Positions 1-64,000 of a stretch of DNA of 64,000 nucleotides are shown in pieces. Source of the DNA: Alphaproteobacteria bacterium. GTDB lineage: Bacteria; Pseudomonadota; Alphaproteobacteria; CALKHQ01. Every line of letters starts with the position of its first letter. The first letter of the stretch is position 1. The translations under genes were made by a program, and so were the position numbers. Below the pieces are notes generated by a model. That model was not told the origin of the DNA and did no database searches. It worked only from the letters and a program-made list of their open reading frames with translations. The stretch covers positions 2,016,001-2,080,000 of the forward strand of contig CBDDFZ010000001.1 of NCBI GenBank assembly GCA_965227515.1, given 5' to 3'.

Positions 1-125
1 GCGAGTTGCACACTTCTCAATATGCTTGCTGTGCATGCCAAATCGTGAGTGCCATAACCAAAGTACAACAGTTCGCCAAATGGCCTTTGGTGGTGTTTAC
101 AAACCCACGAAGACTTCTTGACAAT

Positions 126-953
126 ATGATCAGACCGACCAGTTTGCTGTTGGTTCCATCACTATTAAATTCTGCCGTTCTTGAGCCTGCTCAAGCAGAT
201 GATTTTACTACACGAGGCACCAATTTTTTTGTATCTTTATATCATGAACAACGAAATTGGATTCGTTTAGAAACATTGGCTAAATTTATCTACTTTATTG
301 GTTTTCCAAATGACGAAGATAGTCTTGATGAAGGAGGCATTAATCATGATGCAAATTCAGTTTTTTATCGTACGTGGACTGATGATAGAATAGGTGTCGC
401 GATACATTCTGAGACGCCTGATAATACGGAATTCGTAGCGATACAACTATTAAAGAGCTTGAGTGTTGGCCAGATTCCACTGATTGAACCATCTGATCCG
501 ATTGATTTTCTTGTTATTGCTTTGGATGTTATGCCTGCAACGCCCGATCAAAATTCCAGCTACGCAAGAATAGCAGAACAATTTTTCGGCCAAGAAATCA
601 ACCAAATTATTAAGCCACCTCTTGATCCAATCTGTAATTCAGCAGTTTTGATCTCTCCAAATGACAATCATATATTTCGTGCCATGTTTTTTTATGCCAA
701 AAATGAGACACATGACCACATTCTGAGCTGTCTATATGCAAACGCAGTTACACTGTTCGGTATGAATTCAAGTAATATTGCAGGTTTTGTCTTTGATGCG
801 CAAATCACCCGAATATTTTCTGCATATCTTCGGCTGGCAATGATGTACATATACCAAGCAGAAAGTGAGCAGACAGGCAGGGAATATACATACAATCGGA
901 TCTTCCGCGATCTCCAGCAACTTTTTCTCGAAGGGGAGATGAGCAGTGAGTAA
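126..953 (+). CDS. Low-GC hypothetical exported protein (weak DUF2927-like resemblance)
   Basis: ATG at 126 gives a signal-peptide-like N-terminus (MIRPTSLLLVPSLLNSAVLEPAQA). Markedly AT-rich compared with the rest of the window. C-terminal C...IFRA...SCL...LFGM pattern. Confidence 0.6.
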   Translation: MIRPTSLLLVPSLLNSAVLEPAQADDFTTRGTNFFVSLYHEQRNWIRLETLAKFIYFIGFPNDEDSLDEGGINHDANSVFYRTWTDDRIGVAIHSETPDNTEFVAIQLLKSLSVGQIPLIEPSDPIDFLVIALDVMPATPDQNSSYARIAEQFFGQEINQIIKPPLDPICNSAVLISPNDNHIFRAMFFYAKNETHDHILSCLYANAVTLFGMNSSNIAGFVFDAQITRIFSAYLRLAMMYIYQAESEQTGREYTYNRIFRDLQQLFLEGEMSSE

Positions 954-973
954 TGGGTTGCGGTGGGGTTACA

Positions 974-1771
974 GTGACAGTTTACTAAATACCAGCGGTG
1001 TGCCAAGTTCGGCGTATGGCACGCATCGCACGACTGGTCGTTCCCGGCCTGCCCCACCACGTCACGCAGCGCGGCAATCGCGGCGAGCAGACGTTCTTCT
1101 CGGACGATGACTACACCCTCTACAAGACCCTGCTGGCGGAGGCCGCCAGGAACGCTGGCGCGGAGGTCTGGGCCTATTGCCTGATGCCCAATCACGCGCA
1201 CGTCGTCGTCGTGCCGCAGGACGAGGACGGGTTGCGCAAGACCTTCGCCGACGCCCACCGCCGCTACACCAGGCACATCAATGCCCGACTGGGGGTGACC
1301 GGCCATATGTGGCAGGGCCGCTTCGGCTCGATCGCCATGGACGATGGGTATCTGGCCCATGCCGTGCGCTACATTTCGCTGGCCCCGGTACGCGAGAAAC
1401 TGGTCAAGCGCGCGGACAAATGGCGCTGGTCGAGCGTTGCCGCGCATCTGGCGGGCCGCGACGACGACCTTGTCACCGTCGCCCCGGTTCTGGAGCGGGT
1501 CGGCGACTTCGCGCATTTCCTCGATCAGAAGACAAATGATGCGGAGGCGGACGCATTCGCGGCCCTCAGGAAGTCGGAAACGTCCGGCCGCCCGCTGGGC
1601 GATGCCGACTTCATCGCCGGCCTGGAGCGGCGGACCGGCCGTACCTTGCAGGCTCAAAAGCGCGGCCCCAAGCCGAAGCGGCGCAACTGAATATTTCGGT
1701 GACAGTTTACTAAATACGATTGGGTCAGCGTGCGATCGGTACGGTGGTGCTGGTATTTAGTAAACTGTCAC
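974..1771 (+). mobile_element. Y1 (HUH) transposase unit bounded by perfect 23-bp inverted repeats
   Basis: GTGACAGTTTACTAAATACCAGC (974-996) has its exact reverse complement at 1749-1771. A third, direct 19-bp copy lies at 1699-1717. Confidence 0.8.
1016..1690 (+). CDS. REP-associated/IS200-like tyrosine transposase (RAYT, Y1_Tnp)
   Basis: MARIARLVVPGLPHHVTQRGN, YCLMPNHAH (HUH), WQGRF, RYISLAP, WRWSS motifs. Confidence 0.92.
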   Translation: MARIARLVVPGLPHHVTQRGNRGEQTFFSDDDYTLYKTLLAEAARNAGAEVWAYCLMPNHAHVVVVPQDEDGLRKTFADAHRRYTRHINARLGVTGHMWQGRFGSIAMDDGYLAHAVRYISLAPVREKLVKRADKWRWSSVAAHLAGRDDDLVTVAPVLERVGDFAHFLDQKTNDAEADAFAALRKSETSGRPLGDADFIAGLERRTGRTLQAQKRGPKPKRRN

Positions 1772-1787
1772 AGAAATGCCACCGAAA

Positions 1788-2663
1788 TTAGGGCCACTTC
1801 ACCTCGGGCGGCAGCGACATCAGGATCGCCTCGGTGTTGCCGCCGGTCATCAGGCCGAACTTGGTGCCGCGGTCGTGGATCAGGTTGAACTCGGCATAGC
1901 GGCCGCGCTTTACCAGCAGCGCCTCGCGCTGTTCGGGCGTCCAGGTCTCGTGCAAGTGGCGGCGCGCGACGCGGGGATAGACGTCCAGGAACGCCTCGCC
2001 GACCGCGCGGGTAAACGCGAAGTCGGCGTCCCAGTCGCCTGACGCCAGATTGTCGTAGAAGATGCCGCCGACGCCGCGCGGCTCGTCCCGGTGCGGCAGG
2101 AAGAAATAGCGGTCGCACCACGCCTTGTATTCGTCGTAGTAGCCGGGGTCGGCGCTGTCGCACGCCTGCTTCATCGCGGCATGGAAGGTGGCGGTGTCAT
2201 CGTCGTCGGGGAAGGTCGGCGTCAGGTCCGCACCACCGCCGAACCAGGCGGTCGAGGTGACGATGTGGCGGGTGTTCATGTGCACCGCCGGCACCAGTGG
2301 CGAGCACATATGGGCGACCAGCGAGATGCCGCTGGCCCAGAACTTGCCATCGCCGGCCGCCCCGGTGATCTGGCTGCGGAACTGCTCGGAGAAGGTGCCG
2401 TGGACGGTGGAGACGTTGACGCCAACCTTCTCGAACACCCGCCCGCGCATGATCGACATCACGCCGCCGCCGCCGTCCGGCACCGTGTCGTCCGGGCGCT
2501 GCCAAGCCTTGCGCTCGAAGCGGCCGGCGGGCTTGTCGCTTTCCGTGAGCTCGTCCTCCAGCGCCTCGAACGCGGCGCAGATGCGGTCGCGCAGGCTCTC
2601 GAACCATTTGCGCGCGGTTTCCTTGCGGGTCTCGGTCACGTCGTTCGCTTCGGTATCGGTCAT
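1788..2663 (-). CDS. hemF: Oxygen-dependent coproporphyrinogen III oxidase
   Basis: [48 protein letters not shown] motifs. Confidence 0.97.
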
Positions 2664-3136
2664 GCGTCCTCGCCATCCATGCGCGGGAACCCGGCTGTCT
2701 GGCGCAGCGCCTCGCCAAGCACGATGGCGGCGGCCGTCACCACGTTCAGCGAGCGGCCGGCGATCGGCACCTTCACCGCGAGGTCGGCGGCGTCGTGCAC
2801 CGCGTCCGGCACGCCGGCGGATTCCCGTCCCAGCAGCAACGTATCGCGCCCGTCATAGCCAACGTCGAGGTGACCGGTTGTCGCTTTGGTGGTGAGCAGG
2901 ACCAGCCGCCGCCCGTCGGCCCGCGCCTTGGCCAGGAAGGAGTCCCACGAGGTGTGGCGCGCCACCTGGGCAAGTTCGCGATAGTCCAGGCCCGCGCGCC
3001 GCAGCCGCCGGTCGTCCCACACGAAACCGCAGGGATCGATGATGTCGACCGGCAGCGCCAGATTGGCCGCCAGCCGCAGGATGGCGCCTGCGTTCTGCGG
3101 AATGTCGGGCTCGAAAAGGGCAAGGCGCAGCGACAT
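2660..3136 (-). CDS. trmL: tRNA (cytidine/uridine-2'-O)-methyltransferase, SPOUT family
   Basis: [27 protein letters not shown] motifs; overlaps the hemF start by 4 bp. Confidence 0.93.
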
Positions 3137-3148
3137 GCGCCTCGCATA

Positions 3149-4615
3149 TTATGCGAACGGATCGGCGTCCAGCACGGTCGCCACGTACATGGCGCTGTCG
3201 AGCCCGTACGCGATGGCTTCCGCATTCGCGTCCTGCAGCACCACGGGCAGAAGCTCGCCGGTGTCCAGCCGCAGCAGGATCTTGCCGTCTGCCTTGAACG
3301 CGATCAGGCTCTCGCTGTGGACGGCGCCGCCCTCGCCAAAGTAGGTGTCGAGCAGGATGATGTCGCCGTCGAAATCGCGGATGTAGTCGATCGCGCTGTC
3401 GTTGGAGATGTGGAACCGGTCGACGCCGAGCCCGCCCCAAACCTGGTCGGTGCCCGCGCTGAGGAAGACGTCGTCGTCGCCCGCGCCGGCCAGCACCATG
3501 TCGTTGCCGCCGCCGCCGTTCAGGTGGTCGGCCGCGCCGTAGACCGCATAGGCCTGGTTCCATTCCTTGTCGTCGCCGAAGATCAGATCGGCGCCGTCGC
3601 CGCCCTCGATGCTGTCCTCGCCCAGGCCGCCAACCAGCTCGTCGGCATCGCTGGAGCCATACAGCCGGTCGTTGTCCGCACCGCCGTTGAGCTTGTCGCC
3701 GCCGCCGTCGGCATAGAGCCGGTCGTCGCCGTCGCCGCCACTCAGTACGTCGGCGTAGGTGTCCCCGTCGTCATGGCGAGTCATACCGGCGACCAGATCG
3801 TCATTGCCGGCGCGGCCGATGATGCTATCGGCACCGACTTGCCCGAACAGGAAGTCCACGCCCTGACCACCGTCGATGAAGTCGTCGCCGTCATGGCCGA
3901 ACACATGGTCGTCGCCATAGCCGCCGAGCAGCACATCGCCGAAATCGCTGCCTTCCACGATGTCGCTGTCGCCGCCGCCGTCCAGATAACAGGCCGCATC
4001 CGAGCGGCCTTGCAGGTGGTCGTTGCCCATGTCGCCGTACATGGTGTTGGACCCATGATAGTCGCTGAGGAAGTCGTCGCCCCAGCCGCCGCGCATGATG
4101 TCGTCGCCCTCGGCGCCGAACACCCGGTCGTTGCCGTCGCCGCCCAGCAGCTCGTCGTTGCCGTGGCCGCCGTTCAGGGCGTCGTCGCCGTCGCCGCCCT
4201 CCAGGTGGTCGTCGCCGTCGTTGCCGTTCAGCGTGTCATCGTCGTCGCCGCCATAGATGAAGTCGTTGCCGTTGCCGCCGATCAGCACGTCGTTGCCGGC
4301 GCGGCCCAGCAGGATGTCGTTGCCGTCGCCGCCTTCCACCCGGTCGCTTCCGGCTCCGCCGTCGACGATGTCGTTGCCGCCGCCGCCGTAGAGCCGGTCG
4401 ACGCCACCGCCGCCGGTGATCAGGTCATTGCCGTCATGGCCGTGGATCTCGTCCCAATAGTCGGTGCCTTCCAGCACGTCGCTGTCATCGGTGCCGACGA
4501 TGGTGTTGGCCAACGCATGCCAGACGGTTTCGCTGTCGAAGGCCGGTTCGAAGATCGTGCCGGTGTCGATGTTCTGGTCCAGGCCGAGGCCGCCAGGAAG
4601 GGTGTCGAGGGGCAT
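3149..4615 (-). CDS. RTX (hemolysin-type) Ca-binding repeat protein
   Basis: Many GGxGxDxL nonapeptides; RBS AGGAGG upstream. Confidence 0.9.
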   Translation of the reverse strand: MPLDTLPGGLGLDQNIDTGTIFEPAFDSETVWHALANTIVGTDDSDVLEGTDYWDEIHGHDGNDLITGGGGVDRLYGGGGNDIVDGGAGSDRVEGGDGNDILLGRAGNDVLIGGNGNDFIYGGDDDDTLNGNDGDDHLEGGDGDDALNGGHGNDELLGGDGNDRVFGAEGDDIMRGGWGDDFLSDYHGSNTMYGDMGNDHLQGRSDAACYLDGGGDSDIVEGSDFGDVLLGGYGDDHVFGHDGDDFIDGGQGVDFLFGQVGADSIIGRAGNDDLVAGMTRHDDGDTYADVLSGGDGDDRLYADGGGDKLNGGADNDRLYGSSDADELVGGLGEDSIEGGDGADLIFGDDKEWNQAYAVYGAADHLNGGGGNDMVLAGAGDDDVFLSAGTDQVWGGLGVDRFHISNDSAIDYIRDFDGDIILLDTYFGEGGAVHSESLIAFKADGKILLRLDTGELLPVVLQDANAEAIAYGLDSAMYVATVLDADPFA

Positions 4616-4846
4616 GGAGTGCCTCCTGAATTTGAGAAGTTATGGGGCTGTAAGGGGTGCTTCCGGCGCGTCAGGCCATCGTCGGGCTGGCGTCCGGGTC
4701 GAACCCGCCCTCGACCGGGGGCGTCATGTCTATGCCAAGGTCAATGCCGCTCGCCGCATGCAACATCGTGCCACTCCCACCTTGTGATGTAGATCACAGG
4801 GTGGGTCGACATGGGGCGGCGCCAGGTTCAATCTGCGCGGCGAATC

Positions 4847-6808
4847 ATGGCCGATGGATCGAGCAACACTGAGCACCAGCGCACCGGCCTAGCCGGGCGG
4901 CTGCCGCTGGGCGTGTTCCTGGCGATTGCGCTGGCGCTGGCGATCGTGGTGTCCACCGGGGCCAGCCTCTACTACATCGTCGCCACCGCCACCGAGGGCA
5001 CCGGCGACCTGATCGCGCGCACCGGCCAGCTGGTGCTGGCGGAGAAGACCGCGCGGGTGCGCGGCGTGCTCGAACGCGTCGAGGCGGTGGCCGCCGCCGG
5101 TGCCGAGATGATCGGCGACACGCGGCCGAATGAGATCGACGACGCGGTGTTCGACGCGCTGCTGGGCACGCCTGATATCGCCATGGCGGCGATCATCTCG
5201 CCGGATGGTCGACGGCTGTTTGCGGCCACGCGTCAGGGCCGCTCCGAGCACAATGTGGACCTGGGGCCGGCCCTGCCGTCTGACGGATGGTACGGCCCGA
5301 CGACCCCGCCCGACGTGGCACTGGACGCGCCCATCTTCAGCTACATGATGACGCTGGACGGTGGCGGCCGGCTGGCGCTGGGCCTCGACACCCGCGCGCT
5401 GGCCGACGAACTGCGCGGCTCGCCGGTGAACCTGCTGTCGACTGCCTTCGTGCTCTATGGCCAGGACTATGTAGTGGCGGTGTCCACCGACCCGCCCGCG
5501 CCGGCATACGAGTTGCGCCCCTTGGCGGAAAGCGGCGACCCGGTGATCCCCGGCGTGTTCGCGCCGTCGCCGGAGCGCCGGCCGATCCCATCGCCGGTCA
5601 ATGCCTATCTGGAGATCGGGCAGGGCATGCCCGGCATGTTCGCCGTGTTCACTGGCACCCTCGGCGATGCGGGCCTCAGCCTGCCGCCACCTGAGGGTGC
5701 ACCGGGTCAGGGGCCGCCGCCTCCAGGGCAGGGACCACCAGGGCAGGGGCCGCCACCTCTAGGGCAGGGACCGCCCGCTCCGGGGCAGGGCCCGCCTCCG
5801 CAGGGACAACCGGGACAAGGCCAACCGGGGCAGGGCCCGCCGCCTGCCGGCAACCAGGGTGCGGGCGGCGGTACGCAGCCGCAGGACATCACCGTCGGCA
5901 TCTACTTCGAGGCGAGCGTGCTCGGCGCACCGATGGACGACGTGGTCACCGCGTTGCTCATATCGGGCGGCGTGCTGGTCGTCGTGGTGCTGGGCGCGTT
6001 CTGGCTCGGACGGCGCATCGGACGGCCGATCCGCGACCTGGCGAGTGCCGCCGACAGCATCCGCACGCTCTCGGTCGAACGGACCGATGCCCTGCCGCGT
6101 TCCGTCTTCCGCGAAGTGGACACCGCCAACCAGGCGTTCAACGCGGCGGTCAGCGGGCTCAGCGCGTTCGCGCGTTATGTGCCGCGCGATCTTGTGCTGC
6201 GGCTGCTGCGGCTCGGCGTGTCCAGCGCCACCCGCTCGGAAATGCGCGAGGTCTCGGTACTGTTCACCGACATCGCCGGCTACTCGACCGCGGCCGAGGG
6301 CATGACGGCGGAACAGACGGCGGCCTTCCTGAACACACACTTCGAGCTGTTGAACCGTTGTACGGCGGACGAGGGCGGCACGGTCGACAAGTTCATCGGC
6401 GACAGCCTGATGGCGTTCTGGGGTGCGCCGGAGGACCAACCCGACCACGCGGTGCGCGCGGCCCGCGCCGCCATCGCCATGGCGCGCGCGTTCCGCGAGG
6501 ACGCGGACATGCAGGCGTCGGGCGTGCGCCTGCGCATCGGCCTTCACACCGGCGAGGTGCTGGTCGGCAACATCGGGGCCGCCACCCGCACCAGCTACAC
6601 CGTGATCGGCGACCCGGTGAACGTGGCGGCCAGGCTGGAGCAACTCGGCAAGCAGGTCGACGATGCGGCCGACGTCATCATCCTTATCAGCCAAGAAACA
6701 AATGCGTTGTTGCCGGAAGAACTGCGCGGCAGCCACGTGGGCCAATACACGCTGAAAGGCCGCGCCGCGCCGACCGAGGTCTACCGCCTGGACGCCCGCA
6801 AACCCTGA
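4847..6808 (+). CDS. Membrane class III adenylate/guanylate cyclase (TM-periplasmic sensor-TM-HAMP-cyclase)
   Basis: LFTDIAGYS, VDKFIGDSLMAFWG, RIGLHTG, VIGDPVNVAARLE; two TM segments. ATG at 4847 chosen over 4811. Confidence 0.92.
   Translation: MADGSSNTEHQRTGLAGRLPLGVFLAIALALAIVVSTGASLYYIVATATEGTGDLIARTGQLVLAEKTARVRGVLERVEAVAAAGAEMIGDTRPNEIDDAVFDALLGTPDIAMAAIISPDGRRLFAATRQGRSEHNVDLGPALPSDGWYGPTTPPDVALDAPIFSYMMTLDGGGRLALGLDTRALADELRGSPVNLLSTAFVLYGQDYVVAVSTDPPAPAYELRPLAESGDPVIPGVFAPSPERRPIPSPVNAYLEIGQGMPGMFAVFTGTLGDAGLSLPPPEGAPGQGPPPPGQGPPGQGPPPLGQGPPAPGQGPPPQGQPGQGQPGQGPPPAGNQGAGGGTQPQDITVGIYFEASVLGAPMDDVVTALLISGGVLVVVVLGAFWLGRRIGRPIRDLASAADSIRTLSVERTDALPRSVFREVDTANQAFNAAVSGLSAFARYVPRDLVLRLLRLGVSSATRSEMREVSVLFTDIAGYSTAAEGMTAEQTAAFLNTHFELLNRCTADEGGTVDKFIGDSLMAFWGAPEDQPDHAVRAARAAIAMARAFREDADMQASGVRLRIGLHTGEVLVGNIGAATRTSYTVIGDPVNVAARLEQLGKQVDDAADVIILISQETNALLPEELRGSHVGQYTLKGRAAPTEVYRLDARKP
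5684..5847 (+). repeat. In-frame Pro/Gly/Gln low-complexity repeat (six GQGPP units)
   Basis: Translates to PPPEGAPGQGPPPPGQGPPGQGPPPLGQGPPAPGQGPPPQGQPGQGQPGQGPPPA. Confidence 0.9.
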
Positions 6809-6914
6809 TTTGTGACAATCGGGTGACGCAGGCCGCGATTGACGGGCCGGTGCGCGGGCCGTCAAACTGCCGGTCAAGGCCCGATCAAGGGCGATCAGAA
6901 CAAGGGAGCGAAAC

Positions 6915-8201
6915 ATGGCTCATCGAGCTTTCACCATGCTGGGCGCGGCGGCGCTGGCGATGGCGGTTGCCACGCCGGCTCTGGCGCAGACCGAGCTGCG
7001 CATCACCTGGTACAACGACGGCAACGAGGGCGAGGTCCTGCGTGACCTGCTCGACCGGTTCGAGGCCGAGAACAGCGACATCACGGTGGCGCTGGACGTG
7101 GTGCCTTACCAGGCGATCCTAGAGAGCCTGCCGGTGCAGCTGGCGGCCGGCGAGGGCCCCGATCTGGCCCGCGTGACCGACCTTGGCGGCCTGTCCCAGC
7201 ACTACATGGACATGACCCCCTACCTCAGCGATGCGGCCTATTGGGAAGAGAACTTCGGCCCGTTCCTGAAGTGGCTGCGCGCGCCGGGCGACGAGACCAG
7301 CATCAACGGGTTCATGACCCAGCTCACCATTACCGGCCCCTACGTCAACAAGACTCTGTTCGAGCTGGCCGAGGTCGACCTGCCCGGTGACGGCGCGACC
7401 TGGGAGGATTGGGCCGCCGCCGCCAACGCGGTCGCCGACGCGTTGGACATTCGCATTCCGCTGGCGATGGACCGTTCCGGCCACCGCTTCGCCGGTCCGG
7501 CGATTTCCATGGGCGCGCAGTACTTCGACGCTGACGGCAACCCCGCCGTGATCGACGATGGGCTGAAGGCGATGGCGCAGCACATCTACGACTGGCACCA
7601 GAACGGCACCATGACAAAGGATCTGTGGGGTTCGGTCTCCGGCACCACCTATGTCGGCGCCAACGAGGAGTTCGCGAACGCCGAGGTCGTGATGTACATG
7701 TCCGGCTCGTGGCAGATCTCGCAGTTCGCCGACACCATCGGCGATGCGTTCGACTGGTGGGCGATCCCCAACCCGTGTGGGCCGGCGGCGTGCACCGGCA
7801 TGCCCGGCGGCGCGGCACTGGTCGCCATGGCCGGCACCGAGCATCCGGAAGAGGTCGGCCGGCTGATGGACTATCTGTCCAGCGCCGAGGTGCTGAACGA
7901 GTTCTATGGCCGCACCCTGTTCATTCCCGGCCACATCGGGCTCGCCAACTCCGGCGTCGACTTCCAGACCGACAATGCGCTGGCCAAGCATGCGCTGGAG
8001 GTGTTCGCCGGCCAGGTGCCGCTGCTGTCGCCGGTCGCTTTCGACCTCCAGGGCTACGTCTACAACCGCATCATCTTCAACGCGGTGATCAGCCGGCTCG
8101 GCCAGGCGATCGTCGACGAGATGACGCTGGACGAGGCCTATGACCGCATCGCCCAGGACGTCGCCGACCAGATCGCGGAACGCGAACGCGACGACGGGTA
8201 G
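6915..8201 (+). CDS. Carbohydrate ABC transporter substrate-binding protein
   Basis: Signal peptide ending ALA-Q, GEGPDL motif, first gene of a permease/ATPase operon. Confidence 0.92.
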   Translation: MAHRAFTMLGAAALAMAVATPALAQTELRITWYNDGNEGEVLRDLLDRFEAENSDITVALDVVPYQAILESLPVQLAAGEGPDLARVTDLGGLSQHYMDMTPYLSDAAYWEENFGPFLKWLRAPGDETSINGFMTQLTITGPYVNKTLFELAEVDLPGDGATWEDWAAAANAVADALDIRIPLAMDRSGHRFAGPAISMGAQYFDADGNPAVIDDGLKAMAQHIYDWHQNGTMTKDLWGSVSGTTYVGANEEFANAEVVMYMSGSWQISQFADTIGDAFDWWAIPNPCGPAACTGMPGGAALVAMAGTEHPEEVGRLMDYLSSAEVLNEFYGRTLFIPGHIGLANSGVDFQTDNALAKHALEVFAGQVPLLSPVAFDLQGYVYNRIIFNAVISRLGQAIVDEMTLDEAYDRIAQDVADQIAERERDDG

Positions 8202-8214
8202 GCATCCGGATTGC

Positions 8215-8297
8215 GTAGCCCGGATGGAACGTCAGCGTAATCCGGGGACGGTCATTCGGCTGTTGCCCCGGATTGCGCTTCGCTTCATCCGGGCTAC
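8215..8297. repeat. GTAG-type REP doublet (REPIN)
   Basis: GTAGCCCGGATGGAACG...TTCATCCGGGCTAC inverted arms, intergenic. Confidence 0.88.
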
Positions 8298-8309
8298 TCG
8301 GCTGCCGCG

Positions 8310-9344
8310 ATGACCGACACCGATCATAAGCCGCGCACCGGCCCCTCCGTCATGGAGGGGCTGGGCGTCGTTCTGGGCGCCCCCTGGACGCTGTTGATGC
8401 GGGCCATGGAATGGCCGATGGCCGGCATCCAGAAGCTGATCGGCGTCAAGGGGATGCCGTACATCTTCCTCATCCCCAACCTGCTGTTCTTCGGCACCTT
8501 CGTGTTCGTGCCGCTGATCATCAATTTCGGCTATTCGCTGACCGGCGGCGACAACCTGTTCCTGGCCGACCGCACCTATGTCGGCGGCGAGCAATACGGC
8601 CGGCTGTTCAACTGTGACAACTACTTCGACGTCTCGACCTGCGAGCAGGACTATTTCTGGCGCGGCATCTACAACACCATCGTGTTCGTGGTGTTCCAGG
8701 TCGGCTTCCTGGTCGGCTTCTCGCTGATCACCGCGGTGGTGCTGAACAAGGCGATCCCCTGGCGGGGATTCTTCCGCGCGGTCTACTTCTACCCCGTGCT
8801 GCTGTCGCCGGTGGTGGTGGCGCTGATCTGGAAGTGGATCCTGCGCCCGTCCGGCGTGCTGAACGCCGTGGTGGTGGAGCCGGGCGCCGACCCGGTGCCG
8901 TTCCTCAACGACGCCACCTGGGCGATGTTCTGGTCGATCTTCGTGTCGATCTGGGCCCACATGGGCTTCTACACGCTGATCCTGCTCGCCGGGCTGCAGG
9001 CGATTCCGAAGGACCTCTACGAGGCGGCCGAGATGGACGGCACGTCGAAAATGCGCACCTTCTGGCGCATCACCCTGCCGTTGCTGTGGCCCAATATGAT
9101 CGTCGTCATCGTGCTGGCGCTGATCAAGTCGGTGCAGACCTTTGACGAGATTTTCGTGCTGACCGGCGGCGGGCCGGGCACCGCCACCCAGTTCATCGTG
9201 CAGTACATCTACGACCGCGGCTTCGCGACCAACGAGCACAATTTCGGCCTCGCCTCGGCGGCGTCGGTGGTGCTGGGTGTCGTCCTCTTGATCCTGACCC
9301 TGGCGCAGCTCTGGTTCGCGCGCCGGCGCGAGCGCAGGGGCTGA
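8310..9344 (+). CDS. Carbohydrate ABC transporter permease
   Basis: Multiple TM segments; EAA loop LYEAAEMDG. Confidence 0.94.
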   Translation: MTDTDHKPRTGPSVMEGLGVVLGAPWTLLMRAMEWPMAGIQKLIGVKGMPYIFLIPNLLFFGTFVFVPLIINFGYSLTGGDNLFLADRTYVGGEQYGRLFNCDNYFDVSTCEQDYFWRGIYNTIVFVVFQVGFLVGFSLITAVVLNKAIPWRGFFRAVYFYPVLLSPVVVALIWKWILRPSGVLNAVVVEPGADPVPFLNDATWAMFWSIFVSIWAHMGFYTLILLAGLQAIPKDLYEAAEMDGTSKMRTFWRITLPLLWPNMIVVIVLALIKSVQTFDEIFVLTGGGPGTATQFIVQYIYDRGFATNEHNFGLASAASVVLGVVLLILTLAQLWFARRRERRG

Positions 9345-9348
9345 CGCG

Positions 9349-10401
9349 ATGGGCACGGTTGCCAAGTTCCTGACCCGCACGCGCTATCCGCACCGCATGC
9401 ATTGGACCGACTATGCCGCCTGGGCCTATCTGGCGCTGGGCGTGTTCCTGATGTTCGGGCCGGTGCTGTGGCTGGTGATGTCGTCGTTCAAGACCCAGGC
9501 GGGCTTGCAGGAATACCCGCCGACCTTGCTGCCGCTGTCGCAGATCGAGGTGGAGGTCGAGGGATATGACGACCCGCTGCCGGTCTACAGCGCCACCATG
9601 CCTGACGGGACGGTGCGGCAGCTCGCCGAAATCCGTCGCCTGGGCCCGATCTCGCAACTCATCGACCCGGCGAACCCGGACGAGATCATCCAGGTCAGGA
9701 TCGACGAGCGCGAGCCGGTGCGCGAGCTGGGCCTTGCCGTCGACAACTACATCAAGCCCTTGGACCAGTTCAATTTCTGGACCTATTTGTGGAATTCGGT
9801 GGTCGTCACCGCGGTCGCCACGTTCGTCACCCTGGTCATCAACTCGATGGCGGCCTACGCGCTCTCGATCTACGAGTTCAAGGGGCGCGATTTCACCATC
9901 GTGCTGGTGATCGGCACGCTGATGATCCCGATTACGGTGATCCTGGTGCCGGTCTACCTGGTGGTGACCGAACTCGGCATGGTGAACACCTTATGGGGGG
10001 TCATATTGCCCGGGGCGGCGACGCCCACGGGCGTGTTCCTGTTGCGACAGTACATGCTGACCATCCCGCGCGAGCTGATCGAGAGCGCGCGCATGGACAA
10101 GGCGTCGGAGTGGCGCATCTATTGGCGCATCGTCATTCCGCTGTCGCTGCCGGCGTTGGCGGTGCTGGCAATCTTCTCGGTGATGTGGCGGTGGAACGAG
10201 TTCCTGTGGCCGCTGATCGTGCTCAACGATTCCGACAACTACACGCTGCAGGTCGGCCTCAATGCCTTCCAGGGCGAGCTGCAGGTGCAGTGGCACTACG
10301 TGCTGGCGATGACCGTGGTGACGCTGCTGCCGGTGACCCTGGTGTTCGCGTTCCTGCAACGCTTTATCACCACCGGCATCGCCAACACGGGGATGAAGTG
10401 A
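9349..10401 (+). CDS. Carbohydrate ABC transporter permease
   Basis: TM segments; ELIESARMD loop; WNEFLWPL. Confidence 0.94.
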   Translation: MGTVAKFLTRTRYPHRMHWTDYAAWAYLALGVFLMFGPVLWLVMSSFKTQAGLQEYPPTLLPLSQIEVEVEGYDDPLPVYSATMPDGTVRQLAEIRRLGPISQLIDPANPDEIIQVRIDEREPVRELGLAVDNYIKPLDQFNFWTYLWNSVVVTAVATFVTLVINSMAAYALSIYEFKGRDFTIVLVIGTLMIPITVILVPVYLVVTELGMVNTLWGVILPGAATPTGVFLLRQYMLTIPRELIESARMDKASEWRIYWRIVIPLSLPALAVLAIFSVMWRWNEFLWPLIVLNDSDNYTLQVGLNAFQGELQVQWHYVLAMTVVTLLPVTLVFAFLQRFITTGIANTGMK

Positions 10402-10422
10402 CCGTGCTTGTCTTCAAGCAAG

Positions 10423-10511
10423 GTCATGCGCGGACTTGTTCCGCGTATCCACGCCTTGGGCGAGGTGTGGCCAACAAGACGTGGATGGTCGGGACAAGCC
10501 CGACCATGACG
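10423..10511. repeat. CGTC-type REP doublet
   Basis: GTCATGCGCGGACTTGTTCCGCGTATCCACG...CGTGGATGGTCGGGACAAGCCCGACCATGACG; similar to 34926 and 37482. Confidence 0.88.
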
Positions 10512-10524
10512 ATTGTGAGTTGCG

Positions 10525-11556
10525 ATGGGGGCGGCGCGCACGGTGACTAGACCCCTGATCTTCATGGACCCCGATCCGCGCACGCCTGAGATGGTGCTGA
10601 CCGACGACACCCGCGCCGCGCTGGAGGCGATGGGCGACTTGGTGGTCCATTTCGGCGGCCGCGCGCCCGACGACCTGGTCGAGCGGCACCTGGCCGACAT
10701 GGCTGTTTTGGTCGGGCAGACCGCGATGCCGGCCGAGCGGCTGGACCGCGCGCCGAACCTGCGCGCCATCATCAATGTGAAGGGCAATTGGGAGCCCAAT
10801 ATCGACTACGCCACAGCCCATGCGCGCGGCATCCACGTGCTGTCTGCTGCGCCCGCGATGGCGCCCGCGGTGGCGGAGGCGGCACTCGGCTTTGCCATCG
10901 CGCTGGGCCGCGGCATCGTGCACGCCGACCGCGCGTTCCGCGAGGGGCGGGAGGCCTATGGCATCGCCGGCAACCGCGACGCGGTGAGCCTCTATGGCGC
11001 GCCGGTCGGGCTGATCGGCTACGGCAATCTGGGCCGTGCGCTGGCGCCGTTGCTGCGCCCATTCGGCGGCCGCCTGATGGTCCACGACCCCTGGCTGTCG
11101 GATGGCTATCTGCGTGCCGAGGGGCTGGAGCCGATGGCCCTGGACGAGCTGCTGCGCGCCTCCCGGTTCCTGTTCGTCCTGGCCGGCGTCACCACAGAGA
11201 ACGAGGGGTTCCTGGACCGCGCCAAGCTGGAATTGTTGCCGGACGATGCCTGCGTTGTGCTCGCCAGCCGGGCCGAAGTGGTCGACTTCGACGACCTGGT
11301 CGCGCTGGCCGATGCCGGGCGGCTGCGCGTCGCGTTCGACGTGTTTCCGCAGGAGCCGGCGCCGGCGGACGCGGCCGTGCGCAATGTCGGTGGCAAGACC
11401 ATCCTGTCCGCCCACCGTGCCGGCGGCATCGCCGCATCCTATGCGCGCATCCGCGAGATGATGGTCGACGACATCGGCCAGATCCTGGCCGGCCTGGCCC
11501 CGCAGCGCCTGCAACCCGCGGTGCCGGCCCAGGCCGCGATCATGCGGAGCAGGTGA
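10525..11556 (+). CDS. D-isomer-specific 2-hydroxyacid dehydrogenase family protein
   Basis: GLIGYGNLG Rossmann motif, SR, FDVF..EP, SAHRAG. Confidence 0.85.
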   Translation: MGAARTVTRPLIFMDPDPRTPEMVLTDDTRAALEAMGDLVVHFGGRAPDDLVERHLADMAVLVGQTAMPAERLDRAPNLRAIINVKGNWEPNIDYATAHARGIHVLSAAPAMAPAVAEAALGFAIALGRGIVHADRAFREGREAYGIAGNRDAVSLYGAPVGLIGYGNLGRALAPLLRPFGGRLMVHDPWLSDGYLRAEGLEPMALDELLRASRFLFVLAGVTTENEGFLDRAKLELLPDDACVVLASRAEVVDFDDLVALADAGRLRVAFDVFPQEPAPADAAVRNVGGKTILSAHRAGGIAASYARIREMMVDDIGQILAGLAPQRLQPAVPAQAAIMRSR

Positions 11557-11566
11557 AGAGGGACGC

Positions 11567-12682
11567 ATGTCAAATCTCAGCCTGATCAACATCAACAAGT
11601 CGTTCGGCACCACCCAGGTGATCCACGATGTGTCGCTGGAGATCGCGCACGGCGAGTTCGTGGTGCTGGTCGGCCCGTCCGGGTGCGGCAAGTCCACGCT
11701 GCTGCGCATCACCGCCGGCCTGGAGCAGGCCACCTCCGGCGACATCATGATCGACGGCGAGCGGGTGAACGGGGTGCCGGCGTCCGACCGTGGGCTGGCG
11801 ATGGTGTTCCAGTCCTACGCGCTCTATCCGCATATGTCGGTCTACAAGAACATCTCGTTCGGGCTTGAGAACGCGCGCATGCCGCGCGACGAGATCGACG
11901 CCCGCGTGCGCCAGGCCGCCGAGATGCTGCGCATGACCGACTATCTGGACCGCAAGCCGAAGGCGCTCAGCGGCGGCCAGCGCCAGCGCGTCGCCATCGG
12001 CCGCGCCATCGTGCGCAACCCGAAGATTTTCCTGTTCGACGAGCCGCTGTCCAACCTGGATGCCGAACTGCGCGTCACCATGCGCAAGGAGCTGGCGGCG
12101 CTGCACAATTCCATCGGCGACACGATGATCTACGTGACCCACGACCAGGTCGAGGCGATGACACTGGCCGACCGCATCGTGGTGCTGCGCGACGGACGGA
12201 TCGAGCAGGTGGGCTCGCCGCTGGAACTCTACAACCGGCCGCAGAACCAGTTCGTTGCCGGGTTCATTGGCTCGCCGAAGATGAACTTCCTGCCGGCGCG
12301 GGTGGCCAGTGCCGATGCCACCGGCGCGCAGCTGGAGATCGACGGCGGCGGCACGCTCAGCCTGCCTTATGCGGTGGGCCACGCGACGCCCGGCGACCGG
12401 GTTACTGTCGGCGTGCGGCCGGAGCATTTCGAGGTCCACTACGAGCCGTCGCAAGAGCGGCCCACCGATATCAGCGTCAACATCGACCTCGATGAGCAGC
12501 TCGGCGGCGAGACCTATTTCTACTGCACGTCGGAGACCGGCACGCCGCTGACCATCCACCAGCCGGGCCAGCAGGCGCCCCACGCCGGCCAGCAACTGCA
12601 CGTCGCGATCCCGCCCGCCGCCGCCCACATCTTCGATGCCGGCGGCCGGATCCTCGCCAGCGGCGGGGATGCAGGGGGCTAG
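11567..12682 (+). CDS. Carbohydrate ABC transporter ATP-binding protein (MalK/UgpC-like)
   Basis: GPSGCGKS, LSGGQRQR, FDEPLSNLD. Confidence 0.96.
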   Translation: MSNLSLININKSFGTTQVIHDVSLEIAHGEFVVLVGPSGCGKSTLLRITAGLEQATSGDIMIDGERVNGVPASDRGLAMVFQSYALYPHMSVYKNISFGLENARMPRDEIDARVRQAAEMLRMTDYLDRKPKALSGGQRQRVAIGRAIVRNPKIFLFDEPLSNLDAELRVTMRKELAALHNSIGDTMIYVTHDQVEAMTLADRIVVLRDGRIEQVGSPLELYNRPQNQFVAGFIGSPKMNFLPARVASADATGAQLEIDGGGTLSLPYAVGHATPGDRVTVGVRPEHFEVHYEPSQERPTDISVNIDLDEQLGGETYFYCTSETGTPLTIHQPGQQAPHAGQQLHVAIPPAAAHIFDAGGRILASGGDAGG

Positions 12683-12734
12683 CACGGCCAATTGTTGCCC
12701 GCTGTCACCGGTTCCGGAAGCTAGAAGCCGAAGC

Positions 12735-13786
12735 TAGAGCGGGGTCTTTTTTGGAAGAATCGAAAGGGGATTCCCGACTCGGGTGGCAATCTGATTCAAC
12801 GTGTTGGTCTTGAGAGGAGGCTGGCGCGATGGGTCGACCCTATTCGAATGATCTTCGTGAGCGTGCTGTTGCCCGGGTGATGGCCGGTGAGACGGTTCGC
12901 TCTGTGGCATCCGCGTTCGATGTGAGCGTGTCTGCGGTTGTGAAGTGGTCGCAGCGATATCGGCGCACCGGGAGCGTTGCGCCGGGCAAGGTCGGTGGCC
13001 ACAAGCGGATCATATTGGCGCCGCATCGCGACTTCGTGCAGGCTCGTTTGGCTGCCGAGCCGCACCTTCCCTTGCGCTCCTTGCAGCGCGAGTTGGCCGA
13101 TCGCGGCATCCGGGTGAGCTACGGCGCGATCTGGCGCTTTGTGCATGCCGAGGGATTGAGCTTCAAAAAAAACCGCGTTCGCCAGCGAGCAGGATCGTCC
13201 CGACGTGGCGCGGCGCCGCGCGCGCTGGAAGCGTCATCAGGCGAAACTTGATCCCGCCCGCCTGGTCTTCATTGACGAGACCTGGGCCAAGACCAACATG
13301 GCGCCGTTGCGGGGCTGGAGCCGGCGCGGCCGGCGCCTCGTCGGCAAGGCACCGCACGGCCGCTGGCGCACCCTGACCTTCCTCGCTGCTCTGCGCTGCG
13401 ACCAGCTCACCGCACCGTGCGTCTTCGACGGCCCGATTAACGGTCAGGCCTTCCTCGCCTATGTCGAGCAAATCCTGGTGCCGACGCTCAAACCCGGCGA
13501 CATCGTCATCATGGACAACCTGGGCAGCCACAAGGGCAAGGCCGTACGGGCCGCCCTGCGCCAAGCCGGCGCAAGGCTGCTCTTCCTGCCGCCCTACAGC
13601 CCCGACCTCAATCCCATCGAGCAGGTGTTCGCCAAGCTCAAGCACCTGCTCAGGCGCGCCGCAGAGCGCACCATCGACGACACATGGCGGCGTATCGGAA
13701 AACTACTCGACGCGTTCCAGCCACACGAATGCAACAACTACATCGTCAATGCAGGATACGCTTCCGCATAAAACGATCCCGCTCTA
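12735..13786 (+). mobile_element. IS630-family insertion sequence
   Basis: Ends CTAGAGCGGG (12734-12743) and CCCGCTCTAG (13778-13787); TA duplication within CTAG; two-ORF transposase. Confidence 0.93.
12829..13771 (+). CDS. IS630 transposase (HTH ORF 12829.. plus DDE ORF ..13771, joined by a frameshift at the A8 run)
   Basis: MGRPYSNDLRER HTH; slippery CTTCAAAAAAAAC with A8 at 13165-13172; FIDET, MDNL, LPPYSPDLNPIE. Confidence 0.92.
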
Positions 13787-13792
13787 GGAGAG

Positions 13793-13826
13793 AAGGCCGT
13801 CCCGTTCGCGGGGCGGCCTTTTCTTT
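13793..13826 (+). terminator. Probable intrinsic terminator of the sugar ABC operon
   Basis: AAGGCCGTCCCG-TTCG-CGGGGCGGCCTT stem-loop followed by TTCTTT. Confidence 0.8.
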
Positions 13827-13862
13827 GTGATGGGAGGGCGTTCGCACCAACACAAGAGCTAT

Positions 13863-14040
13863 TGTCGCCCTCGCCCTTGTGGCGAGGGCCCATGGATATG
13901 CGGGATCAAGACGAGCCTGGTATGGCCGAATCCTTGCGGTGCAATGCGTATCGTAGTAATGCCACCAAAATCGTGCCTAGCCTTTAATGCGTTGAAATAT
14001 TGGACATAAATGGATCCTCGGGACAGGCCCGAGGATGACG
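13863..14040. repeat. CGTC/TGTC-type REP doublet with AT-rich spacer
   Basis: TGTCGCCCTCGCCCTTGTGGCGAGGGCCCA...TGGATCCTCGGGACAGGCCCGAGGATGACG. Confidence 0.75.
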
Positions 14041-14070
14041 ATCGCGTTTAGTGAGGGCCCGCGCGCCAAC

Positions 14071-15624
14071 CTAATCCTCCGCGTCGACGATCTCAGCGCC
14101 ATTGACGCCCGCGGTCTTGGCAAGCTGCTTCAGCCGCGCCTGCACCGCGTCGCTGTCCGGCACGCTGTCCTGGTTCAGCACCTCCAGCCGCACCGCGTCT
14201 GCATCGATGCGCAGGCGCGCGTGGGTCAGGATCTCCGGCACGCTGGCGGAGAAGCGATGGCCCAGCAGCAGGGCGCGGCCCAGGATTTCCGCGCGCCTGA
14301 GCTCGCTCGGCCGCAGCAGATCGCCGATGGCGGCCTTCACCGTATCGTCCACCTTGCCGCCGTAGCGGGCCAGGATCGTCACGGCCAGGAACGCGCGTTC
14401 CGGGTGAGTGATGCCGACGAACGGGAATTGCAGCAGCCGGGTGAAGCTGTCGCCGGCGCGCACCTTGGCGTGGTCGCGCCATGACATGTCGGTCAGCGCG
14501 CAGGCCGCCAGCCTGAGCCGCCGGTCGGTCTGCGATTCGCCGGTGAACAAATCGTCGGTCCAGTCGGCCAGCGCCTGGCTGAACTCGGGCACCCGCGCGA
14601 TCGGCAGGCCGATGGCCTGTGCCCCCTCCAGCAGCGGATCGCGATACTGCTCCTCTTCGTCGAGCTGGCAGTAGAGCCAGCCCTCGCGCAGCCCGTAGGC
14701 GGAGAACACCGCCCGGTCGGGCTTCAGGTTCTTCAGAACGCGCGACATCACCAGGGCGGCGGCGGGCAGGGTGTCGATGCGCCGGCTCGGCACGTCGGGC
14801 AGGGCCGCGACCTCGTCGGGCGACATGCGCGCGATTTTCTTGGCCAGCCCGCGGATTTCCTCGGCCGGCAGCTCATAGCCATGGACGACGCTGATCGGCC
14901 ATGCGGTCTTGGCGATGTGCACCCGGGCCAGCGCCCGCCAGCCGCCGCCGATGGCGTGCAGCACTGGCTCGGTCAGCAACGGCGGCAGGCTCTCCTGCAA
15001 GATGGCGTCGATCTGCTTCTTGGCGGCGTCGACCCCATCTTCCATCATCTTCAGCACCGGCAGCGCGCCGAGCGGCATGCTAACGGTGCGCTCGCCGACA
15101 TGGTCGCCCACCACCTCCGCCACTTCCAGGCTGCCGCCGCCGATGTCGCCGACCAGCCCCTTCGGCTGGAAGAAGCCGGAGATGACGCCGTAGGAGGTGT
15201 AGTACGCCTCCTCGTCGCCGGTCAGCACACGCGCCTTCAATCCGGTCGTTTTCTTGATCGCCGCGACCAGCGCCTTGCCGTTGCCGGCCCGGCGGGTCGC
15301 CTCGGTCGCGATCACGTCGATGCGTTGCACATCCATCGCCGTGGCGATGGCGTGAAAGCGCTCGATGGCGTGCAGCGCGCTGGCGATCGCGTCGTCGGTG
15401 AAATCGCCGTTCTTGTCCATGCCGGCGCCGAGCGCGCACAGCGCCTTTTCATTGAAGCGCGGGAACGGCGACCGGCTCAGGTCGTCGTAGACCACCAACC
15501 GAATCGAGTTGGAGCCGATGTCGATGACGCCATAGTGCTGCTGCTGGCGGCCGAGCACGCGGTCGGTATCGATCTCGATGGTGCGCGGCGCGGTCTCGCG
15601 CTGCGATGACAGGCCGATGGCCAT
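14071..15624 (-). CDS. ppx: Ppx/GppA exopolyphosphatase
   Basis: IDIGSNSIRL, ATEATR, DIGGGSLE, GLREG motifs. Confidence 0.94.
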   Translation of the reverse strand: MAIGLSSQRETAPRTIEIDTDRVLGRQQQHYGVIDIGSNSIRLVVYDDLSRSPFPRFNEKALCALGAGMDKNGDFTDDAIASALHAIERFHAIATAMDVQRIDVIATEATRRAGNGKALVAAIKKTTGLKARVLTGDEEAYYTSYGVISGFFQPKGLVGDIGGGSLEVAEVVGDHVGERTVSMPLGALPVLKMMEDGVDAAKKQIDAILQESLPPLLTEPVLHAIGGGWRALARVHIAKTAWPISVVHGYELPAEEIRGLAKKIARMSPDEVAALPDVPSRRIDTLPAAALVMSRVLKNLKPDRAVFSAYGLREGWLYCQLDEEEQYRDPLLEGAQAIGLPIARVPEFSQALADWTDDLFTGESQTDRRLRLAACALTDMSWRDHAKVRAGDSFTRLLQFPFVGITHPERAFLAVTILARYGGKVDDTVKAAIGDLLRPSELRRAEILGRALLLGHRFSASVPEILTHARLRIDADAVRLEVLNQDSVPDSDAVQARLKQLAKTAGVNGAEIVDAED

Positions 15625-15673
15625 TTCCCTCTCGCTCGGGTCCCCCGTTCCGCCGCCATGTTACAGGACCCGG

Positions 15674-15720
15674 ACCCTGGATCATAACACCCTGGGTCAT
15701 AACACCCTGGGTCCTAACAC
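15674..15720. repeat. Three tandem 15-bp repeats (ACCCTGGRTCMTAAC)
   Basis: Units at 15674, 15689 and 15704, between divergent genes. Confidence 0.85.
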
Positions 15721-15768
15721 GCTTGACCCCTACGACCGGCGGAGATCGCGCGCGCCAGAAACTTCGCA

Positions 15769-15802
15769 TTGACATATTATGCGAATGAGAAGCATTCTCA
15801 TA
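15769..15802 (+). promoter_or_regulatory. Sigma70-type -35 (TTGACA) with an overlapping Fur-box-like operator
   Basis: TTGACA at 15769-15774. AATGAGAAGCATTCTCATA (15784-15802) matches the Fur-like sequence AATGAGAATCATTCTCATT at 17/19. Confidence 0.7.
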
Positions 15803-15841
15803 TCAGAACTTGACCTCGAACCGAATGAGGGTGGGATCGGC

Positions 15842-16444
15842 ATGCTGAGAACGGCAGACCTTTCGGCGGCGCAGCAACTGGTCGTTTGGAGCGCGCGAAC
15901 CTGGGTGACAGGCTTCCGCAACCGGCGCCCGGCGCTGGACGCTCTGGAGCGGGCGTACGCGATGGCCGGCGCGGCGGCGGCCGCGTTCGAGGTCGACGAA
16001 GTGTTCAGCCTGTTGAGCCACGGCGCGCGCCAGACCCTTTGCTTCGGCGCCGGCCACTGCCCGGCGGTGCATCCCGTGGAGGCGGTGCTGGTGAATTGCC
16101 TCGCCGCCTTTCAACAGGGCCGGGATGAGGCCGCCGCCGTGCTGATGAAGCACCTGATGTGGCAGCCGGAGGCGTTCATGGCGAGCGCGCCGGCGCGGCG
16201 CTGGGCACAAGCCATCGATGCCGCGGGCTGGTCGCTGACTTCGGTCGCGCCCGCTACGGCCGCATCGACAAGCCCGGCGGCCAATGACAACCATGGCGAT
16301 GACACACTTGGCAGTGCGGACATGGGCGACGGTGTCCTCGCATTCATGGCGCCCAACCGCGACGGCCTGCCGTTGGCGCTGAACGAGGCACTACTGCGCC
16401 GTGCGCAGCAGGCACCGATGCATCCTCCCATACAACCGCATTGA
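15842..16444 (+). CDS. Hypothetical protein with C..H/C...E motif (probably iron-regulated)
   Basis: ATG at 15842 after GAGGGTGGG; LCFGAGHCPAVHPVEAVL; lies downstream of the Fur-like box. Confidence 0.7.
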   Translation: MLRTADLSAAQQLVVWSARTWVTGFRNRRPALDALERAYAMAGAAAAAFEVDEVFSLLSHGARQTLCFGAGHCPAVHPVEAVLVNCLAAFQQGRDEAAAVLMKHLMWQPEAFMASAPARRWAQAIDAAGWSLTSVAPATAASTSPAANDNHGDDTLGSADMGDGVLAFMAPNRDGLPLALNEALLRRAQQAPMHPPIQPH

Positions 16445-16474
16445 ACCGTTCCGCCGCCGGCGTCGACCACCCTG

Positions 16475-16604
16475 CTGAGAGCACTTTTCGTTTGAACTGC
16501 GCCAGCCCGCACCCCACCCGGCCACCCAACGCAAGTATCGTGTCTGGGTGGCCGGGTGGGGGTGCGGGCCGGTACCGACTCAGCGCAAGCGAAAAGCGAT
16601 CTAG
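16475..16604. mobile_element. ~130-bp MITE-like hairpin element, copy 1
   Basis: Core CTGCGCCAGCCC...GGGTGGCCGGGTGGGGG..GGGCCGGTACCGACT; imperfect TIRs ending CTAG; absent from the paralogous upstream region at 17951-18014. Confidence 0.75.
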
Positions 16605-16628
16605 TTGGGGAACGACAGGGAGGCGGCC

Positions 16629-17918
16629 ATGCCCATTCTTTTGGCGGATTTGCAATCGACACTTGGCAAGTCCCGGCTAGGGGAGGGCGCGGCCGAGGCC
16701 GCCTCAAGCCTGTCGGCGTTCGCACCGGCGGAGACGACCGGTTGGACAGAGGCCACCGGCGAGGCACCGGACAAGACCGCGGACGAACCGGCGGCCGACG
16801 AGCAGGCGGACTTCGGCGGTGGCGATACCAAGACCACGGTCAGCGGTGGGCTTGCCGGCCACGCGCCGGCGCCCGAAGGCCTGAAGGCATCCACGGACAT
16901 CGACAGCCATGAGGCCGGGTCGTTCGGCGCATTCGGGGGTGTGATGCCGCTCAGCGGCTCCATCGTCGGCAGCGATGGCGACGACATCATCCATGGCACG
17001 GCCCACGACGACATCATTCTGGACCACGGGTCCGGCAGTGCCTGGGTCTTCGACAATGACGAGATGTTCGGGCATGGCGGCAACGACATCCTGATCGCCA
17101 GTCTGGGCGATGACACCCTGCACGGGGGCGACGGCACGGACTCGCTCTATGGCGGGGATGGCGCCGATACGCTGAACGGCGACGATGGCTTCGACTTTCT
17201 GTATGGCGGCGCCGGCGGCGACACGCTGAATGCGGGCGCCGGAACCGGGGCTGTGATGTATGGCGAGGACGGCGACGACATCATCAATGGCGGCGCCGGC
17301 AACGACTGGGTGCGCGGCGGCAACCACGACGACACGATCACTGGCGGTGGCGGCAGGGACCGATTGTGGGGCGACGGGTACGAGAGCGCGTTCCAGGCGC
17401 AAGGCAACGACACCATTCTGGGCGGCGATGGCGACGACGACATCTATGGCATGGGCGGCGACGACTTCCTGGACGGCGGTGACGGCAATGACGTGATCTG
17501 CGGCGAGGAAGGCAACGACACCATGCTCGGCGGGCAGGGCAACGATATCCTGTTCGACGGCCGTATCGATCCGGTGGTGGGCTACAAGGCCCGGTCGGGC
17601 TACGCCTTCATGGACGGTGGCGACGGCATCGACCAGCTTATCGGCGCGACCGGTGCCAACATCATGACCGGTGGCGCCGGCGCCGACATCTTCGCGGCCG
17701 CGCTGCCGGACCCGAGCGGCCAGGGCTGGAATGTCCACGACGACCTGGTCTTCAACACCGTCACCGACTACAGCGCGGCGCAGGGCGACCAGGTCGTGGG
17801 GAACGCCACGGTGCAGGTGGGCGCCAACGTCCACGTCACCGATGGTGACGGAACCCTGCTGTTCGTGCTGATCGGGGTGGATCTGACCACCGAGACCGTC
17901 GATCTGATCCCGATGTAG
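16629..17918 (+). CDS. RTX Ca-binding repeat protein, tandem paralog 1
   Basis: GGAGG RBS before ATG 16629; GGxGxD repeats; C-terminus shared with the next two genes. Confidence 0.9.
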   Translation: MPILLADLQSTLGKSRLGEGAAEAASSLSAFAPAETTGWTEATGEAPDKTADEPAADEQADFGGGDTKTTVSGGLAGHAPAPEGLKASTDIDSHEAGSFGAFGGVMPLSGSIVGSDGDDIIHGTAHDDIILDHGSGSAWVFDNDEMFGHGGNDILIASLGDDTLHGGDGTDSLYGGDGADTLNGDDGFDFLYGGAGGDTLNAGAGTGAVMYGEDGDDIINGGAGNDWVRGGNHDDTITGGGGRDRLWGDGYESAFQAQGNDTILGGDGDDDIYGMGGDDFLDGGDGNDVICGEEGNDTMLGGQGNDILFDGRIDPVVGYKARSGYAFMDGGDGIDQLIGATGANIMTGGAGADIFAAALPDPSGQGWNVHDDLVFNTVTDYSAAQGDQVVGNATVQVGANVHVTDGDGTLLFVLIGVDLTTETVDLIPM

Positions 17919-18014
17919 CGGCGCCAACGGGCTGCCGCGCACGCAGACCGATTGAACCGAACCGCCGCCGGTGGCGACCAACCTGCATAGTCAGGGAGCG
18001 ACACGGAGGCGGCC

Positions 18015-19307
18015 ATGCCTGTCCAATTGCCTGTTCTGCAGTCGACGCTGGGCAAAGCCCGTTTGAACGACAATCCAACACAGAACTTTCGCAGGCTGAC
18101 GGCGCTGTCGCCGCAAGAGGCGGCCGGGTCGAAGGAGCCGGTCGAAGCCGAGCCGACCAAGACCGTCGTGGCGCCGGACAGTTCGGAAAAGCCGACCTTC
18201 GGCGAGGCCACCGTCAAGACATCCAGCATCGGGCTGGTGGCCGGATTTGTTCCGGCGCCCGGCGGCTATGGGCCGATTTCGCCGGTAAGTGGCTATCAGG
18301 CCGAGGCGATCGACCCCTGCGACAACGTGCTGATGCCGCTCAGCGGCACCTTCGTCGGCACCCATGGCGACGACGTCCTGCATGGGACAGACTGTGACGA
18401 CATCATTGTGGACCATGAGGTCGGCGACGCCTGGGTCTACGACGATGACGAGATGTTCGGGCACGGCGGCGACGACACCATGAGCGCCGGGTTGGGCGAC
18501 GACATCCTGCACGGCGGCGATGGCGGCGACAGCCTCTATGGCGGGTTCGGCGACGACACGCTGAACGGCGACGATGGCGCGGACCACCTGTTCGGCGGTG
18601 GCGGCAACGACACGCTGATCGCAGGTGCTGGACAGACATCGGTCATGCGCGGCGAGGACGGCAATGACACCATCATCGGCGGCGACGGATATGACTGGGT
18701 GCGCGGCGGCTCCCACGACGACTACATCGAAGGCGGTGCCGGCAACGACTTCCTGTGGGGCGACGATGTGGACAGCCTGGCCGCCAGCCCCGGCAACGAC
18801 ACCATTCTGGGCGGCGAAGGCGACGACACGCTTGAGGGCATGGGCGGCAATGACCACCTGGACGGCGGCGTCGGCAACGACGAACTCTCCGCCGGATCGG
18901 GCGACGACTTCCTGATGGGTGGCGACGGCGACGACGTGCTGGTCGATGGGCGGCTCGATACGGTCTTTGGTTTCGTTGCGCTGTCGGGCAACGACGTCAT
19001 GGACGGCGGCGCCGGCGACGACGTGCTGGTCGGCATGACCGGTGCCAACATCATGACCGGTGGCGCGGGCGCCGACATCTTCATTGCCGTGATGACCGCC
19101 GGCCCGTCCGGCGACCCGGAACCCCACGACGAATTCGTTCTCAACACGGTCACCGACTACGACGAGGCCCAAGGCGACCGGATACAGGGCAACAACGCCT
19201 TTCAGGTCGGCGACAACGTGCACGTGACGGACGGCGACAACAATCTGCTGTTCATCGTGCTCGACTACGACCTGACATTCCAAAGCATCGATCTGATGCC
19301 GATCTAG
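18015..19307 (+). CDS. RTX Ca-binding repeat protein, tandem paralog 2
   Basis: GGxGxD repeats; N-terminal LQSTLGKARL resembles paralog 1 (LQSTLGKSRL). Confidence 0.9.
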   Translation: MPVQLPVLQSTLGKARLNDNPTQNFRRLTALSPQEAAGSKEPVEAEPTKTVVAPDSSEKPTFGEATVKTSSIGLVAGFVPAPGGYGPISPVSGYQAEAIDPCDNVLMPLSGTFVGTHGDDVLHGTDCDDIIVDHEVGDAWVYDDDEMFGHGGDDTMSAGLGDDILHGGDGGDSLYGGFGDDTLNGDDGADHLFGGGGNDTLIAGAGQTSVMRGEDGNDTIIGGDGYDWVRGGSHDDYIEGGAGNDFLWGDDVDSLAASPGNDTILGGEGDDTLEGMGGNDHLDGGVGNDELSAGSGDDFLMGGDGDDVLVDGRLDTVFGFVALSGNDVMDGGAGDDVLVGMTGANIMTGGAGADIFIAVMTAGPSGDPEPHDEFVLNTVTDYDEAQGDRIQGNNAFQVGDNVHVTDGDNNLLFIVLDYDLTFQSIDLMPI

Positions 19308-19355
19308 CAGCGCACCTACCGTCCATTTGGCCGACCGCCTCAGCCGGAGCCGATC

Positions 19356-20579
19356 ATGCTGACAACAGACCCGTTTGCTTTTCCCGGCATCGTGACCGAC
19401 CTGGACGGGCGTTCGTCGGCCGAGCTGCAAGACCACGATGTTGCGGTCGGGCAAGCGCGCGGCCCGCGCGACACGGCAACGCCGGGCGTCCCCGATGCCG
19501 GCATCGAATTGGGCCTTTCCCCGCTCCATCCGCCGGCGGGCGGTGATCGCAATGGCGGCGTGCAGACCACCGACGGCACCTTCGGCTCTCTTGGCATCGG
19601 GCCGTCCGATCCTCCCGGGCCGATGGCGAGCATCATCGTCGGCGGCACCGGCGACGACTACATCAACGGCAACCCGTGGAACGACATCATCTACGACCAC
19701 GCGCCCGGCCAGGCCTGGATTTACGACAGCGATGTCATCTTCGGCCATGGCGGCGACGACCTGATCATCGCCGGCCTTGGTGACGACGTGCTGGACGGTG
19801 GCGACGGGGCCGACAGCCTGTTTGGCGGCTTCGGCGACGACATCCTGCGGGGCGGCGCGGGCGCGGATTTCCTGAACGGCGGTGGCGGCAACGACGTCAT
19901 CGAGGGCGGCAACGGCAACTCGGTCCTGTTGGGCGAGGACGGTAACGACAGGCTGACCGGCGGCGACGATGTCGACTGGATCTACGGCGGGTCGCACAAC
20001 GATGTCATCGACGCCGGCGCGGGCGACGACATGATCTTTGCCGACGAGACCAACCCGAAGGCCGGGGGCGTCGACGGCGACGATATCGTGATGGCCGGTG
20101 CCGGTTCCGACACGGTGGACGGCGGCGGCGGCCATGACAGCATCGACGGCGGTGCGGACAATGACCAGTTGTACGGCGGTTGGGGCGACGACCTGGTGCA
20201 GGGCGGCGCCGGCAACGACCTGCTGTTCGACAACCATCTGTTCGGCAGCGGCGACGATGGCGACGATGTGATGGACGGCGGCACCGGCGATGACGTGCTG
20301 GTCGGCAGCGGCGGTAACAACATCATGACCGGCGGCGCGGGCGCGGATGTGTTCCTGGCCAGCATCGGCGCCTATTACGGCGGCGCGTACGATGTACCGC
20401 CGGGCTATGGCGTCAACACGATCACCGATTTCAGTGCCGCCCAGGGCGACCAGGTGCAGGGCAGCTCAGCCATCCAGGTCGGCAACACCGTGCATGTCAG
20501 CGACAGCGGCGGCACGCTGCTGTTCGTGCTGCTCGACGTCGACCTGACCACCGAGGCGGTCAACCTGTTGCCGGTGTAG
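19356..20579 (+). CDS. RTX Ca-binding repeat protein, tandem paralog 3
   Basis: GGxGxD repeats; shared DII.DH..G.AW.YD and QVG.NVHV.D..G.LLFVL motifs. Confidence 0.9.
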   Translation: MLTTDPFAFPGIVTDLDGRSSAELQDHDVAVGQARGPRDTATPGVPDAGIELGLSPLHPPAGGDRNGGVQTTDGTFGSLGIGPSDPPGPMASIIVGGTGDDYINGNPWNDIIYDHAPGQAWIYDSDVIFGHGGDDLIIAGLGDDVLDGGDGADSLFGGFGDDILRGGAGADFLNGGGGNDVIEGGNGNSVLLGEDGNDRLTGGDDVDWIYGGSHNDVIDAGAGDDMIFADETNPKAGGVDGDDIVMAGAGSDTVDGGGGHDSIDGGADNDQLYGGWGDDLVQGGAGNDLLFDNHLFGSGDDGDDVMDGGTGDDVLVGSGGNNIMTGGAGADVFLASIGAYYGGAYDVPPGYGVNTITDFSAAQGDQVQGSSAIQVGNTVHVSDSGGTLLFVLLDVDLTTEAVNLLPV

Positions 20580-20600
20580 CGCCGGGCGGTCGTGCCCAGG

Positions 20601-21248
20601 CTACTTCTTCTGCGGCCCCGTCAGCGCGGCGGTCAGCCCCAGCCCGATGAACATGGTGCCGGTGATGTAGCGGCCGAAACGCATGCCCGGGCGGCGGCGC
20701 TTCAGCCAGTTGCCGGCGGTGCCGGCCGCCAGGGCATAGATGCCGTCGGTGATCAGCCCGATCGCGATGAAGATCAGGCCGAGGAAGGCGATCTGCATCG
20801 CCACGTGGCCGCGTTCCGGCTCCACGAACTGCGGCAGGAACGCCAGGAAGAACAGCGCGGTCTTCGGGTTCAAGAGGTTGACGATGAAACCGTCGCGGAA
20901 CAGCCGGCGATAGCGCCGTGGCGGCACCGCCTGGGGGTCCGCCTCGTCGGGCTTGCCGAAGATCTTCTGCAGGCCGAGCCAGATCAGGTAGGCGGCACCC
21001 GCGTACTTCACCACCTCGAACGCCAGCGCGGAGGATGCAAGCAGGGCGGACAGGCCCAAGGCCGCGGCGACCACATGCACCAGGGTGGCGGTGTGGATAC
21101 CGAGGTCGGAGACCAGGCCGGCGCGGCGGCCCTGGGCCACCGACTGGGCGATGATGAACAGCACCGCCGGCCCGGGGATCAGCAGCAGTAACAGCGCGGC
21201 GACCGCGAACAGGCCCAGATTGGTGGCGCCGGGAATGACGATATCCAT
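20601..21248 (-). CDS. LysE/RhtB-family exporter
   Basis: IPGPA, KYAGAAYL, NLLNPKTALFF motifs. Confidence 0.93.
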   Translation of the reverse strand: MDIVIPGATNLGLFAVAALLLLLIPGPAVLFIIAQSVAQGRRAGLVSDLGIHTATLVHVVAAALGLSALLASSALAFEVVKYAGAAYLIWLGLQKIFGKPDEADPQAVPPRRYRRLFRDGFIVNLLNPKTALFFLAFLPQFVEPERGHVAMQIAFLGLIFIAIGLITDGIYALAAGTAGNWLKRRRPGMRFGRYITGTMFIGLGLTAALTGPQKK

Positions 21249-21273
21249 CGGGAATGGTCCTTGTTAGGTGTGC

Positions 21274-21906
21274 TTAGGCGGGAGCCTTCATCAATTCGCG
21301 CGGCGGCTGCCAGCCGGGCAGGGCCTGCAGCCGGTCCATCCAGCGGCGCATGTTGGGATGCGTCGTGGCGAAGTCGTAGCCATGCTCCTCGGGCGGATAG
21401 AACACGTAACCGGCCATCGAGAAGTCGGCGATGGTCGGCGCGCCGCCGGCGATGAAGTCGCTGTCGGCCAGATGGCGCTCGACAATGGCGAAGGCCCCGT
21501 CGGCCCGGCCCTTCAGGAATGCCATCACCGCGGGCTCACCCGGCTCCGGCGCAATCGAGAACAGGAAGCGGTAGGTCGCGAAATAGCTGGTGAACTTGTG
21601 GTTGTCGAACAGCAGCCAGCGCAGCACTTCATAGCGCTGGTCGTCGCCCTTCGGCGCAAACTTGCCGGTGGTTTCGGCAAGGTAGGTCAGGATCGCGCCG
21701 GACTGGGTCAGCCGTTTGCCGGCAGTTTCCAGCACCGGCACCTCGCCCAGTTCGTTCAGGCTGTCGCGCCAGCCCTGCTCGCGGGTGACGCCGTTGAAAT
21801 AGTCGACGAAGACCTTCTCCCATTCCAGGCCGGCGCACTCCAGGTAGAGGGCCACCTTGTACGTGTTGCCTGATTCGGGAAAGCAGTGGAGCCTGTAGTC
21901 GGCCAT
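21274..21906 (-). CDS. Glutathione S-transferase family protein
   Basis: SGNTYKV, GEVPVL, QSGAIL, TIADF; start at ATG 21906. Confidence 0.92.
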   Translation of the reverse strand: MADYRLHCFPESGNTYKVALYLECAGLEWEKVFVDYFNGVTREQGWRDSLNELGEVPVLETAGKRLTQSGAILTYLAETTGKFAPKGDDQRYEVLRWLLFDNHKFTSYFATYRFLFSIAPEPGEPAVMAFLKGRADGAFAIVERHLADSDFIAGGAPTIADFSMAGYVFYPPEEHGYDFATTHPNMRRWMDRLQALPGWQPPRELMKAPA

Positions 21907-22013
21907 GGCAGGAGTTCCGCGTGTTGGTGACGCAGGTGGGTGGCGCATTTGGTTGACGTCCGGGTTTTGCGCCGCCGGCAGCCTACGCCAGCGCGGGACC
22001 GTCGGAAAGCGCG

Positions 22014-23264
22014 CTATTGCCGGGCCGAGCCAGCCGCAATCTCGATTGCCGCGTCAAGTTGCGGGTCGTGGCCGGCGGCGAACGCCGGGTCGAACGGCAC
22101 GGCGATGTCCGGCGCCACGCCGACGCCCTCCAGCCTGACGCCATCGACCGCCACATCGGCGGTGGCGACATAGAGCAAGCTGCCGTCGCGCAGCACGTTC
22201 AGGCGTCCGCCGAGTACGGCGCCGGCGGTCGTCTCCCCGACGATCGGGCCGATGTCGAGCGCACGGAAGCCGTACGCGATCACTTCCTTGCCGGAGCGCG
22301 AGCCTTCGTCGACCAGCAGGACAACGGGCTTGGTCCATGCCGACGCAAAGCTGCGCCCATATCCACCGGCCCGGCCCATGGTCATCTCGATTCCGCGCGG
22401 CGCGAACAGGTTGAGGTAGCTGGGCTCGGCCCCGCCCCAGCCGCCGCGCAGATCCATCACCAGGGCGTCGGCGTCGCCGAGCGGGCCTTGCAGCAGGGCA
22501 TCGCTCAGAATGGCCTGGTAGTCTTCGCCGGCATAGCACCAGACCCGCACGTAGCCGACCGAGACGTCGCCATGCTCGATGATCGCGATGCTGTGGCGCA
22601 TCGCGCGCAGGAACATTGTCGTCGCGTCCAGCAGTGCGGGCTCGACCTCCAGCGTAACCGTCTCGCCGGGGCGGCGCTCCAGTTCGATGTCGATGGTCGT
22701 GCCGGCGCGGCCCGCGAACGAGGCGACCGGATGGTACGGCGCGCCATTGACGGCGACGATGCGGTCGCCCACCAGAATGCCCGCGCGCGCCGCCGGATGC
22801 CCCTCCAGGACACCGGTGACGAACGTCCCTTCCGGGCGCGCCTCGGCGAAGATGCCGATGCCGGTATAGACCGGCGCGCCGTCGACGAGGTGATCCGCCA
22901 GCAGGTGTTCCAGGCTGCTGTCCACGGTCATGAAGATGCCGACGAGTTGATACCAGGCGGTGCTGTCGCGGGTGACGTGCCGGGTGTGCGATGCCTCCAG
23001 CCGCGCCAGCATCGCGTTGACCTCGGCCGAGAACGCGGCCTCGTCCATATCGGGCGTGATGCGCGCGCGGTGCTCCGCCGCCACCGCCGGCCAGTCCAGG
23101 CCATGCATGTCCGGGTCGTAGAACTGCGACGCGGTCGCGCTGACGATCTGGTCGAAGATATCCAGCCTGTCCTGCGCGGCGGCGGGTTGGGCAGCGGCAC
23201 ACACCCACAACGCCGCAAACAGGATTGCGTTGCGCCAGGCAAGGCTGCGCAGGGTCATCGGCAT
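22014..23264 (-). CDS. S41 (tail-specific) peptidase with PDZ domain
   Basis: Signal peptide; GIG..PA PDZ; DLRGGWGG, SRSGKE, GETTAG; start uncertain (23264 or 23294). Confidence 0.88.
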   Translation of the reverse strand: MPMTLRSLAWRNAILFAALWVCAAAQPAAAQDRLDIFDQIVSATASQFYDPDMHGLDWPAVAAEHRARITPDMDEAAFSAEVNAMLARLEASHTRHVTRDSTAWYQLVGIFMTVDSSLEHLLADHLVDGAPVYTGIGIFAEARPEGTFVTGVLEGHPAARAGILVGDRIVAVNGAPYHPVASFAGRAGTTIDIELERRPGETVTLEVEPALLDATTMFLRAMRHSIAIIEHGDVSVGYVRVWCYAGEDYQAILSDALLQGPLGDADALVMDLRGGWGGAEPSYLNLFAPRGIEMTMGRAGGYGRSFASAWTKPVVLLVDEGSRSGKEVIAYGFRALDIGPIVGETTAGAVLGGRLNVLRDGSLLYVATADVAVDGVRLEGVGVAPDIAVPFDPAFAAGHDPQLDAAIEIAAGSARQ

Positions 23265-23440
23265 CTCCGGGCGCTTAGTTCGGTCGCGCGACAAGATAGG
23301 CGTTCCTGGCGAGGTGTGCGCATCACTGAATCGCGCATCAACTTGACCGCGTCGACAATCGACACAGGTTCCTTCAGGTTGCGCTCACCTTGCCGGTGCC
23401 GTCTCCTGCGCGCCGGCCTTCTCCAGCCAGGACTTTATCG

Positions 23441-24139
23441 ATGCTCGACGCGTTTCCCATCACCAGGCGGTGGCCAGCCGCAGACCCCTCCATCATCCAG
23501 CTCTACTCGTTTCCGACGCCGAACGGGGTCAAGGTCTCCGCGATGCTGGAGGAAACCGGCGTCCCGTACGAGGCCCATCTGGTCAACTTCCGCGACGGTG
23601 AGCAGAAGACGCCGGAGTTCCTGTCGCTGAACCCGAACGGCAAGATCCCGGCCATCGTTGACCCGGATGGGCCGGGCGGCAAGCCGCTGGGCCTGTTCGA
23701 GAGCGGGGCGATCCTGCTCTATCTCGCGGAGAAGACCGGCAAGCTGCTGCCCGCCGACGAGGGCTTGCAGCACGCGGCGCGGCAATGGGTGATGTGGCAG
23801 ATGGGCGGCCCCGGCCCGATGTTCGGCCAGTTCGGCTTCTTTTTCAAATTCGACGGCGCCCAGATCGACGACAAGCGCCCGCTGGAGCGCTATGCCAACG
23901 AGACCAAGCGCCTGCTGGGCGTGCTGGACGAGCGCCTGGACGGCCGCGACTACATGGTGGGCGACGACTACTCGATCGCCGACGTCGCGATCTGGCCGTG
24001 GGTGCGCACGCTGGGTGGTTTCTACGAGGCCGGCGACCATTTGGAGCTGGACCAGTTCGCCAACGTCAACCGCTGGCTGGAGGCGTGCCAGACCCGCCCG
24101 GCCAGCCAGGCGGCGATCAACATCCCGCCACGGCCGTAG
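23441..24139 (+). CDS. Glutathione S-transferase (YfcG/YghU-like)
   Basis: TPNGVKV, NPNGKIPAIVDP, ESGAIL, SIADVA. Confidence 0.93.
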   Translation: MLDAFPITRRWPAADPSIIQLYSFPTPNGVKVSAMLEETGVPYEAHLVNFRDGEQKTPEFLSLNPNGKIPAIVDPDGPGGKPLGLFESGAILLYLAEKTGKLLPADEGLQHAARQWVMWQMGGPGPMFGQFGFFFKFDGAQIDDKRPLERYANETKRLLGVLDERLDGRDYMVGDDYSIADVAIWPWVRTLGGFYEAGDHLELDQFANVNRWLEACQTRPASQAAINIPPRP

Positions 24140-24156
24140 GTCAGGCCAAACTCAGT

Positions 24157-24362
24157 CGTCGTCCTCGCCGCCAATCAACGTTTTGGGGTGGCGAGGCGAC
24201 CCAATCGGTCCCTGCCAAAACACCTTTGTCATCCTTGACCGGCGTGCTCGGAACTTGTTCCGCACGCCGCGTCGAGGATCCATGGATGGTTTCGCGCAAG
24301 AGGTGAGATAGATCCTCGGCGCGCGGGCCATCACGTCGTTCGGCCCTCGGCCAAGGATGGCA
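24157..24362. repeat. Cluster of CGTC/TGTC-type REP arms
   Basis: TGTCATCCTTGACCGG...GAGGATCCA and TAGATCCTCGG...CCAAGGATGGCA, between convergent genes. Confidence 0.75.
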
Positions 24363-24424
24363 AATGAGGTGACGGGCGGTGCCCAAACCCGCGAATTCAG
24401 TGGTTGCCCTCCGCCAGGTACTAC

Positions 24425-26092
24425 TCACCCGTGGCTGGGGTCCTCAAAAAGGCCGACGCGGACCGAATAGTCGGTGGCGACCTGGTAGTCGGGATCGTCG
24501 TCCGACTCGTCGAACAGCAGCCCGGTGCGCGACAGCAGGCGGTAGCAGTCGTGGGAGAGGTGGCGCAGCCGGATCGACTTGCCGGCCTCGTTGTAGGCCG
24601 CCGACAGCCCCTCGATGGCCGATAGCGCGGACTGGTCGGCCACCCGGCTGTCGGCGAAGTCGACGATCACCTTGTCCGGGTCGCCCTTGGGATCGAACAG
24701 CTCGGTGAAGCCCGCCGCGGAGCCGAAGAACAGCGGACCCTGGACGCGGTAGACCTTGCTGCCGTCCGCGGCGATCTCCGTCCGCACCGAGATGTGCTTG
24801 GCGCTCTCCCACGCGAAGCGCAGCGCCGAGGCGATGACGCCCACCACCACCGCGACCGCCAGGTCCTGCCAGACCGTGACGAAGGTGACCAGCAGCATGA
24901 CATAGGTCGCATGCACCGGCACCACCCGCATGATCTTGAACGTGTTCCAGGCGAAGGTGCCGATGACCACCATGAACATGACGCCGACCAGGGCGGCCAG
25001 CGGGATCTGCTCGATCAAGGGGGCCGCGAACAGGATGAAACTCAGCAGGAACAGGGCGGCCACGATGCCGGAGAGCCGCCGCCGGCCGCCGGACTTCACG
25101 TTGATCATCGACTGGCCGATCATGGCGCAGCCGCCCATGCCGCCGAAAAACCCGGTCACCGTGTTGGCCGCTCCCTGGGCGATGCATTCCTTGCTGGCGC
25201 CGCCACGGCTGCCGACCATGCGGTTGACCAGGTTCACGGTCAGCAGGCTCTCGATCAGGCCGATGGCGGCCAGGATCACCGCATAGGGCAGTATGATCCA
25301 CAGGGTTTCCAGGGTGAAAGACACCGCTGGCAGGTGGAACGAGGGCAGGCTGCCCTCGATGGACGCCATGTCGCCGACCCGCGGCACGTCGATATCGAAC
25401 AGGATGACCACCAGGGCGACGATGCCGATGCCGGCCAGTGGCGCCGGCACCGCCTTGGTCAGCTTCGGCAGCAGCCAGATGATCAGCATGGTCAGCGCCA
25501 CCAGCCCCAGCATCATGGCCAGCGGCCAGCCGGTCAGCCACGCGCCGCCGCCCATGCCGTGGCTGCCGGCCTCCGCGCTGCCGGGCACCTTGAACTGGGT
25601 GAGCTGGGCCAGGAAGATAACGATGGCGAGCCCGTTGACGAAGCCGAGCATGACCGCGTGCGGGACCAGGCGGATGAACTTGCCCAGTTTAAACACGCCG
25701 GCCAGCAACTGCAGGATGCCCATCAGCACCACGGTGGCGAACAGGTATTCGACCCCGTGCTGGGCGACCAGGGCGACCATCACCACGGCCAGCGCGCCGG
25801 TGGCGCCGGAGATCATGCCGGGCCGTCCGCCCAGCACCGCGGTGATCAGCCCGACCATGAACGCGGCATAGAGGCCGACCAGCGGGTGCACGCCGGCGAC
25901 GAAGGCGAACGCCACCGCCTCCGGCACCAGGGCCAGCGCCACGGTCAGGCCCGCGAGCAGCTCGACCCGAACCTCCGACGGGCTGATCCTGAACCCGGCC
26001 CCGGGTGAGATCACCGAACGCTTGATCGCGCCGGCCGCCGTGCCGGGCGTTCCTTCCGCCAGATTCTTCATGAAGTCGGAATAGAACGCCAT
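24425..26092 (-). CDS. SulP-family anion transporter with STAS domain
   Basis: GLTVALALVPEAVAF, GRPGMISGATG, GPLFFGS. Confidence 0.95.
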   Translation of the reverse strand: MAFYSDFMKNLAEGTPGTAAGAIKRSVISPGAGFRISPSEVRVELLAGLTVALALVPEAVAFAFVAGVHPLVGLYAAFMVGLITAVLGGRPGMISGATGALAVVMVALVAQHGVEYLFATVVLMGILQLLAGVFKLGKFIRLVPHAVMLGFVNGLAIVIFLAQLTQFKVPGSAEAGSHGMGGGAWLTGWPLAMMLGLVALTMLIIWLLPKLTKAVPAPLAGIGIVALVVILFDIDVPRVGDMASIEGSLPSFHLPAVSFTLETLWIILPYAVILAAIGLIESLLTVNLVNRMVGSRGGASKECIAQGAANTVTGFFGGMGGCAMIGQSMINVKSGGRRRLSGIVAALFLLSFILFAAPLIEQIPLAALVGVMFMVVIGTFAWNTFKIMRVVPVHATYVMLLVTFVTVWQDLAVAVVVGVIASALRFAWESAKHISVRTEIAADGSKVYRVQGPLFFGSAAGFTELFDPKGDPDKVIVDFADSRVADQSALSAIEGLSAAYNEAGKSIRLRHLSHDCYRLLSRTGLLFDESDDDPDYQVATDYSVRVGLFEDPSHG

Positions 26093-26297
26093 GGGCTGCC
26101 GTCACCTGAGCTGTTGCGAATGTCGAGAATGCATGCGCGCCCGCAGCGGCAGCCCCCGAAGCGCAAGTCTGGGGGAGGCCGGTCGCGAACGCGGGCGCAA
26201 TGCTGTCAGAAGTTATGTTGCAGTGCAACAATCACGTTCTGCGGTGCAAAATCCAGCCTGAATGTCACGGTGCGGCGATGTGCGCGGGAAATCCTTC

Positions 26298-26442
26298 CGT
26301 CATTGCGAGGAGCGCCCATCGGGCGCGACGCGGCAATCCAGGTCCGTAGTCCGTAGCCCGGGTGGAACGCAGTGCAACCCGGGGGCGGTAGATGCACTGG
26401 CCGCTGGCCTTCCCGGGTTCCGCTCCGCTCCACCCGGGCTAC
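26298..26442. repeat. CGTC REP arm (26298-26341) followed by a GTAG REP doublet (26353-26442)
   Basis: CGTCATTGCGAGGAGCG..CGACGCGGCAATCCAG; GTAGCCCGGGTGGAACG...TCCACCCGGGCTAC. Confidence 0.85.
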
Positions 26443-26448
26443 GCTCCC

Positions 26449-26727
26449 TCACCGCGCCGGTGCGTCGCGGCGCGGCGCGGAGATGTCGGTCTTCGCCGTC
26501 GCGACCTGGGTGCGCTCGTCGTGGTCTTGCGGCATCAGGCGGCGGCGCTGGTCGGTATCAGTCGCCTGCGTGGCGGTGTTGGCAATCGCGTGCTGGCCGG
26601 TGGTCAGCAGGGCATCGTCTGCGGAGGGCGTTGCGTCGGCCGGGGCGGCGAGGGCGATCAGCGTGGCGCACGCCAGCACGGCCGCGACGAGAATGCTGCG
26701 GCTGGTGTGTCGGATCGTGTTGGCCAT
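26449..26727 (-). CDS. Small secreted hypothetical protein
   Basis: AGGAGG RBS; signal peptide MANTIRHTSRSILVAAVLACATLIALAAPADA. Confidence 0.6.
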   Translation of the reverse strand: MANTIRHTSRSILVAAVLACATLIALAAPADATPSADDALLTTGQHAIANTATQATDTDQRRRLMPQDHDERTQVATAKTDISAPRRDAPAR

Positions 26728-26833
26728 GATCGCCTCCTGGAACTCTGGGCCGCCGTGTTTGGCTGCCCGATGTCCAAGAAGTACCTGCCGACCGTCCGCC
26801 ACCCCATGGGGTCAACCCCCCATTTGTGCGGCC

Positions 26834-27019
26834 CTACTTCTGCTCGAGAAACAGTTCGATGTGACCGCAGGCCGTGCAGGCCCGCGCGGCGACCTGGCGG
26901 CCGCGGCGGAAGCTGCCCTCGCTCGGCAGCTTGAACCGCAGCGGCGCGTTCCAAACGACGTGGCCGTCCTCGAACCCGCTGCCGCCACACTTCAGGCACG
27001 TGTCGTCGGATGTTGTCAT
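26834..27019 (-). CDS. Small zinc-ribbon protein (CxxC...CxxCG)
   Basis: MTTSDDTCLKCGG...ACTACGHIELF; GGGGAG RBS. Confidence 0.75.
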   Translation of the reverse strand: MTTSDDTCLKCGGSGFEDGHVVWNAPLRFKLPSEGSFRRGRQVAARACTACGHIELFLEQK

Positions 27020-27096
27020 GAGCGTACTCCCCGCGAACTGCGTTGAGGGGGAGGGTAGCACCGTCGCAATCACGCTGCGATCAGCGCGACAGGGTT

Positions 27097-27179
27097 GTAG
27101 CCCGGGTGGAACGAAGTGCAACCCGGGGACATACCTTCACCTCCAAGTTCCCCGGATTGCGCTCCGCACCATCCGGGCT
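27097..27179. repeat. GTAG REP doublet interrupted at its right end by the IS110
   Basis: GTAGCCCGGGTGG...CCATCCGGGCT; the missing terminal AC is at 28600-28601. Confidence 0.88.
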
Positions 27180-27204
27180 TCTGTAACGGGCCATTGTTGG
27201 TCAA

Positions 27205-27430
27205 TCCCTTTTTCGTCGTCCCGGCGCCTGGGTCATGCTTCTGTACGGGGTCGGCGCAGGGCCGCCGCCAAGATGGATATGCGAGGATCGGTCGGTCCAA
27301 TCTACGGAAGCGTGCTCTCATGCGAGGCGACATCCCGGATGGCGGCCTGACCTGATCCATCGTCCCGGCGCGGGACGGCGCTCGACGGGCCGGTGTCGGT
27401 GCCCGTCGAAGCTCGTGTGTCGGTTCTCCT
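27205..27430 (-). ncRNA. Putative bridge/seek RNA of the IS110 element (boundaries approximate)
   Basis: On the minus strand, in order: hairpins, CCATCCGGG, CGTAG (target matches), then CCATCTT, TACAGAAG (donor-junction matches). Confidence 0.72.
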
Positions 27431-27443
27431 TATGCCGCGGCCA

Positions 27444-28487
27444 TCATGCTGTCGCCATCGCCGGGCGCACCGGTCCGGCATGGTTGAACGGTGTGCCGTC
27501 AACCCACATCCGGTGCATGATGACGGCGAGCCGGCGCGCCAGCGCGACCTTCGCCTTCCTCATGCCCGCACGCCTGGCCAGCTTCATCGCCCAGCTCTTC
27601 AGCCAGCCGCCCTCGATCGGCCGGGTCAGAACCACGTGCGCCGCCTCATAGAGGGCCGAGCGCACATCGGCGTCCCCTACCTTCGATATCCGCCCCATCA
27701 CCTCGCTCTCGCCCGACTGGCGCTTGGTCGGCGTCAGGCCGAAGTGCGCACCCACCAGGCGCGACGAGGCAAACCGCCCGGGGTCGTCCACTCCCGACAA
27801 GTAGGTCAGTCCGACAATGCTCCCCACGCCCGGCACCGTCATCAGCAGGCGAGCGCGATCGTCGGCCTGCGCCGCCGCCCGGACCTGCCGGTCCAGCGCC
27901 GTGAACGATAGCAACAGGCCATCGCGTGCCGACAGCAGCGCCCCCGCCACCGCCTCCAGTACCGGATGCCCCGCCACAAGCTCCGAAATACGTGTCGAAA
28001 AGCTGCGCCTGGTGGTGTGCCCTACCTTCAGCCCGAAGTTCCGCAGCTGACCACGAAGGTGCATCTCAAGATCGTGCAGCTTCGCGCGGAGCTGGTCGCG
28101 ACCCTTCAAAAGGGCCCGCATCTCCTGGGCCGCCAAAGACTTGCAGTGAACCGGACGAAACCAGCCCACACGCATCAGCTGAGCAATCCCGCGTGCGTCC
28201 GAGCGGTCCGACTTCACCGGCATCGTCGAAAGCGCTCGCGCAACATGACGCGTCTCCAGCAACTCAACCGAAAGACCGCCCTCGCTACATCCCCGCACAA
28301 GCCATTGCGACAACGGCCCCGCCTCAAGACCAATCCGCTCAACCGAAATCCCCAAAGACCCAAACCACAACAACAAACCCGCCGGCGTGCTCGCAATACG
28401 AGCCTCGCAGACAATCCCGCCCGCGCCGTCAACAACGCACACCGATGACCATTCCAAAGAAACGTCAATCCCGGCATAGTAGTTCAT
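27444..28487 (-). CDS. IS110-family transposase/recombinase (DEDD RuvC plus Tnp serine domain)
   Basis: MNYYAGIDVS, GLEAG, KSDRSDARGIA, VPGVG, GLTP..RQSGE, ARRLA; AGGAG RBS before 28487. Confidence 0.96.
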   Translation of the reverse strand: MNYYAGIDVSLEWSSVCVVDGAGGIVCEARIASTPAGLLLWFGSLGISVERIGLEAGPLSQWLVRGCSEGGLSVELLETRHVARALSTMPVKSDRSDARGIAQLMRVGWFRPVHCKSLAAQEMRALLKGRDQLRAKLHDLEMHLRGQLRNFGLKVGHTTRRSFSTRISELVAGHPVLEAVAGALLSARDGLLLSFTALDRQVRAAAQADDRARLLMTVPGVGSIVGLTYLSGVDDPGRFASSRLVGAHFGLTPTKRQSGESEVMGRISKVGDADVRSALYEAAHVVLTRPIEGGWLKSWAMKLARRAGMRKAKVALARRLAVIMHRMWVDGTPFNHAGPVRPAMATA

Positions 28488-28597
28488 GGTCGTCTCTCCT
28501 CGATGTCTTGGAGCGGCAAACCCGACTCCGTGTATGACACCGACATCTTGAGGGACGACCACTCATGCACGCCACCAAACAAGGGCCGTTAGCCCAT

Positions 28598-28861
28598 CTA
28601 CGCTTGCTCATTCTGCTCCCGAACGAACCGGACAAGCTCGTTCATACGTTCATACGACTGAAACGCGACAATGGCGCGCTCGAACAAGACCCTGGTCACG
28701 AGCGGACCGAACAGAAGTGCCGTCCACCAAGCCCAATGATCGAGCGAGATCAGGACATAGGTGCCGTAGAGACACCCGCCAATGCCTGCCCAGAACAAGA
28801 CCTGAAGGACATAGGGCGAAATCATCTTTCTGAATGTCAGGATGTCGAGCGCGCTTCTCAT
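28598..28861 (-). CDS. Small membrane protein (DUF4282-like)
   Basis: LTFRKMISP.VLQVLFW...RVLFE.AIV.F; two TM segments; its TAG stop is the REP GTAG. Confidence 0.75.
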   Translation of the reverse strand: MRSALDILTFRKMISPYVLQVLFWAGIGGCLYGTYVLISLDHWAWWTALLFGPLVTRVLFERAIVAFQSYERMNELVRFVREQNEQA

Positions 28862-29001
28862 TTGAACCGTGCCTCCCTTGCTATGCCGGTGGTCCGGTCA
28901 TAACGGGCGCCGGTTCGGCGCGCCGGTCGGCGACGGCAAAGCAGCGACTCCCGAATGGCTTGGGGCCTCAAGGTCCGCACGTCGCCCAACGGCAAGCGAC
29001 C

Positions 29002-29085
29002 GTAGCCTGGGTGGAACGAAGTGCGACCGGGAATACCTCTCAGCATGCAACAGCCCCGGATTGCGCCCCGCGCCATCCGGGCTAC
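29002..29085. repeat. GTAG REP doublet
   Basis: GTAGCCTGGGTGGAACGAAGTG...CCATCCGGGCTAC. Confidence 0.88.
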
Positions 29086-29172
29086 GCGTGCTAATTACAT
29101 CCTTGAAGCAAAGGTGGTACTCTGCCAATGATGGCGGACCTGAAACTTGAAGTGGCATAAGAGTTATTAGGT

Positions 29173-30030
29173 ATGAAAAGAGAGGTACTAGCAAGCATTA
29201 GGCGGATGCCTGTGGCCCTCTTGTTGCCGTGCCTGGTTTTTAGTGCCGCATACGCCGATGAGTGTTTGAACCATATACCTCCCGAGTCTCATAACGACGT
29301 GATGCAAATTGCATACGAGGCCACCGTGGGTGGCCCAGCTCGGTCTGGCTGGGCGACGCAGGAATTCCCACGATTTGAGAGGAGCACTACGGTAACTGCC
29401 ATATTCTCCATAGATGGGCACGTTGTGGCGCCTGAGACCCATATTGCCTTTGAGCCTATTGGTCGTTACATTCATATACTAAGTGACATTGGAATAATAG
29501 AACATATTATGCTGTTCAGGCCTTCGGATGTTTTGAATGACATACAGTCAGTAGTCCGGCGAATTCACCAGGACTCGCCAAACTTAACGATATTCGTGAT
29601 TGAGTACATCGCTGATTGGTATAATGACGTACCGCCACGAAATGTACTGGGCGGCCCACTCGAGTGGGCGACAAAAAGGGGGTATATCGGACCGTATTTT
29701 CAGTATAGGTACAGTATGCCTGAGGCAGATATTTTGCTTGATCGCGAAAATTATATCAGGCTGGTTGTCGTGCAGCGTTCTATTAGAGACATACTTCGTG
29801 ACAACCGGCATAACTCAGAGGCTATACCGAATATGTTCAAGGAGTTTGGTTCGATTCTGTTGGGCATACCTCCCCATGCGGCTGAGCCATATATCTCCGA
29901 TCCTGATGACGTCTACTATGAATTGGTCAATTCGGCGGCGTGTGTGCTCCACCATGTGAACCCCAGCCGCGAAGCCAGTCGTGAGGATATCCTTCTAGAT
30001 ATCGCCGAATTCCTCGGGGCTCAGCGATAG
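29173..30030 (+). CDS. Low-GC hypothetical exported protein
   Basis: Signal peptide (LLLPCLVFSAAYA); AT-rich codon usage; REPs on both sides. Confidence 0.65.
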   Translation: MKREVLASIRRMPVALLLPCLVFSAAYADECLNHIPPESHNDVMQIAYEATVGGPARSGWATQEFPRFERSTTVTAIFSIDGHVVAPETHIAFEPIGRYIHILSDIGIIEHIMLFRPSDVLNDIQSVVRRIHQDSPNLTIFVIEYIADWYNDVPPRNVLGGPLEWATKRGYIGPYFQYRYSMPEADILLDRENYIRLVVVQRSIRDILRDNRHNSEAIPNMFKEFGSILLGIPPHAAEPYISDPDDVYYELVNSAACVLHHVNPSREASREDILLDIAEFLGAQR

Positions 30031-30055
30031 CCCGGATGTCACGGCGGCCCGGCTT

Positions 30056-30140
30056 GTAGCCCGGGCGGAACGAAGTGGAACACGGGGATGCCATTGAACA
30101 TGCGACGGCCCCGGATTGCGCTATGCTCGTTCCGAGCTGC
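30056..30140. repeat. Degenerate GTAG REP doublet
   Basis: GTAGCCCGGGCGGAACGAAGTG...CCCGGATTGCGCT..TTCCGAGCTGC; partial arm TAGCCCGGATG at 30028. Confidence 0.7.
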
Positions 30141-30171
30141 GCTTGCTGCAGTTCCGTGCAATGTGATGACG

Positions 30172-30468
30172 TCAGCTCAGGTGCAGACCGAAATCCATCA
30201 TCAAGTGGAGAACGCGAACCACGCGAATACCGGATGAGATGGATTCATAGAAAATGGCGTGACGACCGGCATTGAAACGGTAGTAAGAGACGCCGGTACT
30301 GGTCCGAAACTCCCGGCCAATCTCGGGGGACGCCGCTGCGGCCCGAATGGCCGATAAGATCGTTTCTCTGTAAAGCTCGGCGCGAGCATTTCCGAAGTTT
30401 CGTACGCTGTAGCGAAATATCTTTATCAGGTCTCGGTCTGCCTCGGCAGACAGGATGTACTCAGCCAT
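30172..30468 (-). CDS. RelE/ParE-family toxin
   Basis: MAEYILSAEADRDL..I..Y...FG...A..Y, PEIGR, RHAIFY, VVRVLH. Confidence 0.9.
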   Translation of the reverse strand: MAEYILSAEADRDLIKIFRYSVRNFGNARAELYRETILSAIRAAAASPEIGREFRTSTGVSYYRFNAGRHAIFYESISSGIRVVRVLHLMMDFGLHLS

Positions 30469-30625
30469 CCCTCTCCAGTTTCAAGGCGTCGTCGAAAACT
30501 TCCTCGACGGTCCGCTTACTGTTGCCGCTCCTTCGTCCAGCCTCGAGGGCCGCATCCAGGGATTCTCGATCCCGGATCGGGTCAGGCCACACATGCTCGG
30601 GTGGCGATTTGCGTGTGTCGTCCAT
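30461..30625 (-). CDS. Short ParD-like antitoxin
   Basis: LDAALEAGRRSG...TVEEVF resembles the ParD C-terminus; overlaps the toxin start. Confidence 0.65.
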   Translation of the reverse strand: MDDTRKSPPEHVWPDPIRDRESLDAALEAGRRSGNSKRTVEEVFDDALKLERDG

Positions 30626-30688
30626 CCAGAGAAGATAGCACTGATCGGCGGACACAGGAACTGCGGCGCTCAAATCTGCCCGCACACA

Positions 30689-31588
30689 TCAACTCACCAG
30701 CCCCAGCCCCACCTTCTCGGCCGTTTCCATGCAGTATGAATACGCCATCCGGCCGTAGACGTCGGGCAGGGCGACCTTGGGGTCTTGCTCGGCCTCGACC
30801 ATGATCCAGCCGTCGTAGTTCTGCTCGGCCAGTTCGCGGAAAAAAGGCGCGTAGTCGATGGAGCCGTCGCCGGGCACGGTGAACACGCCGTCCAGCACCC
30901 CTGCGAAGAAGCTGCCGTCATTGGCCTTCAGGTCGGCCAGCACCGGCTCGCGGATGTCCTTGACGTGGACGTGGTTCAGCCGCTTGCCCCAGCGCTTGAG
31001 GGTGGCCAGCCAGTCGCCGCCGGCGAACTTCATGTGGCCGGTGTCGATCAGCAGGTGCACCGCCTCGCCGGTGTTGTTCATCAGCTTGTCGACCTCGTCC
31101 TCGGTCTCGACATAGGTGCCCATGTGGTGGTGGAACGCCATCGGCACGCCTTCGCCGGCCATGTACTCGGCGAGCTGGGTCAGCTTGGCGCCATAGGGCT
31201 TCCAGTCCTCGTCGGAGAACTTCGGCCGCTGGCTGACCGGGGTGTCGAACTGGCCCTGCACCGAGCCCGCCGTCTCCGCCACCACCATGTTCGGCGCGCC
31301 CAGCGCCTTGAACAGGTCCATCTGCGGGCGCTGCGCCTCGATCTCCTCCTCCACCGAGCGGCGGGAAAGCTCGGCGCCGTACCAGCCGGAGATCAACTTG
31401 AGGTCGTACTTGTCCAGCAGCGGGCCCAGCTCGTCGGCGGTGGTGGGCATGCGCGCGCACAACTCCACCCCGACATAGCCGCAGTCGTGCACCTCCGACA
31501 GGCACTGGTCGACGGAGATGTGGGCGCTGATCTCCGGCTTGTCGCCGTTCATCCAGCCGATCGGCGCCATGCCAAGACGTGCGGTCAT
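30689..31588 (-). CDS. iolE: Myo-inosose-2 dehydratase
   Basis: LGMAPIGW, FHHHMGT, DTGH, HVHVKD, FTVPGDG, VEAEQDP. Confidence 0.94.
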   Translation of the reverse strand: MTARLGMAPIGWMNGDKPEISAHISVDQCLSEVHDCGYVGVELCARMPTTADELGPLLDKYDLKLISGWYGAELSRRSVEEEIEAQRPQMDLFKALGAPNMVVAETAGSVQGQFDTPVSQRPKFSDEDWKPYGAKLTQLAEYMAGEGVPMAFHHHMGTYVETEDEVDKLMNNTGEAVHLLIDTGHMKFAGGDWLATLKRWGKRLNHVHVKDIREPVLADLKANDGSFFAGVLDGVFTVPGDGSIDYAPFFRELAEQNYDGWIMVEAEQDPKVALPDVYGRMAYSYCMETAEKVGLGLVS

Positions 31589-31652
31589 TCCAGTGGTCCT
31601 TTCAGTTCACGCGGGCGGGTTAGGCCGCTTCCGCGCGTATCAAATACTGTAC

Positions 31653-31826
31653 TGTCATCCTTGGCCGGAGCCCACCGCGCTTGCCCTCCAGCAAGCGCGG
31701 GGCGGAGTGCCGAGGATCCATCCATGGGCAGGGGTGAGATACTGCCGGCATTTCGCGCATTGGGGCGCAATGGACCCTCGACGCGGCGCGCGGAACACGT
31801 TCCGTGCGCGCCGGTCAAGGGTGACA
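31653..31826. repeat. TGTC-type REP doublet with extended hairpin arms
   Basis: TGTCATCCTTGGCCGGAG...GAGGATCCA and TGGACCCTCG...GGTCAAGGGTGACA. Confidence 0.8.
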
Positions 31827-31839
31827 ACGGGAATTGGGC

Positions 31840-33690
31840 TCAAACACCAACACGCTGTTTCGAGGCGCGGTCGGCGGTGTGCTCCTTGGTGGCGGCGTTC
31901 ACGCTGTCGCGCTGGCTCACCTCCGGCACGCCGACATCCCACCAGCCGAAGCCCGGCGTCCACTCGTTGTGGCTCACCTTGATCGAGATCACCGTGGTGC
32001 GGTCGTTGGCCTTGGCGCGGGCGAACGCCTGCTCCAGGTCGGCGATCGAGGTCACCTGCTCGGCCATCGCCCCCATCGCCTCGGCGTGCTTCACGAAGTC
32101 GAACTCCACGAAACGTTCCTTGCGCACGGTCTCGTAGCGGTTGTTGAACTTGGCCCCGCCCTTGGCGGTCTGCAGCCGCTCGATCACCGAGAACCCACCA
32201 TTGTCGCAGACGATGACGATCAGCTTGTGGCCGGTCAGCACAGTGGAATAGATGTCGCAGTTCATGAGCTGGTAGGAGCCGTCGCCCACCATCACCACCA
32301 CGTCGCGGTCGTCGCCAAGCGCCATCTTGGTGCCCCAGCCGCCGGCGATCTCATAGCCCATGCAAGAGAAGCCGAACTCGCAGTCGAAGGTGTGGGCGGT
32401 CTTGGCGCGCCAGTTCTGGCACAGCTCGCCCGGCAGGCCGCCGGCCGCGGTCAGCGCCAGGTCGGTCGGGTCGCAGATGCGGTTGATCGCGCCGACGACG
32501 TGGGCATAGGTCGGCACTTCCTGGTTGGTCGGGCCGGAGACCTTGTCGACCAGCTCGTTCCACTCGCCATAGAGGCCGCGCGCCTTCGACATCCAGCCGT
32601 CGGGCGCCTTCCAGTCGCCGAGGCCGGACGACAGCTCGGTCAGCCCGACCTGGGCGTCGCCCACCACCGGCAGAGAGCGGTGCTTGTGGGCGTCGAAGCG
32701 GGCGGCGTTCAGCCCGATCAGGCGCACGTTCTCGTTGCCGAACACGCTCCACGAGCCGGTGGTGAAGTCCTGCAGCCGGGTGCCGACCGCCAGCACCACG
32801 TCGGCCTCGGCCGCCAGCGCGTTCGACGACGAGGCGCCCAATACGCCCATCGGGCCGCAGTTGTTGGGGTGGTCGTGCTCCATCAGCGTGCGCCCGGCGA
32901 TGGTCTCCACGACGGGCAGATTGTGCTGCTCGGCGAACGCGGTCAGTTCCGCCGCCGCGCCGGAATAGAAGACGCCGCCGCCGGCCACCACCAGCGGCTT
33001 CTTCGCCGACTTCAGCAGTTCGGCCGCCGCAACGAGTTGCTCGACGTCGGGGCGCGGGCGCGGAATGCGATGCACCATCTTCTCGAAGAACACCTCGGGG
33101 TAGTCGAACGCCTCGGCCTGGATGTCCTGGCAGAGCGCGATGAACGCCGGGCCGCAGTCGGCCGGGTCCAGCATGGTCGCCAGCGCCTGTGGCAGCGACT
33201 GGATGATCTGCTCCGGCCGGGTGATACGGTCCCAATAGCGGGTCACCGGCTTGAAGGCGTCATTCACCGACAGGGTCGGGTCGTAGAAGTTCTCCACCTG
33301 CTGCAGCACCGGGTCGGGCAGGCGGCTGGCGAACACATCGCCCGACAGCAGCAGGATCGGCAGCCGGTTGGCGTGGGCCGCACCCGCCGCGGTCACCATG
33401 TTCAGCGCACCGGGGCCGATGGACGACGCCGCGACCATGATCTGGCGGCGATGCTTGGCCTTGGCATAACCCATGGCGGCCAGCGCCATCGACTGCTCGT
33501 TCTGGCCGCGCCAGGTCGGCATCTGGTCCTGCACCGCCTCCAGCGCCTCGCCCAGGCAGGTGACGTTGCCGTGGCCGAAAATGGCGAAAACGCCCGGGAA
33601 CATCGGCGCTTCCTGCCCGTCGATCAGGGTGCGTTGCGCCACCATCCAGCGCACGACGGCCTGGGCCATGGTCAGTCGAACAGTCTTCAT
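31840..33690 (-). CDS. iolD: 3D-(3,5/4)-trihydroxycyclohexane-1,2-dione acylhydrolase
   Basis: RLTMAQA, AIFGHGNV, PDPVLQQVE, FSCMGYEIAG, GDGSY (ThDP). Confidence 0.96.
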   Translation of the reverse strand: MKTVRLTMAQAVVRWMVAQRTLIDGQEAPMFPGVFAIFGHGNVTCLGEALEAVQDQMPTWRGQNEQSMALAAMGYAKAKHRRQIMVAASSIGPGALNMVTAAGAAHANRLPILLLSGDVFASRLPDPVLQQVENFYDPTLSVNDAFKPVTRYWDRITRPEQIIQSLPQALATMLDPADCGPAFIALCQDIQAEAFDYPEVFFEKMVHRIPRPRPDVEQLVAAAELLKSAKKPLVVAGGGVFYSGAAAELTAFAEQHNLPVVETIAGRTLMEHDHPNNCGPMGVLGASSSNALAAEADVVLAVGTRLQDFTTGSWSVFGNENVRLIGLNAARFDAHKHRSLPVVGDAQVGLTELSSGLGDWKAPDGWMSKARGLYGEWNELVDKVSGPTNQEVPTYAHVVGAINRICDPTDLALTAAGGLPGELCQNWRAKTAHTFDCEFGFSCMGYEIAGGWGTKMALGDDRDVVVMVGDGSYQLMNCDIYSTVLTGHKLIVIVCDNGGFSVIERLQTAKGGAKFNNRYETVRKERFVEFDFVKHAEAMGAMAEQVTSIADLEQAFARAKANDRTTVISIKVSHNEWTPGFGWWDVGVPEVSQRDSVNAATKEHTADRASKQRVGV

Positions 33691-33905
33691 CGCTTCCTCC
33701 CGGCGCGCCTGAGGGCACGCTTGTCATTGCTTGGCGTCAGCGGGCGCGCATGCGGCCATGCGGCAAGCCCGACTGCCGCGTCCGCATAAATCTGCCGTGA
33801 CATGATCCCGTTGACCAGATATCAAATCAGCCCAATCCTACCAACGCAAAACGCAAGTGCCCCACCCCAAGGCTGTCGGGGCCAAATGGTTCTGGGAGGA
33901 ACGAC

Positions 33906-34904
33906 ATGGTGACCTTCGCCCAATTCGGCGCGGGCCGCATCGGCGCGATGCACGCGCGCAACCTGGCGCGTATGAACGGCATCGAGCTTGCCCACATCGT
34001 CGACGTCAATCCGGAAGCGGCCGGCCAGGTGGCGGCCGAGACCGGTGCCAAGGTCACGAACCGCGACGCCGCGCTGTCGGACCCGGATGTCGATGCAGTG
34101 CTGATCTGCTCGGCGACGCCGACCCACGTCGACCTGATGGTGGCGGCGGCAGCGGCCGGCAAGGCGGTGCTGTGCGAAAAGCCCATCGACCTGGATATCG
34201 CCCGCGCGCGCCAGTGCATCGAGGATCTGAAGGCCTATCCCGACGTGCCGGTGATGATCGGCTTCAATCGCCGCTTCGACCCGCACAATGCCGGCGTGCG
34301 CAAGGCGGTGGAGGCCGGCAAGGTCGGCGACGTGGAGCAGGTGATCATCACCAGCCGCGACCCTGGCCTGGCGCCGATGGCGTATCTGCGCGAGTCAGGC
34401 GGCATCTTCCGCGACATGATCATCCACGACTTCGACATCGCCCGCTGGCTGCTGGGCGAGGAGCCGGTGGAGGTATCCGCCACCGGCAGCCGGCTGGTCG
34501 ACCCGGGCCTGGCGGAGATCGACGATTTCGACACGGTCATGGTCACCATGCACACCGCCAGCGGCAAGCAGGTCTCGATCACCGGGTCAAGGCGCGCGAC
34601 CTATGGCTACGACCAGCGCATGGAGGTGCTGGGCTCGAACGGCATGGTGCACAACGGCAACGTGCAGGAGGCGCTGGCCCAGGTCTGGACCAAGGACGGC
34701 ATGCAGACCACGCCGTTGCTGAACTTCTTCATCGAGCGCTACGAGGCATCGTACCTGAACGAGATCAACCACTTCGTCGACGTGCTGCGCCATGGCGGCA
34801 AGCCCAGCGTGACCGCGCTTGACGGGTTGCGGGCGCTGCAGCTCGCCGAGGCGGCGACGGCGTCGGCTCACAATGGCGGCGCGCCCACGAAGGTGGAGCA
34901 GTAG
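33906..34904 (+). CDS. iolG: Inositol 2-dehydrogenase
   Basis: GAGRIG, CEKPI, GFNRRFD, SRDP, GGIFRDMIIHDFD, YGYDQR. Confidence 0.92.
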   Translation: MVTFAQFGAGRIGAMHARNLARMNGIELAHIVDVNPEAAGQVAAETGAKVTNRDAALSDPDVDAVLICSATPTHVDLMVAAAAAGKAVLCEKPIDLDIARARQCIEDLKAYPDVPVMIGFNRRFDPHNAGVRKAVEAGKVGDVEQVIITSRDPGLAPMAYLRESGGIFRDMIIHDFDIARWLLGEEPVEVSATGSRLVDPGLAEIDDFDTVMVTMHTASGKQVSITGSRRATYGYDQRMEVLGSNGMVHNGNVQEALAQVWTKDGMQTTPLLNFFIERYEASYLNEINHFVDVLRHGGKPSVTALDGLRALQLAEAATASAHNGGAPTKVEQ

Positions 34905-34925
34905 GGGGCACACATAAACCCCAAC

Positions 34926-35012
34926 CGTCATGCCCGCACTTGTTGCGGGCATCCACGTCTTGGCATCGGTTGAAAAAAGTCGTGGATGGTCGGGTCAAGC
35001 CCGACCATGACG
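34926..35012. repeat. CGTC REP doublet
   Basis: CGTCATGCCCGCACTTGTTGCGGGCATCCACG...CGTGGATGGTCGGGTCAAGCCCGACCATGACG. Confidence 0.9.
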
Positions 35013-35082
35013 AGCGAGTGAAGTGGCAAAGACGGGAACACTGGAAAAGGCAGCGGCAGCGCGCCAATCGGAGGACCGAAAA

Positions 35083-36522
35083 ATGTACGCAGATTACGGC
35101 CTTTACATCGACGGCGGTTGGCGCGGGGCCAACAGCGGTTCCACCTATCCGGTGATCGACCCGGCGACCGAGGAGGTGCTGGGCGAGGCGCCGGCGGCGC
35201 AGGACGACGACGTCGAGGCGGCGATCGCCGCCGCCGACAAGGGGTTCCAGGTCTGGCGCAACACCCAGCCGTGGGAGCGCTCCCGCCTGATCCGCCGCAT
35301 CGGCGAGCTGATGGAGGAGCGCAAGGAAGAGATCGCCACCTACATGACCCGCGAGATCGGCAAGCCGCTGGCGCAGGCGCGGATCGAGGTCAACATGTCG
35401 ATCGAGCAGTTCTACTGGTACGCCGAGGAGACCAAGCGCATCTACGGCCAGCTCGTCGAGCCGCGCGCGCCGAACACACGCATCATGGTGACCTACCAGC
35501 CGGTGGGCATCGTGGCCGCATTCTCCGCCTGGAACTTCCCGGCCGTGCTGTCGTGCCGCAAGATCGCACCGGCGCTGGCCGCCGGCTGCTCCATCATCGT
35601 GCGCCCGTCGGAAGAGGGGCCGGGTGCGGTGATGGCGATCGTGAAGTGCTGCGAGGATGCCGGCCTGCCGCCGGGTGTGGTCAACTTGCTGACCGGCAAG
35701 GCGCGTGTCATCTCCGCCAAGCTCCTGGAGTCCAAGAAGGTCCGCAAGATCTCGCTGACCGGCTCCACCGAAGTCGGCAAGCTGCTGATCAAGCAGTCGG
35801 CCGACACCGTCAAGAAGCTCTCCATGGAGCTGGGCGGCCATGCCCCGGTGATCGTGTTCGAAGACGCCGACGCCGAGAACGCCGCCGAGACGCTGGCCAC
35901 CGGCAAGTACCGCAATTGCGGCCAGGTCTGCGTGTCGCCGTCGCGCTTTTATCTGCATGAGTCGGTGAAGGACCGCTTCACCAAGCGCTTCGTCGAGGTG
36001 ACAAAGGCGCTGCGCGTCGGCAATGGCCTGGACGAGGGCGTCGATGTCGGGCCGATGGCGACCGCCAAGCGGCTGGCCGAGATCGAGGAGATGGTGGAGG
36101 ACACCAAGAAGGAGGGCGCGACCCTGCTGGCCGGCGGCCAGCGCCCGGCCGGCTTCAACCGCGGCTTCTTCTTCGAGCCAACCGTGTTCGACGACGTCAG
36201 CGACCAGGGCCGCCTGATGACCGAGGAGCCGTTCGGCCCGGTGGCGCCGCTGACCAGCTTCCGCGACTTCGATGAGGTGATGGAGCGCGCCAACTCGCTC
36301 GACATGGGACTGGCCAGCTACGTGTTCACCAAGTCGCAGAAATGGGCGCAGGCGGCGTCGGAGGCTATGGAGGCCGGCATGGTCGGCGTCAACACCATGG
36401 CGCTGGCGACCGCGGAGGCGCCGTTCGGCGGCATCAAGGAATCCGGGTTCGGCCGCGAGGGCGGCTCGCTCGGCATCAAGGACTATCTGGACGTGAAGCT
36501 GACCACGATGGTGTCGGTCTGA
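35083..36522 (+). CDS. NAD(P)-dependent aldehyde dehydrogenase (succinate-semialdehyde DH-like)
   Basis: WNFP, LTGSTEVG, MELGG, GQVC, EEPFGP, PFGGIKESG; start ATG 35083. Confidence 0.93.
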   Translation: MYADYGLYIDGGWRGANSGSTYPVIDPATEEVLGEAPAAQDDDVEAAIAAADKGFQVWRNTQPWERSRLIRRIGELMEERKEEIATYMTREIGKPLAQARIEVNMSIEQFYWYAEETKRIYGQLVEPRAPNTRIMVTYQPVGIVAAFSAWNFPAVLSCRKIAPALAAGCSIIVRPSEEGPGAVMAIVKCCEDAGLPPGVVNLLTGKARVISAKLLESKKVRKISLTGSTEVGKLLIKQSADTVKKLSMELGGHAPVIVFEDADAENAAETLATGKYRNCGQVCVSPSRFYLHESVKDRFTKRFVEVTKALRVGNGLDEGVDVGPMATAKRLAEIEEMVEDTKKEGATLLAGGQRPAGFNRGFFFEPTVFDDVSDQGRLMTEEPFGPVAPLTSFRDFDEVMERANSLDMGLASYVFTKSQKWAQAASEAMEAGMVGVNTMALATAEAPFGGIKESGFGREGGSLGIKDYLDVKLTTMVSV

Positions 36523-36647
36523 TCTGTTTCCAGCTTAGCTGACTCTGCACCGGCCCGCTCCCCCATCCGACCGCCCGCTGATCATACTGCCGTCGGGTGG
36601 CCGGGTGGGGGAGAGGGCCGGCGCCGACTAGATTGAAAGGTACCCTA
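36519..36647. mobile_element. ~130-bp MITE-like hairpin element, copy 2 (more diverged)
   Basis: CTGCACCGGCCCGCTCCCCC...GGGTGGCCGGGTGGGGGAGAGGGCCGGCGCCGACT; fills the whole intergenic space. Confidence 0.65.
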
Positions 36648-37447
36648 TGCGACCGAACAAATTGCGCGAGATCTGGGCCAAGGGCGGCGCCACGGTGAAT
36701 GGCTGGTGCGGCATCCCGTCGTCGTTCTCTGCCGAGACCATGGCCCATGCCGGCTGGGATTCGGTAACCGTCGACCTGCAGCACGGCCTGAACGACTACC
36801 AGGTCGCCGTCACCATGTTCCAGGCGATCAGCACCACCGACACCGTGCCGCTGTGCCGGGTGCCGTGGAACGAGCCCGGCATCGTCGGCAAGATGCTGGA
36901 TGCCGGCGCTTATGGCGTGATCTGCCCGATGGTCAACACGCCGGAGGATGCCGCCAAGTTCGCCGCCTACACGCACTATCCGCCGCTTGGCCAGCGCAGC
37001 TTCGGCCCGGTACGCGGGTTGCTGTACGGCGGTCCCGACTATGCGGTGCACGCCAACGACACCATCGTCGCCATCGCGCAGATCGAGACGCCGGAGGCGG
37101 TGGAGAACGTGGACGCGATCTGCGCCACGCCCGGCATCGACGCGGTCTACATCGGCCCGGCGGACCTGGCGCTCGGCTACGGCAAGAAGCCGGCCTTCGA
37201 CACCGAAGACCCAGAGATGCTGGACAAGTACAAGATCGTCATCGAGGCAGTGAAGAAGCACGGCAAGGTCGGCACCATGCACTGCGGCTCGGTCGACTAT
37301 GCGCTGCGCATGGTCGAGATGGGCTTCCAGATGACGACGATCCTGTCGGACGCGCGCATCATGGCGGCGTCTTCGGCGGCGATGGTGAAGGCGTTCAAGG
37401 ACGGCGGCAGTTCCGGCACCGCCACGCCCACCGGCAGCGGGTACTGA
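36647..37447 (+). CDS. HpcH/HpaI class II aldolase family protein
   Basis: VDLQHG, RVPWN, LDAGAYG, RSFGP, QIET, YIGPADL. Confidence 0.93.
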   Translation: MRPNKLREIWAKGGATVNGWCGIPSSFSAETMAHAGWDSVTVDLQHGLNDYQVAVTMFQAISTTDTVPLCRVPWNEPGIVGKMLDAGAYGVICPMVNTPEDAAKFAAYTHYPPLGQRSFGPVRGLLYGGPDYAVHANDTIVAIAQIETPEAVENVDAICATPGIDAVYIGPADLALGYGKKPAFDTEDPEMLDKYKIVIEAVKKHGKVGTMHCGSVDYALRMVEMGFQMTTILSDARIMAASSAAMVKAFKDGGSSGTATPTGSGY

Positions 37448-37481
37448 GGTTGGGCCACCCACCGTGCCCACTGCCCAACAT

Positions 37482-37589
37482 CGTCATGGTCGGGCTTGTC
37501 CCGACCATCCACGACTTCGCGATCGTAAGATCCGGGCTCATGCCTTCGGACTAAAGACGTGGATGCCCGCAACGAGTGCGGGCATGACG
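37482..37589. repeat. CGTC REP doublet
   Basis: CGTCATGGTCGGGCTTGTCCCGACCATCCACG...CGTGGATGCCCGCAACGAGTGCGGGCATGACG. Confidence 0.9.
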
Positions 37590-37655
37590 TTGGGGTTTGG
37601 ACGAGAGGGAGCTCTAAAAGGGCGGACACATGAACAAGAGCAAGGACACTGAGCC

Positions 37656-38624
37656 ATGTACCGGGTGGTGATGATCGGCCAGTTCCGGCCGGCGGGGCAC
37701 AAGCTGCTGGAGGGGCGGGGCGACATCAGCCTGGTCACGATCGACCATCCGACGGCCGGCGCGGTGTCGGCGGCGATGCCGGATGCGGACGCCATTGCGC
37801 TGCGCACCTTCCAGATGGACGCCGCGCTGTTGGATTCGGCGCCCAAGCTCAAGATCGTGGCCCGTCACGGCGTCGGCTACGACAATGTGGATTTGGCGGC
37901 GCTGACCCGGCGCAAGATCCCGCTCGCCGTCGTCGGTAACGTGAACGCGGTCACCGTGGCCGAGCACACGATGTTCTTCATCCTGTCGCTGGCCAAGCGG
38001 GGCGGTGCCTACGACCGCGCGGTGCGGCTGGGCAACTGGGCGCTGCGCGACGGCTTTTCCGCCAGCGAGCTGGACGGCAAGCGCCTGTTGATCTGCGGCT
38101 TCGGCCGCATCGGCCGCGAGGTCGCCAAGCGCGCCAGCGCGTTCGACATGAACCTGTCGGTCTACGATCCGTTCGTCGACGACGAGGCGATCGCGTCGGC
38201 CGGCGCGACGCCGGTGCGCGATCTGGCGGCGGGGCTGGCCGAGGCCGACTTCGTGACCCTGCACCTGCCGATGACCGACGACACCGCCAAGATGATCAAT
38301 GCCGAGACGCTGGCGGGCATGAAGCCGACCGCGCACGTCATCAACACCGCGCGGGGCGGGCTGGTGGACGAGGATGCGCTCTACCAGGCGCTTGCCGACG
38401 GCACCATCGCGGGCGCCGCGCTGGACGTGTTCGGCCAGGAGCCGCCGGCCGCCGGCCATCGCTTCTTCGAACTCGACAACGTGCTGTTGAGCCCGCACAT
38501 CGCCGGCCTGACCGCCGAGTGCGCCGACCGCATGGCCATCGCCACGGTGCGGAACGTGCTCAATGTGCTGGACGGCAAGCTCGACCCCAAGCTGGTGGTC
38601 AACCCGGAGGTGCTGCTCCGATGA
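37656..38624 (+). CDS. D-2-hydroxyacid dehydrogenase (SerA-like)
   Basis: HGVGYDNVD, GFGRIG, INTARG, LDVF..EP, SPHIAG. Confidence 0.93.
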   Translation: MYRVVMIGQFRPAGHKLLEGRGDISLVTIDHPTAGAVSAAMPDADAIALRTFQMDAALLDSAPKLKIVARHGVGYDNVDLAALTRRKIPLAVVGNVNAVTVAEHTMFFILSLAKRGGAYDRAVRLGNWALRDGFSASELDGKRLLICGFGRIGREVAKRASAFDMNLSVYDPFVDDEAIASAGATPVRDLAAGLAEADFVTLHLPMTDDTAKMINAETLAGMKPTAHVINTARGGLVDEDALYQALADGTIAGAALDVFGQEPPAAGHRFFELDNVLLSPHIAGLTAECADRMAIATVRNVLNVLDGKLDPKLVVNPEVLLR

Positions 38625-39796
38625 AGCGTCCGCTCAAGATCGGTCTGGTCGGCTCCGGTTTCATGGGCGCCTGCCATGCCAACGCCTTCCGCTCTGTCAG
38701 TGGCCTGTTCGACCTCCCGCTGGAGCCGGTGCTGGAGCTGATCGCCGACGTCGACGAGGCGGCGGCGCAGCGTGCGGCGGCGCGGTTCGGCTTCCGCCGG
38801 TCGACCGGCGACTGGCGCGAGCTGGTCAACGATCCCGAGATCGACGTGGTCGACATTACCGCGCCCAACGCGTTCCACTGCGAGATCGCGGTCGCGGCGG
38901 CGGAGGCCGGCAAGCACGTCTATTGCGAGAAGCCGCTCGGCAACACCCTGGAGGAATGCCACCGCATGGTGGCGGCGACCGACAAGGCGGGCGTGAAGAC
39001 CGCCATCGGCTTCAACTACATCAAGAACCCGATCATCGGCCTGGCGCGCGACATCGTGCAGTCCGGCGAAATCGGCGAGGTGGTGGGCTTTCGCGGCATC
39101 CATGCCGAGGACTACATGGTCAACCCGACCACGCCCTATAGCTGGCGCAACGAGCCGCCGGGCGGCGGCGTGATCGCCGACCTGGGCAGCCACATCACCG
39201 CGATGGCGCGGTTCCTGGTCGGCGACATCACCGAGGTCTGCGGCCAGCTCCACACCACGGTGAAGGAACGCCCGGTGGTGAAGGACGCCTCCACCATCCA
39301 GCTCATCGCCAGCGGCGCGATGGAGGCCGGGGAGTCGCTGGAAACCAAGGAATGCACCACCGACGACCAGGCCCGCTTCCTGTGCACGTTCAGCAACGGC
39401 GCCACCGGCTCCATCGAGGCGAGCTGGGTGGCCCAGGGCCGGGTGATGTACCTGGCGTTCGAGATGACCGGCACCAAGGGCACGGTGAACTTCAACGCCG
39501 AGCGCCTGAACGAGCTGGAGATAAGCACCAGCGGCCAGCCGCGCGGGCGCGAGGGCTTCCGCACCATCTGCGCCGGCCCGGTGCACGAGCCCTATGGTAA
39601 CTTCTGCCCGGCGCCGGGCCACCAGCTCGGCTTCAACGACCTGAAGGTGATCGAGGTCCGGGACCTGATCATGGGGCTGGCCGACGAAGGTTCCGCGCCC
39701 TGGCCGGACTTCAAGGAGGGGCTGACCGTGCAGACCGTGGTCGACACCGCCCGCCGCTCCGCCCAGGAACGCGCCTGGATGCAGGTGGAGGTTTAG
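38621..39796 (+). CDS. Gfo/Idh/MocA oxidoreductase (inositol dehydrogenase-like)
   Basis: GLVGSGFMG, YCEKPL, DLGSH, FCPAPGHQLGFNDLK; ATG 38621 overlaps the upstream stop. Confidence 0.92.
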   Translation: MKRPLKIGLVGSGFMGACHANAFRSVSGLFDLPLEPVLELIADVDEAAAQRAAARFGFRRSTGDWRELVNDPEIDVVDITAPNAFHCEIAVAAAEAGKHVYCEKPLGNTLEECHRMVAATDKAGVKTAIGFNYIKNPIIGLARDIVQSGEIGEVVGFRGIHAEDYMVNPTTPYSWRNEPPGGGVIADLGSHITAMARFLVGDITEVCGQLHTTVKERPVVKDASTIQLIASGAMEAGESLETKECTTDDQARFLCTFSNGATGSIEASWVAQGRVMYLAFEMTGTKGTVNFNAERLNELEISTSGQPRGREGFRTICAGPVHEPYGNFCPAPGHQLGFNDLKVIEVRDLIMGLADEGSAPWPDFKEGLTVQTVVDTARRSAQERAWMQVEV

Positions 39797-39808
39797 CCAC
39801 TTCTCCGC

Positions 39809-39927
39809 CGTCATCGCGAACCCGCGCCCAATTCTTGATTGGGGGCGGGTGTGGCGATCCAGGCGATTGTCGCGCGAAGGGGATAGACGCACTGGATTGC
39901 CGCGTCGCTCCGCTCCTCGCAATGACG
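39809..39927. repeat. CGTC REP doublet
   Basis: CGTCATCGCGA...GCGATCCAG and CTGGATTGCCGCGTCG..CTCCTCGCAATGACG. Confidence 0.85.
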
Positions 39928-40090
39928 GCGGTGCTGCCCCCCCCCCTACCAACCGCATAGACTCCTGTCATTTCGGCGTTACACTTCGCCGGCAGGGTGG
40001 CCGCGTGTTTGGCGCTCGGGCTGCACGCGATGCAGCAAGCGGGGGCAAGGGGACCAGCGGCCTAAGCACGTCTAGGAAGGGAACCAGGAC

Positions 40091-40840
40091 ATGTACAAGA
40101 AACTTCTGACTGGAGCCGTTGCGCTCGGCCTGACGGTGGGGGCCGCCCAGGCGGCCGATCTGGAAGGCCGGGTGCTGAAGATCGGCTCCGACACCACCTA
40201 TCCGCCGATGGAGATGATCGATCCGGACACGGGCGAGATCATCGGCTTCGACGTCGATGTGGTGAACGCGATCTGCGAGCGCATCAATTGCACCGCCGAG
40301 TTCGTGACCACGGCGTGGGACGGCATCTTTGCGGCCCTGGTGCAGGGCGAGTTCGACATGGTCGTCTCCGGCGTGTCGATCACGCCCGAGCGCGACGAGA
40401 TCGTCGACTTCTCAGATCCCTATCTGGTGGTCAGTCAGGCGATCCTGATGCGCGTCGGCGACGAGGGCATGACGATCGAGGACTTCCAGGGCGGCAGCCT
40501 GCTCTCGGCGCAGACCGGCACCACCAACGCACAGTTGGCCGAGGATCTGGTGGGGCGCGAGAACATCCGCCTCTACGACACCTTCGTCTCCGCCGTGCTG
40601 GCGTTGCAGCAGGGCGACGTCGACGGCGTCATCATCGACGGCACCTCCGCGGTCGCCTACGAGCAGGAATTCGCCGGCGAGCTGACCGTGGGCATCGAGG
40701 GCCTGCAGGCCGATCCGCTGGGCCTGGTGTTCCAGGAGGGCGACCCGATGGTCGACGCCTTCAACGAGGGCCTTCAGATGATCATGGACGACGGCACCCA
40801 TGCCGAGCTGGTGGCCAAATACTGGGGCACCGAGGAATAG
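40091..40840 (+). CDS. Polar amino-acid ABC transporter substrate-binding protein
   Basis: Signal peptide; TYPPME, GFDVD, WDGIF, SGVSITPER, QTGTT. Confidence 0.94.
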   Translation: MYKKLLTGAVALGLTVGAAQAADLEGRVLKIGSDTTYPPMEMIDPDTGEIIGFDVDVVNAICERINCTAEFVTTAWDGIFAALVQGEFDMVVSGVSITPERDEIVDFSDPYLVVSQAILMRVGDEGMTIEDFQGGSLLSAQTGTTNAQLAEDLVGRENIRLYDTFVSAVLALQQGDVDGVIIDGTSAVAYEQEFAGELTVGIEGLQADPLGLVFQEGDPMVDAFNEGLQMIMDDGTHAELVAKYWGTEE

Positions 40841-40848
40841 GCCAGTCT

Positions 40849-40885
40849 CAGGGTCCCGGCGCGCGCTGGGGCCCTGATTTCCTTT
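40849..40885 (+). terminator. Stem-loop after the SBP gene (terminator or mRNA stabiliser)
   Basis: CAGGGTCCC/GGGGCCCTG stem followed by ATTTCCTTT. Confidence 0.55.
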
Positions 40886-40914
40886 GGGCGTCATGACAAT
40901 CGACCGGCAGTGAT

Positions 40915-42600
40915 ATGCACGCGGTGAGCGTGCTCCGGCGCATCCGGCCGAGCAATTTGGTGCTGCTCGCCGCGCTGCCGTTCATCGTCTATCTGTTCGC
41001 GTCCGAGCCGAACTACCAGCGCTCCCTGGTCGCCATTCTTGGCATCGAGGATGGTGCCGGCGAGCAACTCGTCGGCTTCTGCCTGGTGCTGTCGCTGTTC
41101 CTGACCGGCCTGCTGCTGCCGATCTCGTACTGGCGCGGCACAAAGTCGGGCCGTCGGCTGCGCCGCGCCGCGCACTGGGCCGTGTTCGTCCACGCGGCCC
41201 TGCTCGCCGTCCTGCTGGCCGTGCCGGATGCGGCCGGTCCCTACATCGAATCCATCGTCGCCAACACGGTCGACCCGTACACGTCCGACTGGGTGGTGGC
41301 CGGCGAGACGCCGCGCATCCTGACCGAGGCATATGCGGACGTCGTGCGTGGCGCCTGGGCGTGGATCGTCGTCGTGTATGGCGCGGTCTACTGCGTCACC
41401 GCCGGCATCACGCTGGCCGCCCACGAGGGCATGCGCCACAACCTGCCGCCGGTCGTCGTGCGGTATGCGGCCCTTGCCCTGACGCTGATGTCGCTCATTG
41501 GCCTGTTCTATGTGCTGTTCGTCGGCCATGCGGGCTTTGCCACCGGCCTGATGATCACGCTGCGGGCGGCGGTCTTCGCCTATCTCGCCGCCGCCGTACT
41601 GGGCCTCGGGCTCGCCGGGCTGCAAGGCCTGGCCCCCGGCCGGCGCACTTTCTTGGTCTACCCGGCGATCTGCGCGCTGCTCGGCGCCGGCGCGGTCTAT
41701 TTCTTCATGCAGCCGACCGAGACCTATGTGCTCGTCGGCGAACTCGACGAGCGGGTCGCCATCATCCAGGGCACGCCGTCGGGTCTCAGCGACGTCATCA
41801 AGGAAGGCGTGTTCGAGGACCAGGACTATGGCCGGCTGTCGATCCGCGCCGCCGAGGATGTCGCCGCCGCCCTGGACCTTGTCGCCAACCAGGACAACGT
41901 GTCGGCCGCCTTCGTGCCCATCGATGCGGCGCCCGCCACGCTGCCCGTGGTGTGGGAAGTGACATTCCTGCCCAGCGAATACCGCTCGCCGGCTTTCATC
42001 ATGGCCGCCATAGGCGGGCTGCTGCTGGTGCTCTGCCTTGGCGGGCTGCTGCACAGCCGCCACCCGCTGGCGGTGGGGGCGGAGTTCTTCATCGACACCG
42101 TGCGCGGCATCCCGATGCTGGTGATCATCCTCTACGTCGGCCTGCCGCTGAGCGGCGCGATCAAGGACGCCACCGACGGCGGCATCGACCTGCCGAACTT
42201 CGTGCGCGGCGTGATCGCGATCTCCATCGGCTATTCGGCCTACATGGCGGAGATCTTCCGCGCCGGCATCGAGGCGGTGCCACGCGGGCAGATCGAGGCG
42301 GCGCGCAGTTTGGGCATGTCGCGCTGGCTGGTGTTCCGGCTGGTCATCCTGCCCCAGGCCCTGCAAGTGGTGACGCCGCCGCTGGGCAATGAATTCATCG
42401 CCATGCTGAAGGATACGTCGCTGCTGTCGATCCTGTCGGTGCGCGACGTGACCCAGCGCATGCGCGAGTTCCAGGCGTCGAGCTTCCTGCCGTTCGAGCC
42501 GTTCAACTCGGCGGCGATCCTGTACGTGGCGCTGACGCTGGCCTGCGCCAGCGGCCTGAAGTGGATCGAGCGCCGCAACGACCGCCGCGGCGCGCGGTAG
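40915..42600 (+). CDS. Amino-acid ABC transporter permease (HisM/GlnP-type) with long N-terminal extension
   Basis: RGIPMLV, SAYMAEIFRAGI, GQIEAARSLG, LKDTSL. Confidence 0.9.
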   Translation: MHAVSVLRRIRPSNLVLLAALPFIVYLFASEPNYQRSLVAILGIEDGAGEQLVGFCLVLSLFLTGLLLPISYWRGTKSGRRLRRAAHWAVFVHAALLAVLLAVPDAAGPYIESIVANTVDPYTSDWVVAGETPRILTEAYADVVRGAWAWIVVVYGAVYCVTAGITLAAHEGMRHNLPPVVVRYAALALTLMSLIGLFYVLFVGHAGFATGLMITLRAAVFAYLAAAVLGLGLAGLQGLAPGRRTFLVYPAICALLGAGAVYFFMQPTETYVLVGELDERVAIIQGTPSGLSDVIKEGVFEDQDYGRLSIRAAEDVAAALDLVANQDNVSAAFVPIDAAPATLPVVWEVTFLPSEYRSPAFIMAAIGGLLLVLCLGGLLHSRHPLAVGAEFFIDTVRGIPMLVIILYVGLPLSGAIKDATDGGIDLPNFVRGVIAISIGYSAYMAEIFRAGIEAVPRGQIEAARSLGMSRWLVFRLVILPQALQVVTPPLGNEFIAMLKDTSLLSILSVRDVTQRMREFQASSFLPFEPFNSAAILYVALTLACASGLKWIERRNDRRGAR

Positions 42601-42614
42601 CTAACCTATAGACT

Positions 42615-42818
42615 TGTCATCCTTGCCCGGAGCCCCGAAGCCTTCGAGGGGCGGCGTGGCGAGGATCCATTCGTGCGCAGTGTGCGCTGTTGCCTGGCTT
42701 GGCTCGATCAGTGCGCGAGCAAACGCCCGACCCGGGCTCCACCCGCATCGCTCAAGAACCAATTGCCTGTTGGCGCATTGGACAAGAATGGGTCCTCGCC
42801 ACAAGGGCGAGGACGACA
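42615..42818. repeat. TGTC-type REP doublet
   Basis: TGTCATCCTTGCCCGGAGCCCC...GAGGATCCA and TGGGTCCTCGCCACAAGGGCGAGGACGACA. Confidence 0.8.
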
Positions 42819-42873
42819 GGGGGGTGTTTGGGGAGTGTTGCGCGTGGCGGCCAGTAGCGCCATCGAACGCCCG

Positions 42874-44403
42874 CTACTCGATCTGGATCGCCTCGAAGCG
42901 CAGTTCGCCGCCGTGGTCGATCAGCACCAGCACCGAGCGGCGGCCGATCTCCTGGGCCTCGGCGACCAGGCGGGCCACGTCGGCGGGGCTGGACACCGGG
43001 TCCTGCATCACCTCGACGATCACGTCGCCGACGCTGATGCCCTTGATGTCGGCCGAGGAGTTCGCCTCGACCGCCACCACCACGACGCCGTCGGCATTGG
43101 CGCCGAGGTCGAACTCGTGGCGGCGCTCCGGCGTGAGCGCTGAGAGGGTGAGGCCCAGCTCCGGTACCTCGGCCTCGTCCAGCGGCGTCTCCGGGTCGTC
43201 GGTGTCGCCCACCACAGGCGCGTCGGTCACCGGGGTCTCTTCCAGCTCGCCGACCATCACGCTGAGCTCGACCGATTCGCCATGCCGCCACACCTCGACC
43301 GGCACTTCGGCGTCGATCGGGGTCTCGGCGACGATGCGCGGCAACTGGCGCATCTCGCTCACCCGGCGGTTGTTGAAGTGCAGGATGATGTCGCCGGCCT
43401 CGATACCGGCGGCGGCGGCCGGGCTGTCGGCGGTGACGCTGGAAACCAGTGCGCCGTACGCTTCGGGCAAGTCCAGGCTTTCCGCGATCTCGTCGGTGAC
43501 GGTCTGGATGCGCACGCCGAGCCAGCCGCGCCGTGTGCGGCCGAACTCGCGCAGTTGCGAGATCACGATGTCGGCGATGGACGAGGGAATGGCAAAGCCG
43601 ATGCCGACGCTGCCGCCGGTGGGCGAGATAATGGCGGTGTTCACGCCGACCACTTCGCCGGCCAGGTTGAACATCGGCCCGCCGGAATTGCCGCGGTTGA
43701 TGGCGGCATCGGTCTGCAAATACTCGTCATAGGGCCCGGAATCGAGGTCGCGGGCGCGGGCGGAGATGATGCCGGCGGAGACCGAGCCGCCGAGCCCGAA
43801 CGGGTTGCCGATGGCGATGATCCAGTCGCCGACACGCATGGCGTCGCTGTCGCCCCATGGTACGTACGGCAGCGGCTGGTCCGACTCCACCTTCAGCAAC
43901 GCGAGGTCGGTCTTGGCGTCGGTGCCCAGGATCTCGGCCGGCAGGTTGGTGTCGTCCTGCAGGATGACGCGAATCTCGTCCGCGCCTTCGATGACGTGCA
44001 GGTTGGTGACCACGTAGCCGTCGGGGTCGATGATGAAGCCGGAGCCGAGCGCGGTCGCCTCGCGCGGCTGCAGGTCGGGCTGGTCGCGGTCGGTGAACTC
44101 GTCGAAGAAATCCTGGAACGGCGAGTCCTCGGGGAAGTCCGGGATCACCGGCGGGCGCCGGGAGTCGACACGCTGGGTGGTGGAGATGTTGACCACCGCG
44201 GGCGACAGGGTGTCCACCAGGTCGGCAAAGCTGAGCGGCGCGCCGTCGGGCGCTTGCGCAAGTGCTGCGGGGGCTGCCAGCGCGCTCGCCAGAACTGCGG
44301 CGCCCACGGCCAGTCCGATCGCCTTGCCGGCCACACTGGCGGTTCGCCGCCTGACGTTCTTCAAGGCCCAAGCGTTGCTATGAGCTGGGTCGACCATCGT
44401 CAT
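42874..44403 (-). CDS. degP: DegP/DegQ (HtrA) serine endoprotease
   Basis: GSGFII, TNLHVI, DLALL, INRGNSGGP, two PDZ domains; follows hflKC. Confidence 0.93.
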   Translation of the reverse strand: MTMVDPAHSNAWALKNVRRRTASVAGKAIGLAVGAAVLASALAAPAALAQAPDGAPLSFADLVDTLSPAVVNISTTQRVDSRRPPVIPDFPEDSPFQDFFDEFTDRDQPDLQPREATALGSGFIIDPDGYVVTNLHVIEGADEIRVILQDDTNLPAEILGTDAKTDLALLKVESDQPLPYVPWGDSDAMRVGDWIIAIGNPFGLGGSVSAGIISARARDLDSGPYDEYLQTDAAINRGNSGGPMFNLAGEVVGVNTAIISPTGGSVGIGFAIPSSIADIVISQLREFGRTRRGWLGVRIQTVTDEIAESLDLPEAYGALVSSVTADSPAAAAGIEAGDIILHFNNRRVSEMRQLPRIVAETPIDAEVPVEVWRHGESVELSVMVGELEETPVTDAPVVGDTDDPETPLDEAEVPELGLTLSALTPERRHEFDLGANADGVVVVAVEANSSADIKGISVGDVIVEVMQDPVSSPADVARLVAEAQEIGRRSVLVLIDHGGELRFEAIQIE

Positions 44404-44504
44404 GGCTCAGCCTTCCACCACTGTATTGCGCCCAAAATATGTCCGCCGGCCGGGCAATGGCTGCGCCCGGCCGGGATGGCGATCGGAACGGTGACGGCGG
44501 GCGG

Positions 44505-45620
44505 TTATTGGTTGCCGCCGTCAGCGTCCTCGTTCACTGGACCGGCATCGCCGGGATCGGCCTCCGGATCGAAGGTCGGTGCCTCGGGCTGGACTTCCTC
44601 GCCATTCTCGTTGCCGATCATGTCAAGCGTCTCCAGCACCTCGAGGGTTTCCGGATCGAACTCCTCTTCCAAGGCGGCGCGTGCCGCCTCCGCCGTCGCC
44701 TCGATGACCTCCTGCAACTCGCGCTGCTGATCCAGTGTGGGCTCGGGGAACACGTGGTCCTCCAGCCCGCGCAGCATGCCCAGGAAGTCGCTGTCCGACG
44801 TCATCACCATTTGGGTGCTGCTGCCGGCCAGTGCGTCGACGTACTGGTTGAGGGTGTAATAGAACGAGAAGAACGCCTCGTCGCGGCCATAGGCCTCCGA
44901 CAAGGTGGTCAGCGCATAGTTGTCGGCATCGCCTCGAATACGCTCGCTCTCGCGGTTGGCGCCGGCCAGAAGCTCGGCGACGACACGGTCGGCGACCGCC
45001 CGGGTCACCTCGGCGTCGCGCTGGCCTCGGGCACGTGCGGCCGCGGCTTCCTGCTGACGCTCGGTGCGCATGTTCTCCAGCACCGATTCGGTGATCGCCG
45101 CCGGCAGCTCCGCCTTCACGATACGCACGTCGGCCACCACGATGCCGTTGTTCTCCAGCTGCGCGGAGACGATTTCGCGGATTTCCTCCATGATCAGCAG
45201 GCGGCGGGGCGACAGCACGTCCGACTGCGAGCGTCGCCGCAGCACGTTACGCACCGTACTGGCCGTCTCCCGCTGAATACGGCTTTCGGCCGCCGCAATG
45301 GTGCCCAGCGTCTGGTAGAAGCGGACCGGGTCGTCGATCCGCCACATCACCGTGGTGCTGACCTCAAGCCGCTTCGGGTCGCTGAGGGTCACCTCCTCGG
45401 CGTCGGGGGTGTACTGCAGCAGCCGCTTTTCCAGCCGGATCAGGTCGTCGACCAGCGGCACCTTGAACTGCAGGCCGGGCTCGGCAACGGTGCCGATCAG
45501 GTCACCGAAACGGACCACCAGCACCTGCTCGCCTTCCTTGACGGTGTAGAAACTGCCATAGGCGAGGATCGCCAGGACGACCAGGACCACGCCAATGACG
45601 GCGCCTCTTTTGCGGTTCAT
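44505..45620 (-). CDS. hflC: FtsH protease modulator HflC
   Basis: N-terminal TM, PGLQFKVP, SPFH domain, M.TER; directly downstream of hflK. Confidence 0.9.
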   Translation of the reverse strand: MNRKRGAVIGVVLVVLAILAYGSFYTVKEGEQVLVVRFGDLIGTVAEPGLQFKVPLVDDLIRLEKRLLQYTPDAEEVTLSDPKRLEVSTTVMWRIDDPVRFYQTLGTIAAAESRIQRETASTVRNVLRRRSQSDVLSPRRLLIMEEIREIVSAQLENNGIVVADVRIVKAELPAAITESVLENMRTERQQEAAAARARGQRDAEVTRAVADRVVAELLAGANRESERIRGDADNYALTTLSEAYGRDEAFFSFYYTLNQYVDALAGSSTQMVMTSDSDFLGMLRGLEDHVFPEPTLDQQRELQEVIEATAEAARAALEEEFDPETLEVLETLDMIGNENGEEVQPEAPTFDPEADPGDAGPVNEDADGGNQ

Positions 45621-46903
45621 TGGCCGGCTCCCGGATTTGTGCCCTCACTCGGACGCGGCGGTTGGCCCTGCATGGTGCCCTGCAGCTGGTTCAGCGGCAG
45701 GTAAGGCACGATCGATTCGGACAAGTTGTCGCTTTCAAGAATGATCTTGGTCACGTCCGTCAGCACCCGACCCAAAGTGTCGATATAGAGCCGCTCGCGC
45801 ACGATATCGGGCGACTGCCAGTAGGCCGCCAGCACCTGGTTGAAGCGCGCTGCCTGACCGTCGGCCTGGGCGGTGACGTTGGCGTGATAGGCGCGGGCAT
45901 CTTCCAGGATGCGCTGCACCTGACCGCCGACCTCTTCCTGGATCCGGTTGGCGTAGGCATCGGCCTCGTTGCGCTGCCGGTCAGCGTTCTGCTCGGCCAC
46001 GTCGACGTCGCGGAACGCATCGATCACCTCGGCCGGCGGGTCGCCGCCCTGCAGCAGCACGTCGAGCACCAGCACGCCGGCCTCGTATTGGTCGAGCGCC
46101 GCCTGCAACCGCTCTTGCGTCAATTGCTGCACCAGAATACGCGCGTTCTCCGCTTCCTCGTCGGTCGGCGTATCCGTGCCGCCGGCGCGCAGCAGAAGCT
46201 TGGCGATCTCGGTCTGGCCGACCACCTCGCGCAGCGCACTCTCGGAGATCGAGCGCACCAGGCCCGGCGGGTCCTCGACCTTGAACAGGAAGTTGTGCGC
46301 CTCGTCCTCCTTGACGCGCCACACCACCACATAGCCCAGGTCGATCAGGTTTTCGTCGCTGGTGACCATGCGGCTTTCTTCGATCACGTAGTCGACCGTG
46401 TCGTCCGCGGAGGCCCGGCGGGTGACGCCCGAGCGCGTGCCGACTTCGGTCAGCCGCTCGTTCAGCACCTGCACGATCTCGACGCTCTCGATCGGGGAAG
46501 GCCAATGGAAGTTCAGGCCTGGTCCGGTGGTCGCGACATGGTCGCCGAAGCGCAGCACCACGCCCTGCTCGCCGGGTTCGACCCGATAGAAACCTGAGAA
46601 CAGCCAGAAGCCTGCAATGACGATCAGAACCAGGATCAGGCCGCGCTTGGAGAAGAAACCGCCGGGCATCAGCCCGCGCACACGGTCCTGCGAGCGCCGG
46701 ATAAGATCGTCGAAATTGGGCGGGTTCGGGCCCTGCCCGCCGCCGCCTCCGCCGCCATTGCCGCGACCGCCCCAACCGCCGCCACCGCCGCCGGAGCCTC
46801 CGCCACCGCCCCAGGGGCCGCCGTCACCTCCGTTGCCGCCGCCGCCGCCACTGCTGCCGCCGCCCCATGGTCCGCCGCCACTGCCTTGATTCTTCCAGGG
46901 CAT
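45617..46903 (-). CDS. hflK: FtsH protease modulator HflK
   Basis: MPW.N.G..GPWG Gly-rich N-terminus, PGLNFHWP.PIE, VIDAFRDV, RERLY. Confidence 0.93.
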   Translation of the reverse strand: MPWKNQGSGGGPWGGGSSGGGGGNGGDGGPWGGGGGSGGGGGGWGGRGNGGGGGGGQGPNPPNFDDLIRRSQDRVRGLMPGGFFSKRGLILVLIVIAGFWLFSGFYRVEPGEQGVVLRFGDHVATTGPGLNFHWPSPIESVEIVQVLNERLTEVGTRSGVTRRASADDTVDYVIEESRMVTSDENLIDLGYVVVWRVKEDEAHNFLFKVEDPPGLVRSISESALREVVGQTEIAKLLLRAGGTDTPTDEEAENARILVQQLTQERLQAALDQYEAGVLVLDVLLQGGDPPAEVIDAFRDVDVAEQNADRQRNEADAYANRIQEEVGGQVQRILEDARAYHANVTAQADGQAARFNQVLAAYWQSPDIVRERLYIDTLGRVLTDVTKIILESDNLSESIVPYLPLNQLQGTMQGQPPRPSEGTNPGAGQ

Positions 46904-47127
46904 AAAGTCGCTCCGTTAAATCCACGTCATGCCTGCCGTGCTGCTGGACGCACATCCTCGGCACGGCTAATTACCATGCTCCAGCGCATCGAACACCAGC
47001 GCAGGGAATCGAATGCGCCGAACCGCGGCCCAAATCGCGTTCGCGCAACGCCGCCAAACCGGCTTACGTCGACTGCCATGCCCAACGTTGCCGCGCGGCA
47101 TGCTGTGAATATGTTACGGGTGACGAC

Positions 47128-48258
47128 ATGGCAAGCATCAACGAAGATACGGTCCTGCGCGCATTGGGCTCAGTACCCGTACCTGGCGCTGACACCGATA
47201 TTGTCAACGCAGGCATTGTCGCAGGCATCGCCATCGACGGCGACCGCGTGTCGGTGTCGCTGCAGGTCGATCCCAGCCAGGGCAGCGCATTGGAGCCGAT
47301 GCGCCAGGCCGCGGAACGCGCGCTGGCCGGGGAGCGCGGCATCGGTCAGGCCACCGTGGTACTGACCGCGCAACGCAGCGGCGGCCGCCAGGACCCACCG
47401 CCAGCCGGGCCAGGGGGCGGCCCCCGGGCGGGTGCGGCGCCCCCGAAGCGCATGCTGCTGCCCGGTGTCGACAAAGTGATCGCGGTGGCCAGCGGCAAGG
47501 GCGGCGTGGGCAAATCCACCACCGCCGTGAACCTTGCCCTGGCGATGGCGAAGCTCGGCCGGCGGGTCGGTTTGCTCGACGCAGACGTTTACGGTCCGTC
47601 AACACCTCGCATGTTGAATGTGACCAACAAGCCCGAAAGTCACGACGGTAAGATTTTGGAGCCGATCGAGGCGTACGGGATAAAGGCTATGTCGATTGGG
47701 TTTTTGGTCGACGAGACGACACCGATGATCTGGCGCGGGCCGATGGTGATGAGTGCCCTCGAACAGATGTTGCGTGACGTGAATTGGGGCGATTTGGACG
47801 TGATGGTCGTCGACATGCCACCCGGCACTGGCGATGCCCAACTCACCATGGCCCAGCGAGTGCCCCTGGCCGGCGCGATCATTGTTTCCACGCCGCAGGA
47901 CATTGCACTGATTGACGCGCGCAAGGGTTTGAATATGTTTCGTAAGACCGAAGTGCCGTGTTTGGGAATCGTGGAGAACATGAGCCATTTCGTGTGCCCG
48001 TCGTGCGGTCACCAGTCCGAGATATTCGGTCACGGTGGCGCGCGCGCTGAGGCTGAGCGGGAAGGCGTTGCGTTCTTGGGGGCGGTTCCGCTGCACATCG
48101 ACATCCGCAAGACGTCGGATGAAGGGCAGCCGATCGTGGTTTCCGATCCGCAAAGCGCCCACGCGAAGGTTTATGCTGACATAGCCGTTAGGGTATTGGA
48201 CACTCTGTTCGAGGAGGATCGGCATGCAAGACCTGCCCCCCGCATCGTCTTCCAGTAG
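47128..48258 (+). CDS. mrp: Mrp/ApbC Fe-S cluster carrier ATPase
   Basis: ASGKGGVGKST, DADVYGPS, WRGPM, DMPPGTGD, ENMS..CPSC. Confidence 0.96.
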   Translation: MASINEDTVLRALGSVPVPGADTDIVNAGIVAGIAIDGDRVSVSLQVDPSQGSALEPMRQAAERALAGERGIGQATVVLTAQRSGGRQDPPPAGPGGGPRAGAAPPKRMLLPGVDKVIAVASGKGGVGKSTTAVNLALAMAKLGRRVGLLDADVYGPSTPRMLNVTNKPESHDGKILEPIEAYGIKAMSIGFLVDETTPMIWRGPMVMSALEQMLRDVNWGDLDVMVVDMPPGTGDAQLTMAQRVPLAGAIIVSTPQDIALIDARKGLNMFRKTEVPCLGIVENMSHFVCPSCGHQSEIFGHGGARAEAEREGVAFLGAVPLHIDIRKTSDEGQPIVVSDPQSAHAKVYADIAVRVLDTLFEEDRHARPAPRIVFQ

Positions 48259-48766
48259 CCTGATCGGACGCCGGCGTTTCCTGATCGGCGGTGCCGCCGC
48301 GGCTGCCGCCGTCACGACGGCGCGGCCCAGTCTGGCGACGGGCTATCACCCCGACGCGGTGCGTTTGCTGGAATATGTGAACATCGTGCGCATGGGCGAA
48401 GGCCGCCGGCCGCTGTCCGCCGACGACCGGCTGATGGCCGCCGCGCAAGGCCACGCCGACGATCTGATGCTGCAGGCGATCCGCGACACCATGGGCACCG
48501 ACCACCAGGCGGCGCACCGTGGCTCGGACGGCACGCTGCCGGCCGATCGCGTGCGCCGGCAGGGCTATCGCTATCGTTTCGTCGGCGAGAACGTGGCCGC
48601 CGGCCGCAATGCGCCGGAGTTCACCGTGGCCGACTGGATCGACAGCCCGGGCCACTATCAGGTGATGATGACGCACAACGCGGTGGAGGCGGGCGCCGGC
48701 TTCGCCTATGACCCGCGCGAGCCGCGCTATCAGTATTTCTGGGTGCTGGTCGTCGCCTCCGAGTAG
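48224..48766 (+). CDS. CAP/SCP-domain protein with Tat-like signal (true start may be near 48260)
   Basis: RRRFLIGG twin-arginine motif; AAQGHA, HRGSDG, GENVA, W..SPGH. Confidence 0.85.
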   Translation: MQDLPPASSSSSLIGRRRFLIGGAAAAAAVTTARPSLATGYHPDAVRLLEYVNIVRMGEGRRPLSADDRLMAAAQGHADDLMLQAIRDTMGTDHQAAHRGSDGTLPADRVRRQGYRYRFVGENVAAGRNAPEFTVADWIDSPGHYQVMMTHNAVEAGAGFAYDPREPRYQYFWVLVVASE

Positions 48767-48796
48767 GCCGGCGCGTTCCACCCGATCCCCGAATTC

Positions 48797-48831
48797 AAAG
48801 GGCGGTGCTCCATCTGGCGCCGCCCTTTTTT
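48797..48831. terminator. Intrinsic terminator between convergent genes
   Basis: AAAGGGCGGTGC/GCGCCGCCCTTT stem followed by a T run. Confidence 0.8.
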
Positions 48832-48848
48832 GCATTTGGCGAACGCGA

Positions 48849-49283
48849 TCAGACGGCTTGATCCGGCGGGCGGCTGGGCCTGGTCCAGATGAACAGGCAG
48901 GCGAGCGCGAACAGCATGCCGATCGCCACCACCCAGCCCCAGCCGATGTCCACGCCCCAGGCCAAATAGACCAGGCTCGCCGTCATCATGGTGGTGGCCA
49001 GGATCTTCGCCCACAGCGGGATGACGCCGTGCTGCTCCCAGTGGTTGAGCAGGGGGCCGAATCGCGGATGGTCGTAGAGCCAGGCATGCAGGCGCGGAGA
49101 GCTGCGCGCGAAACACCATGCCGCGATGATCAGGAATATCGTGGTTGGCAGGCCCGGCACGAACACGCCGGTGAAGCCGATCCCCACCGCCAGCAGCCCC
49201 AGCCCGATGAACACGGCGCGCCGCAGCGGCCCGGGACGGCCGAGGCGGCCGTTGGTGTCTTCTGGCGCTGGCGGCTCGCTCAA
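48849..49283 (-). CDS. YbaN/DUF454 inner-membrane protein
   Basis: [31 protein letters not shown]; probable TTG start. Confidence 0.88.
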
Positions 49284-49442
49284 GGAATGTGCTCCGTGGC
49301 TGATCGCGGCGTCCGGGCTGCTTTCGCGCGCGCCGCAACAGCTTGCTTTCGCGGGCGGAGTTTGCCAGCCTACCGGCCTTGAACGCCAATGAAATGCGCG
49401 CGCCGCCGCCGGGCGCCGCCGCCTTCCACGGGGGAAACCAAT

Positions 49443-50552
<1,110 letters not shown>

Positions 50553-50580
50553 CTCGGCCGGCGCCCGCGACACCGGTACC

Positions 50581-51999
50581 ATGCCGGCGGGCGGGCGCGT
50601 GTCGGCGGACGACCAACTGCCGCCTTTCGTCAGTGCCGTTCCAGGCGCGGCGTGGCCCGCATTGCCTGGCGCGCGTGGCATGGCGACCGCGACTCTCCTC
50701 TACCAGATGGAGCAGACCCAGTGGTGGTCGCCGGAGCGGCTGCGCGCCGCCCAGGCCGGCCAGCTCCGCGAACTGGTTGCCCACGCCCGCGCGACCGTGC
50801 CGTTCTATCGCGACCGCCTGGGCGGCTTGCCCGATTCAGGTGACGCGGACGCGTTCTACGACGCTTGGCGACGGTTGCCGGTGCTGCGGCGCGACGAGGT
50901 TCATGCGGCGGGCGAGGCGCTGCACAGCACGGCGGTCCCGGAAGCGCACGGCGGATGGGACGAGATTGCGACCTCTGGCTCGACCGGCACGCCGGTTCGC
51001 GTCCGACGTACCCAGTTGTTCGGCCTGGTCTGGAGTGCCGTCACCTATCGCGACCATCTTTGGCATCGGCGCGACCTGACCGGCACCCTGGCGGTGCTGC
51101 GGGAGTCGGGCAAGGGCAAGGCCGCCTACCCCGATGGCGACCGCTGGGAGCATTGGGGCGGTGGGCCGACGCTGTTCCAGTCCGGCCCGTGCGTCGGCCT
51201 CAACGTCATGACGCCGGTGGCCGATCAGCTCGAATGGCTGGTCCGCATGGACCCCGACTATCTGCTGAGCTTCCCGACATTGCTGGCGGAGCTGGCGGCC
51301 CTCAGCCGGCGGACGGGCAAGCGCCCGGCAAAGCTTCGGCAGGTGGAGACGATCTCGGAAATCCTCAGTCCGGCTCAGCGGGCGACCATTGAGGACGCCT
51401 GGGGCGCGCCGGTGGTGAATCTCTACAGCGCGCGGGAGGCGGGCTATCTGGGGCTGCAATGCCCGGAAAGCCATGCGCTGCATGTTCCGGCCGAGGCGGT
51501 CTTGCTGGAGGTGCTGGACGAGGACGGCGGCTGGTGCGCGCCAGGCGAGACCGGCCGTGTCGTGGTGACGCCGCTGCACAATTTCGCAACACCGCTGATC
51601 CGCTATGACATCGGCGATTTCGCCGCGGTGGGCCAACCCTGCGCGTGCGGTCGCGGGTTGCCGGTGATCAGCCAGGTGTTCGGACGCCGGCAGAACATGC
51701 TCGTCATGCCGGACGGCACGAGCAAGGTCACGCTGCTCTCGTCATCGGACCTGCAGGACATAGCGGCCTGCGCGCCGGTGCGCCGCTATCAGTTCGTGCA
51801 ACGCACGACCGATCTGTTGGAACTCAGGGTCGTTGCCGAGGATGGCCTGAGCGACGACCAGGCCAGTGCCCTCCAGCGCTGGGCCGCCGCAAAGTTTCAG
51901 TTTCCGGGCACCGTCATGGTGATCGGCGTTCCGGACCTGCCGCGGTCGCCCTCGGGCAAGTTCGAGGACTTCATTTCGCTGGTGGAAGCGTCGACCTAG
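50581..51999 (+). CDS. Phenylacetate-CoA ligase/CapK-like adenylate-forming enzyme
   Basis: TSGSTG, YSARE, RYDIGD, GR, SGK motifs. Confidence 0.87.
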
Positions 52000-52013
52000 A
52001 TGATCAAGTTCTA

Positions 52014-52834
52014 GGGCCTGTTGAGATTCATCGCGAGTTTATGACAGCTGCTGCGAGATGGATGATGGCGTTGAAGCTTGTGTCGGTTTTGTCTGCACGC
52101 ATGGCGATTCGCTTGAACTCTTTGAGTTTGCAGAAGAAGTTTTCGATCAGATGACGCCATTTGTACATCTCGGCGTCGATTTGCAGCGGGCTGGCGCGGC
52201 GCGGATGCTGGGATATGACGATCTTGGCACCGCGCTCGTTGAGGTCAGCAACGATGGCGCTGGTGTCGAACGCTTTGTCCGCGATCATCGCCTTGAAGGA
52301 GAGTCCGTCGATGAGCGGCGGCACGCCAACCGTATCGTAGCGATGGCCGGGCAGGAGCACGAAACGCACCAGATTGCCAAGCGCATCACACAGCGCGAGG
52401 ATCTTCGTCGTCATCCCGCCCTTGGAGCGGCCGATGGCCTGGCTTTGAGTCCCCCTTTTGCGCCCTGGCCGTGGCGGTGCACCTTGACAATGGTGGCATC
52501 AACCATGGCGTATTCCATGTCCGGCTCGTCCAAGCAGGCCTCGAACAGCCGCACGAAGACGTCTGCTTTGACCCAGTCGCGGTATCGCTTAAAGACCGTG
52601 TTCCAAGGGCCAAAAGATGTCGGGAGATCACGCCACGGGCTGCCCGTACGCACCACCCACAGCACGGCTTCGACAAAGCGCCGGTTGTCAGCGCCACTGC
52701 GGCCCGGATCGCTCGGCTTGCCCAAGCAATGGGGTTCCATCTTCGCCCATTGGGCGTCACTCAGTACGAATCGTTCCATCCGAAGCTTGAATCACAACCA
52801 AGCACGGAGAGGAATCCTGAATCTCAACAGGCCT
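52014..52834 (-). mobile_element. IS5-family insertion sequence
   Basis: 16-bp IR GGCCTGTTGAGATTCA (52015-52030 and 52818-52833); TA on both flanks. Confidence 0.93.
52028..52779 (-). CDS. IS5 transposase (two ORFs joined by a frameshift at AAAAGGGGG)
   Basis: LSDAQW, RTGSPWRDLP, VDAT; ADKAFD, RHLIENFF.KLK; slippery site near 52451-52459. Confidence 0.92.
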
Positions 52835-53055
52835 TAGAACGTGATCGTCGTGGTGTGGTTGCGGCCGCCTTCGCCACCTTCGCCGCCCTCGCCACCATGC
52901 CCGCCGAAGCTGGCGCCGCTGGGCGTGAAGATGACGGTACCAGGGTCGACGTCGACGGTCGCGCCGCCTGGCCCGGGCCTGACGGTACAGCCCGCGGTGA
53001 CGGCGGCGATGCCAAAGGCGCCGATTGCGGCGGAAGCTACCTTGCGTGGGTCCAT
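52834..53055 (-). CDS. Small Gly-rich lipoprotein
   Basis: Lipobox VTAG-C; GGHGGEGGEGGEGG repeat; GAGG RBS. Confidence 0.65.
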   Translation of the reverse strand: MDPRKVASAAIGAFGIAAVTAGCTVRPGPGGATVDVDPGTVIFTPSGASFGGHGGEGGEGGEGGRNHTTTITF

Positions 53056-53235
53056 GGCCTCATCATTCTTGAGCGAGCAATGGCGCGGTCTTGCGCTTGG
53101 GGAGGTGCTCGGATTGCGTCAATCGAGCATGGGGGCGGAAATGGGGCAACTTCGTGGCCGCCGCGCCGCCCGCTCAATGTCTGAACGAATGGTCATGATT
53201 CGGTCATGTTGGCCGCGAGAATTGTTCCAGTGTTA

Positions 53236-53364
53236 CTAGATCGGGATCAGCTTACGCTGAATCTGCGCCAGCCCTGTCCCCCGCCCGGCCTCCCACGCAA
53301 GTATCCTGCCTGGGTGGCCGGGTGGGGGTGAGGGCTGGTGCCGACTGAAATGATCATGCTCTAG
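53236..53364. mobile_element. ~130-bp MITE-like hairpin element, copy 3
   Basis: Ends CTAGATCGGGATCA and TGATCATGCTCTAG; core nearly identical to 16497-16580. Confidence 0.78.
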
Positions 53365-53380
53365 TGTCATGGAGGATGCG

Positions 53381-54115
53381 ATGACGGGCTGCACGGCACC
53401 GAACTTCCGCTTGAGGGATGCCATTGTCGCTATGGGCATGGTTGTCGCGGCTGCCTTCGCGCCGGCTGCCCATGCCGAGAACAATGCCCCCGGCAGCGTT
53501 GTCGGCAATAACCCCAACGACTTCGCCGACCGCTCGTCGGTGCGCATGGATTACATCCCGCTGCGCCTCGGCGCGTTCGAGACCGCGACGGTCCGGCGCA
53601 TGTTCGTCGTCATGGCCGGCGAGCTGTATGGCACCGAGCTGGACGGCATCGTCATCCGCCGCGACGAGAACCGCATCGGCCTCAACAACATCCCGATCCT
53701 GGGCGAGGTGACCCGTTTCGCCTACACGTCCGATATGTTCGCGCCTCAGTTCGGCGCCGGTTCTGTCGGCCTCATCGACGATGCGCTGGTCCTGAACATC
53801 GGCGTACTGCCGGGCCAGGTGCCCTGGTTGGGACCCATACTCTCCGAACGGCTGTCGGCCGCATTGTTGCAGCGGCCGATGATCCGGACCCCGCGCACAG
53901 GCTCCATCAGCGTGTCGACCATCGTGACCCTGAACGACGACTACAGCTTTGCCATCGCCGGTCAGGCGATCGAAGCGGTGGATGGGGTGACCGAGCGGAC
54001 TCCGCCGCCGCTGGGTGACATTCCCATCGTGGGGGAGCTGTTCACCACGACCAACACTGACAACAACACCCATGAACTGCTGGTCCTGGTCCGGCCCAGT
54101 ATCGTGGCTGACTGA
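53381..54115 (+). CDS. Small exported protein with a secretin C-terminal signature
   Basis: Signal peptide ending AHA; PPLGDIPIVGELF...ELLVLVRPSIV; GGAGG before ATG 53381. Confidence 0.75.
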   Translation: MTGCTAPNFRLRDAIVAMGMVVAAAFAPAAHAENNAPGSVVGNNPNDFADRSSVRMDYIPLRLGAFETATVRRMFVVMAGELYGTELDGIVIRRDENRIGLNNIPILGEVTRFAYTSDMFAPQFGAGSVGLIDDALVLNIGVLPGQVPWLGPILSERLSAALLQRPMIRTPRTGSISVSTIVTLNDDYSFAIAGQAIEAVDGVTERTPPPLGDIPIVGELFTTTNTDNNTHELLVLVRPSIVAD

Positions 54116-54121
54116 CTGGTC

Positions 54122-56038
54122 CTAACTAGGCGTCTGGCCGTCGTCTGCTACCGGCGCCAGTCCATGGAGCTGGCAGACCGCCACCGGGGCATCGCGGCCG
54201 TCGAGCTTGGTCTCGCCGATGGCGGTGAGGTCCGCGCCGGGTGACAGACGCGTTGCGGTCTCGGCGCTGATGACGACGGTGGTGCTGCCGTCGCCGTTCT
54301 GGACCGACTTGGCCATTGCCTCCAGGCGCTGGCAAACGTTCACCGTGTCGCCGACAACCGTGTAGTTCATGCGCTGTGGCGCACCGATGTTGCCGACTGT
54401 GGCCCTGCCGCTGTGCAGCCCGATCCTGAGATGCAGCGGCGGCGCCCCGGCGTCGCGGTTCCTGGCGTTGAACGCATCAATGGCATCGGCAATCGCCAAT
54501 GCCGCGCGGCACGCGCGCTCGGCATGGTCATGCTGTGGGTCGGGGGCGCCCCAGAACGCCATCAATCCGTCGCCGATGAACTTGTCGAGCGTGCCGGCCT
54601 CCGCTTCGATGCATTCGGCCAGGGTCGCGAAATGGCTGTTCAGGAAGCCGGCCACGTCCTGCGCGTCGCGCCCCTCCGACCAGCGCGTGAATCCGGCGAT
54701 ATCGGTGAACATGACCGTGACCTCGATGTCATGGGACTGCATCAGGGCCCGGTCGCCGCGCGCCATCAGGCGGCCGACCAGCCGGCGCGGCACGTAGATC
54801 TCGAACCAGCCGAGCGCGTTGATCATGTTGTTGAAGGCCGCTGCCTGGTCGTCCAACTCGCGGACATGGCTGCGCGGCAACTCCGTCAGCGCGCCGAACT
54901 CCATGCGCCCCACCTGAAGGCTGGCATCGGCGGCGCGGCGGATCGGCCGGGCAAGCCTGCGCGCGATCAGGATCGCGGCGATGATGGCGATGACGAGCAC
55001 GGCGAAGCTGACGCCGATGATGATGAGCAGGCGGCGAATTTCCAGGCCGATATCCCGGTCGTCGTAGTAGACGCCGAGAATGATCGGCCGGTCGGCATAG
55101 CCCGCCACTTCCTCGTAAACGTAGACGTAGGCCGTGTCGAAGGCGGTCAGGAAGTGTGCGGCGGTGCCCGGACGGAAGTCGATATAGTCGATTTCCTCGC
55201 GGCCTTCCTCCCACCACATGCGGCCAAGCACCGGATCGGCGAACCCGGCGAGGTCCGGCAGCGGCTCTTCCGGGGTCACGTCCACGTCGCCGACCGCGAA
55301 CAACGGGTGCGCCAGCACCTTGTCCGGCCCATAGAGCACGAACGCTGTGCCGTGGGTGCTCTGCGTGATGGTGTCCAGGAAGGCGGATATCTGACCGACC
55401 CTGACCGCAACCCCGATCAGGCCGAGCGGCTCTTCCAGGGTGCCGACAACGCGGACCAGGTTCACCACCGTGCCATCCAGTCCGTCGGACCAGGTTGGCG
55501 AGCCCCAGGCGTAGGGCGAGTCCAGCTGGCGCAGATAGGCCAGGGCCTCCTGCGGGTCCGGCCGCGTCATTGGAAAGATGCCGACTTCGCGCTCGCCGTC
55601 GGGGCCATTGCGCACGCCGACGGAGTTGCCTTCGAAGCGGATGAAGACGACGCCGTCGACCTGCGGCGTGGCGGCCAAGGCCCAGCCGAGAGCCTCGGCG
55701 ATCGCGTCGTTGTCGGTCAGGTCGATCCGTGGGTCGGCAAAACGCTCGGCCAGGTAGGCGGCCTGCTCCGCGCCGGGGTCGAGCTGCGCCGACAGTTCCT
55801 GGCGCACCGTATCCAGAATCAGGTGCGTCTTGTCGCCCAGCAGGCTGGCGGTGTTGGTGAAGGCGCCCCACAGCCAGACCGCGAGCACCACGCCGATGCC
55901 CACCGCCACCAGGGCGCCGATGACCAGCGACAGCACCATCGCCAGGCTGATGCGCCACCGCTTCGGCCGTCGATGCGCGCGCCCCTTGCCAAGACCGCGG
56001 GCGGGTCGGGCGGCCACGTGGCGACGAGGCTCTGTCAT
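54122..56038 (-). CDS. Membrane class III adenylate/guanylate cyclase
   Basis: MFTDIAGFT, LDKFIGDGLMAFWG, RIGLHSG, YTVVGDTVN; TM-sensor-TM-HAMP; start uncertain. Confidence 0.92.
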   Translation of the reverse strand: MTEPRRHVAARPARGLGKGRAHRRPKRWRISLAMVLSLVIGALVAVGIGVVLAVWLWGAFTNTASLLGDKTHLILDTVRQELSAQLDPGAEQAAYLAERFADPRIDLTDNDAIAEALGWALAATPQVDGVVFIRFEGNSVGVRNGPDGEREVGIFPMTRPDPQEALAYLRQLDSPYAWGSPTWSDGLDGTVVNLVRVVGTLEEPLGLIGVAVRVGQISAFLDTITQSTHGTAFVLYGPDKVLAHPLFAVGDVDVTPEEPLPDLAGFADPVLGRMWWEEGREEIDYIDFRPGTAAHFLTAFDTAYVYVYEEVAGYADRPIILGVYYDDRDIGLEIRRLLIIIGVSFAVLVIAIIAAILIARRLARPIRRAADASLQVGRMEFGALTELPRSHVRELDDQAAAFNNMINALGWFEIYVPRRLVGRLMARGDRALMQSHDIEVTVMFTDIAGFTRWSEGRDAQDVAGFLNSHFATLAECIEAEAGTLDKFIGDGLMAFWGAPDPQHDHAERACRAALAIADAIDAFNARNRDAGAPPLHLRIGLHSGRATVGNIGAPQRMNYTVVGDTVNVCQRLEAMAKSVQNGDGSTTVVISAETATRLSPGADLTAIGETKLDGRDAPVAVCQLHGLAPVADDGQTPS

Positions 56039-56120
56039 GTCGATGCTGTTCCGCTGCCCGTGACCATTACCGTCCGCTCGGCTAAGTTTAGCCGGCGAAA
56101 CGAATGAAAGGACATATGGT

Positions 56121-56933
56121 ATGGGCTTCGCGATTGCGCGACCTGTCTTCCAGCGCGGCATGGCGGCTATCGTCGCGCTGCCGCTGCTTCTTGTGGCCGC
56201 CGGCCCGTTGCAGGCCGCCGACAAGGCGACCGCCGAACTGGTGGGCTTCTCCCAGGACGGCCGCTATGTCGCGTTCGAGCAGTTTGGCAGCCAGGACGGG
56301 TCGGGGTTCCCGTATGCCGAGATCTTCATCATCGACGTTGCCGCGAACGATTGGGCGGTCGACCCGATACGGGTGCTGATCGACAACGACGCGCTTGCCG
56401 AAACGCTGCCGCCGCCGGCCGCGGTGATGAAAGCGCGCCAGGAAGCCGCCACCGAGGCGCGCAATGCGCTTGCCAGCCTTGGCATCATTCAGGGCAATGT
56501 CGGCACCCAGATGATCCACCGGCCCTATACCGACCTTGATGCGGCGCCGCACATCGCGACCTTCTCGATGACCGCGGTGGCGACCTCCTACATCGGCGAA
56601 CGGCACCAGGTGCTGCTGACGGAACGGCCGGCCGCGTCGCCCGACTGCGAGTACTTCGGCCCGAATGTCATCTTCACGCTGACGCTACAGCCAGACGGTG
56701 GCGTGCCGGTGGTGTTGCAGGAGGACCGCCAGTTGTTCTCCAGCCGCGGTTGCCCGCACGGCTATCGGATCGAGCAGGTGGTGCTCTATGGCCCGCTGGA
56801 GACCGGGCGTTATCTGCCCGACCTGGGCTCGTATGCGATGTTCGTGCTGGTCGGCATGAGCGTGCAGGGGTTCGAGGGCGACGACATCAGGTATCTGGGC
56901 GTGACCGCACACTTGCCGGAAGGCGTTCTCTGA
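56121..56933 (+). CDS. Secreted protein, DUF2259-like
   Basis: GFSQDGRYVAFEQFGSQDGSGFPYA, SRGCP..Y, GFEG.D.RY. Confidence 0.8.
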   Translation: MGFAIARPVFQRGMAAIVALPLLLVAAGPLQAADKATAELVGFSQDGRYVAFEQFGSQDGSGFPYAEIFIIDVAANDWAVDPIRVLIDNDALAETLPPPAAVMKARQEAATEARNALASLGIIQGNVGTQMIHRPYTDLDAAPHIATFSMTAVATSYIGERHQVLLTERPAASPDCEYFGPNVIFTLTLQPDGGVPVVLQEDRQLFSSRGCPHGYRIEQVVLYGPLETGRYLPDLGSYAMFVLVGMSVQGFEGDDIRYLGVTAHLPEGVL

Positions 56934-57222
56934 GCGCCGCCGCGTGTCGGTTTTGTTGGGGGACATCCATGTTCGACTGTTTGTCGGGCATTTTACATAA
57001 ATGGAACTGAAATTGTCTGCAGGCGATTGTCAATTCAACGCCTAACGTCTGAAAAATACGCATTGGTATCCCGACAATTACGCATCAAGTGATTGTTTGA
57101 ATTGAGCCTATTTTTTACGCCCTGTTAAGCGGCTGCGCGAGACCATGCCGTCACGTTGCAGCAGGCCCGGCCGCAGGTAAGCGGCAAGGGCTGCGTGCGC
57201 GATGATGATAAGGGCGACAGGT

Positions 57223-60200
57223 ATGTCAGATCGGTTAGGCGGCGAAGGCGGCAATTTCCACGGGACGTTCAGGTTCGACGGTGCTCCGTCGGAGGACTGG
57301 ACGCATGCTATCGCGATTTCGCGCGACCACGGGCGCACCGGTCCCGGCCACCGGCCCCTGAGCAATGACACGGGCGGCGGCGGCGGGCCCGACATTCCGG
57401 TCACCGACCCGACCGGCCACGTCATGTCCGCGCTCAGCGGCGCGGGCTGGCTTTGGTACCGCGACATGGACGTCAAGCCCGATGCGGCGGAGACGCAGGG
57501 TGCCGTCGTCCAGGATGTCGAGGTGCCGGTTGCGGGCGACGTCGACTCACGAGCGGCGACGGTGGACCGGCTTCCCGATGACGGTGAGGCTGCATCCCGG
57601 CCCGGCGGCCCGGCGTTCAGCATCGCTGACGGGCCGGAGGCGTTCGGTGGGCTTTCGCTGACCTCCGGCACGCGCGACGCATCCGGGGGCGGCGCTTCGT
57701 CCGGCGATGCACAGCGTGCGTTCTCGCGCCAAGAGCCGTCCCAGGCGGAGCCCGTGTCCGGGACTGGTGACGATCTGGTTGCGCAGCCGCGTGCCGCCGG
57801 CACGACGTCGGCAACATCTTCAAGTGGCGACGATGCGGCAGCCGACCCCGGTTCGACGACGGGGTCTGGCGGTGCCGGGAACATCCATGCGCCGACCGAC
57901 ATGGACCTCAGCGCCAACTCGATCGCCGAGGATGCGGCCGGCGGTACCGTGGTCGGCACGCTCTCCGCGACCGATGCCGACAGCGGCAACGTGTTCACCT
58001 ACACGCTGACCGGCGGGGCCACCGACACCTTCGAGATCGTCGGCGACGAGTTGCGCCTGAAGACCGGTGCGTCGTTGGATTACGAGACCGCCACGTCCCA
58101 TCCGGTGACGGTGACCGTCGATGACGGCAACGGCAACACCTACCAGGAGGCGTTCACCGTCAACGTCACCGACGTCAACGACAACGCCCAGGTGTTCACC
58201 TCGGGGTCGAGCGCGTCGGCGGCCGAGAACGTGTCCGACAGCGCGGTGATCTACACGGCCACGACGACGGACGTCGACACCACTGGCGAGGCGATCACCT
58301 ACTCGCTGGTCGACGACGCCGGCGGGCTGTTCGAGATCGACGCCTCGACGGGTGAGGTGACCCTCGCCACCGGTCAGTCGCTCGACTACGAGACCGCGAC
58401 CTCGCACAACATCACCGTCCGCTCGACCGACGGCACCAACTCGACCGACCAGGCGGTCACCATCAACGTCACCGATGTCAACGACACCGCGGCGACGGAT
58501 ATGGACCTCAGCGCCAACAGCATCGCCGAGGATGCGGCCGGCGGCACGGTGGTCGGCACGCTCTCCGCGACCGACGCCGACAGCGGCAACGTGTTCACCT
58601 ACACGCTCACCGGCGGGGCCACCGACACCTTCGAGATCGTCGGCGACGAGCTGCGCCTGAAGACGGGCGCCAGCCTCGACTACGAGACCGCCACGTCCCA
58701 TCCGGTGACGGTGACCGTCGATGACGGCAACGGCAACACCTACCAGGAGGCGTTCACCGTCAACGTCACCGACGTCAACGACAACGCCCAGGTCTTCACG
58801 TCTGGCTCCAGTGCAAGCGCGGCGGAGAACGTCAGCGACAGTGCGGTTCTTTACACGGCTACGACGACGGATGTGGACACCACCGGCGAGGCGATCACCT
58901 ACAGCCTCGTCGACGATGCCGGCGGGCTGTTCGAGATCGACGCTTCGACGGGTGAGGTCACGCTGGCCACCGGCCAGTCCCTCGACTACGAGACCGCGAC
59001 CTCGCACTCGATCACCGTCCGCTCCACCGACGGCACCAACAGCACCGACCAGGCGGTCACCATCAACGTCACCGATGTCAACGACACCGCGGCGACGGAT
59101 ATGGATCTCAGCGCCAACTCGATCGCCGAGGACGCGGCCGGCGGGACCGTGGTCGGCACCCTCAGTGCGACCGATGCCGACACCGGCAATGTGTTCACCT
59201 ACACGCTCACCGGCGGCGCCACCGATACCTTCGAGATCGTCGGCGACGAGCTGCGCCTGAAGACGGGCGCCAGCCTCGACTACGAGACCGCCACGTCTCA
59301 TCCGGTGACGGTCACCGTCGACGACGGCAACGGCAACACCTATCAGGAGGCGTTCACCGTCAACGTCACCGACGTCAACGACAACGCCCAGGTCTTCACG
59401 TCTGGCTCCAGTGCAAGCGCGGCGGAGAACGTCAGCGACAGTGCGGTTCTTTACACGGCTACGACGACGGATGTGGACACCACCGGCGAGGCGATCACCT
59501 ACAGCCTCGTCGACGATGCCGGCGGGCTGTTCGAGATCGACGCTTCGACGGGTGAGGTCACGCTGGCCACCGGCCAGTCCCTCGACTACGAGACCGCGAC
59601 CTCGCATTCGATCACCGTCCGCTCGACCGACGGCACCAACAGCACCGACCAGGCGGTCACCATCAACGTCACCGATGTCAACGACACCGCGGCGACGGAT
59701 ATGGACCTCAGCGCCAACAGCATCGCCGAGGACGCGGCGGGCGGTACCGTGGTCGGTACGCTCAGTGCGACCGACGCCGACACCGGCAACGTGTTCACCT
59801 ACACGCTCACCGGCGGCGCCACCGACACCTTCGAGATCGTCGGCGACGAGCTCAGGCTGAAGACGGGCGCGTCATTGGATTATGAGACCGCGACCTCGCA
59901 CCCGGTGACGGTCACCGTCGACGACGGCAACGGCAACACCTATCAGGAGGCGTTCACCGTCAACGTCACCGACGTCAACGACAACGCCCAGGTGTTTACA
60001 TCGGGGTCGAGCGCGTCGGCGGCCGAGAACGTGTCCGACAGCGCGGTCATCTACACCGCCACGACGACGGATGTGGACACCACCGGCGAGGCGATCACCT
60101 ACAGCCTCGTGGACGATGCCGGCGGGCTGTTCGAGATCGACGCCTCGACCGGTGAGGTGACCTTGGTCACCGGCCAGTCCCTCGACTACGAGACCGCGAC

Positions 60201-63200
60201 CTCGCACTCGATCACCGTCCGCTCGACCGACGGCACCAACTCGACCGACCAGGCGGTCACCATCAACGTCACCGATGTCAACGACACCGCGGCGACGGAT
60301 ATGGATCTGTCGGCGAACAGCATCGCCGAGGATGCGGCCGGCGGTACCGTGGTCGGCACGCTCTCCGCGACCGATGCCGACAGCGGCAACGTGTTCACCT
60401 ACACGCTGACCGGCGGGGCCACCGACACCTTCGAGATCGTCGGCGACGAGTTGCGCCTGAAGACCGGTGCGTCGTTGGATTACGAGACCGCCACGTCCCA
60501 TCCGGTGACGGTGACCGTCGATGACGGCAACGGCAACACCTACCAGGAGGCGTTCACCGTCAACGTCACCGACGTCAACGACAACGCCCAGGTGTTCACC
60601 TCGGGGTCGAGCGCGTCGGCGGCCGAGAACGTGTCCGACAGCGCGGTGATCTACACGGCCACGACGACGGACGTCGACACCACTGGCGAGGCGATCACCT
60701 ACTCGCTGGTCGACGACGCCGGCGGGCTGTTCGAGATCGACGCCTCGACGGGTGAGGTGACCCTCGCCACCGGTCAGTCGCTCGACTACGAGACCGCGAC
60801 CTCGCACAACATCACCGTCCGCTCCACCGACGGCACCAACTCGACCGACCAGGCGGTCACCATCAACGTCACCGATGTCAACGACACCGCGGCGACGGAT
60901 ATGGACCTCAGCGCCAACAGCATCGCCGAGGATGCGGCCGGCGGAACTGCCGTGGGCACGCTCTCCGCGACCGACGCCGACAGCGGCAACGTGTTCACCT
61001 ACACGCTGACCGGCGGGGCCACCGACACCTTCGAGATCGTCGGCGACGAGCTCAGGCTGAAGACCGGTGCGTCATTGGATTACGAGACCGCCACCTCGCA
61101 CCCGGTGACAGTCACCGTCGACGACGGCAACGGCAACACCTACCAGGAGGCGTTCACCGTCAACGTCACCGATGTCAACGACAACGCCCAGGTGTTTACA
61201 TCGGGCAGCTCGGCCAGCGCGGCGGAGAACGTGAGTGACTCGGCGGTGATCTACACGGCCACGACGACGGACGTCGACACCACTGGCGAGGCGATCACCT
61301 ACTCGCTGGTCGACGACGCCGGCGGGCTGTTCGAGATCGACGCCTCGACGGGTGAGGTGACCCTCGCCACCGGTCAGTCGCTCGACTACGAGACCGCGAC
61401 CTCGCACAACATCACCGTCCGCTCGACCGACGGCACCAACTCGACCGACCAGGCGGTCACCATCAACGTCACCGATGTCAACGACACCGCGGCGACGGAT
61501 ATGGATCTCAGCGCCAACTCGATCGCCGAGGACGCGGCCGGCGGGACCGTGGTCGGCACCCTCAGTGCGACCGATGCCGACACCGGCAATGTGTTCACCT
61601 ACACGCTCACCGGCGGCGCCACCGATACCTTCGAGATCGTCGGCGACGAGCTGCGCCTGAAGACGGGCGCCAGCCTCGACTACGAGACCGCCACGTCTCA
61701 TCCGGTGACGGTCACCGTCGACGACGGCAACGGCAACACCTATCAGGAGGCGTTCACCGTCAACGTCACCGACGTCAACGACAACGCCCAGGTCTTCACG
61801 TCTGGCTCCAGTGCAAGCGCGGCGGAGAACGTCAGCGACAGCGCGGTCATCTACACCGCGACCACCACCGATGTGGACACCACTGGCGAGGCGATCACCT
61901 ACAGCCTCGTCGACGACGCCGGCGGGCTGTTCGAGATCGACGCCTCGACGGGTGAGGTGACCCTCGCCACCGGTCAGTCGCTCGACTACGAGACCGCGAC
62001 CTCGCATTCGATCACCGTCCGCTCGACCGACGGCACCAACAGCACCGACCAGGCGGTCACCATCAACGTCACCGATGTCAACGACACCGCGGCGACGGAT
62101 ATGGACCTCAGCGCCAACAGCATCGCCGAGGACGCGGCGGGCGGTACCGTGGTCGGTACGCTCAGTGCGACCGACGCCGACACCGGCAACGTGTTCACCT
62201 ACACGCTGACCGGCGGCGCCACCGACACCTTCGAGATCGTCGGCGACGAGCTCAGGCTGAAGACGGGCGCGTCATTGGATTATGAGACCGCGACCTCGCA
62301 CCCGGTGACGGTCACCGTCGACGACGGCAACGGCAACACCTATCAGGAGGCGTTCACCGTCAACGTCACCGACGTCAACGACAACGCCCAGGTGTTTACA
62401 TCGGGGTCGAGCGCGTCGGCGGCCGAGAACGTGTCCGACAGCGCGGTCATCTACACCGCCACGACGACGGATGTGGACACCACCGGCGAGGCGATCACCT
62501 ACAGCCTCGTGGACGATGCCGGCGGGCTGTTCGAGATCGACGCCTCGACCGGTGAGGTGACCTTGGTCACCGGCCAGTCCCTCGACTACGAGACCGCGAC
62601 CTCGCACTCGATCACCGTCCGCTCGACCGACGGCACCAACTCGACCGACCAGGCGGTCACCATCAACGTCACCGATGTCAACGACACCGCGGCGACGGAT
62701 ATGGATCTGTCGGCGAACAGCATCGCCGAGGATGCGGCCGGCGGTACCGTGGTCGGCACGCTCTCCGCGACCGATGCCGACAGCGGCAACGTGTTCACCT
62801 ACACGCTGACCGGCGGGGCCACCGACACCTTCGAGATCGTCGGCGACGAGTTGCGCCTGAAGACCGGCGCGTCATTGGATTATGAGACCGCGACCTCGCA
62901 CCCGGTGACGGTGACCGTCGACGACGGCAACGGCAACACCTACCAGGAGGCGTTCACCGTCAACGTCACCGATGTCAACGACAACGCCCAGGTGTTTACA
63001 TCGGGGTCGAGCGCGTCGGCGGCCGAGAACGTGAGTGACTCGGCGGTCATCTACACCGCGACCACGACGGACGTGGACACCACCGGCGAGGCGATCACCT
63101 ATTCGCTGGTGGACGACGCCGGCGGGCTGTTCGAGATCGACGCCTCGACCGGCGAGGTCACCCTCGCCACCGGCCAGTCCCTCGACTACGAGACGGCCAC

Positions 63201-64000
63201 GTCGCACAACATCACCGTCCGCTCGACCGACGGCACCAACTCGACCGACCAGGCGGTCACCATCAACGTCACCGATGTCAACGACACCGCGGCGACGGAT
63301 ATGGATCTGTCGGCGAACAGCATCGCCGAGGACGCGGCCGGCGGTACCGTGGTCGGTACCTTGAGCGCGACCGATGCCGATACCGGCAACGTGTTCACCT
63401 ACACGCTCACCGGCGGCGCCACCGACACCTTCGAGATCGTCGGCGACGAGCTGCGCTTGAAGACCGGCGCCAGCCTCGACTACGAGACCGCCACGTCGCA
63501 CCCGGTGACGGTGACCGTCGACGACGGCAACGGCAACACCTATCAGGAAGCGTTCACCGTCAACGTCACCGATGTCAACGACAACGCCCAGGTGTTCACC
63601 TCGGGGTCGAGCGCGTCGGCGGCCGAGAACGTCAGCGACAGCGCGGTCATCTACACCGCGACCACCACCGATGTGGACACCACCGGCGAGGCGATCACCT
63701 ACAGCCTCGTGGACGATGCCGGCGGGCTGTTCGAGATCGATGCCTCGACCGGCGAGGTCACCTTGGCCACCGGCCAGTCCCTCGACTACGAGACCGCGAC
63801 CTCGCACAACATCACCGTCCGCTCGACCGACGGCACCAACAGCACCGACCAGGCGGTCACCATCAACGTCACCGATGTCAACGACACCGCGGCGACGGAT
63901 ATGGACCTCAGCGCCAACAGCATTGCCGAGGATGCGGCCGGCGGTACCGTGGTCGGCACGCTCAGTGCGACCGATGCCGACAGCGGCAATGTGTTCACCT
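57223..64000 (+). CDS. Giant cadherin-repeat adhesin (5' part; runs off the window)
   Basis: Open frame from ATG 57223 (or 57202) to the window end; repeats carry the cadherin Ca motifs E, DxD, LDYE and DVNDN. Confidence 0.92.
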   Translation, partial: MSDRLGGEGGNFHGTFRFDGAPSEDWTHAIAISRDHGRTGPGHRPLSNDTGGGGGPDIPVTDPTGHVMSALSGAGWLWYRDMDVKPDAAETQGAVVQDVEVPVAGDVDSRAATVDRLPDDGEAASRPGGPAFSIADGPEAFGGLSLTSGTRDASGGGASSGDAQRAFSRQEPSQAEPVSGTGDDLVAQPRAAGTTSATSSSGDDAAADPGSTTGSGGAGNIHAPTDMDLSANSIAEDAAGGTVVGTLSATDADSGNVFTYTLTGGATDTFEIVGDELRLKTGASLDYETATSHPVTVTVDDGNGNTYQEAFTVNVTDVNDNAQVFTSGSSASAAENVSDSAVIYTATTTDVDTTGEAITYSLVDDAGGLFEIDASTGEVTLATGQSLDYETATSHNITVRSTDGTNSTDQAVTINVTDVNDTAATDMDLSANSIAEDAAGGTVVGTLSATDADSGNVFTYTLTGGATDTFEIVGDELRLKTGASLDYETATSHPVTVTVDDGNGNTYQEAFTVNVTDVNDNAQVFTSGSSASAAENVSDSAVLYTATTTDVDTTGEAITYSLVDDAGGLFEIDASTGEVTLATGQSLDYETATSHSITVRSTDGTNSTDQAVTINVTDVNDTAATDMDLSANSIAEDAAGGTVVGTLSATDADTGNVFTYTLTGGATDTFEIVGDELRLKTGASLDYETATSHPVTVTVDDGNGNTYQEAFTVNVTDVNDNAQVFTSGSSASAAENVSDSAVLYTATTTDVDTTGEAITYSLVDDAGGLFEIDASTGEVTLATGQSLDYETATSHSITVRSTDGTNSTDQAVTINVTDVNDTAATDMDLSANSIAEDAAGGTVVGTLSATDADTGNVFTYTLTGGATDTFEIVGDELRLKTGASLDYETATSHPVTVTVDDGNGNTYQEAFTVNVTDVNDNAQVFTSGSSASAAENVSDSAVIYTATTTDVDTTGEAITYSLVDDAGGLFEIDASTGEVTLVTGQSLDYETATSHSITVRSTDGTNSTDQAVTINVTDVNDTAATDMDLSANSIAEDAAGGTVVGTLSATDADSGNVFTYTLTGGATDTFEIVGDELRLKTGASLDYETATSHPVTVTVDDGNGNTYQEAFTVNVTDVNDNAQVFTSGSSASAAENVSDSAVIYTATTTDVDTTGEAITYSLVDDAGGLFEIDASTGEVTLATGQSLDYETATSHNITVRSTDGTNSTDQAVTINVTDVNDTAATDMDLSANSIAEDAAGGTAVGTLSATDADSGNVFTYTLTGGATDTFEIVGDELRLKTGASLDYETATSHPVTVTVDDGNGNTYQEAFTVNVTDVNDNAQVFTSGSSASAAENVSDSAVIYTATTTDVDTTGEAITYSLVDDAGGLFEIDASTGEVTLATGQSLDYETATSHNITVRSTDGTNSTDQAVTINVTDVNDTAATDMDLSANSIAEDAAGGTVVGTLSATDADTGNVFTYTLTGGATDTFEIVGDELRLKTGASLDYETATSHPVTVTVDDGNGNTYQEAFTVNVTDVNDNAQVFTSGSSASAAENVSDSAVIYTATTTDVDTTGEAITYSLVDDAGGLFEIDASTGEVTLATGQSLDYETATSHSITVRSTDGTNSTDQAVTINVTDVNDTAATDMDLSANSIAEDAAGGTVVGTLSATDADTGNVFTYTLTGGATDTFEIVGDELRLKTGASLDYETATSHPVTVTVDDGNGNTYQEAFTVNVTDVNDNAQVFTSGSSASAAENVSDSAVIYTATTTDVDTTGEAITYSLVDDAGGLFEIDASTGEVTLVTGQSLDYETATSHSITVRSTDGTNSTDQAVTINVTDVNDTAATDMDLSANSIAEDAAGGTVVGTLSATDADSGNVFTYTLTGGATDTFEIVGDELRLKTGASLDYETATSHPVTVTVDDGNGNTYQEAFTVNVTDVNDNAQVFTSGSSASAAENVSDSAVIYTATTTDVDTTGEAITYSLVDDAGGLFEIDASTGEVTLATGQSLDYETATSHNITVRSTDGTNSTDQAVTINVTDVNDTAATDMDLSANSIAEDAAGGTVVGTLSATDADTGNVFTYTLTGGATDTFEIVGDELRLKTGASLDYETATSHPVTVTVDDGNGNTYQEAFTVNVTDVNDNAQVFTSGSSASAAENVSDSAVIYTATTTDVDTTGEAITYSLVDDAGGLFEIDASTGEVTLATGQSLDYETATSHNITVRSTDGTNSTDQAVTINVTDVNDTAATDMDLSANSIAEDAAGGTVVGTLSATDADSGNVFT
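57901..64000 (+). repeat. Exact 600-bp tandem repeat (10 full units plus a partial one), each encoding two cadherin domains
   Basis: Units start at 57901, 58501, ... 63901 with ATGGAYCT; differences are almost all synonymous. Confidence 0.97.

Follow-up and report, generated by a model that had tools for sequence, protein, structure and literature searches.

An insertion sequence of the IS1111 group in a host GTAG-REP and its putative bridge RNA

The window, a DNA stretch of 64,000 nucleotides, contains an insertion sequence inside a GTAG-REP repeat of its host and raises the question how the element recognizes this site. RNA-guided recombination by IS110 and IS1111 elements was described in 2024 (PMC11208160, PMC11187229, PMC11208158). 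The initial annotation had proposed such a system for the locus, an RNA-guided recombinase aimed at the REP, and the proposal is supported by the affiliation of the protein to NF033542, by covarying helices, by the covariation of guides with flanks and by the abundance of the REP in the genome. Very probably, an intact IS1111-group element resides in the host GTAG-REP, and its right end encodes a bridge RNA of ~150 nt on the recombinase strand. The coordinates of the features are compiled in Table 1.

Table 1 Features of the insertion sequence and of its modelled bridge RNA, in positions of the window
Feature	Position	Strand	Observation
Complete insertion sequence, with the core dinucleotide counted at both ends	27178..28599	-	Ends set by 20/20 full genome copies
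Left junction: host CGT and core AG, the GTAG head of the REP	28598..28602	-	GTAG in 20/20 copies
Left end, non-coding, 110 nt, opening ATGGGCTAACGGCCC	28488..28597	-	
Left subterminal inverted repeat TAACGGCC	28591-28584	-	
Recombinase gene, 347 aa plus stop	27444..28487	-	Motif GLTPTKRQSG, residues 250-259
Two 5' hairpins upstream of the guide modules	27362..27409	-	
Modelled bridge RNA core	27224..27371	-	RNAalifold, model R2
Helix P1, enclosing all else	27371-27364 with 27232-27224	-	6/8 pairs changed on both sides
Target-binding module	27285..27358	-	P2 and P3
Stem P2	27358-27344 with 27298-27285	-	92.2 % of cells paired; 6/9 pairs changed on both sides
Left target guide CCAUCCGGG	27334..27342	-	Would pair with flank strand CCCGGATGG
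Inner stem-loop P3	27331-27312	-	79.0 % of cells paired; 7/8 pairs changed on both sides
Right target guide CGU with core AG; the following AU takes the place of the IS621 handshake guide	27300..27306	-	
Left donor guide CCAU, then CU and U	27270..27276	-	
Stem-loop P4 between the donor guides	27247..27268	-	97.8 % of cells paired; 4/6 pairs changed on both sides
Right donor guide UACAGA with core AG; the following CA is in handshake position	27236..27245	-	
TTGACC, -35-like hexamer	27204-27199	-	Within right-end segment 27184..27204
Right subterminal inverted repeat GGCCCGTTA	27192-27184	-	
Right junction: core AG and host CCCGGATGG	27169..27179	-	CCYGGRTG in 20/20 copies

The genome with the window (G000; two contigs, 5.52 Mb) contained 20 full copies of the element with 89.7-100 % identity, and the boundaries were defined by the outer flanks of the copies, which were unrelated to one another. 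Counted with one copy of the core, the element has a length of 1420 bp. All 20 full copies had a left flank ending with GTAG, an element start ATGGGC (in longer form ATGGGCTAACGG), an element 3' end TTACAGAAG (in longer form CCCGTTACAGAAG) and a right flank opening with CCYGGRTG; the base preceding GTAG was C in 15, T in three and A in two copies. AG, or CT on the plus strand, was the sole dinucleotide common to both junctions, thus the core is CT on the plus strand of the window. The target was reconstructed as CCATCCGGG-CT-ACG and the joined ends as GCCCAT-CT-TCTGTA; both reconstructions had been given in the initial annotation and are borne out by the 20 full copies and the single common dinucleotide. 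In the CT frame, the left junction represents the right target plus core, and the host CCCGGATGG at the right junction the left target. The insertion was site-specific, with no target duplication beyond the common core dinucleotide in 20 of 20 copies, and the uninterrupted sequence GTAGCCYGGRTG is the host repeat. Thirteen copies were at least 99 % identical, so the element was apparently active in the recent past. A 21st copy (G000:C1:998352-999179) was broken by an internal deletion that left the first ~722 and the last 120 bases, and had only a partial RNA (49.9 bits). An empty site or a circle junction was not seen in the contigs of four DNA runs. One contig from one of these runs joined position 27127 to 29000, skipping 1872 bases (side 24) and linking two REP regions. 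Upstream of the element, an 87-aa ORF (28598-28861, minus strand) has a stop codon TAG (28598-28600) that is the TAG of the REP head GTAG; since each junction retains the core, the insertion does not destroy this stop codon.

The recombinase ORF was intact in all 20 copies, with a length of 345-347 aa and the motif GLTPTKRQSG at residues 250-259. The protein scored 237.4 bits against the NCBIfam equivalog NF033542 'IS110 family RNA-guided transposase' (cut-off 140), and matched the Pfam domains PF01548 (DEDD_Tnp_IS110, N-terminal) with 48.6 bits and PF02371 (Transposase_20, C-terminal) with 73.2 bits. The sole relatives with a solved structure were the bridge recombinases ISCro4 (9t56, 1e-11) and IS621 (8wt6, 7e-11), in both cases over the C-terminal domain only, and the SG of the motif GLTPTKRQSG aligned to the SG of both proteins. 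The conserved Ser-Gly of the Tnp domain holds the catalytic serine in IS621. Judged by its domains, the Ser-Gly and the insertion pattern, the element is a member of the IS110 family. Elements of the IS1111 group are distinguished by subterminal inverted repeats of 7-17 bp and a longer non-coding region downstream (PMC11187229, PMC11208160), and by transposases of 330-350 aa with GL-P----S/TG, as in the ISEc11-type proteins, which the recombinase resembles (PMC11187229). Here, a left end of 110 nt and a right end of 264 nt, a protein of 347 aa with GLTPTKRQSG and subterminal repeats were present, and by this published list the element is affiliated to the IS1111 group of the IS110 family. The non-coding right end of 264 nt, as annotated before, extends from the stop codon (27444-27446) to the last base before the common AG (27180). 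The subterminal inverted repeat is imperfect in the window (TAACGGCC against GGCCCGTTA, eight matching bases with a 1-nt indel), whereas relatives, e.g., L026, L028 and L030, have perfect repeats of 9-10 bp with covarying arms. A terminator-like hairpin (GGGCTAACGGCCC, then TTGTTTGG) at 28583-28595 on the minus strand occupies the very beginning of the left end, where it shares bases with the left subterminal repeat.

The host repeat GTAGCCYGGRTG was found at 114 sites in G000, compared to 0 sites for the backwards control, usually as convergent pairs ~70-80 bp apart. Three other genomes of the order contained it 32, 5 and 2 times. Searching the four genomes of the order for the RNA with the covariance model R2 (described below) gave 21 matches in G000 and 0 in the three others; as these genomes hold the repeat in spite of that, the repeat is not confined to the element-carrying genome, being present in a related genus without the element. 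The looser pattern GTAGCCNGGNTG yielded 123 unoccupied sites in G000, and the 20 intact copies stand among 143 candidate sites in one genome. Near the occupied site of the window, unoccupied GTAGCCYGGRTG sites were located at 27097-27108 (+), 29002-29013 (+), 29074-29085 (-), 26353-26364 (+) and 26431-26442 (-); of these, the site at 27097 forms a doublet with the disrupted REP.

Scanning one genome for each species revealed 29 homologous loci with proteins 43-69 % identical to the recombinase, 27 of them from Alphaproteobacteria. Despite this protein divergence, the right end could be aligned on the nucleotide level by nhmmer in 21 of the 29 loci. The alignments A1 and A2 comprised 18 of the loci and two copies from the own genome. 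RNAalifold on these 20 sequences predicted three helices, the long-range P1, P2 closing the first guide pair and the hairpin P4. The variable hairpin P3 between the first guide pair was added by inspection, and the covariance model R2 was built on this structure, which was written by hand and thus partly picked by eye ahead of counting. The long-range helix was lost in model R1, which was derived from the consensus computed automatically from A2, and R1 was dropped in favor of R2. The cmsearch with R2 covered 23 of the 29 loci, with L027, L029, L037, L040, L043 and L049 omitted as duplicates or incomplete, and R2 matched 24 of 26 sources, including three loci outside the training set (L050 with 68.5 bits, L035 with 59.6 bits and L036 with 35.8 bits). 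A match to R2 was not found for L051, nor at E <= 0.01 for L034, a full-length homolog with 49 % protein identity and a recognisable left end AG/ATGGGGCAATCGGG.

Among the 25 R2 matches, 90.5 % of the helix cells formed standard pairs. Shuffling the 3' letters reduced this value to 72.9 %, with 0 of 500 shuffles reaching the observed value, and sliding the partners by one to three columns left at most 47.5 % paired. Compensatory changes on both sides were present in 23 of 31 helix pairs. Since A3 is an alignment of related sequences and was itself fitted to the model, the pair counts are inflated on both accounts, nevertheless the margin is large. All four guide segments fell outside the four conserved helices, which places the donor guides in a multiloop between P1, P2 and P4. 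A location of the four segments in two internal loops had been suggested together with the initial annotation: their position outside of conserved helices held, but an arrangement of two tandem internal loops as in IS621 did not. Segments base-paired in stems had been named as evidence against the guides; the consensus helices exclude all guides, while the free-energy fold of the window sequence brought the two target guides into partial pairing. This pairing was rejected as a conserved feature, with 46.7 % of the cells paired compared to 44.0 % after shuffling, a value reached by 60 of 500 shuffles. The single-sequence fold was no better than those of shuffled sequences (z = -1.12). In the unconstrained ensemble, the mean unpaired probabilities of the four guides were 0.33, 0.46, 0.58 and 0.72, and the consensus-constrained fold had -57.2 kcal/mol compared to -60.9 kcal/mol for the free fold.

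The GC hairpins annotated in front of the guides proved to be real: the first has a 9-bp stem (27382-27390/27401-27409), the second, GTCCC/GGGAC at 27376-27362, competes with helix P1 for GGG. The second stem is almost invariant, hence no covariation was obtained for it. Positions 27355-27370 and 27263-27278 form an inverted repeat of 16 nt with 81 % complementarity. Through this repeat, AUCCAUC of the left donor guide could pair with GAUGGAU directly 5' of P2; both sequences are near-invariant in the relatives. A search of 26900-28900 against Rfam 15 at E <= 10 gave no match to a bridge-RNA family, more likely for the lack of such a model in the library than for the absence of the RNA. Sub-threshold matches of miRNA models to the adjacent REP hairpin (27098-27180) were taken as chance hits, with 26.4 bits for the best compared to a gathering threshold of 84.

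On the recombinase strand, the four segments of the initial annotation were recovered: CCATCCGGG at 27342-27334, CGTAG at 27306-27302, CCATCTT at 27276-27270 and TACAGAAG at 27245-27238. The region of the right target guide repeats nine of ten bases of the left junction (direct repeat D19). The AU following this guide is identical to the dinucleotide at which the left end starts; in L039 and L046, both with left ends starting with CT, it is replaced by CU. An alignment of homologs, proposed earlier as a check on the guides, revealed covariation of target guides and flanks. In elements with a known flank, the uninterrupted match of loop and flank was counted from the junction. For the left target guide, cognate matches had a mean of 6.56 nt (n=18) versus 2.80 nt for non-cognate ones (n=286; permutation p <= 5e-5); the right target guide matched 2.54 nt beyond AG (n=13) versus 0.55 nt (n=154; permutation p <= 5e-5). 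The left-guide matches included CATGCGGG in L026, AATCCGCC in L024, GCATGTCCG in L030, TTCGAGTC in L044, GGAATGC in L042, CAATGGGTC in L045 and GTAGTG in L041. Four of the 18 cognate left-guide matches were not longer than 3 nt (L025, L032, L048 and the first module of L039). Overall, the relatives span at least eight different target sequences on one common RNA scaffold. The matched left-guide stretch was followed by the core CU in 10 of 18 elements. The element of the window has AT instead of CT in this place, as correctly annotated before, and its close relatives carry AU, AA, CA or CC, thus the mismatched first core base is a trait of the clade. In IS621, the first core base is likewise the less conserved one (PMC11208158).

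Taken together, these observations support that the 264-nt right end encodes a bridge RNA (seekRNA), which would be transcribed and active. In the proposed mechanism, helix P1 would close the whole RNA; P2 inside P1 would carry the target-binding loop, in which P3 separates the two target guides. Target recognition would involve base pairing of the left target guide CCAUCCGGG to the flank strand CCCGGATGG, and of the right target guide CGU-AG to the opposite strand of GTAG. In the multiloop, P4 would have a donor guide on either side (CCAU.., UACAGA-AG), both matching the ends as joined in the circle. In analogy to IS621 and ISEc11, the element may be excised as a circle; the recombinase bound to the RNA would then pair the circle junction with an unoccupied REP, and strand exchange at the CT core would leave no duplication except the common core. 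Transcription of the RNA, its binding by the protein, the chemistry and the circle, as well as the activity and programmability of the system, are inferred. TTGACC may form one half of a circle-junction promoter, as known for ISEc11 and ISEc21 (PMC11187229). In the element it is located 17 nt upstream of the junction-spanning GAAGAT, and TTGAC was aligned in most of 22 rows, with L023, L039 and L046 as exceptions.

Possibly only the target-binding module acts as RNA, a short seekRNA, and the protein reads the ends via the subterminal repeats and the flanks, in which case the 'donor guides' would have been kept for another reason, e.g., protein binding or RNA processing. The main RNA bound to IS1111-type transposases has 82-96 nt, and only target matches were described in it (PMC11187229), but donor-binding bases in a multiloop were predicted for many IS1111 elements (PMC11208160). 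A reading of the ends by the protein would fit to the subterminal inverted repeats, which covary between the ends in relatives. The right donor guide, however, shares 12 of 14 bases with the right terminus (direct repeat D11), and in 18 of 18 elements with a known right end, guide and end are in agreement at the variable C/G position of ACAGAAG/AGAGAAG. L041 has a left donor guide GGCAU, CCCAU in the others, together with a left end starting with ATGCC, hence guide and end changed together. The donor guides match the element ends as joined, with a covariation that stems from few independent changes. The left donor guide is not followed by a conserved CU but by a dinucleotide that varies among relatives (CA, GA, GG, GC, CC and CU). 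The bases after the right donor guide matched the flank in some elements only and were given no weight. Since strong covariation was also seen in P1 and P4, the helices on either side of the donor guides, a restriction of the RNA to the target-binding module is improbable.

Even less probable is a function of the right end as DNA, either through binding sites or, as in IS200/IS605, through target pairing by a folded single strand. A simple scan found 0 sigma-70-like promoters in 27100-28700, but this is weak evidence, and the RNA may derive from the recombinase transcript. Helices with frequent G-U pairs, e.g., UG in 15 rows at columns 26/99, suit the recombinase strand only, and the use of RNA by the protein family has been shown experimentally (PMC11208160, PMC11187229). 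A coincidence of the four matches, or an origin from REP remnants inside the element, is hardly credible. The REP is palindromic, so ATCCGGG occurs also in its other arm, and when the non-coding end was shuffled 100,000 times by mononucleotides, the 5-mer was found by chance in 21 %; the 9-mer, 7-mer and 8-mer appeared in 0.32 %, 0.42 % and 0.22 %, and at least two of these three long segments together in 0.005 %. Thus the 5-mer alone is not significant, but the set is. Moreover, relatives with unrelated, non-REP targets hold a matching sequence at the same structural position. The bridge RNA with target and donor guides is therefore the preferred reading.

Within G000, the left target guide exists in two versions. 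Seven copies, 89.7-97.3 % identical to that of the window, carry CCAUCCAGG (..CCAGG) in place of CCAUCCGGG (..CCGGG). The 13 copies with CCAUCCGGG occupied 11 CCCGG and two CCTGG sites, the seven copies with CCAUCCAGG 0 CCCGG and seven CCTGG sites; the G-to-A variant of the guide thus tracks the occupied REP variant (Fisher p = 4.6e-4). The perfectly matching CCCGGATG was occupied by 9 of the 13 copies with the G guide, and represents 19 % of all sites (binomial p = 1e-4). Among the 180 guide-target positions of the 20 insertions, 162 were Watson-Crick pairs, 12 G-T/U-G wobble pairs and six mismatches. All six mismatches affected position 1, the outermost; positions 2-9 had 148 of 160 Watson-Crick and 12 of 160 wobble pairs. 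In run X3, from a different organism, a contig of 1438 bases over the element had C>T at 27336 (plus strand), which is the G-to-A variant of the guide. A second, stand-alone target module was observed in L039, a Hyphomicrobium MAG, at 3768-3838, 34 nt 3' of a complete bridge RNA (23.3 bits, model positions 22-91); the right end of L039 measures ~530 nt. The guide of the second module, UUCCGUCC-CU, matches the actual right flank TTCCGTCC-CT, the first module does not, thus one element could hold alternative target specificities. As a tentative and rather doubtful extension, a single G-to-A change in the guide may have split the family into two lineages on different REP variants, with only wobble tolerated inside the guide, and the target arm may represent a duplicable or exchangeable cassette nested in the donor multiloop. 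Natural retargeting by few guide changes has been described for ISEc21/ISMch6 of the IS110 type (PMC11187229).

The RNA of IS1111 elements is located in the right end, with the donor-binding bases in a multiloop (PMC11208160). The element of the window shares with the IS1111 bridge RNAs of Durrant et al. 2024 the long right end, the downstream RNA, the subterminal repeats and the CT core, and, compared by the text description, the target guides in an internal loop and the donor bases in a multiloop; it is a different element with a different target, and has AU instead of CU after the left target guide (PMC11208160). In the IS1111 seekRNAs tested by Siddiquee et al. 2024, the top-strand match is 5' of the bottom-strand match, the reverse of the IS110 type (PMC11187229). 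With the recombinase strand as top strand, the target segment complementary to the top strand comes first in the window, followed by the one for the bottom strand, and this order as well as the downstream non-coding region resemble the seekRNAs of ISEc11, ISPa11, ISKpn4 and ISPst6. These seekRNAs are experimentally known to be bound by the transposase and needed for transposition, whereas the element of the window is known from its sequence; in contrast to the latter, the ISEc11-type seekRNA is described without donor guides (PMC11187229).

Similarities to IS621 of the IS110 group (Hiraizumi et al. 2024, PMC11208158) comprise the four guides with the same strand logic, the CT core, the REP target, a dinucleotide in handshake position behind each right guide and the tolerance of G-T and U-G. 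However, the IS621 RNA is encoded upstream in the left end and folds into tandem stem-loops, while the RNA of the window would lie downstream, with its target arm nested in the closing helix of the donor multiloop (PMC11208158). The IS621 protein matches the recombinase over the C-terminal domain only (E = 7e-11). ISPpu9 of Pseudomonas putida, with the small RNA Ssr9, is another IS110-family element in a REP with a small-RNA gene downstream; host class and sequence differ, and the likeness is drawn from the description (PMC12288879). By these comparisons, the element is a typical pair of IS1111-type bridge RNA and recombinase, predicted to be aimed at a REP, without a new mechanism. Its 20 intact copies in 143 candidate sites provide a natural specificity profile, together with an apparent natural one-base retargeting event, and the relatives are a useful panel for comparing IS1111-type bridge recombinases, which have been less studied than IS621.

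Two matches to Y1_Tnp (PF01797) were obtained, with 35.7 bits at ~1088-1375 (+) of the window and with 23.9 bits at G000:C1:1603908-1604246; both look like REP-associated tyrosine transposases. The latter is located between convergent GTAG-REPs at C1:1603786 and C1:1604418.
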